A stretch of 50,659 nucleotides of DNA from a virus (Duplodnaviria; Caudoviricetes), in IMG/VR virus record IMGVR_UViG_3300022699_000112, positions 1-50,659 of that record; one strand, written 5' to 3'. This document shows positions 1 through 50,659 of the stretch, one piece after another. The notes below the pieces were generated by a model that saw only the letters and a program-made list of their open reading frames with translations, was not told the DNA's origin and made no database searches. A program made the translations under genes and the position numbers. The number at the start of each line of letters is the position of its first letter. Positions within the stretch are counted from its first letter, which is position 1.

Positions 1-99
1 CCTACGGCCACGCCATTGGTGGTGCCCACACCGACTGTTTCGAATTGCGTAACTGTGACGATATTGAAATCGTTGCTAACTATATCCACCACTGGAAAA
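1..99. repeat. Terminal direct repeat, copy 1 (circular-assembly overlap)
   Basis: Bases 1-99 are identical to 50561-50659 and the reading frame runs straight through the junction. Confidence 0.97.
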
Positions 100-3000
100 G
101 TAATGCCGCTCTATTTATCAATGGTGGAGGTTATGGACGGGTCAACCGTTTGTTCATAGCCAACAATATCATGTATAATAATTGGGGTGCAGCCCACTGT
201 TTGCAGCTTCAGAATGTCGATACGGTCGAGGTTTATAACAATATTCTGTGGGGAAGTTCTTCTACCGTATGGGGTGAGTTCAGCGTCGCTCCTACGACCA
301 TGACAAACCTGACTCTCCGTAACAACATTATCGGGAGATTCTTCTTCGAACAACAGTCGTGGAATCCGGCTTGGGTAGCCGATCACAACTTCTATGTTAC
401 CGCTAATGGATACATTCCGGGCACAGGAGATATTCAAGGCACCGACCCGGGCTTCACTAATGTTCCAGCAGTTACCGCCACAGCAAACACGTCAGCTACC
501 ATAGCTGATTTCCAACCTCTGAATGAATCAGTAATCACTGTCGATGCCGGTACCACGATCACCAAGGTAGCTTATGATATCCGTCGTTTGGCTAGACCTC
601 AAGGGTCTTCGTATGACATCGGTCCTTTCGAGTACGGCGGCATAGCAGCTACCGGTGCTTGTTGTAACGAACTCACCGGTGAATGTAGTATCACCACCGA
701 AGCTAATTGCCAGCATACTTGGCTCGGAGCCGGAAGCACTTGTGCTGATTGTCACGTCGAAGAACCCACGCCTCTTGAGGGCCTCGTCGTCAGTTACAAC
801 TGTAACGAAGAAGCCACGGACTACACAGCTACAGATGCGTCCGGTCACGGAACCACCGGCTACCTCATCAACACCAATGCCGGATTTGGTGCCGGTCTTA
901 CACGTTTCGATGGTGAGGGTCGCGTATTTTTCGAAAACATCCATGATGGAATAGAGTTAGATACTACCGATATTCAGACAGAACGCGGAAGTATCTGTGC
1001 TGCTATTTTCCCGCAGGTCGTAACAGATACCGTCCAACCTGCCCGGTATGTCTTTGGTCACTCTGTCAATGCTTGGAGCCGCCGAATCCAGATATACATT
1101 CAGGATGGATATCTCCATGTCGGTATGGGCGACAACCACTCAGTCGGGGCCAACGCGTACGCCGTTTCTGTAGATACTTGGTATCATGTCTGCCTGACTT
1201 GGCTTGATAACGGAATTACTATCTCTGACGGGGCGGCTACTGGAACTCTTACCGGTTCGGGTACTTGGCAGTTCTATGTAAACGGAACTCTTGTAACCTC
1301 CGGCACTTATTCTGGTCTGGACTTCTTACAGGCCAAGGTCCGCTTCGGGAACACCGGACTCCAATCCGAACCTTACGATCAGGAAGCCTTTGACGGTTAT
1401 ATGGATAACCTCAAAGTATACGATGTCCCTCTATCGGCTTCACAGGTACTTACAGTAGCCACAAACGATACACCGACTATTGTTCCGGGACCCGAACCGA
1501 TTGAGGCCCCGACAATTACAAACGGGTCCGTATCAAATATCGGCACTACCACGGCCACAATAGCCGGGTCGGTAGTCGATACTGGCGGGGCTAATCCCAC
1601 GGCTATCCTCTATTACGGAACTTCTGATGAGGGGGAGGTAGCTGCTAATTGGGATAGCTCTATCAACTTAGGTACCCAACTCGGCTCTATTGAAGTCGCT
1701 CTCGGGCAGCTTGACCATAACACCACATATTATTTCCGATTCTATGCCTCCAACGAGGGCGGTGAAGATTGGGCAGACAGTACCTCTAGTTTTACTACAT
1801 TGGAGATCACTGCCCCGACCCTTACTCAAAATGCCGCCTCAGATATCGGTACCACCTCGGTAACTCTCTCGGGTACGATAACCGATGAGGGTAACGACAC
1901 GCCCCGCGTATACGTCTACTATGGCGAAACCGATGAGGGTACGGTGGGGGCAAATTGGGACAGTTTTGAACTGACTACATATAATGAATCGGATAACACC
2001 TTTACCATAACCTTAACGGGCCTGACCGCCGACACAACATACTACTTCCGCTTTTACGCGGTAAACGACATAGGTGGTACTTGGGGCAGCAGCACTCTTA
2101 CGTTTGATACGAATCCGTCAGGAGCACCTACTGTAACCAATGCAGTAGCTTCGGATATCGGAGCACATGAAGCCCGCATTGGCGGTACTGTTACAGATGT
2201 CGGTCTTGAGAATCCCACCGTAACGGTTTATTGGGGTACAGCCGATGGCGGGACTACTCCGGGGAATTGGGACAACTCCGCTGCTTTTGGAGTCCAAACC
2301 GGGGCGTTCAATACCCTGCTCACCAACCTCAATCTGGCGACCGTCTATTATTACCGGGCCTATGCAGAGAACAGCTATGGCTCTGATTGGGCTGATTCTA
2401 CGCAGTCATTCAGTACGCTGGAACAGGAACCGATCAGTCCAGACCCGAACGAAAAAGACGACGGTTTTATCTGGGGGTCTTATGATAATGCGTACGAAAT
2501 AGTCACCCCCTATTCATCCGATGAAGCTTTTGATCTGCACAAGGTTTCCCGAGGCGACGTAACCTATATCGCCCACGAAAACCACGCCCCTCGTAAGCTC
2601 ACCCGCTATGGGGATAAGAATTGGGTACTTGAGGTAGTCGATTTTACCGGCGGTCCTTTCCTCGACCTAAACCAAGACAGCACTAAAACGGTCCAATATG
2701 TCAACGGAACCGGAGGTACTTCAGGCAACTACTATACCATAGGCAACACGGGTACATTGGATGCCTCAGGCCATACTCCGTTCTTGGAACAGCATGTAGG
2801 GGCCTTGTGGGAAATCGAACACACCCGCAATGACAACTCCTTGGAGACACCCGACAATACTACCCATGCAACCCCCACGGGTTCAGGCATTAAGTGTAAG
2901 GGTCACTGGCAGTTCGACGTGTCGAATATGTCAGGTGGTACCCCGAACTACACCGCCAAAATCTGGCGTAAAGAGGGCAACGGTAGCTGGCAGGAATACC

Positions 3001-4487
3001 AGCACTACAGTGCCGCTACACTGGACAGCGGGGACGAAGAAGCTGAGGACGTTTACTACACGTTCACTACCAACCACGCCGATGTGAACGGGGTCTTTAC
3101 GGCCACGAATCAAACCAACAAAGGCATAGTAAAGATCACCTCTTATGTTTCGTCGGCACAAGTAGCGGTAGAAGTTATCTCTCCAATTTATCAAGAAAGC
3201 GGAACTTCATCGGCTACTCCTATGTGGGCTGAGGGTGCTTGGAGCGATTACCGAGGCTACCCTAAATCCGTAACATTCTTTGGAAATCGTCTCTGGTGGG
3301 CTGGGACGACAAACAACCCACAGACATTATGGGGTTCTAAAGTCGGTTATTATGAAGACCACACCAAGGGTGAAGCAGACGATGCAGCCGTAATCATAGG
3401 TATTTCTGATAACGATGTGTCTTCTATTGAGTGGATATCGGCCTCTCAGAACTTCATGGTGGGTTCTGCTCGCAAGGAGTATATTATCTCGGCGGCAGAC
3501 CGGAATGACCCGATCACCCCGGACGACAACATCGCCAAGCCCCACTCCACAAATGGTTCAATGCACATTCAGCCGGTGGAATTCGGTGGAGGCATGATGT
3601 ACGCTCAGCGGCTTGGTTACAAGATGCTAGTACTCCACTATAAGTATTTAGACGATGCCTACGATTCCGCAGATGCTACGCGACTGGCTTCACATATGTT
3701 CAAATATCTACCGGTCGATATATCGCGTCAGGGTACCCCAGAATCCATTATCTGGGTAAGCCGGGCCGATGGTACCCTCTGTTCATTTAGGTACGACAGA
3801 GACGAGGAAATCGCGGCGTGGAGCCGTATTGTGACTGGTGATGTTTCAGCCAGCCCCACACACGCCATACTGTCCTCGGCGGTCGTAGCCGGAACCCAAG
3901 AAGACAGAATCTGGACACAGGTTGAACGGTACGTCGATGGGGAATTCCGCTATTACATTGAGCGGTTCTCGAATCGCACATTTACCTCTCTTACCGAGGG
4001 TAACTATCTCGACAGCATCCGCACCAGAACTGCGGACAGTCTAGGTCGTCTTACTCGACTGTATGGCCTTGAGGGGCACACCACAACAGTAATGCAGGGG
4101 GCTACTAAGATCGGTACCTACACTGTTCAAGATGGAATGATTACAGGACTGACGGCTAACCAGACATATACAGTCGGTTTACCGTATTCGGCTCATCTAA
4201 AAACAATGCAGTTCGCTGTTCCCGGAGCCGTAGTAGAGGGCAACATTAAACGGATAACAAACATCCTTATTCGTTACGTCCAGACGGAGGGCGGGCAGGT
4301 CGGAGCCATATCCCACGGCCAGAATAATCTGGTTGATCTGGATGCTTCATTCTCTCTATCTTCGGACGATATTGAAGTGTTCTCCGGGGGAGGTTTTGAC
4401 AAGGACGGTCGTCTGGCCCTATACTTCACCGAACCTTACCCGGCTACAATACTGGCGGTCGTGTTTGAGATCGAGATCATTGCATGA
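3..4487 (+). CDS. 3' part of giant virion protein (starts at 48388, 2219 aa in total): end of beta-helix, Cys-rich module, LamG domain, three FN3-like repeats, then C-terminal ~664 aa of tail tubular protein B (nozzle)
   Basis: In frame with 48388 across the overlap. Motifs: DIRRLARPQGSSYDIGPFEY (beta-helix end); LamG-like WYHVCLTW...FDGYMDNLKVYDVPLS; three repeats of TxYYxRxYAxNxxG; from nt 2493 YEIVTPY...GDVTYIAH...GYPKSVTFFGNRLWWAG...AWSR, typical of podovirus nozzle proteins. Confidence 0.88.
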   Translation, partial: YGHAIGGAHTDCFELRNCDDIEIVANYIHHWKSNAALFINGGGYGRVNRLFIANNIMYNNWGAAHCLQLQNVDTVEVYNNILWGSSSTVWGEFSVAPTTMTNLTLRNNIIGRFFFEQQSWNPAWVADHNFYVTANGYIPGTGDIQGTDPGFTNVPAVTATANTSATIADFQPLNESVITVDAGTTITKVAYDIRRLARPQGSSYDIGPFEYGGIAATGACCNELTGECSITTEANCQHTWLGAGSTCADCHVEEPTPLEGLVVSYNCNEEATDYTATDASGHGTTGYLINTNAGFGAGLTRFDGEGRVFFENIHDGIELDTTDIQTERGSICAAIFPQVVTDTVQPARYVFGHSVNAWSRRIQIYIQDGYLHVGMGDNHSVGANAYAVSVDTWYHVCLTWLDNGITISDGAATGTLTGSGTWQFYVNGTLVTSGTYSGLDFLQAKVRFGNTGLQSEPYDQEAFDGYMDNLKVYDVPLSASQVLTVATNDTPTIVPGPEPIEAPTITNGSVSNIGTTTATIAGSVVDTGGANPTAILYYGTSDEGEVAANWDSSINLGTQLGSIEVALGQLDHNTTYYFRFYASNEGGEDWADSTSSFTTLEITAPTLTQNAASDIGTTSVTLSGTITDEGNDTPRVYVYYGETDEGTVGANWDSFELTTYNESDNTFTITLTGLTADTTYYFRFYAVNDIGGTWGSSTLTFDTNPSGAPTVTNAVASDIGAHEARIGGTVTDVGLENPTVTVYWGTADGGTTPGNWDNSAAFGVQTGAFNTLLTNLNLATVYYYRAYAENSYGSDWADSTQSFSTLEQEPISPDPNEKDDGFIWGSYDNAYEIVTPYSSDEAFDLHKVSRGDVTYIAHENHAPRKLTRYGDKNWVLEVVDFTGGPFLDLNQDSTKTVQYVNGTGGTSGNYYTIGNTGTLDASGHTPFLEQHVGALWEIEHTRNDNSLETPDNTTHATPTGSGIKCKGHWQFDVSNMSGGTPNYTAKIWRKEGNGSWQEYQHYSAATLDSGDEEAEDVYYTFTTNHADVNGVFTATNQTNKGIVKITSYVSSAQVAVEVISPIYQESGTSSATPMWAEGAWSDYRGYPKSVTFFGNRLWWAGTTNNPQTLWGSKVGYYEDHTKGEADDAAVIIGISDNDVSSIEWISASQNFMVGSARKEYIISAADRNDPITPDDNIAKPHSTNGSMHIQPVEFGGGMMYAQRLGYKMLVLHYKYLDDAYDSADATRLASHMFKYLPVDISRQGTPESIIWVSRADGTLCSFRYDRDEEIAAWSRIVTGDVSASPTHAILSSAVVAGTQEDRIWTQVERYVDGEFRYYIERFSNRTFTSLTEGNYLDSIRTRTADSLGRLTRLYGLEGHTTTVMQGATKIGTYTVQDGMITGLTANQTYTVGLPYSAHLKTMQFAVPGAVVEGNIKRITNILIRYVQTEGGQVGAISHGQNNLVDLDASFSLSSDDIEVFSGGGFDKDGRLALYFTEPYPATILAVVFEIEIIA

Positions 4488-4954
4488 GATTAGAGAGATT
4501 TAAAGCCGAGCATTGGCATCTGGAAGACCCTTTTGAGGTCCTAGAAGCCCCTGACGACACAGGGGTTAAATTGGCTGAACAGGGTATAGCGTTTACCGCT
4601 TTTGACGGGGATACCCCGGTAGCATGTGGGGGATTCCTGTTCTGGGCTGAGAATGAGGCCGAGGCTTGGATTCGAATCTCAAAGCGAATAGGGGACAACC
4701 TTTATCCGGCATTAAAGGCTATTAGTGACGGACTAGCTATTTTGCGTCGTATATATGACGGACAAGTATTCTGCTGGGTCGATGATTCATGGCCCAAAGC
4801 CCAAAGGCTAGTCCAGTGGCTCGGTTTCAATAAGACCGATACCCAAAAAGAACATGACGGTACAATCTACTTTCTCTGGGAACTAAACAATGGCAGTAGC
4901 ACTTCTGGCAGCAGGGTTGGTAGCCACAGTAGCGGGCGGGATTCAACAGGCTAA
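4484..4954 (+). CDS. GNAT-fold virion-associated protein (T7 gp13-like position)
   Basis: PVACGG..W...AEAW and AQRLVQWLGF pattern; directly follows the nozzle gene. Confidence 0.65.
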   Translation: MRLERFKAEHWHLEDPFEVLEAPDDTGVKLAEQGIAFTAFDGDTPVACGGFLFWAENEAEAWIRISKRIGDNLYPALKAISDGLAILRRIYDGQVFCWVDDSWPKAQRLVQWLGFNKTDTQKEHDGTIYFLWELNNGSSTSGSRVGSHSSGRDSTG

Positions 4955-5387
4955 TCTTGCACGCCAGCAGGCTGAAGCCCAAGCGGAAATCTCCGAATAC
5001 AACGCCGACTGGAAAGAATACGAAGCAGCCCAAAATGTCGAGGGTGCAAAACTCGAAGAACAGCGTGTCGCTAGAATGGCCCGGCTGTTTAAGGGTCAGC
5101 AGCGAGCGGCTATAGGTGCTTCTGGTACAGAATTCACCGGTTCTAACATTGAAGTCCTCGGGGACATTGCATACCAAACACGCCTCGACCAAGACCTCAC
5201 TCTCCGCGAGGGCCTCTTGGCCGGTCAACGATCATCAGCCGAAGCCGATGCTTCCAAATTTGAAGCTCGATGGAGCCGTTTGTATGGTCGTCAAGCTCAG
5301 TCGTCTATCTTCATGGGTACCGCTGCACAGGGACTTGTCGGTGCTGGCAACCTGTGGGGAGCTTTGCCTATGGGTAGGAGATACTAA
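4890..5387 (+). CDS. Internal virion/ejection protein (gp14-like)
   Basis: Hydrophobic Ala/Gly N-terminus, Gln/Ala-rich helix, GQQRAAIGASG motif, synteny. Confidence 0.7.
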   Translation: MAVALLAAGLVATVAGGIQQANLARQQAEAQAEISEYNADWKEYEAAQNVEGAKLEEQRVARMARLFKGQQRAAIGASGTEFTGSNIEVLGDIAYQTRLDQDLTLREGLLAGQRSSAEADASKFEARWSRLYGRQAQSSIFMGTAAQGLVGAGNLWGALPMGRRY

Positions 5388-6874
5388 TGGCCGAACTCTA
5401 TCATTCCAAACAGAACATACCAGTAACCTCCGCACCTCAAATCAACCCCGGTGTGGCCCGTATGGTTACAGATACCGGTCTGGGGGATATCGGTAAGGCT
5501 CTGACTCAACTTGGCAACGACCTGCACCAAATCAACGTCGCCCGACAGACTGCTCGTGCTGTGGCCGCCTACAACACCAAAATGGCCGAGTTCAAACTTC
5601 GTATGCAAACCGCCGACCCCTCTAAGGTAAATTACGATGAGGAATGGAATAAGTTCGTAGCCCAGCAAAAATCTTTAAGCAAGGGCGTTTCTCGGGATGC
5701 AGCTGAAGCTATCGACCTGAAACTCACCGAGTACAACGCACATAACTATGCTGATATTAAAAAGATGGAACTCCAAAATACCCGGGATATGGTTATGGCT
5801 GAAGCCCCCGATGTAATGGAACAGTCCATCATGCAGCAGGTCAAAGCAGAATTTAACAAAGACCCCATGCGGGCTAAACAAGCTGAACGCAACTACCAGC
5901 AGTGGCTAGAGGGAGTCTCCCCCGCTCTTAAACCCGACGAGCGTAAAAAATTCCAGATGGCTTATAAAACCGCACTGGACGAGGGCCGGGCAGAGGAAGA
6001 AAAGCAGAGGGTCCACATGGCTATCATGGCCGACCCGGAGAAAGCTTTGGAGATTATTCCCCAGACAAAATACATGACCCCGGAAGACCAACTCTCCCTG
6101 ATGAAGTCGGCCAAAGCAACGATCTCCCACAAACAGCAGATGAGCGACCTACAACTGGACCAACTGGAAAACCAGCAAGCCGGGGGGGTTCTCGATGAGT
6201 ATCTCAACTCCGGTTCCGTTCCGGTCCAACAGAATGCCACAGAGGATGTCCAAACCCAGATCGACGCGTTAAACGATAAGGTGGCTTCTAAAACCGCTGA
6301 TATGGGCGGGGAACAACTCCACCCCATCTATTACCGGTATCAGGACCGCCTAGAGAAACTGGACACGCTTAGCCAGAAAGAACTCCTTGAAGCCGCTACC
6401 GTCCTGCCTAGAAATAAGGTACAGGAGCTTAGGGATGCCAGTAAGCTTAACGAAACTTTGCTCCCAAAACAGGCAGAGGTTAAGGATACCGTTAAACAAA
6501 TCAACACCGGCATGGGCCAGCTTATGGACGCAGCGGCTAATCTGGACGACCCTGAAACTGCCAAGGTCATGTTACAGGAACTCGAAGAAGAACGCAATCT
6601 TCTTATCAATGAATCCAAACAACGGTACGCCAAGGGAGATAACCGCGTAGACATTAACTCCGATCTAAACTCTGTATTCCAAGCCAAGACTGAGGGTGTT
6701 CTGGATGCGGGCTATCGTTTGCCATTCCGCAGAGGAACCAATCGATTCACCAAACAGCTTGAGGAAAATGCTTCAGAGCGAGAACGCCGCCACGCCCTTA
6801 TCAACCTCCTGATGGCAGGAGACTTTGAGAGAGAAATAGAAGCCGCCGTAGACGCAGGATGGTTCAATGAGTAG
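5387..6874 (+). CDS. Internal virion/ejection protein (gp15-like position)
   Basis: 495-aa helical protein with TAATG coupling, lying between the gp14-like gene and the largest ejection gene. Confidence 0.6.
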   Translation: MAELYHSKQNIPVTSAPQINPGVARMVTDTGLGDIGKALTQLGNDLHQINVARQTARAVAAYNTKMAEFKLRMQTADPSKVNYDEEWNKFVAQQKSLSKGVSRDAAEAIDLKLTEYNAHNYADIKKMELQNTRDMVMAEAPDVMEQSIMQQVKAEFNKDPMRAKQAERNYQQWLEGVSPALKPDERKKFQMAYKTALDEGRAEEEKQRVHMAIMADPEKALEIIPQTKYMTPEDQLSLMKSAKATISHKQQMSDLQLDQLENQQAGGVLDEYLNSGSVPVQQNATEDVQTQIDALNDKVASKTADMGGEQLHPIYYRYQDRLEKLDTLSQKELLEAATVLPRNKVQELRDASKLNETLLPKQAEVKDTVKQINTGMGQLMDAAANLDDPETAKVMLQELEEERNLLINESKQRYAKGDNRVDINSDLNSVFQAKTEGVLDAGYRLPFRRGTNRFTKQLEENASERERRHALINLLMAGDFEREIEAAVDAGWFNE

Positions 6875-9800
6875 ATACCTCGACCAACTGGCCGAACAGC
6901 AACAGGTAGAGCAAAAAGATAAAGTAGCCAAGCTCGACCAGAATATTCGTGCAGGAATCAAATCCGGTATGTCGGTACCGGAGGTCGTGGAGAATCTACA
7001 AATCCCAGATGATGTCAAAAACCCCAACCGGGCTGTAGCCTCTATCGCTATCGCCCAACATTATAATATTTCACCGGAGAGAGCTTATGGTATCTACCCG
7101 ATTTACAAACAGGGACTTTGGCCGGACATTTCTGATGAGGAAGTGGTAAACCGCCTTTATCAATCACCACCAGATCAATTACCCGAGTCTACTGTTACAG
7201 AACAAACTTATGAGCAAAAAGCTGAAGAAACTCTTAAAGATTTCCCTGTATATGCCCAAAAAAGGGAGAAAGCAGAGGAAAAAAATTATCCTAAACCCAC
7301 TGGCAAGAATATGCTTAAAAGCATTTTCATGCCTCCTGACCCAAAAGGGGTCGAGCAGGCTCAAGCAGCGGCACGGGAAAAGGCCCGACGAGCCTTGGAC
7401 GATGAATGGTTTGGAAAGGGCCGCAGTCGCGATCTGGCTCGCGAACAATACTACGATGCCTTGTTTGAAGCTAAGACCCCCGAAGAAAAAGAAACAGCTA
7501 CCCAACAGTACATAGAAGCTCTAAAGCAGCAGCACCAAAACCACCTTAAAGATATCGACCGTATAGAATACCAAATCCAAAACCATACGGAAGATGAGTC
7601 TTTCATGGAACGCAAAGCTCTCGCAGCCAAGCGAGCCGGTTATCGGGCTAAAGGTACTTGGGCTAACGTCCAGCAGCATCTTGCTAAAGGCAACCCGTTC
7701 TTCACTAAAGACAGAGAAAAAGAATTCATTAAAGAGCAACAAGACGCTCAACGGGAAGCCTATGCTAAAGCCAATGCTCCTGAACTCTGGCGGGCTGAAC
7801 TAAACTGGATAGACGGGGTATCGAACAGTATTATTGAAAACGCCCCCACTATGGCTATGGCGGCTGGTGCGGCGGCGGCTGGTGGGGCTGTGGGTGGTCC
7901 CGTAGGTGCCCGGGCTGGCCTCTGGGCGGTTACCTATTCAGCTGAAAGCAGCGAGATATATCAAAGTGCTTTGGAACGAGGTTTTTCGCCAGAAGAAGCC
8001 TCACGTCGAGCACACATGGGCGGGGTTATAAACGCCTCACTGGAAACAGCCGGTGGCGGTGTTACCAAGTACTCACCGTCTCCGGGACTCAAGGGGAAGA
8101 TTCTAAAATACGGAGGTAAACTTACCAAGAACCAACTCCGAGAAGTTCTCGTAGAAGAAGTGCCGCAGGAAGCTGTCAGCACGATTTTAAGCGGTAACGT
8201 ACCCTATGATGTAGATGGTACCGTTGACTACAGTGAGTTTACAAACCAGATGCTGTTGGTAGCCCGTGATGCAGCCTTTACTTCAGCTTTCTATTCTTCA
8301 GTACAGGCCGGGGCTTCTAATCTGGCCGCTATAAAAACGAAACAACAAACAGGATTTGATATCGACGACTTCACCAACTTCGATGATCTAATGAACGATG
8401 TGATAGCTAATGGACAAGAAAGAGACACCGATCTCCAAAGTAAAAAAGACGCTGGCGAATATGTTCCGGGCGAAGAAAAGTATCGTCTCGATAAAATAAT
8501 AGACCATGCCGTTAAGAAGTCTATTCAGATTCCCTCTCCCGACCTCAAAAAATATCCGTACATGCTGGTCCCTAATTCCCGGCTGGAAGAACAGGCTGAG
8601 GGATACACATGGCATATCAAAAACTTCACAGACCCGACCAACAACATCAAGTTTAAATCCTACAAAGAGGGTCTGGCTAAGATGCAGGAGCTTGTGCCGG
8701 AGCATGTCTGGAAAGCCCCTATCCTTGTAGACTTGGAACAAGGCCACCCCATCGAGATCGAAGAAGCCCACAAACAAATCCAAACACCTGACTACACCGA
8801 ACCCCTCGAAGATATCCTTAATGCTCACCGATATTATCTGGTAGACGAGGGAGGCAATAAATACGGCGTGCGTGATGCCGATACCAGTAAGCAGGTAACA
8901 ACCGGGGAAGAATTAGATAAGGCTACTCGTGTTAAAAACATGCGTAACCTTACCCAAGACAAGGGAGTGGTGTCCGACGACCCTCTGGTTCAGGTTCACA
9001 GGTTTACACGTTCACGATTCGATAATGGGGCAGTCCCAAACGTCTATGGTCCTATTTCCGACATGCTGCATCCGGGTGCGGACGAGACTGCCCGGAGTAC
9101 CGCTGCCGGGGCGCTTAACGAATATGTCACTGGACTCCATACCTCACTTGCCCAAGAATTCGGTCAGGTATTTGCAGACCAACAAATCCCACAAGAATTC
9201 AGGGATAGTATACTCTGGCTTCCCAATGAAGTAATTTACAAAAACAAAGACCAGTCTTCCGCAGATACTCTACGCCACATTATGCGTTTGGGGCAGCTTT
9301 ACGGCGAGGGTGCTCAGGCCGATCAATTTCGCAACTGGTCCCGAGACAAGATTAACAAGGTCAAAAAGAACAAACACCGGAAGCCTATTCTGTCCGAGAA
9401 AGACGCAGAACCCGGACTCTGGCATAAACTATGGGACCCCATTGGCGGCACGTCAAAAGACGACTTTGTTTCTTCATTGACCCATATTTTCGGCACGGGT
9501 CATGTTGACGTTTCAGAGCGGATAATGCAGGCCCGTACCCAGACCACTAAATACTTTCTGGGCATGAATGACATAGTTGATAAAATACAACAGGACCTCC
9601 AAATCACCAATCCCGAAAAAGCTGAATGGAGCACCGTTCTCGGTCGTAAGCCCAAACACATTCCAGTAATTGTTGACGGGCAGGAACGTAGTATGACGAT
9701 GGCCCAGCTAATATATCTGGACCTTGCTTCTCGTGACCCCTCCCTATATAACATAATCACGAACGAGGGCATCGCCTTTAAAAATCTCGATCTAGGCCCC

Positions 9801-11330
9801 CTCTCGGAAACTGAGATTGTAGACATCCACAATAAGGTAGCTGAGAATCAGAAGACCCTGCAACTAGCCAACCGGCTTGCTGAATTTTACCAACAGGACC
9901 GGGCTGAGATTGTAAACCAAGCTTCTCGCGATCTCAAAGGTTACGACGACGTAACAGCAGAACATTGGATGCCTCCTGCCCGAAAAGGTCAGAGTGGGCC
10001 GTTGCTGGTTCAGGATGTATTCGGTACTGTTTCTGAAGACATGCGTACGGCCGCTCACTATGCTGGTATCAAGCCGGTTATGCGGAATCTCCAAGCTCTG
10101 GTCAACAACAAAAACTTCCGTCGATCTGTTCAAAACGCCGGTAAGGGCCGCCACCTTAAACGCTTCCAAGAACAACTCGACGCAATGGACCGCAGCCGCC
10201 TGCGTATCGAATCCGATCTGGAAAAGGCCATCAGCCGCATCGGAGCCAATCGTGCCCGGGCAATTTTGTCTAATGGTCGAATCGCTATGCTACAGGCAGG
10301 TTCTTTTCAACTGTACCAGAACGAAACCGATACGCGATACATGCGTCCCGGCCATGTCCCCAAACAAATTTTTGACTCATGGGACCTGCTTCAGTTCAGG
10401 GAAAAGGGCCTCGGCTCTATCCACTCTGTAGTTTCGAAAAACACTATCCGCAAAACATGGAATGGTCGTGGGGCTGTTCTAGATTCCATTCTATGGCCCA
10501 TGCACAAGGTGGACCTTATGGTAGTACGTCAAGCAGCCCGCATTGCCTACCATGAAATGACCGACAAACACCTCGTAGGCAAAGCTCGGCGGTGGTGGGC
10601 TGGTTATGGTAAGGACCCGCATTCTCTCAAAATGATGAGTCCCGAGTTCGTAAAGGCTCTGCATGACCGGGCTACCTATCTGGCATACTCCACCCAGCCC
10701 ATGTTCTTCCCCGAGAGTCGTAACTACTACACCCAGCACGATAACGTGTTCCTCCGGGAAATGGCCCGCTTCCGCTCCTTTACCGATCAGCTTTTGAGGA
10801 ATATCGGCAGACAATATTCTCTCTGGCAAAGTGGCGAGATATCCAACCGCGAAGCAATGCTTAATATGGGCCGCACAATCATGTGGGCTACTATCTGGTA
10901 TAACGGACTCCGCTTTGCGTGGGACTCAATCTTCCACCCAGACGACGCTAAAGAAAAAGACTACTTGTTAGAGGCTATTCTGGGGCCGCTTTCTTGGATA
11001 CCTTTTATCGGCTGGCCTCTTAAAACCGGTGCCGCTTCTTTGGTATCTGATAAAGCCCAGCGGTATGGCCCAGCCAACTTCTCGACCATTACCTTTGACC
11101 AGCTTAACAGGTCAAAAGACACAGCGTTCACCTTAGGTCTGGCGATGAAATACAGCCTCAATGATGAGAAAGACTCGCGGGGCCGTTGGAAATCTGAAAA
11201 ATATTGGAAACGCGGTATTCGCGATGCAGTACGGGATTCTTTGATTTTGTTCTTCGGTCTTCCCGGCGACGCAGTGAATATCATAGAGGATGGAAAGGAC
11301 AAGGGAAAAATTGACATCACAATACGATAA
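6867..11330 (+). CDS. Large internal virion/DNA ejection protein (gp16-like position)
   Basis: 1487 aa, Ala/Gly-rich hydrophobic patch (AAGAAAAGGAVGGPVGA), last large gene of the virion module. Confidence 0.65.
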   Translation: MSRYLDQLAEQQQVEQKDKVAKLDQNIRAGIKSGMSVPEVVENLQIPDDVKNPNRAVASIAIAQHYNISPERAYGIYPIYKQGLWPDISDEEVVNRLYQSPPDQLPESTVTEQTYEQKAEETLKDFPVYAQKREKAEEKNYPKPTGKNMLKSIFMPPDPKGVEQAQAAAREKARRALDDEWFGKGRSRDLAREQYYDALFEAKTPEEKETATQQYIEALKQQHQNHLKDIDRIEYQIQNHTEDESFMERKALAAKRAGYRAKGTWANVQQHLAKGNPFFTKDREKEFIKEQQDAQREAYAKANAPELWRAELNWIDGVSNSIIENAPTMAMAAGAAAAGGAVGGPVGARAGLWAVTYSAESSEIYQSALERGFSPEEASRRAHMGGVINASLETAGGGVTKYSPSPGLKGKILKYGGKLTKNQLREVLVEEVPQEAVSTILSGNVPYDVDGTVDYSEFTNQMLLVARDAAFTSAFYSSVQAGASNLAAIKTKQQTGFDIDDFTNFDDLMNDVIANGQERDTDLQSKKDAGEYVPGEEKYRLDKIIDHAVKKSIQIPSPDLKKYPYMLVPNSRLEEQAEGYTWHIKNFTDPTNNIKFKSYKEGLAKMQELVPEHVWKAPILVDLEQGHPIEIEEAHKQIQTPDYTEPLEDILNAHRYYLVDEGGNKYGVRDADTSKQVTTGEELDKATRVKNMRNLTQDKGVVSDDPLVQVHRFTRSRFDNGAVPNVYGPISDMLHPGADETARSTAAGALNEYVTGLHTSLAQEFGQVFADQQIPQEFRDSILWLPNEVIYKNKDQSSADTLRHIMRLGQLYGEGAQADQFRNWSRDKINKVKKNKHRKPILSEKDAEPGLWHKLWDPIGGTSKDDFVSSLTHIFGTGHVDVSERIMQARTQTTKYFLGMNDIVDKIQQDLQITNPEKAEWSTVLGRKPKHIPVIVDGQERSMTMAQLIYLDLASRDPSLYNIITNEGIAFKNLDLGPLSETEIVDIHNKVAENQKTLQLANRLAEFYQQDRAEIVNQASRDLKGYDDVTAEHWMPPARKGQSGPLLVQDVFGTVSEDMRTAAHYAGIKPVMRNLQALVNNKNFRRSVQNAGKGRHLKRFQEQLDAMDRSRLRIESDLEKAISRIGANRARAILSNGRIAMLQAGSFQLYQNETDTRYMRPGHVPKQIFDSWDLLQFREKGLGSIHSVVSKNTIRKTWNGRGAVLDSILWPMHKVDLMVVRQAARIAYHEMTDKHLVGKARRWWAGYGKDPHSLKMMSPEFVKALHDRATYLAYSTQPMFFPESRNYYTQHDNVFLREMARFRSFTDQLLRNIGRQYSLWQSGEISNREAMLNMGRTIMWATIWYNGLRFAWDSIFHPDDAKEKDYLLEAILGPLSWIPFIGWPLKTGAASLVSDKAQRYGPANFSTITFDQLNRSKDTAFTLGLAMKYSLNDEKDSRGRWKSEKYWKRGIRDAVRDSLILFFGLPGDAVNIIEDGKDKGKIDITIR

Positions 11331-11505
11331 CATCTGTAAAGATCAGTTCCAATCTATCCATGATAAACTGGATGATATCCGAGATACTGTCCATAGAATA
11401 GACAAAAAGGCTTACCGGAACACGGTAATCATAAATGCTATGTTGTGGTGCTTTGGGGTACTTTTCACGGCGGTAGTCGGTATAGCTGCTGCTATCGTGC
11501 TATAA
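11290..11505 (+). CDS. Small coiled-coil plus C-terminal TM protein, holin/XhlA-like candidate
   Basis: IHDKLDDIRDTV coiled segment then one hydrophobic helix; end of the late operon; true start may be the TTG at 11311. Confidence 0.45.
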   Translation: MERTREKLTSQYDNICKDQFQSIHDKLDDIRDTVHRIDKKAYRNTVIINAMLWCFGVLFTAVVGIAAAIVL

Positions 11506-11594
11506 TAAGGACCGGACGCCACCTCGACATCCGGCCCCGACAGGAGGTTTACAATGTACCGACGTTATTACCGCCACCATCGGCTGGGCGGGGT

Positions 11595-11867
11595 TTACCT
11601 AATCGGTTTGATCTGTTTGAGTAGCTCACGCACTTCAGACGTTTTATAAGTCCAACCAAACAGAGTAATTGTGTCTCCTAATGAGAGGAATTCTTTTTTC
11701 TTGAAGACTTCGTAATCCCCGTCACAGTCACGAGTAAGCCAAATATCGTTGCTTTCAAACACCACGGTATAGGGCTTGAAAGCGTCTACTACATAACCGT
11801 CTGTCCTGTCTATAAAACCCGGGAATCTTTTTGGTTCACCATAGTCGCCTGCATACAAAGACATCAT
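11595..11867 (-). CDS. Hypothetical protein (resembles 13061-13459)
   Basis: ORF coupled to the recA stop; shares VxFExxDIxxT and a C-terminal pattern with the 13061-13459 product. Confidence 0.6.
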
Positions 11868-12814
11868 ATTTCCTTTCGTAATTGTTCGTACAATTCTTTA
11901 TCTAACAGAGCTTCTTTGACACTATTCTTTCCGTGCCACCGTTGCTCACCATAAGAGAACCAAGCACCTTTTTGCTCGATAATTCCCTTTTCAATCGCAA
12001 TGTCAAGAACATCAGCCTCCTTGCTGATTCCCCTATCAAACGTCAGGTCAAAATGAGCTTCCTTAAAGGGGGGTGCCACCTTGTTCTTGACGACTTTAAC
12101 CCTGACGCGGTTGGCTATCGACTCCCCCCCGTTATCCTTAATGGTCGATACCCGGCGTACATCCAATCGTACACTACTATAATATTTTAACGCATTACCC
12201 CCCGGTGTTGTTTCAGGATTTCCATACATTACTCCAATTTTCATTCGAAGTTGATTGATAAAAATAACAAGTGTGCGGGATGTATGGATTATACCAGAGA
12301 GCTTTCTCATGGCCTGACTCATCATCCGGGCTTGTAAACCAACGTGGCTCTGGCCCATGTCCCCCTGAAGTTCCACCTCGGGGATTAAAGCGGCCACAGA
12401 ATCTATCACCACCACATCAAGCATATTGGACTGAACCAGAAGTTCCACAATACCCAGAGCTTCTTCACCGGTGGTGGGCTGGCTAATCAATAGGTTGTCT
12501 ACATCTACTCCGATCTTTTTGGCCCACGAAATATCTAATGCGTGCTCTGCATCAACAAAGGCCGACTTCCTGCTATACTTCTGAGCCTCGGCTATAGTGT
12601 GGAGAGCCAGAGTAGTTTTGCCTGACGACTCCTTGCCGTAGATTTCAACGATACGTCCCCGGGGGAGTCCTTTACCCCCGAGAGCTATATCCAGCGATGG
12701 AGAACCGGTGCTGACACATTCAATACCCTTAACCGAATCAGACATCCTCATTACCGACCCGGCACCGTACTGCTTGTCAATCTTATCTAGGGCTTTTTGG
12801 AGATCATCACTCAT
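11864..12814 (-). CDS. recA: Recombinase RecA (316 aa, no acidic C-terminal tail)
   Basis: [99 protein letters not shown]; start placed at MSDDLQKAL. Confidence 0.97.
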
Positions 12815-13064
12815 TAGTTTTCCAATAAACTCGGCAGCCCCGAACAACAAACCTGTCGTCGGTCAAATCAAATCTCTGCAAGTTAGTTTTAAAAAAACGC
12901 ACATAATCTATTGGATAATACAGAGAGTTTTCATCCTGAGCAAACCTCTTGGCAAGCAAACAGTCTACGAAAATATCTATCGCATCAGTGGTCTCGGGTA
13001 CAGTTTCCCGGCAGACAAACTTTCCATTCAGATATAAAAGCACGTTTAAGCGTCTCTCACTCAT
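12807..13064 (-). CDS. Hypothetical protein
   Basis: ORF tightly overlapping both neighbours in the operon. Confidence 0.6.
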
Positions 13065-13459
13065 TCAAGATGGTCCAGTTCTTTAATACGGTCCTTGACT
13101 TTCTCTAGATCGTATATTTTACCGTCTATTTCAACCACCGGCATCCGTTTGTCGAAAACTGCCTTATCCCAAACAACTCTAGTTGGCTGGTCGTCTAGTG
13201 TTTCCGTTACGAATATATCGTCATTTTCGAAAATCACCTTGAGCTTGCTACAGCTTACAACAGTTTTATGCGAGCGAGATATAGTACCGTCGATTATCTC
13301 CAATGGGGTAAAATCCCAATAACCCGCATTTAGAAAATCGGCACGACGACTTGAAAAATACACCTGATTTTCAGTGACATAATAAGCCATACCCCACAGC
13401 ACGATACCCGTCTCTTTATTTACAGCCTTAAATTTATCGCCGGTTTTAATTCTTATCAT
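13061..13459 (-). CDS. Hypothetical protein
   Basis: Coupled ORF in the leftward operon. Confidence 0.65.
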   Translation of the reverse strand: MIRIKTGDKFKAVNKETGIVLWGMAYYVTENQVYFSSRRADFLNAGYWDFTPLEIIDGTISRSHKTVVSCSKLKVIFENDDIFVTETLDDQPTRVVWDKAVFDKRMPVVEIDGKIYDLEKVKDRIKELDHLE

Positions 13460-13739
13460 CGTTTAATCCTTTTCTTGTAATTTCGCTATCTTTTTTAGCC
13501 ACTTCTGTTTCAACATTTTTCTTAGCCTTGGCAATTTCACAAGCCTTAGCCCGCCAGTGCTCAGCTTCTGTCCGCAATTCATCACACCGGACACTTAGCT
13601 TTTGACATTCTTCTTCCAACGAATCAATTTTTGCTATAACCCCCTCAACAAAAGTAGCAGGAGCAAAACTTATTTGTGCGTGACCAAAGGGCAGTTTGTC
13701 CGCTAATTTGCCCAGAGCCTCATCGAGTTTTTTGTCCAT
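13446..13739 (-). CDS. Hypothetical coiled-coil protein
   Basis: Heptad-like KIDSLEEECQKLSVRCDELRTE; operon packing. Confidence 0.6.
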   Translation of the reverse strand: MDKKLDEALGKLADKLPFGHAQISFAPATFVEGVIAKIDSLEEECQKLSVRCDELRTEAEHWRAKACEIAKAKKNVETEVAKKDSEITRKGLNDDKN

Positions 13740-13866
13740 ATTTTTCCTTTTCTTGTTCTCTTATACGAGGAAGACAACACTTTTTAAACTTCTTCCCACT
13801 ACGACACGGGCACGGTTGGTTCCGGCCCACTTTAATTATACCAAACTTGCCCCATTTAATCTTCAT
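13720..13866 (-). CDS. Stand-alone SEC-C zinc-binding motif protein
   Basis: KVGRNQPCPCRSGKKFKKCC is a canonical SEC-C motif; start placed at MKIKWGK. Confidence 0.75.
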   Translation of the reverse strand: MKIKWGKFGIIKVGRNQPCPCRSGKKFKKCCLPRIREQEKEKYGQKTR

Positions 13867-14029
13867 GCTTCCACCACTTTCCCAAATGTTTTCCACAGCG
13901 AAGACAAGTCTCACTTGATATTTTAGTGGTTTCCCGCCAGAAAAAGCCGGGCATATCGGCGGGGGTGATTTTGGTTGTTATAGACCACCTTTTGTGTCCA
14001 AATATCAAACAAATCAACTTCTGAATCAT
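13856..14029 (-). CDS. 57-aa Cys/His mini-protein (DUF1660-like); not in the ORF track
   Basis: Hand translation MIQKLICLIFGHKRW...TCLRCGKHLGKWWKHED; ATGA overlap with the HU stop. Confidence 0.65.
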   Translation of the reverse strand: MIQKLICLIFGHKRWSITTKITPADMPGFFWRETTKISSETCLRCGKHLGKWWKHED

Positions 14030-14301
14030 ATCTCCAACAACCTTTCTCGAATAACTTTCGCCGGTCTGAAATACACCCGTCTTTTGGGCGGCACATGAAC
14101 CGGCTCCATCGTTTTAGGATTGTGGGCTTCTCTACTAGGTTTATGTTTTACCCGAAACGTACCCAGCCCGTGTAGCTCCAAGCACCCTTGGTTAATCCCC
14201 TCTTGCATTGCAACAAGGGCAATATCAAAAGCCTTTTTTGCTTTATCGTGAGTCAAGCCGGTACCGTCAGCTATACGCCGGGTTATATCCAATTTATTCA
14301 T
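14026..14301 (-). CDS. HU/IHF-family DNA-binding protein
   Basis: MNKLDITRRIA...GLGTFRV...REAHNPKTMEPVHVPPKRRVYFRPAK. Confidence 0.93.
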   Translation of the reverse strand: MNKLDITRRIADGTGLTHDKAKKAFDIALVAMQEGINQGCLELHGLGTFRVKHKPSREAHNPKTMEPVHVPPKRRVYFRPAKVIRERLLEI

Positions 14302-15197
14302 ATCTCATAATTCTCCACTTTTTGAGTCCACTCATTCTTATAGATAAGTTTGCCCCATTGAAGTGTGTCTATCGTATCGTCTGGGCAAATGTTGAACCAT
14401 GTCAACCCTGTTGCTACGATGCCAGAGCATTGACGTTCACCATACTTTGACCCCCAATCAGTTAAACACGGCAAAGAAACAGCCATCCAATCTACCCCGG
14501 AACACTCACGAAAGTCATGGACATGCCCGCGAAGAATCACATGAGCTTTGGGTTGGGAGTCGTTGTGGTCGTGCCAGTATAAATTCCATGTCTGTTCTTT
14601 TGCCAGTGGGGTGTATCGGCCATAGGGGGTCGATGAACCGCCTACCTTGTGTTTAATATCGAATTGGACCCCATTTATTACCGGAAATTCGTGGCTGCCG
14701 ATAACAACCTCAACTCCCTCTTTTTGGAGATTATTAGCAATTACGTTCTCGTGATCTCCCCCATCCTCACCTCCGGCTGTATGGTATGGGGTGCCGTAAA
14801 CCATAACTACTTTCTTAGCCCCTGTAGCAAGAATACATTGGGTTGCCATATCGGTCTGTTGTTGCCAAGTACGGACTAACAACTCACTGCCCCCTGACCT
14901 TTTGCCCATTCCCTCGGTTAAATCTCCACCGCAAATAAGGATATCGGGTCTATAAAGATGGACCCACTCGGTATACCAACACCAAAGCTCATCAGGAATA
15001 GTGGTCCAACCCGGGGGGGTCAGACCACTACGATGCCCACAATGCAGATCACTAATCACCAAGACTTTCTTCATCTTCTGGTTCAGGACCCGTCCAGTTG
15101 AGTCGGTCGAAATCTTCAGATACGTCGCTATATCCGTCTGTTTCATTCCCATCTGGGCCATCAGCCTTACTTTCTGTTTGAGTTCGGGTGTGAGCAT
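14298..15197 (-). CDS. Calcineurin-like metallophosphoesterase with N-terminal HTH
   Basis: ISDLHCGH, GGDLTEG, GHVH metal motifs; MKQTDIATYLKIS HTH-like segment. Confidence 0.8.
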   Translation of the reverse strand: MLTPELKQKVRLMAQMGMKQTDIATYLKISTDSTGRVLNQKMKKVLVISDLHCGHRSGLTPPGWTTIPDELWCWYTEWVHLYRPDILICGGDLTEGMGKRSGGSELLVRTWQQQTDMATQCILATGAKKVVMVYGTPYHTAGGEDGGDHENVIANNLQKEGVEVVIGSHEFPVINGVQFDIKHKVGGSSTPYGRYTPLAKEQTWNLYWHDHNDSQPKAHVILRGHVHDFRECSGVDWMAVSLPCLTDWGSKYGERQCSGIVATGLTWFNICPDDTIDTLQWGKLIYKNEWTQKVENYEI

Positions 15198-15567
15198 CTA
15201 CAAGGTCCTCGATCTGATTCCGGCGTGCGATCATCGTCTTCAGTATAATCAAATAGGCGATGATATCATCTATTTTCTCTACCCACTGATTATAAGGTCT
15301 ACGGCCCTCTGTGTCCAGTTCATTTACGAACTTTCGTACCGAAATGATGTGTTTCAGCATGAAAAACCACAGAATACGTTCAGGCGGCAAATCTTCAATG
15401 GCCGACCCGTCATTGAAGTTTTCCACCCGATTGTTATCGCTGCTATACTCGTTCCCTTTTGTACCCAGCAGTTGAGTCACGCGGGAAAAAGTCACGTTTT
15501 TAATCGTGTCGATCAGGTCGCTATTGGCAACCATACACTGACGCACATAATATTCCTTATTATTCAT
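15052..15567 (-). CDS. Nucleotide-modification-associated domain 1 (DUF1599/Nmad1)-like protein
   Basis: KGNEYS...NF...KH...EKIDDIIAYLIIL all-alpha pattern. Confidence 0.6.
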   Translation of the reverse strand: MNNKEYYVRQCMVANSDLIDTIKNVTFSRVTQLLGTKGNEYSSDNNRVENFNDGSAIEDLPPERILWFFMLKHIISVRKFVNELDTEGRRPYNQWVEKIDDIIAYLIILKTMIARRNQIEDLVDAHTRTQTESKADGPDGNETDGYSDVSEDFDRLNWTGPEPEDEESLGD

Positions 15568-15970
15568 TACGCATCCTTTCTATCTTTTCTTTCATCTCCT
15601 CTTGGACCTTTTGGCAATCCGATAGATGCTGAGATCGGCAGAATAAACCTATATCTCGTAGACCCTGCAAAACAGGTATTCCGCGTTTCTTTGCGGCTTC
15701 GATTTCCATTCGAGTTCCCTTACTGCTCTCCCAACCGGGAACAAGTGCTACGGCGTCACACCGAAACATTATTTCCAGATTAGTTCCCATGTAATCGTGG
15801 AGCGTAAGGTCCCCGCACACTAGACCTTTAATAATATCCAGACATGGAATAGCGGTAAACACGCCAAATTCCTCGATCTGCCGGGCATACTTAATCATGC
15901 GGTGCATATTGTGGATGTACCCCTCGGGGCCATCAGTGAGCTTACCAGCGACATAGATGAGTTTGTTCAT
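15560..15970 (-). CDS. DUF4406 / nucleoside 2-deoxyribosyltransferase-like protein
   Basis: IYVAGK...CDAVALVPGWESSKGTRMEIEAAKKRGIPV. Confidence 0.8.
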   Translation of the reverse strand: MNKLIYVAGKLTDGPEGYIHNMHRMIKYARQIEEFGVFTAIPCLDIIKGLVCGDLTLHDYMGTNLEIMFRCDAVALVPGWESSKGTRMEIEAAKKRGIPVLQGLRDIGLFCRSQHLSDCQKVQEEMKEKIERMRNE

Positions 15971-16470
15971 TGCTGATTCCTTGGCATTAAAGTGTACTGT
16001 CGTCCGCATCGCTTACATCGAACAATGCGGGGTTGTGTAAGAAAATCATCCCCCGTATCCACTTTGTGAAAAGTATCACAAGTCGCATGGGGGTCCGCAT
16101 TATCGTTCACAGGATTACATACTGCGGGACAAACCCACATCACATAGTGCCCCTGCTGCCATGCTATTTCGGGGTATATGCCCTCAATTTCACAGGTCAT
16201 ATCCTCTGGACCGCACATGTCCCCCAACCCCGGACCTGCGGCATACTCCGCATCCACAAAGAAAAATGTTTGCACGGTCCAGCGTCCTTTCGGTCCCCGG
16301 CGTTTAGTCTGGATTTCCCGCACATCTATTCCCTGTTGGTTAAGAATATGTACTACGTCGGTAGGGACCCGAATGTCAAACATATCCCTTAAATCCCGCC
16401 CGGTAAAACCCAACCCGGCTTTCATCAAATCCGCTGCTTCTTCTAAGTGTGAATTATACCTTATTGCCAT
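15967..16470 (-). CDS. Hypothetical protein with C-terminal Cys cluster
   Basis: Start placed at MAIRYNSH; CPAVC...C...CKRC. Confidence 0.55.
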   Translation of the reverse strand: MAIRYNSHLEEAADLMKAGLGFTGRDLRDMFDIRVPTDVVHILNQQGIDVREIQTKRRGPKGRWTVQTFFFVDAEYAAGPGLGDMCGPEDMTCEIEGIYPEIAWQQGHYVMWVCPAVCNPVNDNADPHATCDTFHKVDTGDDFLTQPRIVRCKRCGRQYTLMPRNQQ

Positions 16471-18835
16471 CGCTCGGCTCCCACGGAATAATAAGACCAC
16501 ATTCATCGTATACTGGCTCGGCTTCTTTGTACCAACGCCGCATAACTGCTGACTCAACACGAGCCGCTACATCGGGGGTAACTTCCCGCATACTAGCAAC
16601 CATTAGGTTCTCTACAATCTCTATGCGAGCATCCAATTTGTGGTCATGGGGGCACTCCCACAAAATCTCATCATGGATAAAATTGATCGGCAGAACACCA
16701 TACAGTAGGTGTCCGGGGTCCTCCCTCACAGTCCAGCAAGCTTTCTGAACCTGATAGAGTCCGTCCAATGCCCCCTCTGCCGCAAATGCTTGCAGGGCTG
16801 CTCCATTAGCTGCTTCGCAATAACTACACCGGGCACGGTGCATCCCTCTCGGCGTATCGTACGCATAAAACCCTTTATTGTACGGGTCCTTGCAGCAGGT
16901 ATTAACCCAATCCAAATAGGCTTCCATTTCAGGGTATGTTTTTTTCCAAATACTGCGGAGACGACGAGCCAAATCTTCGGATAAGTCTACCTTGTATGTT
17001 CCTTTTGCATAGACTACCATAGTCGCAGGCCCTAGACCGCCCGGAAAGCCCAGCCCTGTCGGTTTCGCCAACCGTCGATAATACTTGAAGAAATCGCCCC
17101 AAGTCATTTCATCGTCGAACTCTTTATCATGTTCGGCAAGATACTGCTGCTTAAAACTCAACGCCGTTTGCGGTACATATTTTTCACACGGGGTCTCTTT
17201 TCCTTTGCAGGCTTGGAATGCTTTGTATACTGAATCGGTATCTTCGTGCAGGTTTCTTTGGGCCAAAAGAATTCGGAAACCCTCATCCAAAGACATCGCA
17301 ATCTGGGCACCCAAATATGCGTGGACATCTTCCCCGGCGTTAATCTTATCCCCCAAAACACTCTCATGGAATAGGTTGTAGCATTTCTGGGCTAGTGTCG
17401 CAAGCTCCATACCCGAATAATCAGACGAAACCAGCACATTGCCTTGTCGGGGAATGGTACACGGACGCACTCGGGGGTCTACATTTTGCTGATTCCGGGA
17501 GGGATAACAGGCCGACGCTTTGCAACTTGACCGGCCTGTAAGAACCAACGGCGAGTAGCTTCCCCGCATAACCCCCGCAGGCACCTTAACCCCATCTACT
17601 TCACGATAAAACTTCGGGAGATAGTCCGTTACTATTTTCCGCAATGCCTTGCGTTCTGACCACAATTTCAAAAGTCGGTCCTTATCTGCAAACCGGGCAA
17701 TCCATTCTTCATCTGTTTGCAGGTTAATAAAATCTGGTATTTCGTGGTGGGCCTCTATATACTCGGCAGTAAACTTTCTATCATCTGCGGTAACAGGATA
17801 TCCTGTGTCCGGTAGCTTTTCTAAAGTCTTTTCCGTAGGCCACGCCTCCACAATACCTTGGCGGGCGAGGTCCCAGATATACTGTTGCAACACCTTGGTG
17901 GGCATTTTGTCGCTGGTACCCTTTTTCATCTTAGGAGGACAGTCACACCTCTGGGGTCGACCAGCTTTATATTCTGGGTGGTTTTTATGGTGGACACAAG
18001 ATTCCCGGTGTTCCTTTGTACCTTTAGCGTATGGTTGCGGCGGTTGACCGGGCACCAGAAGACCGCTCTCCACAAGAGGCTCCACCAACTCAGGCTTGTT
18101 GTAGGCTTCTTCGTACTGTTTCGTAACCTCAATCACCTTATTAGGGTCCAGCCGCTCTCCCACGGCTTCCAACAGCCGCAAGCCCCATGCCACACGAGTC
18201 CGGAATGTAGATACCTTGAGGGGGTCTATACCCTCGTGTTCAACGCTGAAATGTCGGACAGCTTCCTCTTGGCGGCGAAATATCACAAGGGTGTTGACCG
18301 CATCGGCCTGCGAGTACTCGACAAACTCATCCGGCCAATCGCATACCGGTAAACCGATCACTTGCTCAAAATTATACCGAACAGAGTCTTTATCCTTTTT
18401 AATCGCAGACCGATCAATACCCAGATATTTCTTTTCCAGATCAGCCAAACTATATCCCAACTTAACATTGCGGCCCCCGGTATGTAATACGTTAAAATCG
18501 CCATTGGACGCTAAAATATGAAGCCGTTCTCGAATCATAGTATCGTGAATACGATCTTGGTCCAATGCACGAAAAACATCTGCTACGATATCGCAAGAAT
18601 CACCATACATCCAGCACAACACCGAAAGGTCAAAAGCAATATTATGCCCCACAATATGCACATCAGGATTTCGCAGATGCTTAATGACAAACTCCGGCAA
18701 CCCGTTCCCCCACGGTACCAAAATCCCGTGTTCTTCTCCCTCAAGATCATAGCTCATACAGATAAGTTCCGGTACCGGCCGGGCGTATGATATCGGTCGT
18801 GTTTCTACATCAATCGCAAGAATCTTCTTCGACAT
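16454..18835 (-). CDS. polA: Family A DNA polymerase with 3'-5' exonuclease domain
   Basis: ExoI AIDVET, ExoII GHNIAFD, ExoIII YSQADA; TGRSS, motif A DYSGMEL, motif B RRLAKPTGLGFPGG, motif C IHDEI. Confidence 0.93.
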   Translation of the reverse strand: MSKKILAIDVETRPISYARPVPELICMSYDLEGEEHGILVPWGNGLPEFVIKHLRNPDVHIVGHNIAFDLSVLCWMYGDSCDIVADVFRALDQDRIHDTMIRERLHILASNGDFNVLHTGGRNVKLGYSLADLEKKYLGIDRSAIKKDKDSVRYNFEQVIGLPVCDWPDEFVEYSQADAVNTLVIFRRQEEAVRHFSVEHEGIDPLKVSTFRTRVAWGLRLLEAVGERLDPNKVIEVTKQYEEAYNKPELVEPLVESGLLVPGQPPQPYAKGTKEHRESCVHHKNHPEYKAGRPQRCDCPPKMKKGTSDKMPTKVLQQYIWDLARQGIVEAWPTEKTLEKLPDTGYPVTADDRKFTAEYIEAHHEIPDFINLQTDEEWIARFADKDRLLKLWSERKALRKIVTDYLPKFYREVDGVKVPAGVMRGSYSPLVLTGRSSCKASACYPSRNQQNVDPRVRPCTIPRQGNVLVSSDYSGMELATLAQKCYNLFHESVLGDKINAGEDVHAYLGAQIAMSLDEGFRILLAQRNLHEDTDSVYKAFQACKGKETPCEKYVPQTALSFKQQYLAEHDKEFDDEMTWGDFFKYYRRLAKPTGLGFPGGLGPATMVVYAKGTYKVDLSEDLARRLRSIWKKTYPEMEAYLDWVNTCCKDPYNKGFYAYDTPRGMHRARCSYCEAANGAALQAFAAEGALDGLYQVQKACWTVREDPGHLLYGVLPINFIHDEILWECPHDHKLDARIEIVENLMVASMREVTPDVAARVESAVMRRWYKEAEPVYDECGLIIPWEPSDGNKV

Positions 18836-18933
18836 AGCTTCCCTTTATAGACGCGATAGGGATGTCCACTTCTATCCGCTGTCCCTATCGCTCAGATTCC
18901 CCCTAGCGGGCCGGTGAACGGGGGACGACTCTT

Positions 18934-19440
18934 TTACTGCTTAGCTCGGTATTCCTCGATTATGGCCTCGATTATAGCCAACGCTTCTGGACCTACCTTA
19001 TCTAACAGTTCTTTACGGAGATTGTCTTTGAGAGCGTCCCAATCTGTAGGATTCGTCCCTTTAAATTGCTCAATAGCATGGACAACGGCCTTTGTTACAT
19101 TAGCGTACTGATCGGCCCTTTGTTCCTCGGCTACCAGCTTTGGCCGGTATTTCTTATAAGCTGCCGTAAAGGCCCCGATAGAGCCAGCAATTATGCCCAA
19201 GGCGCCCGCAGCGGCAGGAAAGGCTACCGCAGCCCCCCCAAGACCCGTTTGGACAGCAGGGGCTAATTCTGTGGCTTTATCCAGTACGTCGGTGGTATCC
19301 TCAGATAGCCGTGTGACCTTTTCTCCCTGTGCGTTCTTGTACGTCTCGCATCCTTGCACCGACACTACGGTGGCAATTAGCCCGGTTATGATTATCGCAT
19401 AGATAATCAGTACCCAATAATTCTTGAAAAACTTACTCAT
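18934..19440 (-). CDS. Predicted lipoprotein/membrane protein
   Basis: Basic N-terminus, hydrophobic helix and VQGC lipobox-like site; second Ala/Gly-rich hydrophobic segment. Confidence 0.6.
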   Translation of the reverse strand: MSKFFKNYWVLIIYAIIITGLIATVVSVQGCETYKNAQGEKVTRLSEDTTDVLDKATELAPAVQTGLGGAAVAFPAAAGALGIIAGSIGAFTAAYKKYRPKLVAEEQRADQYANVTKAVVHAIEQFKGTNPTDWDALKDNLRKELLDKVGPEALAIIEAIIEEYRAKQ

Positions 19441-19598
19441 TACAGTACCCCTAGATACAAAAAACAAGCGACTATATCAGCAATCGCTAAAACAAAAAAC
19501 CCGCCACACTTATACCACTCTCTGCAAAAAGCACAGTCAAGAGCCACCACCCCACAAAAGAGAGCTAGTATAATGCTAAGAATAGCTAATACCACCAT
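19440..19598 (-). CDS. 52-aa two-TM membrane protein; not in the ORF track
   Basis: Hand translation MVVLAILSIILALFCGVVALDCAFCREWYKCGGFFVLAIADIVACFLYLGVL; TAATG coupling to the next gene. Confidence 0.55.
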   Translation of the reverse strand: MVVLAILSIILALFCGVVALDCAFCREWYKCGGFFVLAIADIVACFLYLGVL

Positions 19599-19600
19599 TT

Positions 19601-19987
19601 TTAAAATCTCTTTCCGTGTTTATAATCTCGTCTTGCGTTATATTCGTGCTTGTCAAACAAAGCACCCGGTATATCCCAACCCATTTGAACCGCCAAATCC
19701 AAAATTCGGATTATGGCATCCGCTAATTCCACTTCTACGTTCAAATAGTCCGGGCAGTGCTCGTCCTTGCCCTCCGGGTCTGCTCGCCACTGCTCTATCG
19801 CTTCGGATACCTCAGTCATTATCAGGGCCAGTTTTTCAGTCACCAAAGCTCTTTTGGCTATCTCGGCTGTCTGAACCGGGTGCTGTTCGCAGTAAAGAAA
19901 ATCATCCCAAAACCCTTTACTGTTGGCTAAATCATTGACCTCAAAAGCAATTTCGATCAAACCGTCTATTGATTCTGGCATAAGCAT
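19601..19987 (-). CDS. MazG-like NTP pyrophosphohydrolase
   Basis: EKLALIMTEVSEAIE...EVELADAIIRILD...KHEYNARRDYKHGKRF. Confidence 0.88.
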   Translation of the reverse strand: MLMPESIDGLIEIAFEVNDLANSKGFWDDFLYCEQHPVQTAEIAKRALVTEKLALIMTEVSEAIEQWRADPEGKDEHCPDYLNVEVELADAIIRILDLAVQMGWDIPGALFDKHEYNARRDYKHGKRF

Positions 19988-20193
19988 GTTATAGTCTCCA
20001 CCGGGTTTTTGACCCGCAAAAAGAATTTTTCATCTGGTTTGAGGTGGCTCATAGTCCTCAAAAGAGCCATAGCGTCACACTGTTCATCATCTTTGTACTG
20101 GACCAACAATTTAAACAAGGGTTCTTTTGTCAGATTAGTCGGTTCGTAGTGGTAAATTTCAATCAAGTGTCGCTCCTTTCCGGGGCGGCCCAA
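19966..20193 (-). CDS. Hypothetical protein
   Basis: ORF filling the operon between coupled genes. Confidence 0.5.
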   Translation of the reverse strand: MGRPGKERHLIEIYHYEPTNLTKEPLFKLLVQYKDDEQCDAMALLRTMSHLKPDEKFFLRVKNPVETITCLCQNQ

Positions 20194-20654
20194 TGGCTTT
20201 GACCCTCACCCAAATCACACTCATCCTTGTCCGGAGGGTATTCGCCAAACTCTTGTTTACAATAGCCTTTAACGTCCTTGATAAAGGCTTCCCATTTATC
20301 CCGAGGACTTCTGGGGTCTTCTTCTGCAATGACATTCAGGGTATTAGAGAAGCTCGGAATCTTCCCGTCTGGGGTTGTCCCTATAAACAGGGCCTTGAAT
20401 TTAGCTTTCCACTGTTCTCTGAATGCTGGCAGGCCCCTTTGCCGGTGCCAATCCACAACCCAATCTAAAAGAGGCCCGTGAAAATAGCGGTTCATAGCAT
20501 AGAAATCAAACTCGGGGCGAGGCCGAACAACTAAGTGCATTTTAGTGCCCGGCCCCATGGTCCCAAGGTAAAATAACAAGTCCGCTACATTTAATCCGGC
20601 AAGGGCTGTTTCCAGAGAGTCAGTGTCGCCTACATGGAAACAGTACTTTTTCAT
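20163..20654 (-). CDS. Hypothetical protein, possibly NinB/Orf-like recombination mediator
   Basis: MNRYFHG...KxxF...WEAFIKDV...FG..P layout; lies next to SSB and exonuclease. Confidence 0.4.
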   Translation of the reverse strand: MKKYCFHVGDTDSLETALAGLNVADLLFYLGTMGPGTKMHLVVRPRPEFDFYAMNRYFHGPLLDWVVDWHRQRGLPAFREQWKAKFKALFIGTTPDGKIPSFSNTLNVIAEEDPRSPRDKWEAFIKDVKGYCKQEFGEYPPDKDECDLGEGQSHWAAPERSDT

Positions 20655-21256
20655 TAGAACGGAATATCCTCAAAGTCGTCCTCATATTCCGTTTCCCCTA
20701 CTTCGGGAACGTCTTCGTATTCATCGGGTACTGGCTCGGGCCTTTTAGGAAACTCCCCGGTTTCGAGATACTGCTCGAATTCTTTGGCCGCTAACCGTAT
20801 CTGGCCGAGATTGATTACACCGGCCACAGCAAGGTCTTTGGCATACGACAGAGCGAACCCTCGGACATTACCTGACCGTCCACCACCGCCAGATTGACCC
20901 CCACTGGAATCGGCCTTAGGCTTGCGTCCTTGCACCTCTTTCGGTAGATCATCCCGGGAATTGAAGAAGCCCGCAAATTTGATCTCTCCGTTCTTCGTCT
21001 GGCCGGATAGAGCAAACATACTCACCGACCCTACATCATCCCTGTTCGGACGCTTCTTGCCCCGAATCAGGGCCACGATATCCTTTGATCGGAAATCCCG
21101 CAGCCCAACCAGTGTATAACTCTTTTCGACTTTGACGATCTTTGTTATCTGGGCGGGAATTGATTCCGTTTCAAGATATCCAGTATCGTTATCTTCAACA
21201 TCGACCGGGATATCACTAAAAAACTTAACCATTTTAGTTACCTTTCTTTTGAACAT
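20654..21256 (-). CDS. Single-stranded DNA-binding protein (putative)
   Basis: Beta-rich N-terminus, Gly-rich linker, acidic tail ending EDDFEDIPF. Confidence 0.7.
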   Translation of the reverse strand: MFKRKVTKMVKFFSDIPVDVEDNDTGYLETESIPAQITKIVKVEKSYTLVGLRDFRSKDIVALIRGKKRPNRDDVGSVSMFALSGQTKNGEIKFAGFFNSRDDLPKEVQGRKPKADSSGGQSGGGGRSGNVRGFALSYAKDLAVAGVINLGQIRLAAKEFEQYLETGEFPKRPEPVPDEYEDVPEVGETEYEDDFEDIPF

Positions 21257-22076
21257 TTTTCTTGTCGATACTTGCTTTACTTTGTCGTCTACGCTCTTGT
21301 TCTAATTTTTCCAGCATATCTGCAAAATTGTGGGTAAAAATTTCATTCGCCAACACAAAGGTGTGCAGAGCATGGCTGTATTCATCTGTGTAATCCTTAA
21401 TATTTAAGGACCCCGTATTCTTGCTGAACCGCCCAATAAGCATCGCTTCAGGCTCATAACCATAGTTTCTCAAAAGACTAAAGTAAGCGGCTAATTTCAC
21501 CGGCATGTCCTCGTAATACCCTGCTGCTACTTTCCAGTCGACAAGGGCCTTAACCCGCCGTTTGGGTCGCGGGAAATCCAGTCCTCTTTGGGTGCACCAA
21601 CGCTTTGTTTCAAAAGCCGTGCTGTCCAGTTCACAGAACAGATCAATCGTACCCCCATACTTGGGGCTGGTCATGGCCGCCTCCACCAGAATAGGCTCCA
21701 CGTTGTGTTTCTCACACCATTTTCTGGCTCTGGATAACATTGTTCTGTAGATGTGCCCATCAAGATACGGAGCATCCAAAGGTGCAGGAGTAATAATCTT
21801 TTCTTTGAAGTACGCTTCCATTGACTCATGTACGGCGGTCCCTAATGCGGCTGCTTCATCCATATACCGGGCAGCATCACCTACAGCATCATCACAAATA
21901 TCTTCAATGTCAATTCCGTCAGGGTCCAGCCCGTACATTTTAACAAAGTCCATAGCACGTTTCGCAGGCCAGTCAAAAGGAATCCCATTCCTGAATATTT
22001 TAGTGATAGTTGATACACTTGGTACAGGTTTATCTTCATGCCAGTATATCCTCGGTTCTCCCATGCCGAATCTCAT
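21234..22076 (-). CDS. PD-(D/E)XK exonuclease
   Basis: PSVSTI, GTAVH, VE, YGGTIDL, VDWK, LAAY. Confidence 0.82.
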   Translation of the reverse strand: MRFGMGEPRIYWHEDKPVPSVSTITKIFRNGIPFDWPAKRAMDFVKMYGLDPDGIDIEDICDDAVGDAARYMDEAAALGTAVHESMEAYFKEKIITPAPLDAPYLDGHIYRTMLSRARKWCEKHNVEPILVEAAMTSPKYGGTIDLFCELDSTAFETKRWCTQRGLDFPRPKRRVKALVDWKVAAGYYEDMPVKLAAYFSLLRNYGYEPEAMLIGRFSKNTGSLNIKDYTDEYSHALHTFVLANEIFTHNFADMLEKLEQERRRQSKASIDKKNVQKKGN

Positions 22077-22357
22077 TTTGTACCCTCTTTTTTGGGAAGC
22101 AAATCCAGAATACTCTCTTTGCTGTTTTCCGTCGCATTAACAAAACAAGCCCACGCATCTTCGGTGCTGAGTAACCCACTTTGCCGGGCCATGTTATCCA
22201 GTATGGCGTACACCCCAAGCACAAGCAGACCCATACCATCGGAGAATTGCATCTGCCCTTGTATCTGAATTGATACACCCTGTTCATCGCACGACCTGAT
22301 AACGAACCCGCCCTTAGGCAACTCAGTCGAGGAATTGTTTAAATTCTCCATATTCAT
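22073..22357 (-). CDS. Hypothetical protein
   Basis: Coupled ORF between primase-helicase and exonuclease. Confidence 0.55.
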   Translation of the reverse strand: MNMENLNNSSTELPKGGFVIRSCDEQGVSIQIQGQMQFSDGMGLLVLGVYAILDNMARQSGLLSTEDAWACFVNATENSKESILDLLPKKEGTK

Positions 22358-23987
22358 GTAACTTTAGACCTTTCGTTAAAGAATAAGCTAAAATACCCGA
22401 CTGCATTTCTTCAGCATTGCGGGCTTTCAAAATGTGGATACGTCTGTTTATACGGCACCTCTCACCATCTTCCAATTCACAATATCTTAATTGGACCCGT
22501 TCTAGCCAAAAAACATTTTGGACAAATTGTTGATAAGCTGCACCACCTCGCAGGTTGTTCAAATGTGGTGTTGAGTCGTCCTTTTTTGGGTGAGTTACAA
22601 ATACGAGACTCACCTGATACTTATCTGCTACTTTTTTGGCTGCCAGAACAAACTGTTCGTCAGCCTCCCAAATATTCTTGCCCCTGCCCGCTGCCGTAAT
22701 CGGGTCGATAGCTATCACCCTACACCCAGCCCGGCATTGGTCTTTAATCCAGTGCAACATCTCGGCTTGAGTTTGCTGTCTGGTAGGCAAAGCATACAGG
22801 TGTTTGCCGGTGTTGTCAAGGAATTTTTTATTTTTTTCCCACGCCTGTCGAACCTCGTCGGGGTGAGCACGCACCCAATCACACCGAGTGAGGTTAGAAA
22901 GCCCGGTCTGTTGGGCCAACGCCCTCAAAAGGTGGAAAGTTTTATTTTCTTCCAACGCGTACAGAGCAACCCGCTCGCCCCGCTCAAGCCAGAACGCTAG
23001 TGCTTCCGTTAACATAAAGCTCTTTGAACACCCGCCGGTCCCGCAGATAACCGTAATCGCCCCGGGCAACAAGGCTTGTGTATACCGATGTAGCAAGGGC
23101 CACGGCCATTCGACTGCTCGGATTTCCCCGGAGATCATGCCCTCGATGTATTCGCGGACTCCGGCTGCCGGTGTTTCCTTGCAGGCGTTATTGAGGACTT
23201 GCCGGATATCCTCTTTGCCGTGCCCCCGTTCCATGTAATCGACAACATCTTCTTTTTCGGCCAGTCCCAGCCCGCCCGGTTCTACCAAACTGACAGTACA
23301 GAAAGGCAATAATGCCTGTTCCGCATCCGTCGCGTAGTCCCGGCCCGGTTGGTCGTTATCAGGCCAGATCACAACCCGCTTACCGTGCAAAGGCGTCCAG
23401 TCTGTATCTTTGGCCATTGAAGACCCTAGACAGGTTGTTGCCGGAATGCCTAGCTCGTTTAGAGCATCAGCACACTTCTCACCCTCCACTAAGACCACGT
23501 TTTTAGCTTTTTCGATGGTGGGAATCGCATAAAGAGGATATGGGGGGCGGGGACACTCCCGAACAAACCCCCCATAGTACGGAGATACCATTCCGTAGGA
23601 CTTCCTCCGTTTGGTGGTAGCTCCATAACGAGCCTTTACCACCAACAGATTGCCCTCACTATCGGTATATTGGTGTATAGAAACGGGGTTGTGTCCTATC
23701 GCCTCGTCCAGCGTTGGAAATACATCCCGTACTTTTTCTTCTGGTGGCTCCATGCGTAGGGTATCCGCTATATCCAGATTTTCTCTTTTGGCTATTATGT
23801 CGTAATAGTCTAACGTAAGGCGACAAGTGAAGCACCGAAACCGCCAATGACCCCCCGACTCGAAGATGCCAGCCGAGGGATTGCGGTCATTATGGAAAGG
23901 GCAGGTACACTTATAGCCATCAAAAACTGCACCTGCCTGCTCCAAAAGAGAAATCAGTGCTTCTCTATCTTCTATTTTCGAGAACAT
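22323..23987 (-). CDS. Primase-helicase (CHC2 zinc finger, TOPRIM, RecA-like helicase)
   Basis: CPFHNDRNPS...CFTC; VEGEKCAD and WPDND; Walker A GTGGCSKS, IAIDP, VTHPKK, LRGGAA, KARN. Confidence 0.9.
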   Translation of the reverse strand: MFSKIEDREALISLLEQAGAVFDGYKCTCPFHNDRNPSAGIFESGGHWRFRCFTCRLTLDYYDIIAKRENLDIADTLRMEPPEEKVRDVFPTLDEAIGHNPVSIHQYTDSEGNLLVVKARYGATTKRRKSYGMVSPYYGGFVRECPRPPYPLYAIPTIEKAKNVVLVEGEKCADALNELGIPATTCLGSSMAKDTDWTPLHGKRVVIWPDNDQPGRDYATDAEQALLPFCTVSLVEPGGLGLAEKEDVVDYMERGHGKEDIRQVLNNACKETPAAGVREYIEGMISGEIRAVEWPWPLLHRYTQALLPGAITVICGTGGCSKSFMLTEALAFWLERGERVALYALEENKTFHLLRALAQQTGLSNLTRCDWVRAHPDEVRQAWEKNKKFLDNTGKHLYALPTRQQTQAEMLHWIKDQCRAGCRVIAIDPITAAGRGKNIWEADEQFVLAAKKVADKYQVSLVFVTHPKKDDSTPHLNNLRGGAAYQQFVQNVFWLERVQLRYCELEDGERCRINRRIHILKARNAEEMQSGILAYSLTKGLKLHEYGEFKQFLD

Positions 23988-24562
23988 GCTTCAACGTGCT
24001 GAAGGAACTGCTGAATTATGAATTGGTCTATTCCATAAAGTGGACGAATTTCTCGATCTGCCAAGTACTGCCACCACAAACAGACTCTGGCCCTCCTAGT
24101 GAGATTGAACTGGTCAATAGCTCGTCGCAAAGCTAATTTTTCGCCTGTAAGGAAGTCAAATTTATCTGACTCAGAGCAACGGGCTATCCCAATTCGAACT
24201 GTTTTCCCTAGCCGTAGTCGGCATTCTGTATACATTACCTCTTGAGGAACCATTACAAAGGTGATTTCTATTGCATCACTGCCAGTATAAATCTGGCTCC
24301 CCTTAAAATCGTCCTTAGTGCGGACAAAATACCCGAGATTTGTGCAATCTGTTACGCGGCCAAACTCCTCGTCGGATAAGCTCGGAGTGTGCGGTGGGAA
24401 TTGTACCGGCTCCTCCCATGCGATACCGCGCTCCAAAGCAATTAGGCTCCACTCAGAGAAATCCCCTCTGTGGTTACAGGTGAGCATAAACAGGTCCGCA
24501 TCCCCAAGGGAACCATAAAACTTATAAATGTTACCCGGTTCGTGCATTATTTTACCTCTCAA
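23972..24562 (-). CDS. Hypothetical protein
   Basis: First ORF of the leftward replication operon; GIARCSESDKFDFLTGEKLALRRA is a recurrent phage motif. Confidence 0.6.
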   Translation of the reverse strand: MRGKIMHEPGNIYKFYGSLGDADLFMLTCNHRGDFSEWSLIALERGIAWEEPVQFPPHTPSLSDEEFGRVTDCTNLGYFVRTKDDFKGSQIYTGSDAIEITFVMVPQEVMYTECRLRLGKTVRIGIARCSESDKFDFLTGEKLALRRAIDQFNLTRRARVCLWWQYLADREIRPLYGIDQFIIQQFLQHVEACSRK

Positions 24563-24585
24563 AAAAGTTTAAAATTTCAAAATGG

Positions 24586-24640
24586 GCCGGTCTCTCCCGG
24601 CTGTCACGCCTGTTTTTGTACTAAGTCTGGCGTTCGACTC
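24586..24640 (-). ncRNA. Predicted H-type pseudoknot plus hairpin RNA element
   Basis: GAGTC/GACTT stem whose loop ACGCC can pair with downstream GGCGT, followed by GCCGG-GAGAGA-CCGGC. Confidence 0.5.
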
Positions 24641-24641
24641 A

Positions 24642-24743
24642 GTGCCCCGGCAGGACTCGAACCTGCATACACGGGCTGGACTCAAACCAGATTATCCGAT
24701 GCTCTTACCGACAGGCGTCCCTGTGCTTTAGAGCTACGAGGCA
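24642..24743 (-). ncRNA. Atypical tRNA-like RNA with enlarged D and anticodon arms (possible TGA anticodon)
   Basis: Acceptor TGCCTCG/CGGGGCA, TA, D stem GCTC/GAGC, perfect T arm GCAGG-TTCGAGT-CCTGC. Confidence 0.7.
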
Positions 24744-24829
24744 TAAGACGGGGACCGGGCAAAGGAGAATGAAAATCCCGGCCCCCTTGGTTAAAGCATA
24801 AAAAAGTTATCTTTTTTCAGAAAACATCC

Positions 24830-24858
24830 TTGACTTCCTTTAATTGTACTGGTATAAT
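24830..24858 (+). promoter_or_regulatory. Sigma70-type promoter, leaderless transcript predicted
   Basis: TTGACT-N17-TATAAT with TGn extension; ATG 6 nt downstream at 24865. Confidence 0.8.
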
Positions 24859-24864
24859 ACAAAC

Positions 24865-25140
24865 ATGTTCAAAAGTCAAGATAAAAATTTAAAAAATATT
24901 CTCGATCACATCGAAGAAGTCGCCGGTTGGAAGATACGCAAATTCCCCAAGCATGTTCAGGAAGATGCTCTGCATGAAGCGGTAGTTGCGTACCTTGAGG
25001 GAAAAGACATTGTCGAGCATCTTGTCCTTTGGCGTAGAGCGGAACGCCGATACCAAAAGAAAGTGCTGGCTTTTACGCGAGCCAGACCTTTAAAGAGGGA
25101 CAAGGAACAGATCATCGACATTTCCAAGGATTACAAATAA
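24865..25140 (+). CDS. Small putative regulator with a sigma region-2-like segment
   Basis: HVQEDALHEAVVAYLEG resembles sigma region 2; TAATG-coupled to the next gene. Confidence 0.5.
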   Translation: MFKSQDKNLKNILDHIEEVAGWKIRKFPKHVQEDALHEAVVAYLEGKDIVEHLVLWRRAERRYQKKVLAFTRARPLKRDKEQIIDISKDYK

Positions 25141-25592
25141 TGGGTAGGCGAAAGAAAAACAAGACCGTTAATTGGAAGAAACGTGCCGACGAGAATTGGA
25201 GTCTGGCTATCCGGTTGCTCCATCAGAAGTGTGAAATCTGCGGCAAGCCCGGCACTTTCCTTAAATCTGGATACAAAATCGGAGGTTTAAACGCCCATCA
25301 TCTTATCGGCAGGAGTCACTACAAGTTCCGGCATGACCTGAACAACGGCGTTTGCCTGTGTGTTCATTGCCACCACTTCAGAAAAGACCTTAGCCCACAT
25401 GCTGGGTCCATTATTGGTGTAACCAACTTCATCGAGTGGATGGCAAAGAATAAACCGGCACAGTGGGCTTGGTTTCTCCACTATAAGGACTCTCCTAAAG
25501 GTAAACCTGACCTGACCTACGAAGAAATATTTGTTTTTCTGCAATATGCTATTGACAACGGGTTCGTTCCCGACTACAATACCGATTACTAA
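25140..25592 (+). CDS. NinG/HNH-family endonuclease
   Basis: ADENWSLAIR, CEICG, AHHLIGR, NNGVCLCVHCHH. Confidence 0.8.
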   Translation: MGRRKKNKTVNWKKRADENWSLAIRLLHQKCEICGKPGTFLKSGYKIGGLNAHHLIGRSHYKFRHDLNNGVCLCVHCHHFRKDLSPHAGSIIGVTNFIEWMAKNKPAQWAWFLHYKDSPKGKPDLTYEEIFVFLQYAIDNGFVPDYNTDY

Positions 25593-25861
25593 TCCTGAAA
25601 ATGGTCTGTGGTAGACGTTATGGGAAAAAGCTCAAACGAGGTTGTACCTGTCAGCGGGGTACATGAGCCGGGGAAAACTGGATGGCGAAAGCTACTCCCC
25701 TCACATAATATAACTATCGAAGATATAAGGTTGGACAATAGCCATTAACCTAGGGTTATTAACTGATTGCTATATATAAGAGTATATTATTCTTTAATCT
25801 ATATGCTCTAAAATATACATCCAGTAAAGAACTCGGTCTATTTATTTTTAAGGAAAACACT

Positions 25862-26056
25862 ATGGATTCAGGTATTTCAATCACCAACGGATTAAATTTT
25901 GTAGAGTTTTTGGCCCTACTGCTTTTTATTCTGGTGGTGGCTATCTCGGTGGTAGTAGGCATAGTCTTACTTGTAATATTTCTTCCTCTGCTTCTCCTTT
26001 TGGAGGGGGTTGGCAAGATATTTCGGTTTTTCCAGAAAATGTTCTTGACTCGTTGA
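25862..26056 (+). CDS. Small hydrophobic membrane protein
   Basis: AAGGA RBS; ~35-residue hydrophobic stretch. Confidence 0.55.
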   Translation: MDSGISITNGLNFVEFLALLLFILVVAISVVVGIVLLVIFLPLLLLLEGVGKIFRFFQKMFLTR

Positions 26057-26073
26057 GCGAAAGTTGTTATTAT
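26045..26073 (+). promoter_or_regulatory. Sigma70-type promoter, leaderless transcript predicted
   Basis: TTGACT-N17-TATTAT with TGn extension; ATG 7 nt downstream at 26081. Confidence 0.7.
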
Positions 26074-26080
26074 GCCCTCA

Positions 26081-26374
26081 ATGAAAACCTTATTGGAAAA
26101 TGTCGTTACTATAGGCTGGGTAAATCAGGTGACTAAAGAACACAAACTAACACAGGACGAACGTATTAAGGCCCTAGAGCGGGATGTAGATTATCTCGAA
26201 GATAAAGTACACTGCCTTGTACACGGCCACTGGTTTGAAACTATCGGGCTTTATGGTCTGCATCAGGTTGTGGAGCAGTGTCAGACCTGCGGGAAAGAAC
26301 GTAAGAGAAAGCTTAAATGGTACGAACGCAAGGCTATCCGTACTTTGGGTCTACCTTACCGTTGGAGGGAATAA
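26081..26374 (+). CDS. Hypothetical coiled-coil plus Cys/His zinc-binding protein
   Basis: HCLVHGHWF...CQTCGK; start moved to 26081 because ATG 26072 lies inside the -10 box. Confidence 0.6.
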   Translation: MKTLLENVVTIGWVNQVTKEHKLTQDERIKALERDVDYLEDKVHCLVHGHWFETIGLYGLHQVVEQCQTCGKERKRKLKWYERKAIRTLGLPYRWRE

Positions 26375-26433
26375 CTCATGCGTGAAGTGGCTCGGTGGCG
26401 GGTTCGCAGAAAGCCTAAACGAAAGGGATAATA

Positions 26434-27006
26434 ATGTGTTTGACACGACACCACAAACAGGCTTGTTACATTAACCTCGACGATGTTCCAGAGGTATTTA
26501 CGGCATATAAAGTCGTCATAGCTAGGCGTGCCCAGTTCTGGCCTATGATATGGACAACAGAAAGGCCGTTTGAAGAAGTGAACCGTACGCCCGAAGAACC
26601 GGGGTATTTTTGCTTTTTGCTCGCCGAAGACGCGTTGGCAATACAGCGACAAATAGGGTTTATAACGGCAGTGCTGATGGTCACGGTACACAAAGCGGAT
26701 ATTATGCTGATAGGCTGGGACACGCTAAGAGATGGCTCGCCCGTAGTTACGCTAAGCCGACTTGATCTTAATATGAAAGACTTGGGCAATAATGTCTTTC
26801 GTGATCTTAGGACAGACCGGAGCGCCCTCCCCTTGCCAGAATGCTTGGCACGGGAGCTTATGGGTCGCGTAATAGACAATCGGGAGGCATTGAGGCAAGA
26901 GTGGAAAACCACGGCAAAACTAGCTGGTTTTATTAGAGAACCAGAGCCGCCACGCCCCCTATTAGAGCAGTGCCAAGAACACCGCAAATCCACAACAGGG
27001 CATTAA
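26434..27006 (+). CDS. Hypothetical protein
   Basis: 190-aa ORF with AAGGGA RBS. Confidence 0.6.
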   Translation: MCLTRHHKQACYINLDDVPEVFTAYKVVIARRAQFWPMIWTTERPFEEVNRTPEEPGYFCFLLAEDALAIQRQIGFITAVLMVTVHKADIMLIGWDTLRDGSPVVTLSRLDLNMKDLGNNVFRDLRTDRSALPLPECLARELMGRVIDNREALRQEWKTTAKLAGFIREPEPPRPLLEQCQEHRKSTTGH

Positions 27007-27068
27007 GAATTAAGGGGCAGATTATAAACTTTGCGATGAATTGAACCAAAAAACACTTTTGAAATGAA

Positions 27069-27317
27069 ATGGTACAGATAATGGCTTTTAGAGACGCTAA
27101 TCCTGATGAATATACTTTTGACCGTGGGATTTTTGTCGGCCTGCGGGGGCAGACGACTATAGATTTAATGTATATGGGACATCAGGAAATGTCGCAGGCA
27201 GACCTGAGATTTGCTGCCGCTTATATCCTAAATGCTGTGTGTACCGAGAGTGAGCTACCTTGGCATGAAGAAATGGAGTTTGTAGAGGAACAAGCGAAGA
27301 TGCTGGGGGATATATGA
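27069..27317 (+). CDS. Hypothetical protein
   Basis: ORF co-oriented with the block. Confidence 0.55.
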   Translation: MVQIMAFRDANPDEYTFDRGIFVGLRGQTTIDLMYMGHQEMSQADLRFAAAYILNAVCTESELPWHEEMEFVEEQAKMLGDI

Positions 27318-27327
27318 GGACCCATGC

Positions 27328-27558
27328 GTGGGGGACGAACAGATCGGAGAAAAAATAATGAAATTTACTGATGAAAATGGGAAAGTAAAGTCCATTGCTC
27401 TGTTGCTGACACTGATTAAGGCCCTACAGCTATTGGACGAGGTAAGCGGGATAGCGACTGATTCGGTTGAGTACAGTGATTGGCCGGAACTGCAAAAGGC
27501 CGTAGAGGAAGCGGAATTGTTTGCCAATGAGGCTCATCGAGCCATAGATGATATGTAA
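27328..27558 (+). CDS. Hypothetical protein
   Basis: ORF; likely start at 27358 after GGAG. Confidence 0.55.
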   Translation: MGDEQIGEKIMKFTDENGKVKSIALLLTLIKALQLLDEVSGIATDSVEYSDWPELQKAVEEAELFANEAHRAIDDM

Positions 27559-27664
27559 AAGGCTATTAGTGGCAGAGCGGGGATGCCTCTGCTTTTCTCC
27601 TGAGAGTAAGCACACTTTCCCCGCTGTTTTTTTGTAGGCGATAATCTGTGGAAGGAATCTAAGG

Positions 27665-27913
27665 ATGAAAGCTGAGACCCCACAAGACCCAACCTCCAAA
27701 GAAGCGAATCGCCTTATTAGGAGGCAGGCTATACGAGAAGCATGCGACCGTACTGCAAATTTCGTAGAGCAAGATACAGTAAAAAGTATCTTTGATTTAA
27801 TGACATACGACGAACAGAGGAGTTGTTTTATTTTGCCGATTGATCGGCTTCTTGGCGACAAAAGGATGTCTAGGGCGTACCATTTGTGGAGGGAATTTAA
27901 AGCTGGAGGCTGA
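27665..27913 (+). CDS. Hypothetical protein
   Basis: ORF with AAGGA upstream. Confidence 0.55.
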   Translation: MKAETPQDPTSKEANRLIRRQAIREACDRTANFVEQDTVKSIFDLMTYDEQRSCFILPIDRLLGDKRMSRAYHLWREFKAGG

Positions 27914-27969
27914 GTGCAACCTGCGGACATTGTAATGGAACACGCACAATTCGATATAAGGAATATGTT

Positions 27970-28299
27970 ATGAACGCTTTTGACGAGCTACAACTTCAAC
28001 TTCAAGACAATGAACACGTCGAGGGAATAGTTTTCGGTACATTCGGCTGGAATAGTTGGTGCCACGATGCACAGATAGTGCCAACCAACAAACAAGGGAT
28101 ACTAATGTCACTGGACAAAGCAAAGCCGTACCTTGAGCAATTCAAATTCCGTGGGGGGTATGGTTCACCGGACACGCACGCCGTTTATATTTGGACTAAT
28201 CTCTCGGTTTTCTTTGTGTCGATGTACGACGGAGCTACGGCCTTAGAACGCATACCCCGCAACCCAATGAACTGTATGCCAGAAAAATTTGGGGGTTAG
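27970..28299 (+). CDS. Hypothetical phage protein
   Basis: AAGGA RBS; GGYGSP...YIWT...YDGAT...IPRNP pattern. Confidence 0.65.
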   Translation: MNAFDELQLQLQDNEHVEGIVFGTFGWNSWCHDAQIVPTNKQGILMSLDKAKPYLEQFKFRGGYGSPDTHAVYIWTNLSVFFVSMYDGATALERIPRNPMNCMPEKFGG

Positions 28300-28401
28300 A
28301 CTTACGCCTGCCACCAAAATATCAAAAAAGCTAATCAAGGTTTGCGTGCTGCCAATGTGTCAAAAAGCACGTCGCGGGAGTTTTCGAGCTTTCTCCCAAA
28401 T

Positions 28402-28485
28402 GGCGGTACAGCGGATACGGCAAGCCGCAGCGGTCTGTAAAACCGTTCCCTGACCGGTGTGTGGGTTCGACTCCCTCTGCCGCCA
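28402..28485 (+). tRNA. tRNA-Tyr(GTA), CCA not encoded
   Basis: Acceptor GGCGGTA/TGCCGCC plus discriminator A; D stem GCGG/CCGC; anticodon arm GCGGT-CTGTAAA-ACCGT; long variable region; GGG-TTCGACT-CCC. Confidence 0.88.
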
Positions 28486-28528
28486 GAGTTCTTTTAAAAG
28501 TTGATATGCCTTTCTTATATGGGGGAAA

Positions 28529-28567
28529 GGGGGGATAGGCCGCACGAGACCTACCCCCCATCTTTTA
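28529..28567. terminator. Intrinsic terminator between convergent blocks
   Basis: GGGGG(A)TAGG...CCTACCCCC hairpin followed by TCTTTT. Confidence 0.6.
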
Positions 28568-28571
28568 ATAT

Positions 28572-29012
28572 TTAGGAAAAAAACCGGTTAATATCTCCTG
28601 TAAAGTATACTGAATATGTGTTGTCGTGATCTTGCTGTTCCAACACTTCCATTTCACATATCCCCCCGGCACCGAGACTTAGCGTGTACCAGTAGCTCGG
28701 GTATCTGATAGGGGTCAGTGTGGCCGTATAAATCGGGTCTAATGAGACACTTAAAGCAGAGCCGACCTCGTAGACAGTGTTCATACCCAGCGATTTAGCC
28801 GCTGAAATCTGCCGTTGGAGTTCGACCCCCAGAGCTTCGGGATTGCCCTTGGTCCTGACCGCAAGTTCTATACAATCCGTATCGTGTTCCAGCATGGATA
28901 CCACACGAATCATCGCGGATACCCCTTTTGGTTCCTTTACTTGAGGATGCAGTTCTCGTATCAGGGCTTCCAGTGATGTTAGTCGTTGCAGAATGTCCCT
29001 GTTTGAGTCCAT
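28572..29012 (-). CDS. Hypothetical protein
   Basis: 146-aa ORF, last in the leftward block; GAGG RBS. Confidence 0.6.
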   Translation of the reverse strand: MDSNRDILQRLTSLEALIRELHPQVKEPKGVSAMIRVVSMLEHDTDCIELAVRTKGNPEALGVELQRQISAAKSLGMNTVYEVGSALSVSLDPIYTATLTPIRYPSYWYTLSLGAGGICEMEVLEQQDHDNTYSVYFTGDINRFFS

Positions 29013-29014
29013 AA

Positions 29015-29221
29015 TTATTCCTCTCTAGCCTGTTCTAAAACAGACATAAGTTGTTTTAATTCATCCCGGCTGAACATAAAGTCCCGCAATGTCGGGTCGA
29101 AACCCGCTATCATCGAGATTATATCCTCAGCGGCTTTCTTTAGTGTGGGTTGCAGCTTCTCGCGGCGTGCGTCCCTCATAGCTTGTTCGTTCATACTGAT
29201 AATGGTTTCTAATCCAAACAT
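29015..29221 (-). CDS. Hypothetical protein
   Basis: Start placed at MFGLETII after AAGGGA. Confidence 0.55.
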   Translation of the reverse strand: MFGLETIISMNEQAMRDARREKLQPTLKKAAEDIISMIAGFDPTLRDFMFSRDELKQLMSVLEQAREE

Positions 29222-29264
29222 AAGTGTTTCCCTTTTCAAAAAGATGTTAATAAAGCTAAATATT

Positions 29265-29549
29265 CTACGACTCGTCGGAGTCCGGTGTTTCGGTGTCTTT
29301 CCAGAATTCGATAATTGTTTTACTTTCTTCGACATTGTTCTGAATCATTGACTCCAAACCCGCTTTAAGGAGTTTAACCCCCTCGGCCATTGCCAACGCA
29401 TCGGGGGCTATTTGGCGTATTTCCACGAAGCAGCGGTTTATCAAGACTTCGGCAATGTCGATATAGTCCATCGGGTCTAGGTCGATTCCCTCGCCCTGAA
29501 CATCGAAACTATCGTCTTCGCGGTGTAATTCAATTACTAGTTTTTTCAT
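29265..29549 (-). CDS. Hypothetical protein
   Basis: Overlaps the end of the upstream gene; co-oriented. Confidence 0.55.
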   Translation of the reverse strand: MKKLVIELHREDDSFDVQGEGIDLDPMDYIDIAEVLINRCFVEIRQIAPDALAMAEGVKLLKAGLESMIQNNVEESKTIIEFWKDTETPDSDES

Positions 29550-30069
29550 AAACTGATATCCAATCTCTAGGGGTTGTGGAGTTTTCTCCGAAATCTACAA
29601 CTACCAGTCTACCCCGCAGGCGGCCGATATTATTGCAATGCATATCGTTCAAGGGATATGATAGCATAGTACGGGCGTGTCGAACAAATGCTTGCCGTTC
29701 GCCTCTGACGATAAACTCCATGTCGGCTATTTCAGTGTAGTAACCATACCCCCGCCTTTCCGGGCAGTGGTATAAAAACGTCCTGTATCTCGTCATAAGT
29801 TCTTCAAAGTTTTGTCTAGGGAATTCCAACTCTACCATATCTCCTATTACTTGGGGGCCGAAACCCTTTTCGTAGGCTTCTTGTTGTGCGGCAAAGGCAC
29901 GTTGACATGAATCTTTGTCGGCGTATAATTTGAGTCCTACCGTGTCGGAGACAGGGATGAAAAAAGCCTCAATTCCAGCTTTAATTGAATCCCGGTCTTT
30001 GTATACGGCCTGTTTGTGAATAAATGTTTTTGAGTCCCCGTTCCGTTCTAAATAATGTAGAATCATCAT
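29530..30069 (-). CDS. Minimal protein-kinase-like (PKL-fold) protein
   Basis: VGLKLY (beta3 Lys), GFGPQV, catalytic-loop DMHCNNIG, VVVDFG; AAGGAG RBS. Confidence 0.72.
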   Translation of the reverse strand: MMILHYLERNGDSKTFIHKQAVYKDRDSIKAGIEAFFIPVSDTVGLKLYADKDSCQRAFAAQQEAYEKGFGPQVIGDMVELEFPRQNFEELMTRYRTFLYHCPERRGYGYYTEIADMEFIVRGERQAFVRHARTMLSYPLNDMHCNNIGRLRGRLVVVDFGENSTTPRDWISVYEKTSN

Positions 30070-30247
30070 ATCTCCTTTGATTGGTTTCTATTCTTGGCAT
30101 TATTCACCGCCTTTCACGATATGCTTATGCTGACATGGTTAATCAGCCAAACTATTACCTCTATTAGCTTCCAAACCCCCAATGGAAATGAAATGCACAG
30201 TAGAATAAATCCCACCATTATAACGCTGTACAAATCATCAAACATAA

Positions 30248-30661
30248 TCACTCACCGCCTTTCGCCAGTTCGGGGTTGTCGTGGCCATTTCCTATGACTG
30301 AAAAATACTTACAATTACCAGCCACCAACATTGCTCCGCTGCCTGTAAAACATAGGCCGCCGTTCTTGTATTCAACAAGCCTCGTGTAAGAAATACACTC
30401 GCCGTAAATGTCTTTCCCATAGTCCACGAAAACCACATCCCCCTCGTAAATCTCCCTGCCGTTCCTGTCTATCAGGCCCGTGAACTCGCCGACTGTTTCG
30501 GGGCCGACTTCATAAGCCTCAAAAACGGTATTAGGACTTGATGTGTCTAATGGCTGGCCTGAGTTCTGTACAAATCTCCTCCCGTCATATGTTTTTATAA
30601 GCGAGCCGTACCTCCATTTACCAGCCTCAATATCTTTACCCCTAAACTTTATCTCACGCAT
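30248..30661 (-). CDS. YopX-family protein
   Basis: MREIKFRGK...W.YGSL...ETVGEFTGLIDRNGREIYEGDVV...VIGN.HDNPEL. Confidence 0.9.
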   Translation of the reverse strand: MREIKFRGKDIEAGKWRYGSLIKTYDGRRFVQNSGQPLDTSSPNTVFEAYEVGPETVGEFTGLIDRNGREIYEGDVVFVDYGKDIYGECISYTRLVEYKNGGLCFTGSGAMLVAGNCKYFSVIGNGHDNPELAKGGE

Positions 30662-30908
30662 TGCGATCTCCTTTCGGCCTCCGGTGTATGTTACCTTTAG
30701 TGTCGATTTCGTCGCCCTCATAAATAAAATAAAGGGTTATTTTGTCGTATTTCTGAAAGAGTTTCTCGGCCCAACCCTTTTTCCGATAGAATTTTACGCA
30801 TTCTGGAAACGTCCCGTACATAGCTGGTAATCGAAAACGACCATCATTACACAAAAGTGCACCAGTACCGTCTTGTTTAACTATTATTGCTTTGAATTGT
30901 CTTGACAT
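30654..30908 (-). CDS. Hypothetical protein
   Basis: Coupled ORF. Confidence 0.55.
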   Translation of the reverse strand: MSRQFKAIIVKQDGTGALLCNDGRFRLPAMYGTFPECVKFYRKKGWAEKLFQKYDKITLYFIYEGDEIDTKGNIHRRPKGDRNA

Positions 30909-31132
30909 GGACAGGCTCCTGTATATTGTTTAACGGTCCACAAATACAAATAAAAGTCACCGAGCCGTAACCCCCCGCCGTATGGGGTTTTGGGCACCAG
31001 ATAATGTTCTGCACCGATTGAATCCACATAGGCGATCTCGGTCACAATACCATTAGTATTTACGTTGAAACGAATATTATGCTCCAAACAGTATTGACAA
31101 AAAAGCACAATATTCTTATTTATGTTGGTCAT
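30884..31132 (-). CDS. Hypothetical protein
   Basis: GAGGTG RBS; coupled ORF. Confidence 0.55.
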   Translation of the reverse strand: MTNINKNIVLFCQYCLEHNIRFNVNTNGIVTEIAYVDSIGAEHYLVPKTPYGGGLRLGDFYLYLWTVKQYTGACPCQDNSKQ

Positions 31133-31291
31133 TTTTGCACCTCACGTTTCTCTACATCCCATTTAGGACCTAAAAAGTATTGATATTCGTGCACCAGATG
31201 TCTCGCTTCGCCTTTTGAGTAGACGAGAGCCAGCAATTTAGTGCGTTTCTTTTTTCTTCTTTGGCGTTTTGTTCCAATTACTTCCCACATT

Positions 31292-31504
31292 TTATAAGAG
31301 ATTCCTTATATCAAAATGTGAATGTTCCATTACTATGTCGTAACAATCAGGACAAGCTAAGTGTCCTCGCGGGGTTATCAGCGAACACTCCACGCATATT
31401 TGCCGGTGGCACATGATACAGTAGAAGTATTTGGACACAATAGCTTCACAATAAGTGCATCGTTTACTTTGTAGGACTCGATTAGCTTTATACCCGGGAA
31501 CCAT
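31292..31504 (-). CDS. Small multi-Cys zinc-finger protein
   Basis: Four CxxC pairs (CTYC, CIMC, CVEC, CPDC); GGAGG RBS. Confidence 0.6.
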   Translation of the reverse strand: MVPGYKANRVLQSKRCTYCEAIVSKYFYCIMCHRQICVECSLITPRGHLACPDCYDIVMEHSHFDIRNLL

Positions 31505-31901
31505 GTTTCCTCCGCATAGCCATAAGTTGAGCACGTCCAGTTTTATATTCCTGCTCAATCGCTAAGTCCATAACCCCGTATTTCAGATACAGTTTACCAG
31601 CAATTTTCCAGAACTCTCTGTTGTGGACTTCTCGCCGTTTACCCGGTACTCGCGGGGTAAGTGTATCTCTTTTAGTTTGGTACTGGATAGCATGAGCCAA
31701 TTCATGCAAGAGAATCCACGTTGCAAGGTCAGACCGAACGTGATGATTATTAAAGGTCAGGTGAATCATATTCGTTCCAGACCTATAAAATCCACGATAG
31801 TAGTCCTCGACTTTGTGTGTTCGCAGCTTCAAGGTTGCCAGTGTGAACCCGTGGCTCGTTTGCACCTCGTCGACTATTTGATTTATCCATTGTGGAAACA
31901 T
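31488..31901 (-). CDS. Zincin (SprT/WLM-like) metalloprotease-domain protein
   Basis: ILLHELAHA followed by HNREFW; start at the TAATG overlap. Confidence 0.7.
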   Translation of the reverse strand: MFPQWINQIVDEVQTSHGFTLATLKLRTHKVEDYYRGFYRSGTNMIHLTFNNHHVRSDLATWILLHELAHAIQYQTKRDTLTPRVPGKRREVHNREFWKIAGKLYLKYGVMDLAIEQEYKTGRAQLMAMRRKHGSRV

Positions 31902-32104
31902 TATATCCCCCATTCTTCCAGTGCGTCCTCGTTTATTTCGCCGTTGTTCGATATGTAACCCGCTTCGATTAAGGCTGCGGCCTGTCGACCGTAACAGCCC
32001 TGCAAAGACCAAGCCTTACCATTCTCGATTAACTCGGCAAACAATTCAACCATTTCCCGCAGTTCAAGCTCGCCGTTTTCCCAAGCCATCATTTTGTCGA
32101 TCAT
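31901..32104 (-). CDS. Conserved small phage protein
   Basis: WENGEL...LIENGKAWSLQGCYGRQAAALIEAG motif; AAGGAG RBS. Confidence 0.65.
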   Translation of the reverse strand: MIDKMMAWENGELELREMVELFAELIENGKAWSLQGCYGRQAAALIEAGYISNNGEINEDALEEWGI

Positions 32105-32258
32105 GTTTATCTCCTTTGATAAAGGTTGTTATTTCGTCTCCGTTGTGGAGAACTATACGCCTGATTGTAATCCGGCCCGCTTTCTGTAGTATTATACGCA
32201 CCGGCTCGCGTGCAGGTTTAGTGTTACCAAAAAGTATTTCAAACAAATGTACGTTCAT
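32064..32258 (-). CDS. Hypothetical protein
   Basis: ATGA overlap with the upstream ORF. Confidence 0.45.
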   Translation of the reverse strand: MNVHLFEILFGNTKPAREPVRIILQKAGRITIRRIVLHNGDEITTFIKGDKHDRQNDGLGKRRA

Positions 32259-32449
32259 CGAGTTTCGTCCACCATAATATATAGTACTTTGTCGATATCT
32301 ATTTCCAGCATATCTTCCTCGCCGGTGATCTTCTCGATATGAACATAAAGAAGACCTCGATTGACCGCTGACCGTCCGATACTCCGTACGTTGCGGATTG
32401 TTTCACCGCCGAGAAGCCTAACACACATAAACCGATGTTGTTTAGCCAT
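32255..32449 (-). CDS. Hypothetical protein
   Basis: TAATG coupling. Confidence 0.55.
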   Translation of the reverse strand: MAKQHRFMCVRLLGGETIRNVRSIGRSAVNRGLLYVHIEKITGEEDMLEIDIDKVLYIMVDETR

Positions 32450-32643
32450 TATAGGTTCCTTGCGTCCTGTCCCGGGTTATCAAGACATCTTTGTACTATT
32501 CTATCGGCGGCTCGCCTTGCTTCATCTTTGGATATATATCCCATAGATATACTTCCACTTGAGAGCCATTTTATCGCATACATAGGCCCCTCGTAAACAA
32601 GGTACTCGCGGATAATGTAATATTCTGTTTCATATTTACCCAT
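32449..32643 (-). CDS. Hypothetical protein
   Basis: Coupled ORF. Confidence 0.5.
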   Translation of the reverse strand: MGKYETEYYIIREYLVYEGPMYAIKWLSSGSISMGYISKDEARRAADRIVQRCLDNPGQDARNL

Positions 32644-32812
32644 CTTGGGCCTCGACTTTCTTGTATTCGTGCCTCTCCTTATGACCGCACAGGATACAGG
32701 TTACAATGTTAACAATGTGGGTATATCCTACCCACAACTCGCTTTGGCGCTTTCCGAGACACCCACATTTAGGACAAATCAATACCCGATAATCTTCAAT
32801 CTTTACGTTCAT
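32636..32812 (-). CDS. 58-aa zinc-ribbon protein; not in the ORF track
   Basis: Hand translation MNVKIEDYRVLICPKCG...TCILCGHKE...; fills the gap with overlaps on both sides. Confidence 0.55.
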   Translation of the reverse strand: MNVKIEDYRVLICPKCGCLGKRQSELWVGYTHIVNIVTCILCGHKERHEYKKVEAQDG

Positions 32813-33321
32813 AATGCCTCCTGTAATGAGTATTTGCGTTTATACGATTTACCAGCGATACCTTTCTTGCGTGAAATAGTCCAGATTATCGCCTGATATT
32901 CTGCCGGGGCCAAACCACGACGAGAAGCATTGTGGATAATCTGTTGCTCCAATCGTTCACGCTGCCGAGGCGTCGGTTTTTTGCCGTGTTTGAAGTATCT
33001 ACAAATCCATACGTCAATTACAACAGCACGTTCGTCCCCTAGTATTGCATCGGCAAAAGCAGATACTTTTGGTCCTGAGAGCGGCTCGCCTGCCAGCACC
33101 CTGTCAACATTCTTGATATGAATTGGCAACATACCCACCCTGCTGTATTCACGACCTGCTTTATAGCTTTCATAAATCCGATGTGCCAGATTCAGATTGG
33201 GTCGTAATTGTTTGCGGGGTGATGTTGCTGCGATCAACCTAGTGACCAACACCCAATCAGGACCATATTTCTCCTGAAGATATTCTCTAGTGTTTTTGTA
33301 CCAATCTTTTGCCGGGTGCAT
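32809..33321 (-). CDS. HhH DNA-glycosylase-like phage protein
   Basis: WY...IAATSP...N...GPKVSAF...GD..AVVIDVW...YQAIIW. Confidence 0.55.
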   Translation of the reverse strand: MHPAKDWYKNTREYLQEKYGPDWVLVTRLIAATSPRKQLRPNLNLAHRIYESYKAGREYSRVGMLPIHIKNVDRVLAGEPLSGPKVSAFADAILGDERAVVIDVWICRYFKHGKKPTPRQRERLEQQIIHNASRRGLAPAEYQAIIWTISRKKGIAGKSYKRKYSLQEAL

Positions 33322-33322
33322 T

Positions 33323-33583
33323 TTATTTCTCCCCTATTGATATTAGGTAGTAATCCAAAGCCAGTTCAAGGCGATAAATAGTGTCTCCATATCTAAAATG
33401 GGCTGATAATATTCGCTGGCCTGTCATACATTTCTCGCGGAGGTAGACCCGATAGACCTCGAATTCATATTGCTGGCGGGTGATTGTTAGGTTATTGGTA
33501 CCGATAGCATTGTCAAGCACCTTTTCAGGTCCACTAAGTATTGTCCAACCGTCCGCTTTGAGTGATTCTATTATTTCGTACAT
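33323..33583 (-). CDS. Hypothetical protein
   Basis: Coupled ORF. Confidence 0.55.
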   Translation of the reverse strand: MYEIIESLKADGWTILSGPEKVLDNAIGTNNLTITRQQYEFEVYRVYLREKCMTGQRILSAHFRYGDTIYRLELALDYYLISIGEK

Positions 33584-33981
33584 AATTTTTCTGCTTTCTC
33601 GAAATACCCTACTATTGTGTGGAATAAGGTCGGGTATGTATCATTTAGTGTACCACGTTTAACGGCGGCAATATGTCGCCAGCCTAACAACAATATAGTT
33701 TTATGCTCAGGATACTCGTTTTTTTCTCGGATATCGACAAAATTCCAACCCCGCTTGAGAAGATATTTAAAGACAAAATCCCTTGAGATACCCTTTTCTG
33801 TATCGCGGCCGCCGCTGATATCAGACCATTGATTAAGATGAGCTTCGATATCTTTTTTGACTTCAAGATAATCCCGGTCTTCAGCAATCGCAACGGCTCG
33901 CGTTACACAATCGCCCACGTCTTTTGTTTTGTAGTATTTACTACGCCCTCCGTCGGAATAAGTCCATTGCTCAAAACGCAT
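33571..33981 (-). CDS. Papain/C39-like fold protein (putative Cys-His-Asp triad)
   Basis: DGGR...GDCVTRAVAIA...HIAAV..G...DT. Confidence 0.5.
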   Translation of the reverse strand: MRFEQWTYSDGGRSKYYKTKDVGDCVTRAVAIAEDRDYLEVKKDIEAHLNQWSDISGGRDTEKGISRDFVFKYLLKRGWNFVDIREKNEYPEHKTILLLGWRHIAAVKRGTLNDTYPTLFHTIVGYFEKAEKLCTK

Positions 33982-33991
33982 GATATCCCCT

Positions 33992-34210
33992 TTACTGGTA
34001 TTTGTCGAGTGTCTTTTTTACTATTTTTAAGGCGTCCGGTTCGTCAATCCGAGCAAAGCGACCACCCAGATCGACAACCCGCTGCATATTGTGACCGTCG
34101 AGAAACCAAATTTCTTGTATCTCCATTGATTCATTAACCGCAAACCCTAATTCACTGTTTTCGCAGAAACTCATAAATTCGAGTACTGTTATCGCTTTCG
34201 TGTATTCCAC
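33992..34210 (-). CDS. Hypothetical protein
   Basis: GTG start with AAGGGGG RBS. Confidence 0.5.
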   Translation of the reverse strand: MEYTKAITVLEFMSFCENSELGFAVNESMEIQEIWFLDGHNMQRVVDLGGRFARIDEPDALKIVKKTLDKYQ

Positions 34211-34224
34211 AACAACCCCCTTTT

Positions 34225-34491
34225 CTAGAATTCTATCCTACAGAAGCCCATAAAATGGACCATTACCGATTCTTGCTGGAGTTCACTCTTTAAATGGTCG
34301 GCAAAAGCCCGTACAGCATGATCTTGATTCTGGGCACAGAATATCTCAATTACCAGTGAGTATTCCGTATCACCTTTCCAGATACCTATTGTCTCGTATA
34401 TCGTAGCTCCGTCGAATCCGTACCGATCAAGAGCATTTACGACAATACCCATATCTTTATTTTCAGTATAAACTTTGTAACCAAACATCAT
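34225..34491 (-). CDS. SAM lyase (T3 SAMase)/DUF3574-like protein
   Basis: FDGATI...GIWKGDTEYSLVIEI...FADHLKSELQQESVMV; AAGGAG RBS. Confidence 0.6.
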   Translation of the reverse strand: MMFGYKVYTENKDMGIVVNALDRYGFDGATIYETIGIWKGDTEYSLVIEIFCAQNQDHAVRAFADHLKSELQQESVMVHFMGFCRIEF

Positions 34492-34667
34492 TAATCTCCT
34501 TTTCCATATCCGATGCACTCAAGCTCACCGTTGTGCTTTGTGTGGATATAATAGAAAGTATCAGTTATTTGCTCTGCAACGATTGCGGCTTCGATCATGT
34601 CTTCAGCGAATATTTCAGCCTCGGCAATCTTGCCCGTATTATCTGTAATTACTACTTTGAATGTCAT
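34491..34667 (-). CDS. 58-aa hypothetical protein, first gene of the leftward early-type block; not in the ORF track
   Basis: Hand translation MTFKVVITDNTGKIAEAEIFAED...; AAGGAG RBS; TAATG coupling. Confidence 0.55.
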   Translation of the reverse strand: MTFKVVITDNTGKIAEAEIFAEDMIEAAIVAEQITDTFYYIHTKHNGELECIGYGKGD

Positions 34668-34812
34668 TTTTAATCTCCTTTAGTACTCTAGGTGTTATCT
34701 TTAACCATAACTCATACGGTCAAAAGGCTATTATAGGGGGGACGAAAATTAAAAATAAAACAATAATTTCATGTCCAGAATACATCTGGCCCGATTCAAT
34801 ACAGGATAAACC

Positions 34813-35304
34813 ATGCAAGAAATAGATTTAGATAAAGTCATATTTAAAGACATCAAGAGCAATAAGCAGAAAATGTTCATCCAGTATTACTGCAATCCAG
34901 AGTCTTCAACATACGACAATGGCACACAATCCTATAAAAGAAGCTATACAAGCAATGATGATAATGTTTGTGCAGTAGAGGCACATCGGTTACTAAGCAA
35001 TCCTAAGATTCAGGATGCTATAAGTTGTTATAGGGCTTATATCCATGAACAGAACGCATTTGAGCTTGATTGGCTTGATAATAACTTGAGAAATCTTTAT
35101 TACAGAGCTATAGAGTCTGAAGATATCAATGCTCAGCACCGTATTTTAAGGACAATAGGCGATAGAATAGGTGCATTCTCCGATGTTAAGCCTGCTGAGG
35201 GTAAAATGATACCTATGACGGAAGAGCAGATGAAGATAGCTACGCGGGTAATGCAGGATATTATGGCTGAGTCCAATAGGAACAAGATAAAAAAGGTAGA
35301 TTAG
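34813..35304 (+). CDS. terS: Terminase small subunit
   Basis: KQKMFIQYY...NGTQSYKRSY...AVEAHRLLSNPKIQDAI HTH pattern. Confidence 0.78.
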   Translation: MQEIDLDKVIFKDIKSNKQKMFIQYYCNPESSTYDNGTQSYKRSYTSNDDNVCAVEAHRLLSNPKIQDAISCYRAYIHEQNAFELDWLDNNLRNLYYRAIESEDINAQHRILRTIGDRIGAFSDVKPAEGKMIPMTEEQMKIATRVMQDIMAESNRNKIKKVD

Positions 35305-35680
35305 TACCGGCCATAACTATCTGCTTTTTCGGGTAAATACAAAATGAACACAGATTTATACGAACATACACTAGAGACATACAGGCCAATACCTTGTTCA
35401 GTATATTCCGTGTTCATTGTACAATATCATTGGGTATCAAGAGTTATATAGATGTATAATATCCAGAATTGCCCCCTTCCCTATTTATGTACTCTATATT
35501 ACTAATGAGGTAATGTATGTTTAATATCCAGAATCGCTTTGGCTTATGGGGAGAAAGAAGTAATTTAGTAAAAGTAGACCCCCACCCTCGGGAACGCCCC
35601 CCTCATGGGTCTTGTAGGGACCCCCGTCAAATAAAAATTTTCAATTTTATAGATTAAGTGGACCCCCCGCGTCGGTTATT

Positions 35681-35956
35681 ATGTTTGATATCTTCTGCCA
35701 CAAGATTTACTTCAAGATAAAAGGGAATCAGTTCGACATCACCCTTGCTGATCTGGTCGACCACATTGTTCGTGGAATCGCTTCGTCAGGCTTTACTGAG
35801 GGCACGAACGTCAATGACCCGGACCTACGGGTACCCCCTGACCCTAAAACGTCTCAGAATGGAAATATGGGGGCAGGCATGGAGGCCGAGTTTAAAAGAG
35901 AGGTATATCGTCTAGCCAAGGATTATTATGAAAGAATGCACAAAGAAACACCTTGA
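35681..35956 (+). CDS. Hypothetical protein
   Basis: First ORF after the 376-bp gap. Confidence 0.5.
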   Translation: MFDIFCHKIYFKIKGNQFDITLADLVDHIVRGIASSGFTEGTNVNDPDLRVPPDPKTSQNGNMGAGMEAEFKREVYRLAKDYYERMHKETP

Positions 35957-36060
35957 GGCCAAGATCGTGTCCTACCAACAGGCTATTAGGGAAAGATTTG
36001 ACCAAATTGCCTACTTAAAGGGGCTTATCGCCCAAATCGAAAAACAAATGGAGCAAGACC

Positions 36061-36459
36061 ATGATAAGTAACTTCAAGACGCTAAATGGTACTGAATGCC
36101 TCTACTGGAATGGGGGTGTGTTCATGTTGACTCCACACGGCTGCTGTTCATTCTGTGCAACAAAAGTCCAACGGCATGATGTGATCGCGGGTACGCGGCG
36201 TGTCGAACTGGACATATACGATACCAAAACAGGCTACGGGGCGGTAGTTCTCGAACTATACCCCTCTACTTTTGATGATCTCGAAATCCTGCACCGGTGG
36301 TTCTTTGGGTCCCATGCTTGTGATTGTGAACGCGGAAAGAGACTTTACCCCGATGAAGACGGTTTTGACTGCAACAAATACGGCGAGAGAAATCGGTTTA
36401 TTTTGAGGAAATTGACTATTAACAGTAACCTTGAGGTGTGTTTTAGGACCTATGTTTAA
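36061..36459 (+). CDS. Hypothetical Cys-rich protein
   Basis: GGAG RBS; GSHACDCERG motif. Confidence 0.55.
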   Translation: MISNFKTLNGTECLYWNGGVFMLTPHGCCSFCATKVQRHDVIAGTRRVELDIYDTKTGYGAVVLELYPSTFDDLEILHRWFFGSHACDCERGKRLYPDEDGFDCNKYGERNRFILRKLTINSNLEVCFRTYV

Positions 36460-36637
36460 ACTTAGAAAACTGCTTCGAAATATCCGGAATATCTTCACCC
36501 ACGAGCTAGAACGAGAATTATCGGATTTGGCTATTGATTATTTCCGTATAGCTGATGAACTAGAAGAAGAAAAAGAAAATCTCCTACTCCGAATTGATTC
36601 TGATTCCCCAATCCGATCTCGTGAAAGGTACTCCTAA
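36452..36637 (+). CDS. Hypothetical protein
   Basis: Start placed at MFKLRK; TAATG-coupled downstream. Confidence 0.45.
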   Translation: MFKLRKLLRNIRNIFTHELERELSDLAIDYFRIADELEEEKENLLLRIDSDSPIRSRERYS

Positions 36638-36912
36638 TGGGAACATGGACAGTAGAAATAACCATTTTTGATGAGGCAACCCAGACTGCTAACGTCCGGG
36701 CTGTCCGGGTAGACAGTGCTACGGACGAAAAGTTTGTCTATGAGTGTCGAGCTATTATCTCTACCCCTGAACAGCGTAGTGCTCTCTTGCAACGCATCAA
36801 AGACAAATTCATTGAAGACGAAGCCCGGCAGGGGAGGATTGAAAATATTCTCGCAGGTCTGGCTGATACCGCAACAAACGCACTAAATAATTGGGAGGCC
36901 ACCAATGGCTAA
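36637..36912 (+). CDS. Hypothetical (virion-associated?) protein
   Basis: Coupled ORF in the late operon. Confidence 0.6.
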   Translation: MGTWTVEITIFDEATQTANVRAVRVDSATDEKFVYECRAIISTPEQRSALLQRIKDKFIEDEARQGRIENILAGLADTATNALNNWEATNG

Positions 36913-37321
36913 TACTGGATATACTTGGGGGTCTTGGGCCTTTGTTCAAAAAGGGGCGGGAAACTGGTCCGCTGACGACTTGGCTGATGCGGCTACCGAA
37001 ACGGGGGATGCTACCTCGATAGACGGTAAAGCGGCTGCTCTAGTCTCGGTTACGGCTGTGGAAGACAATACCGGTGCTATAGACGGTGAGGTGACGGTTT
37101 ATATCCTTGGGGACATAGACGGCACTAATTATGAAGAAACCACCATAGGCAACCCCTATAAGGTTACTTTCACCCCCGTACAGAACGATACCGTCCGAGT
37201 TATCATTCCTGTCGACCCTAGAGTTTATAAGAACTTCAAGGTAGCTATCGAGAATCAGGGGGGCCAGACCCTCGCAATGTCCGTCAGACTCATCACCGCA
37301 GATATCCCGGCAGCTTCATAA
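36905..37321 (+). CDS. Putative virion beta-sandwich protein
   Basis: GGAGG RBS; Thr/Ala/Gly-rich, beta-rich composition. Confidence 0.6.
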   Translation: MANTGYTWGSWAFVQKGAGNWSADDLADAATETGDATSIDGKAAALVSVTAVEDNTGAIDGEVTVYILGDIDGTNYEETTIGNPYKVTFTPVQNDTVRVIIPVDPRVYKNFKVAIENQGGQTLAMSVRLITADIPAAS

Positions 37322-38229
37322 TGATTGAACTTCTAACCAAACCACATCTTGGTTTTCTCCAATCCAACGACTGGAAACAACACCCCGTCTTTCACGGGCT
37401 GATCGGTTGCTGGCCTATGGTCGAGGGCGGTGGGAATCGCCTTACCGATATTTCAGGCTACATGAACCACGGCACAATCAATGGTGCAACATGGGTCGGG
37501 ACTCCTTGGGGTCCGGGCCTTTCTTTTGACGGGTCTGATGATTATGTAAACTGCGGGGCTATGCACGCTTGGGGCGTGGCGAACACAAAAACCTCCGACC
37601 CCCCACCTCAATTTACCGGACACTTGGGGTTTTCGGTAGTAGCGTGGTGTCGAACCAGTTCAAGTTCCCGGCAGGCAATTCTGGCCTCAGACTGCTTGGG
37701 GTTTAGTGACGAACCCGAAATCGGGCTTCTCTTAAACCATACCTCTACCGGCTGGGGTGAATCGACAGGGAACCATTGGGGCGGGTCGATTCTTTACACC
37801 AACAAGGACCGGGTAGCTACAGTTTCCAGTAATTCCACCCCCTATAACGGGGAATGGCACATGATAGGTTGTGCGAACGCGGGGGAGCGGAATGACCTAC
37901 TGGCCTTTTATCTCGACGGAGAGGATGTAACAGCAGCCACCACGACCGATACTTATGGGTATGGGGAATGGGAAATTCAATCCTATGTAGCAATTGGGGC
38001 CACTTCTGACACCGCCGGGGGTACTCCGACCTACTTCTTCAACGGACAAATGACCCTCGTGATGATGTGGAATCGAGCCATTACCGCCGATGAGGCCGCA
38101 ATGTTATACAGGTTGGGACCGGGTGGAATTTTCCGAAATGAGTTCAACCCGGGCTATTATGGGGCGATAAATCTCGGAACCCCTGACTTTAATCCCGCAT
38201 GGACTATTAACTGTAATCAGGTACTATAA
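37321..38229 (+). CDS. LamG/concanavalin-A-like virion protein
   Basis: GLIGCWPMVEGGG...DISG..NHGT...LSFDGSDDYV...WHMI...FNGQM....WNRAITADE. Confidence 0.85.
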   Translation: MIELLTKPHLGFLQSNDWKQHPVFHGLIGCWPMVEGGGNRLTDISGYMNHGTINGATWVGTPWGPGLSFDGSDDYVNCGAMHAWGVANTKTSDPPPQFTGHLGFSVVAWCRTSSSSRQAILASDCLGFSDEPEIGLLLNHTSTGWGESTGNHWGGSILYTNKDRVATVSSNSTPYNGEWHMIGCANAGERNDLLAFYLDGEDVTAATTTDTYGYGEWEIQSYVAIGATSDTAGGTPTYFFNGQMTLVMMWNRAITADEAAMLYRLGPGGIFRNEFNPGYYGAINLGTPDFNPAWTINCNQVL

Positions 38230-39677
38230 TGCTTAAAAAGAACACCACAGGACAATTTTTATACTTTGGACTGGTCAGTACGGTTGATGGGTCCGCAGTT
38301 ACCGGAGCTTCGCCCTCTGGTTATGTGTCTCTCGACGGAGCCGCTCAGGGGGCAGTCGGGGGAAGTATTACCGAAGTCGGTAACGGTCAATATAAGCTGG
38401 CCTGCAATGCTGGCGACCTCAATGGGGACGAATGTGGTTTCCTTTTCACCGCCGCCGGAGCGGTACCAGTCAGTCTCACAGTTACTACGGAAACGAAGAA
38501 AATGGCCGATCTCAATGATCTGGCTGCTGGGGCATTGATGGGCTTAGCCAATGACGCTATTACCGCCGCCAAATTCGATGAGAGTACAGCATTCCCCCTT
38601 AAATCCGCTGATACCGGGGCTACACAGATCGCTCGTACGGGTGCTGATGGAGATACTTTGGAGTCTCTCTCTGACCAGATCGACGGACTCCCCACCGATG
38701 CTGACGTAAATGCTGCTTGTGACACGGCTTTGGCCGATATTCACCTTGACCATCTTCTGGGCACTGCTTACGCTGGTGAGGGAACTGCCGGGTCCATTCT
38801 CAAAGACCTCTTGGAAGATGATGGAGGTACCTATCGGTTCACGTCTAACGCCCTTGAACAAGGTCCTGCGGCTACTGCTGACGCGACCGAAGCTAACCAG
38901 ACGACAATTATTAACCACCTTACGGACATTAAAGGAACTGGTTTTGTTAAAGATACGGACTCAATGGTGGATTTGGCCCATATTGGTGCAGACGGAGACA
39001 CCCTCGAAACCCTTTCGGACCAACTGGATGCCATCCCCGATGCCGCCGCAATCAACGCCGAAGTGGACACGGCCCTTGCCGACATACACCTTGACCACCT
39101 CTTGGCAGCAGACTATGACCCAAGTTCCAAACCCGGAGTGGCAACAGCTTTACTGAATGAAATTATAGAGAACGATGGTGGAGTTTCTCGATTCACCGCT
39201 AACGCTCTGGAACAGGCACCCGGGGCAACAGGTGATGCTTCGGAGGCGAATCAGACTACCATCATCAATCATCTTACGGATATCAAGGGTACCGGGTTCG
39301 TTAAAGATACCGATTCGTTGGTGGACCTCGCACACATTGGGGCTGACTCGGATACCCTTGAAACTTTAAGCGATCAGTTGGATGCTATGGACACCAAGAT
39401 CGACACCATTGACGGTATTGTAGATGATATCCTTACAGATACTGGAACTACGCTTGATGGTAAGATCGACACTGCCGACGCGGTTGCGGACTCTATTCTG
39501 GCTATCCTCCAAGGCGACCACGAGATCAACACTGCCACCTCTCCTTGGAGGCAACTTATCAAGGACAAGACAACCAGTTCTACGCTGGTGGAAAAGGAAA
39601 TGTTTGAGGAAGATGGGTCTACGGGTGTAACGGCTACGACTCAAGTTGTGGGTGCTCTCAAGGAGCCGAGTGCTTAA
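38229..39677 (+). CDS. Acidic repeat-containing putative fibre/virion protein
   Basis: N-terminal ITEVGNGQYKL baseplate/fibre-like domain followed by ~115-118-aa tandem repeats. Confidence 0.65.
   Translation: MLKKNTTGQFLYFGLVSTVDGSAVTGASPSGYVSLDGAAQGAVGGSITEVGNGQYKLACNAGDLNGDECGFLFTAAGAVPVSLTVTTETKKMADLNDLAAGALMGLANDAITAAKFDESTAFPLKSADTGATQIARTGADGDTLESLSDQIDGLPTDADVNAACDTALADIHLDHLLGTAYAGEGTAGSILKDLLEDDGGTYRFTSNALEQGPAATADATEANQTTIINHLTDIKGTGFVKDTDSMVDLAHIGADGDTLETLSDQLDAIPDAAAINAEVDTALADIHLDHLLAADYDPSSKPGVATALLNEIIENDGGVSRFTANALEQAPGATGDASEANQTTIINHLTDIKGTGFVKDTDSLVDLAHIGADSDTLETLSDQLDAMDTKIDTIDGIVDDILTDTGTTLDGKIDTADAVADSILAILQGDHEINTATSPWRQLIKDKTTSSTLVEKEMFEEDGSTGVTATTQVVGALKEPSA
38640..39387 (+). 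repeat. Intragenic tandem repeat, ~345-354 nt period (two full copies plus a partial)
   Basis: GADxDTLExLSDQxD occurs three times; DTALADIHLDHLL and EANQTTIINHLTDIKGTGFVKDTDS occur twice. Confidence 0.9.
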
Positions 39678-39700
39678 TCCTCATTGGAACGGAAATAACT

Positions 39701-39919
39701 ATGTTTGGAAGTATGTTTACAAATTTTGGGGCCGCCGGTGACTTCCCTGACCGAAGCAACGTACTCGTGGACGATACGGTAAACGGCCTTGCTGGGCTGT
39801 TCCAAAACATCGCAGAGGGGTACGTCAAAGCCGGGGAACAGTGGGGCAATGGTGGTACGGAATTTACCGGCACGGCTGAACTATCCGGGCAGACTTTATT
39901 CTTTTTGAATCGGCGTTAA
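39701..39919 (+). CDS. Hypothetical protein
   Basis: TAATG-coupled to terL. Confidence 0.55.
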   Translation: MFGSMFTNFGAAGDFPDRSNVLVDDTVNGLAGLFQNIAEGYVKAGEQWGNGGTEFTGTAELSGQTLFFLNRR

Positions 39920-41550
39920 TGGAACTGACCCAAGAACAACTATGTGCCGCTTCTGCTGCTGCATGGGCACACTACACCAGTTTGAATCTTGATGGGCACA
40001 AATTCGAGCTTGAAACTAGGGCATACCAGCAGGAGCTACTCTCGTTCTACACAATGGACGGAAAAACCAAATACAATGAGGTAATCCAGACAGGTTCTCA
40101 GGTAGGTAAAACAATGGGTAAGGTTATTGAGGCTACTCATGGGGCCATTTATAACCGATACCCACAGGGGATTATTTTCTACTTCCCACAGAGGACTGGT
40201 GTAGATGTATTCTCTGCTGGGCGATTCCAGTACTTCATCGACGATAACCCCCAGATTAAACAGTATCTCGGTAAGACCAACCGAAACGACTGTAGACGAC
40301 TCGGCAAGGTCAATATTTACTTCTTCGGGGCCGGGGCAGGTTTGAGAGTAGGCGGTGAAGCCAAGGACTCGTCCAGTGCCCGATCTACCCCTGCCGACTG
40401 GATTATCCTTGACGAGCGAGCTATCTTTGACGAAGCTATGGCTTCCCAGCTTAACCAGCGTCTAGGTAACTCCAAGATCGCCAGACGTACCGATGTTGGT
40501 ACACCCAAGATTCCCGGGGATGGGCTGGATACCATCTACCAAGCCTCCGATCAACGGAACTGGCATATCAAATGTGAGCATTGCGGGAAATACACCTGTG
40601 CTGAACTGGAATTCCTCAATGATGCTGAAAAAGCTATCCAAGTAGACAAGGACGGAGTAGGCCATCTTGTTTGTAAACATTGTAGACGTTTTATCGTTCC
40701 TTATTCCCCCGGTTCTTTGTGGGTACCCGCATATCCTGATCGACCTGTTATTGGTTATTGGGTATCTCAAATGCTTAACCCGAACCGGAATCTCGAACTT
40801 CTTCTAAGACAGTGGCATGACCCCGAGGGCCATCAATGGACCCTTGAGGAATTCTACCGTACTGTACTCGGGATGCCCTATATTTCGGCAGAGAATAAGC
40901 TGAGTATGCAGGACGTTTATGTCTGTTGTGGGATGCACCCACAGGCGGGACACTCCAAACCTCCGACAGTCATGGGCGTGGACGTTGGTAAAGTCCTCCA
41001 CTATGTTATTGGCATCAAGGTAGCCAATGACAACTACGAAATCCTCAAAGTAGGCCGTGCTGAAAACCAGTATGAACTCCACGATGTCGCAGAACGGATG
41101 AATGTCCGCTTCGCTGTTATTGACCATGACCCGGAAATCCACATGGTCGAGGAATTCCAGAAAGTGGAGCCGTATGGTATCTTTTTGAATCGCTACTCCG
41201 ACCACATGAGAAGTCCGGCTGTTTGGAACGACAAAGGTACTGTCCAATCCCCCCGGACAAAATGGTGCGATAAAACCCACGATGCTATTAGTGAGAGGCA
41301 GATAAGTCTTCCTAGGCGGTGTCCAGAGATTGATGAGTACGCTTACGAAATGACCAACACAGTCAAGATTTTTGAGAAAGACGAAAAAACCGGACTAGGG
41401 AAGTTCAGATACCGCCAGTTGGCAAACAAACCGGACCACTACTTCCATGCCACTCTGTATTTTCTACTAGCTTGTACTAGAACCGCTCCGGTCCGTCGGG
41501 ACTCAATGGTTAATTCTTGTCCACAACCGAAAAACGAATTCTATCTATAG
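39919..41550 (+). CDS. terL: Terminase large subunit (lambda gpA-like ATPase, Zn ribbon, nuclease)
   Basis: AYQ adenine-binding motif, GSQVGKT Walker A, IILDE Walker B, GTP coupling motif, SDQRNWHIKCEHCG...CKHC, MGVDVG, DHYFHA. Confidence 0.88.
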   Translation: MELTQEQLCAASAAAWAHYTSLNLDGHKFELETRAYQQELLSFYTMDGKTKYNEVIQTGSQVGKTMGKVIEATHGAIYNRYPQGIIFYFPQRTGVDVFSAGRFQYFIDDNPQIKQYLGKTNRNDCRRLGKVNIYFFGAGAGLRVGGEAKDSSSARSTPADWIILDERAIFDEAMASQLNQRLGNSKIARRTDVGTPKIPGDGLDTIYQASDQRNWHIKCEHCGKYTCAELEFLNDAEKAIQVDKDGVGHLVCKHCRRFIVPYSPGSLWVPAYPDRPVIGYWVSQMLNPNRNLELLLRQWHDPEGHQWTLEEFYRTVLGMPYISAENKLSMQDVYVCCGMHPQAGHSKPPTVMGVDVGKVLHYVIGIKVANDNYEILKVGRAENQYELHDVAERMNVRFAVIDHDPEIHMVEEFQKVEPYGIFLNRYSDHMRSPAVWNDKGTVQSPRTKWCDKTHDAISERQISLPRRCPEIDEYAYEMTNTVKIFEKDEKTGLGKFRYRQLANKPDHYFHATLYFLLACTRTAPVRRDSMVNSCPQPKNEFYL

Positions 41551-41558
41551 GAGTTAAA

Positions 41559-42068
41559 ATGGGTTATTATGCTTTTGGTGCCCACGACGAGCTAGTCGAT
41601 GGCAGCACCCTTGAAGTCAGCAATGAAACAGTGCGAGTCAAAGACTCGGGTATTACCCCGGCTAAACTTCGCCAAGATGTACGGAATGTCGAATCAACCG
41701 ATACCGGAGCTTCGGGTACCTATTACCCGAACTGCATGGTGGGCTGTACCGTCAATACAAAGACGATGGCTGATACCGACAATGACGATGTTGCTCTTGG
41801 TCAGGTCTGCGTTGCCTCTGGGAACACGGTCGAGGGTGTTATTGGCGATATTGCCTCAGCCACCGTGGGTCGAAAGACCTGTATCGTCAACCGTTCCGGC
41901 GGTACCTTGCTCTGTACGGTAACGGACGAATCCAACACCAAGATCAACGAACTTGGCAAACGGCTATCAATCGCTGACCGAGGTTATTGCGTTCTGATGG
42001 AAGCGGCCAACGACAAATTTACAGTCATTGAAGCCGCTGGCGTAAGTCTCGTAGCCTATGCCGCGTAA
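41559..42068 (+). CDS. Putative virion fibre-like protein
   Basis: AGGAG RBS; VDGSTLEV...VRVKDSGITPAKL fibre-shaft-like motif. Confidence 0.55.
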   Translation: MGYYAFGAHDELVDGSTLEVSNETVRVKDSGITPAKLRQDVRNVESTDTGASGTYYPNCMVGCTVNTKTMADTDNDDVALGQVCVASGNTVEGVIGDIASATVGRKTCIVNRSGGTLLCTVTDESNTKINELGKRLSIADRGYCVLMEAANDKFTVIEAAGVSLVAYAA

Positions 42069-42078
42069 GGAGTAGAGT

Positions 42079-42288
42079 ATGTCTAGTTTATTTGGCGGTG
42101 GGTCGTCGAAACCTAAACCGCCCAAACCGGCCCCTGAACCACAGCGGCCCAAAGAGGAATCTCGTCGAATTGTGGAGGGAGCCGATAAAGCCCGACAAGA
42201 CGAGGTACGCAAGCGTATCCCCCCGGGCCGAAAAGCTACCTTGTTCGCTGGACTGGAAAAAGCTCTTAAAGATCGACTAGGGCAATAA
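42079..42288 (+). CDS. Small Pro/Lys-rich pre-portal protein (T7 gp7.3-like position)
   Basis: MSSLFGGG..KPKPPKPAPEP; ends LGQ coupled to the portal gene. Confidence 0.6.
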   Translation: MSSLFGGGSSKPKPPKPAPEPQRPKEESRRIVEGADKARQDEVRKRIPPGRKATLFAGLEKALKDRLGQ

Positions 42289-43901
42289 TGTTTGTACGCG
42301 AAAGACGAAAACCCGTAGACGAGTTGCTGGCTCGGCATACTGATGCTATGACTCAAAAAGCACAGTATTCCCCGGTATTGCAGGAAATTGGCAAGTACAT
42401 CATGCCTGCCGCTCAGGATATTGTCAGCACATATCCCACCTCCCAAGGGCAGGTTAGGACCGTCAATACCTACACTTCCATGCCCGCGATGGCTTGCTAC
42501 CGCATGGGGGCGGGTGTCTTCGCGTATCTTATGCCTGTAGGTCAACACTGGTTTATTGCTCGGGCCGATGATGAAGAACTCAACGAACGCACCGATATCA
42601 AACGATGGCTTGGAGAATACCGTGTTCAGGTCCACCAAGCCCTCTGGGACAGTAACTTCCAGCGGGAAATGTTTGCCTGCATTCGGACCCTTTGTGCTTT
42701 TGGTACCGCGTGCCTGTCTGTTATGTGGGATGGTGGGTTGGTATTTGAAAACCACCACATGCGGGATATTGCGTTTGAAGTAAACCACCGGGGTGAAATT
42801 GACACCGTATTCAAGACCAAATGGATGAACGTCCGGCAGGCCGAGCAGATGTTTGGCGAGGGCAAAGCTCTGGGCAAATCCATAGACGAAGAACGCCAAA
42901 ATAACCCATACTCCAATAAGCAATTCGAATTCATCCACTGCGTCTACCCCAATTCCAAACATGACCGATTCAAGGTAGGGTCATTCCCCTTTGTCTCCGC
43001 ATGGGTCAATAAATCCGACCGTAAGGTCGTTAAAGTCGGTGGTTACTACGAGCAGCCTTATATTGTTGTTCGTTTCTTTACTGTACCGGGTGAGATTTAT
43101 GGCCGTTCTCCCTCGCACGATCTTCTTCCTGAAATTAAAATGTACGACCGGATGCGGAGGACGTTCATCGAAAGTGCAGAGAGAGCACAGAATCCTCCGT
43201 GGTGGCTTACCTCCGAAAGTGTTATGGGTCAGCCTATCACTTCGCCCGGAGCACTTATTTATGGACACCCGGGGTCCCAGCCGCCACAGCCAATCATCAC
43301 CGGGGTTAATGCCCAGCTTAATGACGCGTCACTGGCTCAGGTAGAAGACATTATTCAAAGGGGTTACTTTAATGACCTCTTTGATGTTCTTGCCCAATAC
43401 CGAAACATGACCGCCACCGAAGTAACTGCCCGTATCGAGGAAAAAATGGTTCTTCTTTCTCCTGCTATCAACGGGCAGAAAGGCGAACTGACAGACCCAG
43501 TTATCGCCCGATCTGGGAACCTCTTGATGCGGCACGGCTATTTACGGGCAAAACCTAAAAATCTCAAAACCAACATAATCTACACAGGTCGTCTAGCTAT
43601 CGCAATGGGCATTATGCAATCTAATGCTCTGGGTATTGTGATGAGTAAATGGGCACCTTATCAGCAGGTCCACCCGGTCTATGACAATGTGGACTTGGAT
43701 AGAGCGTTTAGGGAAGACCTCCGGGCACATGGAGTGTCTGAAAAGGTCTTCATGGATGAAGATAGACGTGACCAGAACAGGCAGGTCCGTGAACAGATGC
43801 AGATGGCCCAGCCGGGTGCCGAGATCATGGAAAAGGCAGCGGTGGCTTTCAAAAATGTTCAGGATGCCGGTGGTATGGAACAACTTGAGGGACTCGTGTA
43901 A
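42288..43901 (+). CDS. Portal (T7-like head-tail connector)
   Basis: SNF...FGTA, GEIDTVF, GEIYGRSP, MTATEVTARIEEKM..LSP. Confidence 0.92.
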   Translation: MFVRERRKPVDELLARHTDAMTQKAQYSPVLQEIGKYIMPAAQDIVSTYPTSQGQVRTVNTYTSMPAMACYRMGAGVFAYLMPVGQHWFIARADDEELNERTDIKRWLGEYRVQVHQALWDSNFQREMFACIRTLCAFGTACLSVMWDGGLVFENHHMRDIAFEVNHRGEIDTVFKTKWMNVRQAEQMFGEGKALGKSIDEERQNNPYSNKQFEFIHCVYPNSKHDRFKVGSFPFVSAWVNKSDRKVVKVGGYYEQPYIVVRFFTVPGEIYGRSPSHDLLPEIKMYDRMRRTFIESAERAQNPPWWLTSESVMGQPITSPGALIYGHPGSQPPQPIITGVNAQLNDASLAQVEDIIQRGYFNDLFDVLAQYRNMTATEVTARIEEKMVLLSPAINGQKGELTDPVIARSGNLLMRHGYLRAKPKNLKTNIIYTGRLAIAMGIMQSNALGIVMSKWAPYQQVHPVYDNVDLDRAFREDLRAHGVSEKVFMDEDRRDQNRQVREQMQMAQPGAEIMEKAAVAFKNVQDAGGMEQLEGLV

Positions 43902-44182
43902 TGCACCCAGACGATCAGAGAAAGACCGAAGAACTAACCAGAAAAATTCAAGAGGAAAACGAGAAACTTGCTCTGGCCTATGGAGAGATATTCCGTTCAG
44001 AGGCAGGGAAGCTAGTACTGAAAGATTTGCGATCACGGTGTAACGTGGACAACTGTAGCGTACGACAACCCAATAATCCTGACCCAAATTCTGTATTATT
44101 TGAGGAAGGAAAGCGGGCCGTATGGAACCACATAATGCTATTTTTGAGGCACGATAATGAACGGCGAAAATCCAGAAACTAA
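43901..44182 (+). CDS. Bbp19-like conserved post-portal protein
   Basis: YGEIFRSEAGKLVLKDL...FEEGKRAVWNHI. Confidence 0.75.
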   Translation: MHPDDQRKTEELTRKIQEENEKLALAYGEIFRSEAGKLVLKDLRSRCNVDNCSVRQPNNPDPNSVLFEEGKRAVWNHIMLFLRHDNERRKSRN

Positions 44183-45005
44183 TGTAGGCAACGAACCCAC
44201 TCCGCAAAATCCGTCGACGGGGGAAAGCCAAGGTACCGAGGTAAGTTGGATAAATCCTGACGGTACCTTTGGCGACCTCTCACAAGCCCCGGAAGATGTG
44301 CGAAGCTTTATCGAAACCAAGGGCTACAAGGCTATTGACGGGATGATTAAGTCCCAAAAAGAGCTTGAAAGTTTTGTGGGTCAGAGAGATCAGCTTATCA
44401 CAATCCCGGACGAGAACGACACAGAGGGCTGGAATGAAGTCCATACTAAGCTGGGTCGTCCGGCAAAACCCGAGGACTACAAGTTTGAACCCTCTGAAGA
44501 AGAAAAAAATCTGGTAAATGAAAATCTGTTGGGGCTATTTAAGGAGTACGCCCATCAACAAGGTATGAACCAGAAAGCCTTTGAAAACACCGTGCGGTTC
44601 CAGCTTGACGCGACTAAGGCCGAGATGCAGGCTTATGCTGAGGAACAAAATAACGCACAAAAGGCTATTAGGGAGAGATTTAATACGGAAGATGAATACA
44701 ACCAGTTCACCCAGAAAGCTCTGGGGTTTGCTGAGGGCTTCAAGCTCGATGATGGAAAAAGCGTCGCAGACGTTATCGAGAATTATGGCCTAGCACATGA
44801 CCCGGTGGTTCTGGATATGCTGGGGCAACTTGCTGATCGAGTAGCTGAGGACCCCCTCCCAACAGGTGAGACAAGGGTACCCCAATCCCAGCCGGATAAG
44901 CTTAAAGCGATCAAAGAGAACCCGGCATTTACGAACGCGGCCCATCCTGACCATGAAAAGGTCATGCAGGAATATTGGGGGTTGTTTCTACATAAAGAGG
45001 GATAA
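44157..45005 (+). CDS. Capsid assembly scaffolding protein
   Basis: KSQKELES..G, KLGRPAKPEDY, HPDHEKV; position before the capsid gene. Confidence 0.8.
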   Translation: MNGENPETNVGNEPTPQNPSTGESQGTEVSWINPDGTFGDLSQAPEDVRSFIETKGYKAIDGMIKSQKELESFVGQRDQLITIPDENDTEGWNEVHTKLGRPAKPEDYKFEPSEEEKNLVNENLLGLFKEYAHQQGMNQKAFENTVRFQLDATKAEMQAYAEEQNNAQKAIRERFNTEDEYNQFTQKALGFAEGFKLDDGKSVADVIENYGLAHDPVVLDMLGQLADRVAEDPLPTGETRVPQSQPDKLKAIKENPAFTNAAHPDHEKVMQEYWGLFLHKEG

Positions 45006-45066
45006 GCCAAGGCCCCCTCAAGCTGTAGCCCGGCTTTAAGGGTAAGAGGCCCGAAAGGACAACCTC
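44997..45066 (+). promoter_or_regulatory. Two bulged hairpins in the capsid-gene leader
   Basis: GAGGG-ATAA-GCC-AA-GGC-C-CCCTC and GAGG-C-CC-GAAA-GG-ACAA-CCTC. Confidence 0.45.
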
Positions 45067-45110
45067 GTAGTAGATGTTAAAACAAAAAACTGATTTTATG
45101 GAGTTAAAAA

Positions 45111-46082
45111 ATGGGCACTTTTTACGGTAATACCAACGATACCCGTGGGTATACCGAGGCATTCATCAATGCTTACACTCCGGGCTACGAGCACGTTCTT
45201 CAGGAAATGGACGACGTGTACGGTGGAAAAACCCGGGTGGACTCCATCATGGGTGAGCACAAAGCTTATGATTTCCTTGGCACGATTGACCTGAAGAAAA
45301 AGGTTTCTCGGTTTGAGGACATCCCCATTGATGATATGGTCCACAACCGTAGGTGGATGTTCCCCGAATGGTACCGCAAGGGTATCTTCGTGGATAAAGA
45401 AGATGATATCCTCATGCACGCCGACCCCGCGGGTGACTACATCAAGGCTCTGGCTAATGGTGTTGTACGTCTAAAGAATGACGTTGTTCATAACGCTTTC
45501 TTCGCTGACGTTAAAGGCGGCAAAAACCCGGGTGATGATACTTACTCGTTCAACGCAGACACTTTCAGTTCAGCTTCTGAGGGTGGTAGGGTAATCCCTC
45601 ACGACTGTGCGGATGAAGATTTCGCCAAGGGTGGCACTTCTAGTGGTCTGACCCTGAACAAACTTCAGATGGCTACACGAGCCTTTGGAGAACTCAAGGT
45701 CAACCTGAATGGTCCGCGTTATATCGCTTGTACCCACAAGCACATTAACGACCTTATCTTCGAGGCTAAAACCCAGTCTCTGGATACGAGTCCGCTTCAA
45801 TCTCTCGCTCTCGGTAATATCCGTCAGTGGGGTGGCTGGACGTTTATAATTGACTACAATATCACCAAGGGTACGAATAACGACCTCGACAGTGATACCA
45901 GCGTCTATAAACTTCCGGTGTGGGTACCGCAGGGTATGTTGTTTGCACAGCACAACGTCCCGCAGTTCTCGATTGACCGTATCCCCCGCAAGGGTCTGTA
46001 CGTCTTTCAGATTGCGGCTCAGTGCGGTATGAACGCTATCCGCATGGACGAAGACCGCGTACTGCAAATCGAAACTATCTAA
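45111..46082 (+). CDS. Major capsid protein
   Basis: 323 aa after the scaffold; AFINAY, RRW, VDKED, SGLTLNKL, GMNAIRMDEDRV. Confidence 0.88.
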   Translation: MGTFYGNTNDTRGYTEAFINAYTPGYEHVLQEMDDVYGGKTRVDSIMGEHKAYDFLGTIDLKKKVSRFEDIPIDDMVHNRRWMFPEWYRKGIFVDKEDDILMHADPAGDYIKALANGVVRLKNDVVHNAFFADVKGGKNPGDDTYSFNADTFSSASEGGRVIPHDCADEDFAKGGTSSGLTLNKLQMATRAFGELKVNLNGPRYIACTHKHINDLIFEAKTQSLDTSPLQSLALGNIRQWGGWTFIIDYNITKGTNNDLDSDTSVYKLPVWVPQGMLFAQHNVPQFSIDRIPRKGLYVFQIAAQCGMNAIRMDEDRVLQIETI

Positions 46083-46094
46083 TCGGAGGCTCCT

Positions 46095-46556
46095 ATGGCT
46101 GCTAGTACAACGCTAAAGGGCAACTTTACCACCAAGATTTATAACATCTTGGCCGGTACTGCGGGTGCCGCTGATTTCCCGAATGCCAGTGAGTTTTATG
46201 GTACGAAGCTTCGGAGTATGACTGATTACTTCGAAAGTACCACGGCTTACGACGCAGGCTCGGAAATCAAAATGGGTTATGTGCCCAAGGGTGCCCATAT
46301 TGTTGGTTTCGTAGTCGCGAATGAGGCCGTGGGTGCGGCTGTCACTGCGGATATCAAGGTTGGAAGTACCGCTGCTACGGCTGCGGAGGCTTGGACGGAT
46401 ATGACTTCTGCTAACCAGCAGTTCATACCGGCTGTCGAAGCTGTCCGTAATGCGGCTCTGACTGCGGATTCGTATGTAACGGTTGTCACCGCTGCTGCAA
46501 CTCTGGCTGCGAACAAACGTATCAGGGTAACTACTCTGTACGAAATCGAAGACTAA
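46095..46556 (+). CDS. Capsid decoration/cement protein (putative)
   Basis: GGAGG RBS; Ala/Thr-rich with VPKGAHIV; follows the capsid gene, before the terminator. Confidence 0.65.
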   Translation: MAASTTLKGNFTTKIYNILAGTAGAADFPNASEFYGTKLRSMTDYFESTTAYDAGSEIKMGYVPKGAHIVGFVVANEAVGAAVTADIKVGSTAATAAEAWTDMTSANQQFIPAVEAVRNAALTADSYVTVVTAAATLAANKRIRVTTLYEIED

Positions 46557-46559
46557 GGT

Positions 46560-46598
46560 AAGGGGGCGATGCAGTCTGTGACGGTCGCCCCTTATTTT
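46560..46598 (+). terminator. Intrinsic terminator after capsid/decoration genes
   Basis: GGGGCGA...TCGCCCC stem followed by TTATTTT. Confidence 0.7.
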
Positions 46599-46644
46599 AC
46601 TTTAGGCCCGGAAACTAAAATACAGTTTTTTATATTTTACTTTT

Positions 46645-47373
46645 ATGGCTTTATCTACAGTCGAACAGGTATATCAAGAAGCAGTGGACCTCATTGGCGA
46701 GCACCAGCTTACCGACACCAGCCCAACTGGACAGAAACCTTATTCGACTTGTGCCATCCACTATCCTAGAGCACGGGATGAAATCATTCGGGGTTATGCT
46801 TGGAATGAAGCAACCGAACTGGCCCTGTGTCTTCAGGATTCCACCACACCGGCCCACACATGGACCTATCGCTTTCTTAAACCCAGCGATTGTCTACGCA
46901 TAATTACTACTTCTCGCCCTAAACAAAAGTGGCGTGTTATTGGCAATTACATCTACACCGACTATAAGTATACCCCCGGTTCATACACTGTGGGTACATC
47001 GTATACGGCAGGTCAGTATCTTTCATACAGCAGCGTCACCTACCAAGTCACGGCGGCCTTTACAGCTACTTCTTGGGCTGCTGACGCATCTAAATGTACT
47101 TCCAAGGGCGGGGATTATGGCTACATCGAAGTCGAGTACGCCAAACAACTAAGCGACCCCACCACATGGTCTGCCCAGCTTCGGCAAGCTATCGTTCTCA
47201 ACCTTGCCACCAAAATCGTTATCCCGATCACCAGCGACTACCAGCGGCGAACGTCTCTATTGGAAGAACTTTGGAAGATGGTTCTGCCCCATGCGTTTGC
47301 TTTGGATGCTATTGAGGGGAAACCCAAACAATTTTTCTATTCTGATTTTATTGATTCACGCGGAGAAGCATAA
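46645..47373 (+). CDS. Tail tubular protein A (adaptor) with inserted CBM5/12-like module
   Basis: A.DLIGE, YPRARDEIIR.YAWN.A, YRFLKPSDCLRI, LATKIVIPIT; insert YTVGTSYTAGQYLSYSSVTYQVTAAFT. Confidence 0.8.
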   Translation: MALSTVEQVYQEAVDLIGEHQLTDTSPTGQKPYSTCAIHYPRARDEIIRGYAWNEATELALCLQDSTTPAHTWTYRFLKPSDCLRIITTSRPKQKWRVIGNYIYTDYKYTPGSYTVGTSYTAGQYLSYSSVTYQVTAAFTATSWAADASKCTSKGGDYGYIEVEYAKQLSDPTTWSAQLRQAIVLNLATKIVIPITSDYQRRTSLLEELWKMVLPHAFALDAIEGKPKQFFYSDFIDSRGEA

Positions 47374-47840
47374 TGGTAACTGAAACTGTTCGCATGGGTT
47401 GGTCCGACCCCAGAGGGGCCATAGCTACGGATGATACTCTAGTATCGGCTGCTGTCGGTACCATGAAATTTGCCAACGTACCGGCTCACGCGTACAAACC
47501 GGATACTCGACAGAATGCCCTTGAAGTCGCATTTACTATGGACGCTGACGGGTCCGCCTGCGTTGCCTATCTTTTCGCGGCCCGGGAGAACGGGGATATT
47601 GTACTGGTATGGACTGGTACTTTGACAGCCGGAACCCAGCAGGCCACTGATGGCGGGACTTGGGTAGACACTTTCGGTTCTACCACCGATAACTGGATTA
47701 CCACGATCAAGGAAGTGGATGCCGGAGGAAACAACCGCATGGCCCGACTCGTGCTCGATACCTGCGGCTACAAATACTTCTTCTGTCAGTATACCGGACT
47801 GTCCAGCGAAACCGTAAAGGCATTCTTCTCAGGATTCTAA
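47373..47840 (+). CDS. Hypothetical virion protein
   Basis: TAATG-coupled on both sides, between adaptor and nozzle. Confidence 0.6.
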   Translation: MVTETVRMGWSDPRGAIATDDTLVSAAVGTMKFANVPAHAYKPDTRQNALEVAFTMDADGSACVAYLFAARENGDIVLVWTGTLTAGTQQATDGGTWVDTFGSTTDNWITTIKEVDAGGNNRMARLVLDTCGYKYFFCQYTGLSSETVKAFFSGF

Positions 47841-48388
47841 TGGCTGCCAAGAAATTTATTCAAACGTCATTCAACGCCGGTGAATTGTCGGAGACAATGG
47901 CCGGTCGTGTTGATTTTCAGAAATACTTTAACGGTGTCGCTGAAATGGTCAACATGATTCCTCTTAAACAGGGGGGTGCCACCAAACGCCCCGGTCTGGA
48001 ATTTGTGGCCGAGACAAAGGGTAAGGCAAAGCTCCTGCCCTTTGAATTTTCTGTAGAAGACACCGTAGTTCTGGAAATGGGCGAGTACTATCTCCGTTTT
48101 TACACGGAGGCAGGGCCGGTACAAGTAGATAACCCGACACCGGATACCAATTTTGTTCAGCTAGGGACCTACAAATGGTATGAGTCTTCTTCTGGTTATG
48201 ATGAATATTACGCCGCCACACCCAGCGGTACTGACCCGTCTATCACCAAACCGGACAAACTGTTCGAACGGTCTATCCGCATGACCGAGGGGACTCTTGG
48301 CTCTCTTGCACGGGGCGAATGGGCTTATGGGGATAATGACTCTCTAGGCTTCAACACAATATATGTACGACTTACTCTGAGGGCGTAA
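47840..48388 (+). CDS. N-terminal fragment of tail tubular protein B (nozzle) plus a small appended module
   Basis: IQTSFNAGELS..MAGRVDFQKYFNG...N....QGGATKRPGLEFV...LLPFEFS.....VLEMGEYYLRFY is the canonical nozzle N-terminus, but the ORF is only 182 aa. Confidence 0.85.
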   Translation: MAAKKFIQTSFNAGELSETMAGRVDFQKYFNGVAEMVNMIPLKQGGATKRPGLEFVAETKGKAKLLPFEFSVEDTVVLEMGEYYLRFYTEAGPVQVDNPTPDTNFVQLGTYKWYESSSGYDEYYAATPSGTDPSITKPDKLFERSIRMTEGTLGSLARGEWAYGDNDSLGFNTIYVRLTLRA

Positions 48389-50659
48389 TGGCTAATTCCT
48401 TAACCCGGAATAACATCACTTGGGTATTTGATAAGGAGATCACCCTCTCAGGGGCAGGTGGTACTTATCAGTACGGGCAATATTGTACCGGCGATTACTG
48501 GATTGTAGGACCAGTAACAATCACCAGTATACCCGGAGTCAACGGGGCAGAGATTAACCCAATAGCTGATGGAATACATCAGGGATTAGCAGCATCCGGG
48601 GCGGCTCAGTATTCCAGTTCTCGCGATGTGACTACGAGCATTCCGCTGACGATTCAGCCCGGGTCTTCTCTCATTACAGCAGCAGGTACTGGAAATTGCG
48701 GAACTTATGAGGGGGACCGTTGTGATATTACTTACTGTTCAGTTTTGACGGTGGTAACTTCGCCTCCCCCAACAGGCAGTTTCCGTCCCGGCTATGCTGG
48801 GTCTAATAAAACCATAATGGGGAATGAAAGCGATATCCGTTATGACCGCCTAGGCCGCGTTAATATTATCACTGGCGGCGAATCTATAACAGGACATGCT
48901 AACCGCTGGCGACATTGTAAACCCTCTCACCAAGGGGAGCACTACTACCCGGATACCACACCTTGTGGACATGATTTTGATTGTTATGGCACTGTTCTCG
49001 CTAGTCAGCTTGGCGAGGCTGTCCTTACGGCAAACTGCAACTACACACAGGCTGAAAAACGTGATCTGGTCGTAGGGCTGGTTCAGCACGGCATAGATGT
49101 CTACAGCGTAATCCAAGCCCGAACTCCCGGGTCCGCCTGTTGGAATCCCAATGGCGGCCATATATATTTTTCGGGCTTGGCGGCCATGTTTGCAGGGGCA
49201 CTCTTAGACAATGCCGATATTCTTGGTGTATTTCAAAAAACAGGGGTCTATCTTTATACAGGTGCCTACGGAGCGGGAAATCCCCCACCGGATTATTGGG
49301 GTTGTATAAACAATCAGGTCTTTTACGTCAAACAAGAAGATATTGACCGAGGTGTAGGATATACAGAAACCCACCGGGGTATGCCGGAATGGGGTATTAA
49401 CCACTCCAAAGCTCCGGCTGGACGCAACCCGGATACCCCCTCATGGACGGCTCCCTACCGCCAGAATTCCAGTGCTTCTGGTTGGGGTGCTGGCATACTG
49501 GCTATGCACATTATGTCCGGCCAAGGATTCAATGTCCGTAGCCTCTGGAATAACTATGCCGTATTCGATTACCAAGATCGGTTTGTTGCTATAGAGGGTC
49601 CGAGTAACGACTTCTTTCGCCACCGAAACGCCTCTTGGGTACGATCTATGTGGAACACTTATCGCTCCGCATACCCCCCGGTATGGCCTGCATCTGGGTC
49701 CACAGATACTACCCCACCTCTAGCTCCGTCGAGTCTGATATCTCCGCAACAATCGGACACAACAATCTCCCTTAGCTGGACTGCGGCAGGTCAGGCTGCT
49801 GACGGTGATTACCCGGTTGGCTATCGAATCTATCGAGACTCTGTGTTGATTGATTCTGTCACGGGCACAACCTATACTGATTCCGGTCTTACTGCCTCCA
49901 CATCGTACGACTATGAAATCTATTCTTACGATGATGCCAACCTTGAATCTTCCTCGGCAGCTACGGGTACGTTCTCCACAGAAGCATCTGCCCCTGCCGT
50001 AACAGCCGTATACATCAATGGTGCTGGTAGCGACTCCAATGACGGTTCTTCTTGGACACAGGCACTCCGTAATCTTCCGGCTACTCTAGTCCGGGGTACT
50101 ACCTACTACATTGGGTCGGGTGTATTTAGTTCTTATAATTTCAATGATGCCGCCGGAGCCGAATGGATTAACATTAAAAAAGCTACCCTCACCAGCCACG
50201 GAACCGAAACCGGTTGGAATACCGCATACGCTTCCCGGGCACAGTTTGGTAACTTGACATTTACCAGCACCTCCAATATCCTTATCGACGGTATGGACAG
50301 AAACCTGCTTATTCAGCATGTCTCGGGAACTACCAAGCTGATAAGCTTCTCGGGTACCAGTTCTTATATCACAGTCCAGAATTGTGAACTCAACGGCATG
50401 AATGGCGGTACTTCAGTGATGTCTGATGCCCTCGTGTATACCGCAGGTGGCGTGGGAACTTATGTCTCATTCCTAAACAACTACATGCACGACTTTGGGG
50501 ATGATGGTCTTTATATCGGGGAGAATTGCCATCACTGGTACGTCCGCTTCAATGAAATAGCCTACGGCCACGCCATTGGTGGTGCCCACACCGACTGTTT
50601 CGAATTGCGTAACTGTGACGATATTGAAATCGTTGCTAACTATATCCACCACTGGAAAA
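48388..50659 (+). CDS. 5' part of giant virion protein (continues into 3-4487): N-terminal domain, FN3, right-handed beta-helix; not in the ORF track
   Basis: ATG in TAATG overlap with GAGG RBS; MANSLTRNNITWVFDK...QYGQYCTGDYWIVGPVTI; FN3 DTTPPLAPSSL...ISLSWTA...GYRIYRD...YTDSGLTASTSYDY; no stop called in this frame before the contig end. Confidence 0.88.
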   Translation, partial: MANSLTRNNITWVFDKEITLSGAGGTYQYGQYCTGDYWIVGPVTITSIPGVNGAEINPIADGIHQGLAASGAAQYSSSRDVTTSIPLTIQPGSSLITAAGTGNCGTYEGDRCDITYCSVLTVVTSPPPTGSFRPGYAGSNKTIMGNESDIRYDRLGRVNIITGGESITGHANRWRHCKPSHQGEHYYPDTTPCGHDFDCYGTVLASQLGEAVLTANCNYTQAEKRDLVVGLVQHGIDVYSVIQARTPGSACWNPNGGHIYFSGLAAMFAGALLDNADILGVFQKTGVYLYTGAYGAGNPPPDYWGCINNQVFYVKQEDIDRGVGYTETHRGMPEWGINHSKAPAGRNPDTPSWTAPYRQNSSASGWGAGILAMHIMSGQGFNVRSLWNNYAVFDYQDRFVAIEGPSNDFFRHRNASWVRSMWNTYRSAYPPVWPASGSTDTTPPLAPSSLISPQQSDTTISLSWTAAGQAADGDYPVGYRIYRDSVLIDSVTGTTYTDSGLTASTSYDYEIYSYDDANLESSSAATGTFSTEASAPAVTAVYINGAGSDSNDGSSWTQALRNLPATLVRGTTYYIGSGVFSSYNFNDAAGAEWINIKKATLTSHGTETGWNTAYASRAQFGNLTFTSTSNILIDGMDRNLLIQHVSGTTKLISFSGTSSYITVQNCELNGMNGGTSVMSDALVYTAGGVGTYVSFLNNYMHDFGDDGLYIGENCHHWYVRFNEIAYGHAIGGAHTDCFELRNCDDIEIVANYIHHWK
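50561..50659. repeat. Terminal direct repeat, copy 2 (circular-assembly overlap)
   Basis: Identical to bases 1-99. Confidence 0.97.

Follow-up and report, generated by a model that had tools for sequence, protein, structure and literature searches.

A 102-nt segment on the minus strand of a phage genome contains a real, tRNA-derived element, which is very unlikely to decode codons. Our tentative interpretation is that the element would be expressed and would act as a decoy, that is, as a non-decoding mimic of the tRNA top half. The DNA analysed, hereafter the window, is a whole virus record of 50,659 bp with direct terminal repeats, rated 100% complete, and all coordinates given below refer to it.

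Structure of the element

The element was found at exactly 24743..24642 on the minus strand, as an earlier note on this DNA had described it, the sequence and the RNAfold prediction being in agreement. RNAfold returned a cloverleaf, and the features of the element and of its 3' trailer are the following:

24642..24743, minus strand: tRNA-derived element, 102 nt, including the discriminator C at 24642 (sequence and RNAfold)
24737..24743, minus strand: 5' strand of the acceptor stem, UGCCUCG, pairing with CGGGGCA at 24643-24649
24701..24734, minus strand: D arm, GCUC (24734-24731) / GAGC (24704-24701), stem probability 0.98-0.99
24711..24724, minus strand: D-loop hairpin ACAGG-GACG-CCUGU, located before G18G19, 5 bp, perfect, probability 0.97-1.0
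24667..24700, minus strand: abnormal anticodon and variable region, 34 nt, with two competing folds
24676..24690, minus strand: T-arm-like hairpin CUGG-UUUGAGU-CCAG at the anticodon position (RNAfold and repeat comparison)
24650..24666, minus strand: canonical T arm GCAGG-UUCGAGU-CCUGC, pair probability 0.77
24632..24640, minus strand: inverted partial copy of the T arm in the 3' trailer, 8/9 complementary to the T-loop region

The acceptor stem consists of 7 bp, six Watson-Crick and one U-G, with pair probabilities of 0.72-1.0, and U8-A9 is present. The helices of the element are intact, all 25 pairs of the five main ones being standard, a count that omits three poorly supported CGG/CCG pairs of the anticodon region. 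The D loop measures 26 nt, normal tRNA D loops having about 7-11 nt, and ends with CGGUAA, which holds G18G19. Two folds compete in the anticodon region. The first one combines CGG/CCG, an internal loop and the CUGG-UUUGAGU-CCAG hairpin, both helices showing a probability of 0.41-0.54; the second one is a 5-bp mini-stem, UCGGA-UAA-UCUGG, with a 3-nt loop and a probability of 0.19-0.25.

Among the features of a canonical tRNA, the element possesses the 7-bp acceptor stem, U8, the D stem, G18G19 and a 5-bp T stem carrying a T loop of the UUCRANY type, whereas the D loop is oversized and position 26 is not followed by a 5-bp anticodon stem with a 7-nt loop. A14 is nearly universal in tRNAs, and the element has T, not A, right after the D stem. 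As folded, the element is unlikely to decode because of the length of the D loop and because the anticodon is either too far away, by about 3 bp plus an internal loop, or confined to a stub with a 3-nt loop. The element combines tRNA ancestry with the loss of decoding features, as a tRNA relic does. It also joins a D-loop hairpin to a non-decoding anticodon region, a grouping made here on the basis of structural likeness.

Detection by tRNA finders and comparison with chance

ARAGORN with default settings called a single tRNA in the window, which is the genuine tRNA of the phage:

28401-28486: tRNA-Tyr, ARAGORN score 111.4, no encoded CCA

For the element the program was silent at the default, 80% and 70% thresholds, the chimera described below apart. 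Rfam at gathering thresholds also returned tRNA-Tyr alone in the window, and the tRNA model RF00005 gave no match to the element even at E up to 10. Both programs miss the element, which the earlier note had called atypical. The sole overlapping Rfam match at E up to 10 was tRNA-Sec (RF01852; 15.9 bits, E=3.8), which was rejected as its score compares with a gathering threshold of 47 and the element has no UCA anticodon. The discriminator C is followed by UGAG, so that CCA is not encoded. This feature had been listed among the peculiarities of the element and turned out to be uninformative, as the genuine tRNA-Tyr shares it and its absence therefore says nothing either way.

The tRNA character of the element emerged from in-silico double deletions, in which 14-20 nt of the D loop and 8-21 nt of the anticodon region were removed in 12,005 combinations. 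ARAGORN at default called 1,972 of these variants as tRNAs, the best one, with about 17 nt and 8 nt removed, scoring 110.8; 349 of the called variants, including the best, were tRNA(tga). When 1,316 segments taken at random from the window were subjected to the same 12,005 deletions, 0 calls resulted, thus confirming that the element is tRNA-shaped and tRNA-derived, as originally proposed. A covariance model built on the single sequence returned 133.6 bits for the element, 18.7 bits for tRNA-Tyr and nothing else in the window. A loose skeleton scan, requiring 7/7 acceptor pairs, a 4-bp D stem, a 5-bp T stem and the T-loop motif, recovered the element as the single site in the window, and any match occurred in 6 of 100 dinucleotide shuffles. 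The tRNA core of the element is beyond chance.

The extra pairings are not clearly so. The folding energy of the whole element gave a z-score of -1.25, with 24 of 200 shuffles as stable, and 5000 shuffles yielded p=0.066 for the stability of the D-loop hairpin and p=0.52 for pairing in the anticodon region. These values undercut the earlier argument that both expansions are paired and hence not the result of decay.

Other candidates were tried and rejected. The ARAGORN tmRNA search finds no tmRNA in the window. Introns in tRNAs are recognised by the archaeal bulge-helix-bulge (3-nt bulge/4-bp helix/3-nt bulge) or as group I introns of at least 200 nt; the inserts of the element measure about 17 and 8-15 nt, its sequence has no bulge-helix-bulge, and the signals of the phage are of the bacterial type. 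When introns were allowed at 80% thresholds, ARAGORN made 105 calls across the window, one of which was a 'tRNA-Thr' at 24642-26969 with a 2247-nt intron and a score of 99.3; it was judged a chimera, with a weak D arm and a wobble-rich acceptor in the 5' half. A second degenerate tRNA at 28762-28840 was a sub-threshold ARAGORN 'tta' call (91.8), for which Rfam returned nothing at E up to 10. A plus-strand coding ORF of 100 aa (24470-24772) had no PHROG match and overlaps the start of ORF191. Finally, an attP or integration site was discarded, as no integrase or recombinase was detected among the 76 ORFs scanned in the window and the genome has direct terminal repeats.

Genetic context

The phage is of the lytic type, and its genes encode a T7-type head-to-tail connector, capsid, large terminase, RecA, HU, a family A DNA polymerase, exonuclease and primase/helicase. 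It has few relatives; its DNA polymerase gave one weak match among 50,697 deposited phage records and no match in IMG/VR, and its primase matched 80 IMG/VR loci at 28-49% identity. The element is located in a divergent intergenic region heading the replication module, 400 bp from an HNH endonuclease gene, and its surroundings comprise:

24843..24872, minus strand: sigma-70-like promoter candidate TTGAAC-18-TACAAT, 9/12, consensus match only
24750..24786, minus strand: G+C-rich leader hairpin, 10 bp, ending 6 nt before the element
24561..24601, minus strand: hairpin GCCGG-GAGAGA-CCGGC followed by a U-rich tract, with the weak look of a terminator or attenuator, failing the terminator-scan criteria
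23972..24547, minus strand: ORF191, 191 aa, first ORF after the element, with an RBS-like GAGAGG in front

From the minus-strand promoter candidate, transcription would begin some 90 nt before the element; the candidate stands back to back (24872-24843) with a stronger sigma-70-like site on the plus strand. The 272-nt leader showed a folding stability exceeding that of 199 out of 200 shuffles (z=-2.62; 1/200 as good). Downstream of ORF191 the genes for primase/helicase, exonuclease, pyrophosphatase and polymerase follow, which bears out the earlier statement that the element heads the replication operon. By sequence, ORF191 is an orphan: IMG/VR gave no homologue, and a search of 5.8 billion protein clusters, restricted to similar lengths, recovered ORF191 alone. 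Its AlphaFold2 model, calculated without an alignment, was unusable (mean pLDDT 41.5), and its C-terminal part returned a below-threshold protein-atlas lead to an Rv2632c-like/dsRBD-like fold.

Since no terminator satisfying the scan criteria follows the element, co-transcription with the operon is likely. The tRNA-like fold might then be a cis-acting signal, namely an RNase P/3'-end processing site that cuts off the 5' leader and sets the 5' end of the ORF191-primase-polymerase mRNA, the freed RNA having no role of its own. The position of the element, with a promoter-like site before it and the first operon ORF after it, would suit such a signal, and the parts needed by RNase P, the acceptor/T minihelix and the elbow, are the intact ones. 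However, the closest relative found, L237, runs a homologous operon without the element, and a processing site leaves both the D-loop hairpin and the extra T-arm copies unexplained, so that we regard this explanation as improbable.

The hairpins and repeats between the divergent promoters could also operate at the DNA level, for example as a replication origin or as a recombination or endonuclease site, the tRNA likeness being ancestral. A DNA element would fit the location between divergent promoters where the replication module begins, the HNH gene 400 bp away and the occurrence of direct and inverted repeats, but nevertheless appears scarcely credible to us: the T arm accounts for all the repeats, which comprise only two copies in direct and a partial one in inverted orientation; the search of the window revealed no integrase; and L237 has the same HNH gene without the element.

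Ancestry and relatives

Scanning for the T arm together with the 3' acceptor strand returned four viral loci. A viral tRNA array, L355, encodes Arg(CCT), Lys(CTT), Ile(GAT), Asn(GTT) and other tRNAs that have a U1 start and a GCAGG T stem in common. Its tRNA-Arg(CCT) is identical to the element in the first 13 of 13 nt and matches it in 22 of 24 positions of the T arm and 3' acceptor strand (38.4 bits). Sequence comparison thus indicates that the element descends from an ordinary phage tRNA scaffold with U1-A72 and a GCAGG T stem, of an isotype that the comparison does not reveal.

The closest relative found, L237, was recovered by a metagenome primase scan and has a primase 58% identical over the full length, about 15 more loci showing 33-39% identity. 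In L237 the HNH gene, a small plus-strand ORF, primase, exonuclease and additional genes are kept in order, and leader, element and ORF191, which take up some 860 bp in the window, are replaced by about 300 bp with a 64-codon ORF. At the place of the element no tRNA or tRNA-like sequence was detected in L237, the search including the covariance model of the element. In distant relatives, 8 ordinary tRNAs occur in 7 of 22 loci as different single tRNAs, and in L248 a tRNA-Met precedes the primase by 2 kb on the same strand. The element is an accessory, lineage-specific feature, because L237 lacks it and the distant relatives carry assorted ordinary tRNAs. The possibility raised earlier that relatives might have a normal tRNA at this site failed for L237, which has none, and held for distant relatives to the extent that ordinary tRNAs lie nearby.

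DNA-pattern scans of IMG/VR gave no homologue; four of the six could catch close relatives, and the phage's own or a near-identical record was possibly excluded. A blastn search of 50,697 phage records yielded T-arm-level matches only, with 0 of 1126 records covering 80% of the query. The viral homologues with covariation that had been suggested as a check were found in neither the pattern scans nor the blastn search. The longest blastn match was a 68-nt tRNA of Microbacterium phage Finny, with a GG-UUUGAGU-CC hairpin at the anticodon position; this tRNA shows 98.5% identity in five further Microbacterium phage records over the tRNA alone, the flanks being unalignable. A 72-nt viral tRNA, L335, with an ARAGORN score of 106.9, also has the GG-UUUGAGU-CC hairpin at the anticodon position.

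The occurrence of this hairpin at the anticodon position of the L335 and Microbacterium phage tRNAs is in favour of an odd but working tRNA, which would read UCA by its UUUGAGU loop (anticodon UGA) and tolerate the extra hairpins. Further points on the same side are the 7-nt loop with U33 and a purine at 37 and the 349 tRNA(tga) calls among the deletion variants, the best at 110.8. However, about 3 bp and a 5x1 internal loop would be added to the distance that separates anticodon and elbow in every standard tRNA, the anticodon helix has a probability of 0.4-0.5, and the long variable arm that bacterial SerRS is generally held to require is missing. In addition, G37 after A36 is atypical, the Rfam tRNA model does not recognise the element even at E up to 10, and ARAGORN stays silent at 70% thresholds. 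A working tRNA is, in our judgement, very improbable.

Copies of the T arm within the element

The hairpin at the anticodon position differs from the element's own T arm in 3 of 15 bases, two of which represent a compensatory flip from U-A to A-U. A repeat finder reported the two hairpins as a direct repeat of 15 nt, 87% identical, with a spacing of 25 nt. The anticodon-position hairpin is the window's only T-arm match with up to three mismatches, about one being expected per whole window on both strands. The stem of the D-loop hairpin, CAGG/CCUG, is the same as the T stem, and three of the eight CWGG-N4-7-CCWG hairpins of the window fall inside the 102 nt. Tandem Repeats Finder on 24560-24860 detected no array at score 30.

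These T-arm copies can be read in two ways: local duplication or template switching may have left them as scars, or a T-arm module may have been multiplied deliberately. The flip, being compensatory, speaks for deliberate multiplication, provided that the copies arose by duplication. Duplication is not certain, because the GG-UUUGAGU-CC hairpin also sits at the anticodon position in two further viral tRNAs.

Scars of this kind would be expected in a recently scrambled tRNA relic, generated by a few local duplication or template-switch events, functionless and not yet decayed or deleted. The D loop would have received a palindromic insert, the anticodon/variable region a T-arm copy and the trailer an inverted one. 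The element is a singleton, absent from L237 and with no homologue found, and tRNA genes are fluid in this phage group (8 tRNAs spread over 7 of 22 loci), as a relic would lead one to expect. The three hairpins with a CWGG/CCWG stem, the direct repeat with 25-nt spacing and the inverted copy are in line with the same origin, as are the ambiguous ensemble of the anticodon region (p=0.52) and the internal tandem duplications present in tRNA genes of L148, L162 and L235. On the other hand, 25 of 25 main-helix pairs are intact, and the stem differences of the T-arm copy are compensatory, which is unexpected for copies drifting neutrally to 20% divergence. Moreover, phage genomes are compact, and the element lies within a strongly structured, promoter-proximal leader. 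We consider a relic quite possible, albeit with some doubt, and only slightly less probable than the tRNA mimic, of which it is the chief competitor.

Other tRNA-shaped genes with long D loops

Scans for tRNA-type D stems around D loops of at least 17 nt, with patterns demanding that D stem, T loop and acceptor stem be intact, returned 18 distinct tRNA-shaped sequences of 12 families, 16 of the sequences coming from viral contigs, one from a Patescibacteria MAG locus and one from the window itself. The structural integrity of these 18 sequences is not independent evidence, because the scan patterns selected it. Mini-hairpins or long irregular anticodon regions were found in 14 of them (10 of the 12 families, window included), and the remaining four, from two families (three Lys-UUU, one UCC loop), have a canonical anticodon arm and the hairpin after G18G19. 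Most of these sequences were missed by ARAGORN, though many lie within tRNA arrays. The window-type pattern run against 596 Gb of cellular genomes gave two matches, one of them real. The other tRNA-shaped viral genes are structural analogues of the element, homology to it not being demonstrated. Searches of the main texts of the open-access literature yielded no description of tRNA-like phage genes whose D loop holds a hairpin or whose anticodon arm resembles a T arm.

As a separate observation, the viral tRNA genes of L148, L162 and L235 contain plain internal tandem duplications of varying copy number.

One family, characterised by GGGGAAG and G3:U70, was followed with a pattern fixing the last 26 nt, which recovered 18 contigs with 16 distinct sequences of 71-136 nt. 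Thirteen of the 16 begin with GGGGAAGUAGCU, thus keeping the 5' acceptor strand and the D stem, and the acceptor stem of the family has G3:U70 with A73, which we take to be the alanine identity set. The D loop is either standard or contains a hairpin whose stem differs by member (GGA/UCC, GAG/CUC, GC/GC). The anticodon regions range over a tetraloop stub, a Lys-like CUUUUAA loop and structured inserts of 40-70 nt, a compensatory change being present between the long inserts of L344 and L351. The Rfam tRNA model accepts the long-insert members L339, L344, L351 and L354 with 39.9-47.9 bits and L347, L348, L349, L350 and L352 with 33-54 bits, and does not accept L154, L211 and L345; no tmRNA was called in the loci of the family. 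These results show that phages maintain tRNA top halves with free-running bottom halves through divergence, which does not imply that the element of the window descends from them.

The neighbouring genes of 12 such viral or MAG loci revealed no common partner protein. With the window as the thirteenth, 5 of 13 loci are situated in replication/recombination modules, including the window and L082, whose element is also upstream of a primase, and an HNH gene is near 4 of the 13. Ten of the 12 families combine an intact tRNA top half with a D-loop hairpin and an anticodon region unfit for decoding, and this combination persists through divergence in at least one family, which argues against the element being a relic.

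Proposed role of the element

The reading that we tentatively prefer is the non-decoding mimic of the tRNA top half. According to this model, the upper half of the parent tRNA would have been kept, comprising the acceptor stem, the T arm, the D stem and the elbow formed by G18G19 and the T loop. The lower half would have been rebuilt by inserting a hairpin into the D loop before G18G19 and by replacing or overlaying the anticodon arm with a copy of the T arm. Transcription from the minus-strand promoter would make the element the first part of the replication-operon transcript. RNase P might cut at 24743, the 3' end might be trimmed near 24642 and CCA added, and a stable RNA of about 105 nt, unusable by the ribosome, would accumulate. 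This RNA would offer the tRNA top half, with its acceptor end, T arm and elbow, to a tRNA-binding protein. The most plausible target may be a host tRNA-targeting defence or a tRNA-processing enzyme, which would be soaked up without disturbing translation.

The mimic is supported by the secure tRNA ancestry, the 25 of 25 pairs, the compensatory flip, the structured promoter-proximal leader and the recurrence of the design in phages. Against it stand the absence of the element from L237, the lack of a homologue, and with it of covariation or conservation, the unsupported extra pairing, the ordinary folding energy, the T-arm copies as possible scars and the T at the place of A14. A decoy for anticodon nucleases, as put forward in the earlier note, is not favoured, since it is in the anticodon region that the element resembles a tRNA least and is least well defined, the acceptor/T-arm/elbow half being the intact one.

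In a broader and rather unlikely proposal, the element would belong to a widespread, unrecognised class of phage RNAs with selected tRNA top halves, a D-loop hairpin and a replaced anticodon arm, which are processed, CCA-tailed and used as decoys or carriers outside translation. The targets of this class would be, for example, immune nucleases directed at the tRNA tail or acceptor, nucleotidyltransferases and proteins reading the acceptor end or the elbow.

If functional, the element would be a phage-made tRNA mimic with a non-decoding purpose, one of many missed by standard finders, and would belong to a hidden layer in the conflict between phage and host over tRNAs. Several bacterial defence systems attack tRNAs. 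It would also be a natural counterpart of the engineered 'tRNA scaffold' that stabilises RNAs in bacteria. If it is a relic, phage tRNA genes would be seen to die by local duplication of their own arms, and the element would caution against taking a tidy cloverleaf with paired inserts as a sign of selection.

Comparison with known systems

The ordinary phage tRNAs of the L355 type resemble the element in the 5' acceptor strand, U8A9 and the start of the D stem, with 31-38 bits for six tRNAs of the array. They differ from it in being canonical, 72-77 nt long, with ARAGORN scores of 111-128 and arranged in an array, whereas the element is solitary and has a 26-nt D loop and the discriminator C. 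The tRNA-like domain of tmRNA keeps the acceptor/T-arm half, the rest being replaced or enlarged; compared with tmRNA, the element has no G3:U70 and is much too small to accommodate a tag reading frame. Phage T4 species 1 and 2 RNAs, which likewise retain this half and alter the remainder, are stable, tRNA-like and phage-encoded, with unknown function.

The Bacillus cereus pseudo-tRNA 'tRNA-Other' is said to have a normal-sized cloverleaf. It is derived from a tRNA, has no translation function and exerts a cellular effect (PMC3399842). It represents a precedent for non-decoding tRNA-like regulators in bacteria, differing from the phage-borne element in being chromosomal and flanking a genomic island (PMC3399842).

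The t-elements of plant mitochondria are not known to have extra D-loop or T-arm-like hairpins. They are tRNA-like folds in mRNA precursors which set the ends of mRNAs, presumably via tRNA-processing enzymes (PMC1920247). They match the reading of the element as a cis-acting processing site, its own processing being putative, and differ from it in being organellar.

Partial and non-canonical tRNA genes of prokaryotes arise from the activity of genetic elements, and these fragments are mostly truncated, placed at integration sites and wrongly called by tRNAscan-SE (PMC9897764). Like the element they are tRNA-derived and non-standard, a likeness that supports the relic (PMC9897764). Unlike the fragments described there, the element has full-length ends, is enlarged, is carried by a phage of the lytic type in which no integrase was found, and escapes the tRNA finders instead of being over-called (PMC9897764).

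Sequence neighbourhood of the tRNA-like element

The tRNA-like element of the window is flanked by the following features:

23972-24547, minus strand: ORF191, the 191-aa ORF directly downstream of the element
24830-24867, plus strand: near-consensus extended -10 promoter (TTGACT-17-TATAAT with TG, 11/12)
25140-25592, plus strand: HNH endonuclease gene

The promoter ends 6 nt before the in-frame ATG (24865) of a small plus-strand ORF, and this spacing suggests that the ORF would be expressed from a leaderless mRNA. HNH endonuclease genes occurred about 0.4-1.3 kb from the tRNA-like element both in the window and at three further loci (L138, L202 and L154), a proximity that may merely reflect the phage-wide abundance of HNH genes. 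A search of 5.8 billion protein clusters returned no near-length relative of ORF191, and its C-terminal half gave a below-threshold protein-atlas lead to the Rv2632c-like (dsRBD-like) fold, which is frequent in phages.

Other tRNA-shaped sequences

Additional tRNA-shaped sequences were recorded at the following loci:

L154, L211 and L339-L354, viral contigs: tRNA-shaped gene family
L142, L166 and L218, viral contigs, within tRNA arrays: tRNA-Lys(UUU)-like genes
L148, L162, L235 and L176/L227, viral contigs: tRNA genes in which an internal segment is tandemly duplicated
JALNZW010000019.1, 1250-1344 (L337), Patescibacteria MAG contig: tRNA-shaped sequence
MK894432.1, 28857-28924 (L317), Microbacterium phage Finny, plus five related records: 68-nt 'tRNA'

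The tRNA-shaped gene family consisted of 16 distinct sequences from 18 contigs, 71-136 nt in length, in which the acceptor stem, bearing G3:U70 and A73, and the T arm were constant, the D loop varied and the anticodon region was hypervariable, taking the form of a tetraloop stub, a loop resembling that of tRNA-Lys (CUUUUAA) or structured insertions 40-70 nt long. Ordinary tRNA genes adjoined the members of this family, the majority of which were not called by ARAGORN.

In the tRNA-Lys(UUU)-like genes, none of which was called by ARAGORN, a GCC-NNNN-GGC hairpin was inserted in the D loop 3' of G18G19 and the anticodon arm was normal; at L218 a canonical tRNA-Lys(UUU) adjoined one such gene. The tandem duplications involved a D-stem/anticodon-arm segment, whose copy number differed between related contigs.

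When 596 Gb of cellular genomes were scanned for the window-type pattern, i.e., a tRNA skeleton with an over-long D loop, the Patescibacteria sequence was the sole real match, with a D loop of 31 nt and an 'anticodon' loop of 5 nt.

Finally, the 68-nt 'tRNA' of phage Finny, not called by ARAGORN at default settings, carried an anticodon hairpin (GG-UUUGAGU-CC) similar to its own T arm. It was conserved at 98.5% across the five related records with non-alignable flanks, and the six records were annotated as Ser in five cases and as Thr in one.

What the first reader, a model, noticed from the sequence alone, without database searches (positions are those of the whole stretch)
47840..50659. Split tail nozzle carrying a ~1,550-aa adhesin/depolymerase-like cargo
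Seen: the canonical nozzle N-terminus (~95 aa, to YLRFYTEAG) is in a 182-aa ORF ending TIYVRLTLRA-stop. The nozzle sequence resumes only at YEIVTPY (nt 2493), after 1,555 aa of a separate ORF. That ORF starts at a TAATG overlap with its own GAGG RBS, the same coupling used throughout this operon. The two nozzle parts sum to ~760 aa, a normal nozzle size. The cargo is N-domain, FN3, beta-helix, Cys module, LamG and 3xFN3. From recollection, the small module GDNDSLGFNTIYVRL normally continues directly into a DP..K.DG motif, which here lies after the cargo (SPDPNEKDDGF). This suggests a whole surface-protein gene landed inside a nozzle loop and split the gene. Inference: the nozzle is assembled from two polypeptides and displays giant receptor-binding or polysaccharide-degrading arms, an architecture I do not know to be described.
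Basis: partly seen in the sequence, partly recalled or inferred. Interest (0 to 1): 0.85.

Follow-up and report, generated by a model that had tools for sequence, protein, structure and literature searches.

The report
Split phage nozzle with giant arms
In a group of uncultivated short-tailed phages the gene for the tail-tip 'nozzle' is cut in two, and the larger piece carries a roughly 1,550-residue arm resembling secreted bacterial sugar-binding proteins, so the nozzle itself probably recognises or digests the host surface.

Summary
PHROG family phrog_376 (podovirus nozzle / tail tubular protein B, 712 positions) is matched at positions 1-100 by the 182-aa ORF1 (47840..48388) and at positions 99-709 by the last 670 aa of a 2,219-aa ORF2. 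ORF2 runs from 48388 across the 99-nt end overlap of the circular contig to 4487. No other nozzle gene is in the genome.

The split is not an error. 47 protein clusters of 181-183 aa (64-77% identity) were found, and all 29 of the 48 (window's own included) that I aligned end in the same RLTLR-x tail. 12 related loci show the stop followed by a 'MAN.L..N.ITWTFDKE' ORF, with three different junction layouts. ORF1 is under purifying selection.

All 7 forms with a 1,520-1,780-aa cargo, the window included, lack the N-part and form one clade. That clade is nested among unsplit nozzles carrying 0-560-aa inserts at the same site. A complex model places ORF1 against the nozzle C-part (0.87, best control 0.25).

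The cargo is colinear with signal-peptide-bearing stand-alone proteins. Its function as receptor-binding or glycan-degrading arms is inferred. Two-chain nozzles were published in 2026 (PhiXacm4-11, A1002), so this is a new variant.

The parts
47840..48388 (+). ORF1, 182 aa: the small nozzle chain (N-part plus small module), stop TAA 48386-48388
47840..48130 (+). ORF1 residues 1-97: nozzle N-part (profile positions 1-100 of phrog_376; aligns to residues 9-104 of PDB 8ck1_A 'Tail Nozzle')
   Evidence: modelled contacts with the C-terminal region of ORF2
48131..48385 (+). ORF1 residues 98-182: small module (GTYKW...GDNDSLGFNTIYVRL) plus conserved tail TLRA
48379..48390 (+). Junction: GAGG (48379-48382), TAA stop of ORF1 (48386-48388) sharing one base with ATG of ORF2 (48388-48390)
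48388..50659 (+). ORF2, first part (residues 1-757), running off the window end into the 99-nt overlap
1..4487 (+). ORF2, second part (nt 1-99 repeat 50561-50659; frame from nt 3; stop at 4485-4487); whole ORF2 = 2,219 aa
48388..49707 (+). ORF2 residues 1-440: N-domain (beta-sandwich plus helical part), no Pfam family, very common in secreted multidomain proteins
49723..49953 (+). ORF2 residues 446-522: fibronectin type III domain
   Evidence: PF00041, E 3.5e-05, just under Pfam's cut-off; 7.4e-12 in the L008 orthologue
49990..50659 (+). Right-handed beta-helix region, first half (ORF2 residues 535-757)
   Evidence: fold of the L008 orthologue
100..653 (+). Beta-helix region, second half (to about ORF2 residue 942)
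654..760 (+). Cys-rich module GACCNELTGECSITTEANCQHTWLGAGSTCADCH
   Evidence: conserved in orthologues
945..1448 (+). LamG / concanavalin-like domain (Laminin_G_3)
   Evidence: E 2e-09
1506..2417 (+). Three FN3-like repeats of about 100 aa (starts at nt 1506, 1812, 2124)
2436..2468 (+). SPDPNEKDDGF: the DP..K.DG segment that directly follows the small module in unsplit nozzles
   Evidence: modelled to touch ORF1
2475..4487 (+). Nozzle C-part (profile positions 99-709 of phrog_376; PDB 8ck1_A E 2.4e-42)

Best explanation
This is a complete circularly assembled podophage genome. Its structural operon runs terminase, portal, capsid, adaptor, nozzle, internal virion proteins. The nozzle (tail tubular protein B) is encoded as two separately translated polypeptides.

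The two chains. ORF1 (182 aa) supplies the first ~97 residues of the nozzle fold and an ~85-residue surface module. By analogy with T7 gp12, those ~97 residues are strands of the platform barrel that sits under the adaptor. ORF2 (2,219 aa) supplies the rest of the nozzle in its last ~670 residues. Its first ~1,540-1,555 residues form an N-terminal arm with the order N-domain, FN3, right-handed beta-helix, Cys-rich module, LamG, 3x FN3-like.

Origin (inferred). A gene of a family of secreted multidomain glycan-binding/degrading proteins, without its signal peptide and without a stop codon, was placed in the short linker between the small module (..YVRLT) and the DP..K.DG segment. That site tolerates in-frame inserts of 0-560 aa in relatives.

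Why the chain is broken (inferred). The two ends of that linker lie next to each other. A long extended arm therefore cannot be carried as a closed loop. Keeping the break (stop plus coupled restart) frees the arm's N-terminus to point away from the tail.

Assembly (supported by a model, not shown). The two chains re-form one nozzle subunit by strand complementation. Six such pairs would give a hexameric nozzle with six arms.

Function (inferred). The arms bind, and perhaps cleave, host surface polysaccharide, making the nozzle itself a receptor-binding organ.
For: Shown by sequence.
- The profile is split at positions 99/100, and the genome has only these two matches.
- The gene order is that of a podovirus structural module.
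- 47 of 54 non-self hits to ORF1 are 181-183 aa at 64-77% identity. 29 of 29 aligned (29 of the 48 incl. own) end in RLTLR-x.
- 12 of 12 split-type loci have the TAA. Ten have the TAATG overlap. L006 has TAA-GGC-ATG in frame. L036 has a 18-nt spacer with a second stop and its own AAGGG. L008 and L037 are the same sequence.
- No slippery heptamer usable for a -1 shift was found in 12 of 12 sequences. The two heptamers found lie upstream of a -1-frame stop.
- Over 66 pairs the median pN is 0.16-0.21 against pS of about 0.8. The tail RLTLRA is kept through synonymous changes.
- ORF2 is colinear end to end with the 2,238-aa L008 orthologue.

Split versus cargo size.
- Of 93 proteins with the nozzle C-part (821-2,615 aa), the 6 with 1,521-1,782 aa before it all lack the N-part and start MAN/MAS.
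- 83 have the N-part. 16 of those carry 470-562-aa inserts, mostly LamG.
- On a FastTree of 97 C-parts the 7 split forms are one clade (100*). They sit inside a 17-row clade (100*) with unsplit, insert-bearing nozzles.

Complex model. The score is 0.87 and the best of 3 controls is 0.25. That mark was reached by 58 of 80 solved complexes and 2 of 110 mismatched pairs. The runs share at least 86% of contacts and the partner pLDDT is at least 79. There are about 410-445 contacts. ORF1 residues 3-108 lie against chain residues 2-67, 419-531, 586-598 and 661-683. ORF1 residues 176-181 also touch.

T7 gp12 precedent. The platform barrel takes three strands from the N-terminal 45 residues (PMC6702177, passages read).

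Cargo origin. P0141, P0131, P0206 and P0259 are colinear with the cargo (24 of 158 hits extend beyond the N-domain). They carry signal peptides just before the ..GITWTFD.. start. Named cluster members come from Planctomycetota MAGs.

Beta-helix. The model of the L008 orthologue matches chondroitinase B, pectate lyases, PL6 alginate lyases and tailspikes.
Against: Missing data. There are no reads, no transcript, no virion proteomics and no structure. No sequencing run was listed, so read support at 48380-48390 is untested.

Complex model. The pass is what one expects for halves of a family whose single-chain structure is solved (8ck1 and others). It shows likeness rather than binding, and own alignments were used, so the calibration counts hold only roughly.

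Arm function.
- The N-domain model is confident (pLDDT 90) but has no clear structural match. Foldseek gave 0 matches at E <= 0.001. VIA-align gave a best Z of 5.0 and 0 chains at Z >= 8.
- The beta-helix model is mediocre (mean pLDDT 61; residues 329-481 are under 50). Its matches are weak (best E 7e-4, TM about 0.3).
- No catalytic residues were examined.

Other points.
- Classical tailspikes are trimers, whereas these arms would be single chains on a hexamer.
- The genome has other candidate fibres, p302 with LamG and p482, so the arms need not be the primary receptor binder.
- The direction of evolution rests on a midpoint-rooted FastTree.
- One relative (L034) has a 1,027-aa ORF2, which I read as a chimeric contig end.
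Confidence: 0.8

Rival explanations
1. The split is an artefact: a sequencing or assembly indel, or a recent pseudogenising mutation in one genome.
For: ORF2 lies in the -1 frame of ORF1 with a one-base overlap, which a single-base error could create. Read support could not be examined.
Against: The same stop recurs in 12 of 12 related loci from independent assemblies, at 64-77% protein identity. 47 protein clusters are 181-183 aa long. The junction has three different layouts, two of them in frame with one or two stops. ORF1 shows pN 0.16-0.21 against pS of about 0.8.
Confidence: 0.01
2. Recoding joins the two ORFs: a programmed -1 frameshift or stop read-through makes one ~2,400-aa nozzle with the cargo as a true internal insert.
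For: The -1 frame is open for 15-17 codons before the stop in the window. Phage tail genes are known to use frameshifts (general knowledge, recalled).
Against: 10 of 12 sequences have no X XXY YYZ heptamer in the last 40 codons. The two that do have it upstream of a -1-frame stop. In L006 and L036 the ORFs are in the same frame, so a -1 shift would not join them, and L036 has two stops. ORF2 has its own ATG and a GAGG at the usual spacing. L036, whose start moved downstream, has its own AAGGG and has AGA in place of AGG.
Confidence: 0.03
3. ORF1 does not complete the nozzle. ORF2's C-part alone forms the nozzle ring, or a truncated one, and ORF1 has drifted to another role such as a chaperone or a decoration built on its small module.
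For: The small module also occurs in 20 of 62 longer hits that are not nozzles, so it can work in other contexts. The complex pass may come from memory of single-chain nozzles.
Against: ORF1's N-part is the more conserved half (median pN 0.163 against 0.214 for the module). It still matches the nozzle profile and PDB 8ck1_A. In T7 the N-terminal strands are integral to the platform barrel (PMC6702177, passages). The genome has no other source of these strands. In the two solved two-chain nozzles the chains complement each other (PMC13730344 section 9; bioRxiv 10.64898/2026.02.16.706137 section 13).
Confidence: 0.06
4. The arms are not the receptor-binding or depolymerising organ. They are accessory adhesins, for instance weak binding to particles, slime or non-host glycans, or purely structural spacers. 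The host receptor is read by other proteins (p302/p482) or by the nozzle tip.
For: LamG and FN3/Ig-like modules often give weak accessory adhesion (general knowledge, recalled). p302 (Laminin_G_3, E 1e-10) and p482 lie before the terminase and are conserved in the clade. No catalytic site was identified.
Against: About 6.6 kb of a 50.6-kb genome is spent on ORF2 and kept colinear at 50-57% identity. The beta-helix matches polysaccharide lyase/hydrolase folds and tailspikes. The N-domain has invariant polar residues (R133, Y200, Q233, D237, Y357, R358, Y395) across 38 sequences.
Confidence: 0.25

Closest known systems
Xanthomonas phage PhiXacm4-11 nozzle, gp30:gp31 heterodimer x6 (bioRxiv 10.64898/2026.02.16.706137; passages and section 13 read)
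   Same: The nozzle fold (platform, beta-propeller, fibre dock, tip) is built from two chains. Extra globular domains protrude radially. One of them, ED2, is formed by gp30 residues 96-175, the same position as the small module here.
   Different: The cut is elsewhere: gp30 is over 430 aa and its C-terminus lies about 6 A from the gp31 N-terminus. There is no large cargo and the fibres are a separate trimeric gp36. Sequence homology to ORF1/ORF2 was not tested here.
Pseudomonas phage A1002 'split nozzle', nozzle-rope gp39 + nozzle-base gp42 (PMC13730344; abstract, sections 9 and 12, figure legends read)
   Same: Platform and beta-propeller are completed by strands from a second protein. The second protein carries the host-recognition apparatus outward. 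Fibre genes lie between the two nozzle genes.
   Different: In A1002 the extra chain is a 300-A rope that docks separate fibre dimers. Here the arm is covalently part of the large nozzle chain, the small chain is only 182 aa, and the two genes are adjacent and translationally coupled. The paper reports no significant structural homologue for gp39.
Single-chain podovirus nozzles: Carin-1 gp44 (PDB 8ck1_A, named in PMC13730344), BPP-1 Bbp13, HTVC010P-type 'tail tubular protein B', T7 gp12
   Same: Same family by sequence: 8ck1_A gives E 1.1e-14 for ORF1 and 2.4e-42 for the C-part, and phrog_376 matches. Same position in the operon.
   Different: These are one polypeptide of about 680-860 aa with no insert or a small one at the site.
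Unsplit metagenomic nozzles with LamG inserts at the same site (P0076, P0291-P0298 and others)
   Same: Same family and the nearest branch on the tree. Same insertion site after residue ~97. The insert is a glycan-binding type of domain (Laminin_G_3).
   Different: The inserts are 470-562 aa and stay in frame as loops, with no break in the chain.
Stand-alone secreted multidomain proteins (P0141, P0131, P0206, P0259; P0123 named 'LamG-like jellyroll fold domain-containing protein', Anaerohalosphaeraceae MAG)
   Same: Same order of N-domain, fn3, beta-helix and LamG at about 25-36% identity. The mature N-terminus aligns with ORF2's start.
   Different: They carry a signal peptide and have no nozzle part. 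Whether any of them is the host's, or itself prophage-borne, is unknown.

Membership tests
Podovirus nozzle / tail tubular protein B (phrog_376; Carin-1 gp44-like) | Sequence match along the whole family profile | tested here: met
   Positions 1-100 are matched by ORF1 (E 5.6e-32) and 99-709 by the ORF2 C-part (E 3.1e-115). PDB 8ck1_A matches. The match is spread over two ORFs.
Podovirus nozzle / tail tubular protein B (phrog_376; Carin-1 gp44-like) | Gene position: after the adaptor, before the internal virion proteins | tested here: met
   The order is adaptor-like phrog_394 at 46645, p155, ORF1, ORF2, p156, then internal virion protein phrog_418 at 4890. The same order holds in 8 related loci.
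Podovirus nozzle / tail tubular protein B (phrog_376; Carin-1 gp44-like) | One polypeptide per subunit | tested here: not met
   A stop lies between the parts in the window and in 12 of 12 related loci. No recoding signal was found.
Podovirus nozzle / tail tubular protein B (phrog_376; Carin-1 gp44-like) | [quoted passage not shown] | not testable with these tools
   Only a 1:1 pair was modelled. No coordinates were available for domain assignment.
Two-chain ('split') nozzles (PhiXacm4-11 gp30:gp31; A1002 gp39:gp42) | Two chains complement each other to rebuild one nozzle subunit | tested here: inconclusive
   The complex model scores 0.87 against a best control of 0.25, with over 400 contacts. 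A pass may reflect likeness to solved single-chain nozzles, and no experiment exists.
Two-chain ('split') nozzles (PhiXacm4-11 gp30:gp31; A1002 gp39:gp42) | Same cut site or sequence homology with the published pairs | not tested
   By the papers' residue ranges the cuts differ (gp30 >430 aa; gp39 620 aa + gp42 398 aa). I did not fetch those sequences.
Right-handed beta-helix polysaccharide lyases/hydrolases and tailspikes | Parallel beta-helix fold | tested here: met
   The AF2 model of the L008 orthologue (51-57% identical) has pLDDT 65-90 over residues 1-328. Foldseek gives chondroitinase B at E 7.1e-4, pectate lyase II at 9.8e-4, then PL6 lyases, polygalacturonases and tailspikes. Pfam Beta_helix gives E 0.0015, under its cut-off. 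This is fold class only.
Right-handed beta-helix polysaccharide lyases/hydrolases and tailspikes | Catalytic residues / activity | not tested
   No active-site mapping was done. The model is too weak and the matches too distant.
Right-handed beta-helix polysaccharide lyases/hydrolases and tailspikes | Trimeric tailspike assembly with an N-terminal anchor | not testable with these tools
   The arm is anchored by its C-terminus through the nozzle fold. Its oligomeric state is unknown.
Intein / intron / homing element as the intervening sequence | In-frame insertion with splicing domains, or a structured RNA | tested here: not met
   A stop codon separates ORF1 from the cargo. Pfam finds only fn3, LamG, beta-helix and related families in ORF2. 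No intergenic RNA space exists because the ORFs overlap by 1 nt. Rfam was not run.

The most novel reading that the evidence does not exclude
The break in the chain is the enabling invention. At a nozzle surface loop that already serves as a display site for small glycan-binding modules, a phage lineage captured a complete secreted host-type glycan-processing protein. By keeping a stop and restart at its 5' junction, it turned a closed loop into a free 1,550-residue arm. The nozzle thereby became a six-armed receptor-binding and possibly polysaccharide-degrading organ that needs no separate fibre docking.

The same family shows a second, independent cut with a fibre-tip gene between the pieces (L009). 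Cutting nozzle genes at insertion hotspots may therefore be a general route by which podophages rebuild their adsorption apparatus. The N-domain (1,803 representatives, no Pfam family, no structural match) would be a new family of carbohydrate-active or carbohydrate-binding domains.
Probability: 0.35. Interest if true: 0.75.

Novelty: new variant of a known kind. Interest (0 to 1): 0.62.

Why it matters
Podovirus nozzles are usually treated as a conserved, single-chain gatekeeper, with host recognition left to separate fibres or spikes. Here a whole clade keeps the nozzle in two chains and hangs a very large glycan-directed arm directly on it.

If confirmed, this would have several consequences:
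- It adds a third, genetically simple layout to the two-chain nozzles seen by cryo-EM in 2026.
- It identifies a natural, permissive display site on the nozzle (0 to ~560 aa in frame, ~1,550 aa with a break) that could be used for engineering.
- It gives a clear case of a cellular secreted protein cassette being recruited into a virion.
- It flags an abundant uncharacterised domain family for biochemical study.
- It warns annotators that a 182-aa 'hypothetical protein' next to a giant 'tail fibre' can together be the nozzle.

Tried and rejected
- Read support: the look-up of sequencing runs listed none. No RNA holder was listed either.
- N-domain fold:
  - Foldseek against PDB gave no match at E <= 0.001. 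The weak rows were mostly (alpha/alpha)-barrel glycosidases/lyases and alpha2-macroglobulin.
  - VIA-align over 48,161 chains gave a best Z of 5.0, 0 at Z >= 8.
  - Together this is inconclusive. It is not evidence of a new fold.
- ESM Atlas gave only unnamed clusters.
- PDB by sequence for the beta-helix region found 0 hits at E <= 1.
- Fused form with the big cargo:
  - It was not found among 93 C-part holders of 821-2,615 aa.
  - It was not found among the 150 best N-domain hits. ORF1 matched none of the 158 sequences (those hits plus cluster members) checked.
  - The ORF1 'longer' search covered only 320-2,000 aa.
- 'Two features under the match' in Stenotrophomonas phage BUCT708 and BPP-1 looked like possible splits. 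They are only the 1-nt overlap with the upstream gene, and both nozzles are single genes.
- L034's short (1,027-aa) ORF2: after the Cys-rich module the contig turns into AT-rich sequence with a DnaJ-like gene on the other strand. I read it as a chimeric contig end, not a variant.
- -1 frameshift: rejected.
- The first tree attempt timed out in MAFFT. It was repeated with a faster alignment.
- Literature: searches found two-chain nozzles only in PMC13730344 and bioRxiv 10.64898/2026.02.16.706137. None described a nozzle chain carrying a large enzyme-like arm. The library lacks most subscription journals, and supplements were not seen.

Full report
WHAT IS THERE

The window is a complete virus record whose first and last 99 nt are identical. 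The unique length is 50,560 bp, and an ORF that runs off the 3' end continues at the 5' end.

ORF1 is 47840..48388 (182 aa). ORF2 starts at the ATG 48388, which shares its A with ORF1's TAA (TAATG). GAGG lies 5 nt upstream. ORF2 continues in frame from window nt 3 to the stop at 4485-4487, for 2,219 aa in all. The continuity across the ends is backed by the 2,238-aa orthologue in L008, which aligns end to end with both window pieces.

The same TAATG coupling is used at 6 of the 16 gene starts printed for this operon.

THE NOZZLE IS SPLIT

PHROG family phrog_376 ('tail protein', 712 positions) matches ORF1 residues 1-97 at profile positions 1-100 (E 5.6e-32). It matches the last ~670 residues of ORF2 at positions 99-709 (E 3.1e-115). 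A six-frame search of the whole record finds exactly these two places and no other.

By sequence, the only clear solved relative is PDB 8ck1_A, 'Tail Nozzle'. ORF1 residues 3-95 align to chain residues 9-104 (E 1.1e-14). The C-part aligns with E 2.4e-42. PMC13730344 names this entry Carin-1 gp44.

In cultured relatives the two parts are contiguous in one gene: Pelagibacter HTVC010P-type phages, Burkholderia BcepC6B, Stenotrophomonas BUCT708 and Bordetella BPP-1. The surrounding genes are those of a podovirus structural module: terminase, portal, capsid, adaptor-like phrog_394, then ORF1/ORF2, then internal virion proteins.

THE SPLIT IS REAL AND CONSERVED

- A search among proteins of 100-319 aa gave 55 hits. 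Besides the window's own protein, 47 are 181-183 aa long at 64-77% identity and at least 98% coverage.
- I aligned 29 of these 48. All 29 end in RLTLR followed by A (24), V (3), T (1) or E (1).
- DNA of relatives was fetched from IMG/VR and metagenome contigs. In 12 of 12 split-type loci examined, ORF1 ends in TAA and an ORF beginning MAN.L / MASYL ...ITW.FD.E follows. L008 and L037 are the same sequence. L004's contig ends 13 nt after the stop.
- The junction has three layouts. Ten loci have the TAATG overlap with ORF2 in the -1 frame. L006 has TAA-GGC-ATG, in frame with one stop. L036 has a 18-nt spacer holding a second stop and its own AAGGG. These layouts cannot all be served by one recoding event.
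- No usable slippery heptamer exists in any of the 12 sequences.
- ORF1 is under purifying selection. Over 66 pairs the median pN is 0.163 (N-part) and 0.214 (module), against pS of about 0.8, which is saturated.
- The last residues R-L-T-L-R-A are kept through synonymous changes. The one locus with a displaced ORF2 start uses AGA instead of the AGG that forms the GAGG in the others.

THE INSERTION SITE

Unsplit relatives show what the local sequence should look like. In L001 (862 aa), L002, P0065, P0057 and P0056 the small module GTY.W...EWAYGDND.LG.NT.YV(R/K)L runs on within 3-6 residues into DPD.K..G(Y/F) and then ..Y(E/S)(I/V).(T/S)PY. In the window ORF1 stops 4 residues after YVRL. The sequence SPDPNEKDDGF...YEIVTPY reappears at ORF2 residues 1537-1562.

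The site is an insertion hotspot.
- Among 62 longer proteins that match ORF1, 42 are unsplit nozzles. Between the N-part and the C-part they carry nothing, or about 50 aa (some with CBM_5_12), or about 75-85 aa, or more. P0056 has four copies of the small module. The other 20 are not nozzles and share only the small module.
- Among 93 proteins of 821-2,615 aa that hold the nozzle C-part, 83 also hold the N-part. Their inserts run from none to 562 aa. Sixteen have 470-562 aa, mostly LamG domains.
- The six proteins with 1,521-1,782 aa in front of the C-part (2,207-2,468 aa in total) all lack the N-part and all start like ORF2.
- Four further proteins showed no N-part by BLASTP (P0335, P0351, P0371, P0373). 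They have at most ~190 aa before the C-part and may simply be divergent.
- No protein combines the N-part with the large cargo. None of the 158 N-domain-family sequences checked matches ORF1.

On a FastTree of 97 C-parts (673 columns, midpoint root) the seven split forms are one clade (100*) on a long stem. They sit inside a 17-row clade (100*) whose other members are unsplit nozzles with 143-560-aa inserts at the same site. A single origin from an insert-bearing, unsplit ancestor is the simplest reading. The rooting is not secured.

DO THE TWO CHAINS FIT?

I handed the 685-aa C-part (from EQEPISPDPNEK...) and ORF1, each with an alignment, to the complex predictor.
- The score was 0.87, 0.87 and 0.88 in three runs. 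The best of 3 controls was 0.25.
- That mark was reached by 58 of 80 solved complexes and 2 of 110 mismatched pairs.
- The runs agree in at least 86% of contacts, and the partner pLDDT is at least 79.
- The interface is very large, at 408-445 contacts.
- ORF1 residues 3-108 pack against the start of the C-part (residues 2-67) and against residues 419-531, 586-598 and 661-683 near its C-terminus.
- The module and ORF1's last residues (176-181) touch the DP..K.DG stretch.

This is the pattern expected if ORF1 supplies strands of the platform barrel. In T7 gp12, three platform strands come from the N-terminal 45 residues and the rest from the C-terminal domain (PMC6702177, passages read).

The caveat is important. 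These are halves of a family with solved single-chain structures, so the pass shows likeness to them. It does not show that these copies bind. My own alignments were used, so the calibration counts hold only roughly.

THE CARGO

The domains in order are:
1. N-domain, residues 1-440.
2. fn3, residues 446-522.
3. A beta-helix region, about residues 535-942.
4. A Cys-rich module, residues 943-977.
5. Laminin_G_3.
6. Three FN3-like repeats, to about residue 1530.

N-domain. It has no Pfam family, but it is very common: 1,803 representatives at E <= 0.001 in a 1.84-billion-protein library, 280 of them at E <= 1e-30. It occurs at N-terminal, internal and C-terminal positions in proteins of 430-3,989 aa. 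Its AF2 model is confident (pLDDT 90.1, pTM 0.93) and shows a beta-sandwich followed by a helical domain. Neither Foldseek nor VIA-align gave a convincing solved relative. Many of the weak rows are (alpha/alpha)-barrel carbohydrate-active enzymes, which is a lead only. Fourteen columns are invariant over 38 sequences, many of them polar.

Beta-helix. I modelled the L008 orthologue because the window's copy spans the contig ends. The model is mediocre (mean pLDDT 61; good over the first ~330 residues). It matches chondroitinase B, pectate lyases, PL6 alginate lyases, polygalacturonases, the PfbA adhesin and phage tailspikes at E 7e-4 to 2e-2. That establishes the fold class and no more.

Origin. 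24 of the 158 N-domain-family sequences (the 150 best hits plus cluster members) share more than the N-domain with ORF2. P0141 (1,531 aa) is colinear from residue 35 to 1,387, and P0131, P0206 and P0259 are similar. Pfam finds the same order in them. These proteins start with typical signal peptides that end just before ..Q(F/W)GITWTFD.., the stretch that aligns with ORF2's MANSLTRNNITWVFD. Named cluster members come from Planctomycetota MAGs. The phage protein thus begins where the mature secreted protein begins. This fits capture of such a gene without its leader and without its stop codon. That is an inference.

MECHANISM PROPOSED

Shown:
- Two ORFs, conserved and separately initiated.
- Together they cover one nozzle profile.
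- There is no other nozzle gene.
- The large cargo occurs only with the break.

Supported by a model: the two chains complement each other.

Inferred:
- In unsplit nozzles the module's last strand and the DP..K.DG segment are 3-6 residues apart. Anything inserted there must bring its two ends together.
- Compact LamG or CBM domains can do so. A ~1,550-residue string of domains meant to reach outward cannot.
- Leaving the chain open at the 5' junction makes the cargo an N-terminal extension of the large nozzle chain.
- Reading outward from the nozzle, the order would be 3x FN3-like stalk, LamG, Cys module, beta-helix, fn3, then the N-domain at the tip.
- Six such arms would surround the tail tip and bind, perhaps cut, surface polysaccharide.
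- Other candidate fibres exist: p302 with LamG and p482, both before the terminase and conserved in the clade. The arms may therefore be one of several adhesins.

COMPARISON WITH WHAT IS KNOWN

Two-chain nozzles are now in print. PhiXacm4-11 has a gp30:gp31 heterodimer x6 with four extra radial domains. One of these, ED2, is formed by gp30 residues 96-175, the position of the small module here (bioRxiv 10.64898/2026.02.16.706137, section 13). A1002 has a nozzle-rope gp39 plus a nozzle-base gp42, with platform and propeller completed across chains and fibre genes between the two nozzle genes (PMC13730344, sections 9 and 12).

The present case differs in three ways:
- The cut site lies right after an ED2-like module.
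- The sizes are extremely asymmetric (182 versus 2,219 aa).
- The recognition arm is covalently part of a nozzle chain rather than a docked fibre.

My searches found no description of such an arm on a nozzle. The library is incomplete and supplements were closed. I therefore rate it a new variant of a known kind.

SEEN IN PASSING

L009 is the nearest relative that is not cut at this site. Its nozzle is cut at a second site. An 837-aa ORF ends in a Cys-rich tail. A 133-aa Gp53-like_C fibre-tip protein and a 74-aa ORF follow. Then comes a 223-aa ORF whose last ~170 residues are the nozzle's C-terminus. P0065 ends in the same way as the 837-aa ORF. This suggests that cutting nozzle genes at insertion sites has happened more than once in this family.

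Noticed in passing
L009:9995-13816: The nearest relative that is unsplit at the window's site has its nozzle cut at a second site. The order is an 837-aa ORF ending in a Cys-rich tail, a 133-aa Gp53-like_C tail-fibre-tip protein (E 3.2e-10), a 74-aa ORF, and a 223-aa ORF holding the nozzle's last ~170 residues. P0065 (761 aa, 3 member sequences) ends the same way. The layout recalls A1002, where fibre genes lie between the nozzle genes.
   Followed up: partly
window 48131-48385; L003:3569-6295; P0056: The ~85-aa small module of ORF1 is a mobile domain. 20 of 62 longer hits carry it without any nozzle part, several of them with pectate-lyase/beta-helix Pfam families. L003 has it inside a 908-aa beta-helix protein next to the terminase. 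P0056 has four copies. Some nozzles carry it at a second loop (P0062, P0063, P0067). Its fold and role are unknown. PhiXacm4-11's ED2 sits at the same nozzle position, but homology was not tested.
   Followed up: partly
window 48388-49707: The ORF2 N-domain belongs to a very large uncharacterised family: 1,803 representatives at E <= 0.001, no Pfam family, and only phrog_34846 'unknown function'. The AF2 model is confident (pLDDT 90) but has no convincing solved relative. Homologues are signal-peptide proteins, and the named ones come from Planctomycetota MAGs.
   Followed up: partly
window 47373-47840: A 155-aa gene with no family match lies between the adaptor-like gene and ORF1. It is translationally coupled on both sides and conserved at 66-76% identity in all 8 split-clade loci that reach it. 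L009 has a distant-looking 174-aa ORF in the same place, while L001 has none.
   Followed up: partly
window 37321-39677: Two genes lie just upstream of the terminase: 302 aa (Laminin_G_3, E 1e-10) and 482 aa (no family). Both are conserved in the clade and are candidate further fibres or adhesins.
   Followed up: partly
window 1-99 and 50561-50659: The 99-nt 'direct terminal repeat' lies inside the beta-helix coding region of ORF2. It looks like the overlap of a circularly assembled contig rather than a physical genome end.
   Followed up: no
L034:11580-12446: ORF2 of this relative ends early at 1,027 aa, where the contig changes into AT-rich sequence with a DnaJ-like gene on the opposite strand. 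This is probably a chimeric contig end. The same 1,027-aa protein is a cluster representative (P0119).
   Followed up: partly
window 46645-47373; L009:8536-9486: The adaptor-like protein (phrog_394) has a weak CBM_5_12 hit (E 0.005, under the cut-off) at residues 114-145. The L009 counterpart is 316 aa and visibly carries repeated copies of a similar short motif. Surface glycan-binding modules may decorate the adaptor too.
   Followed up: no
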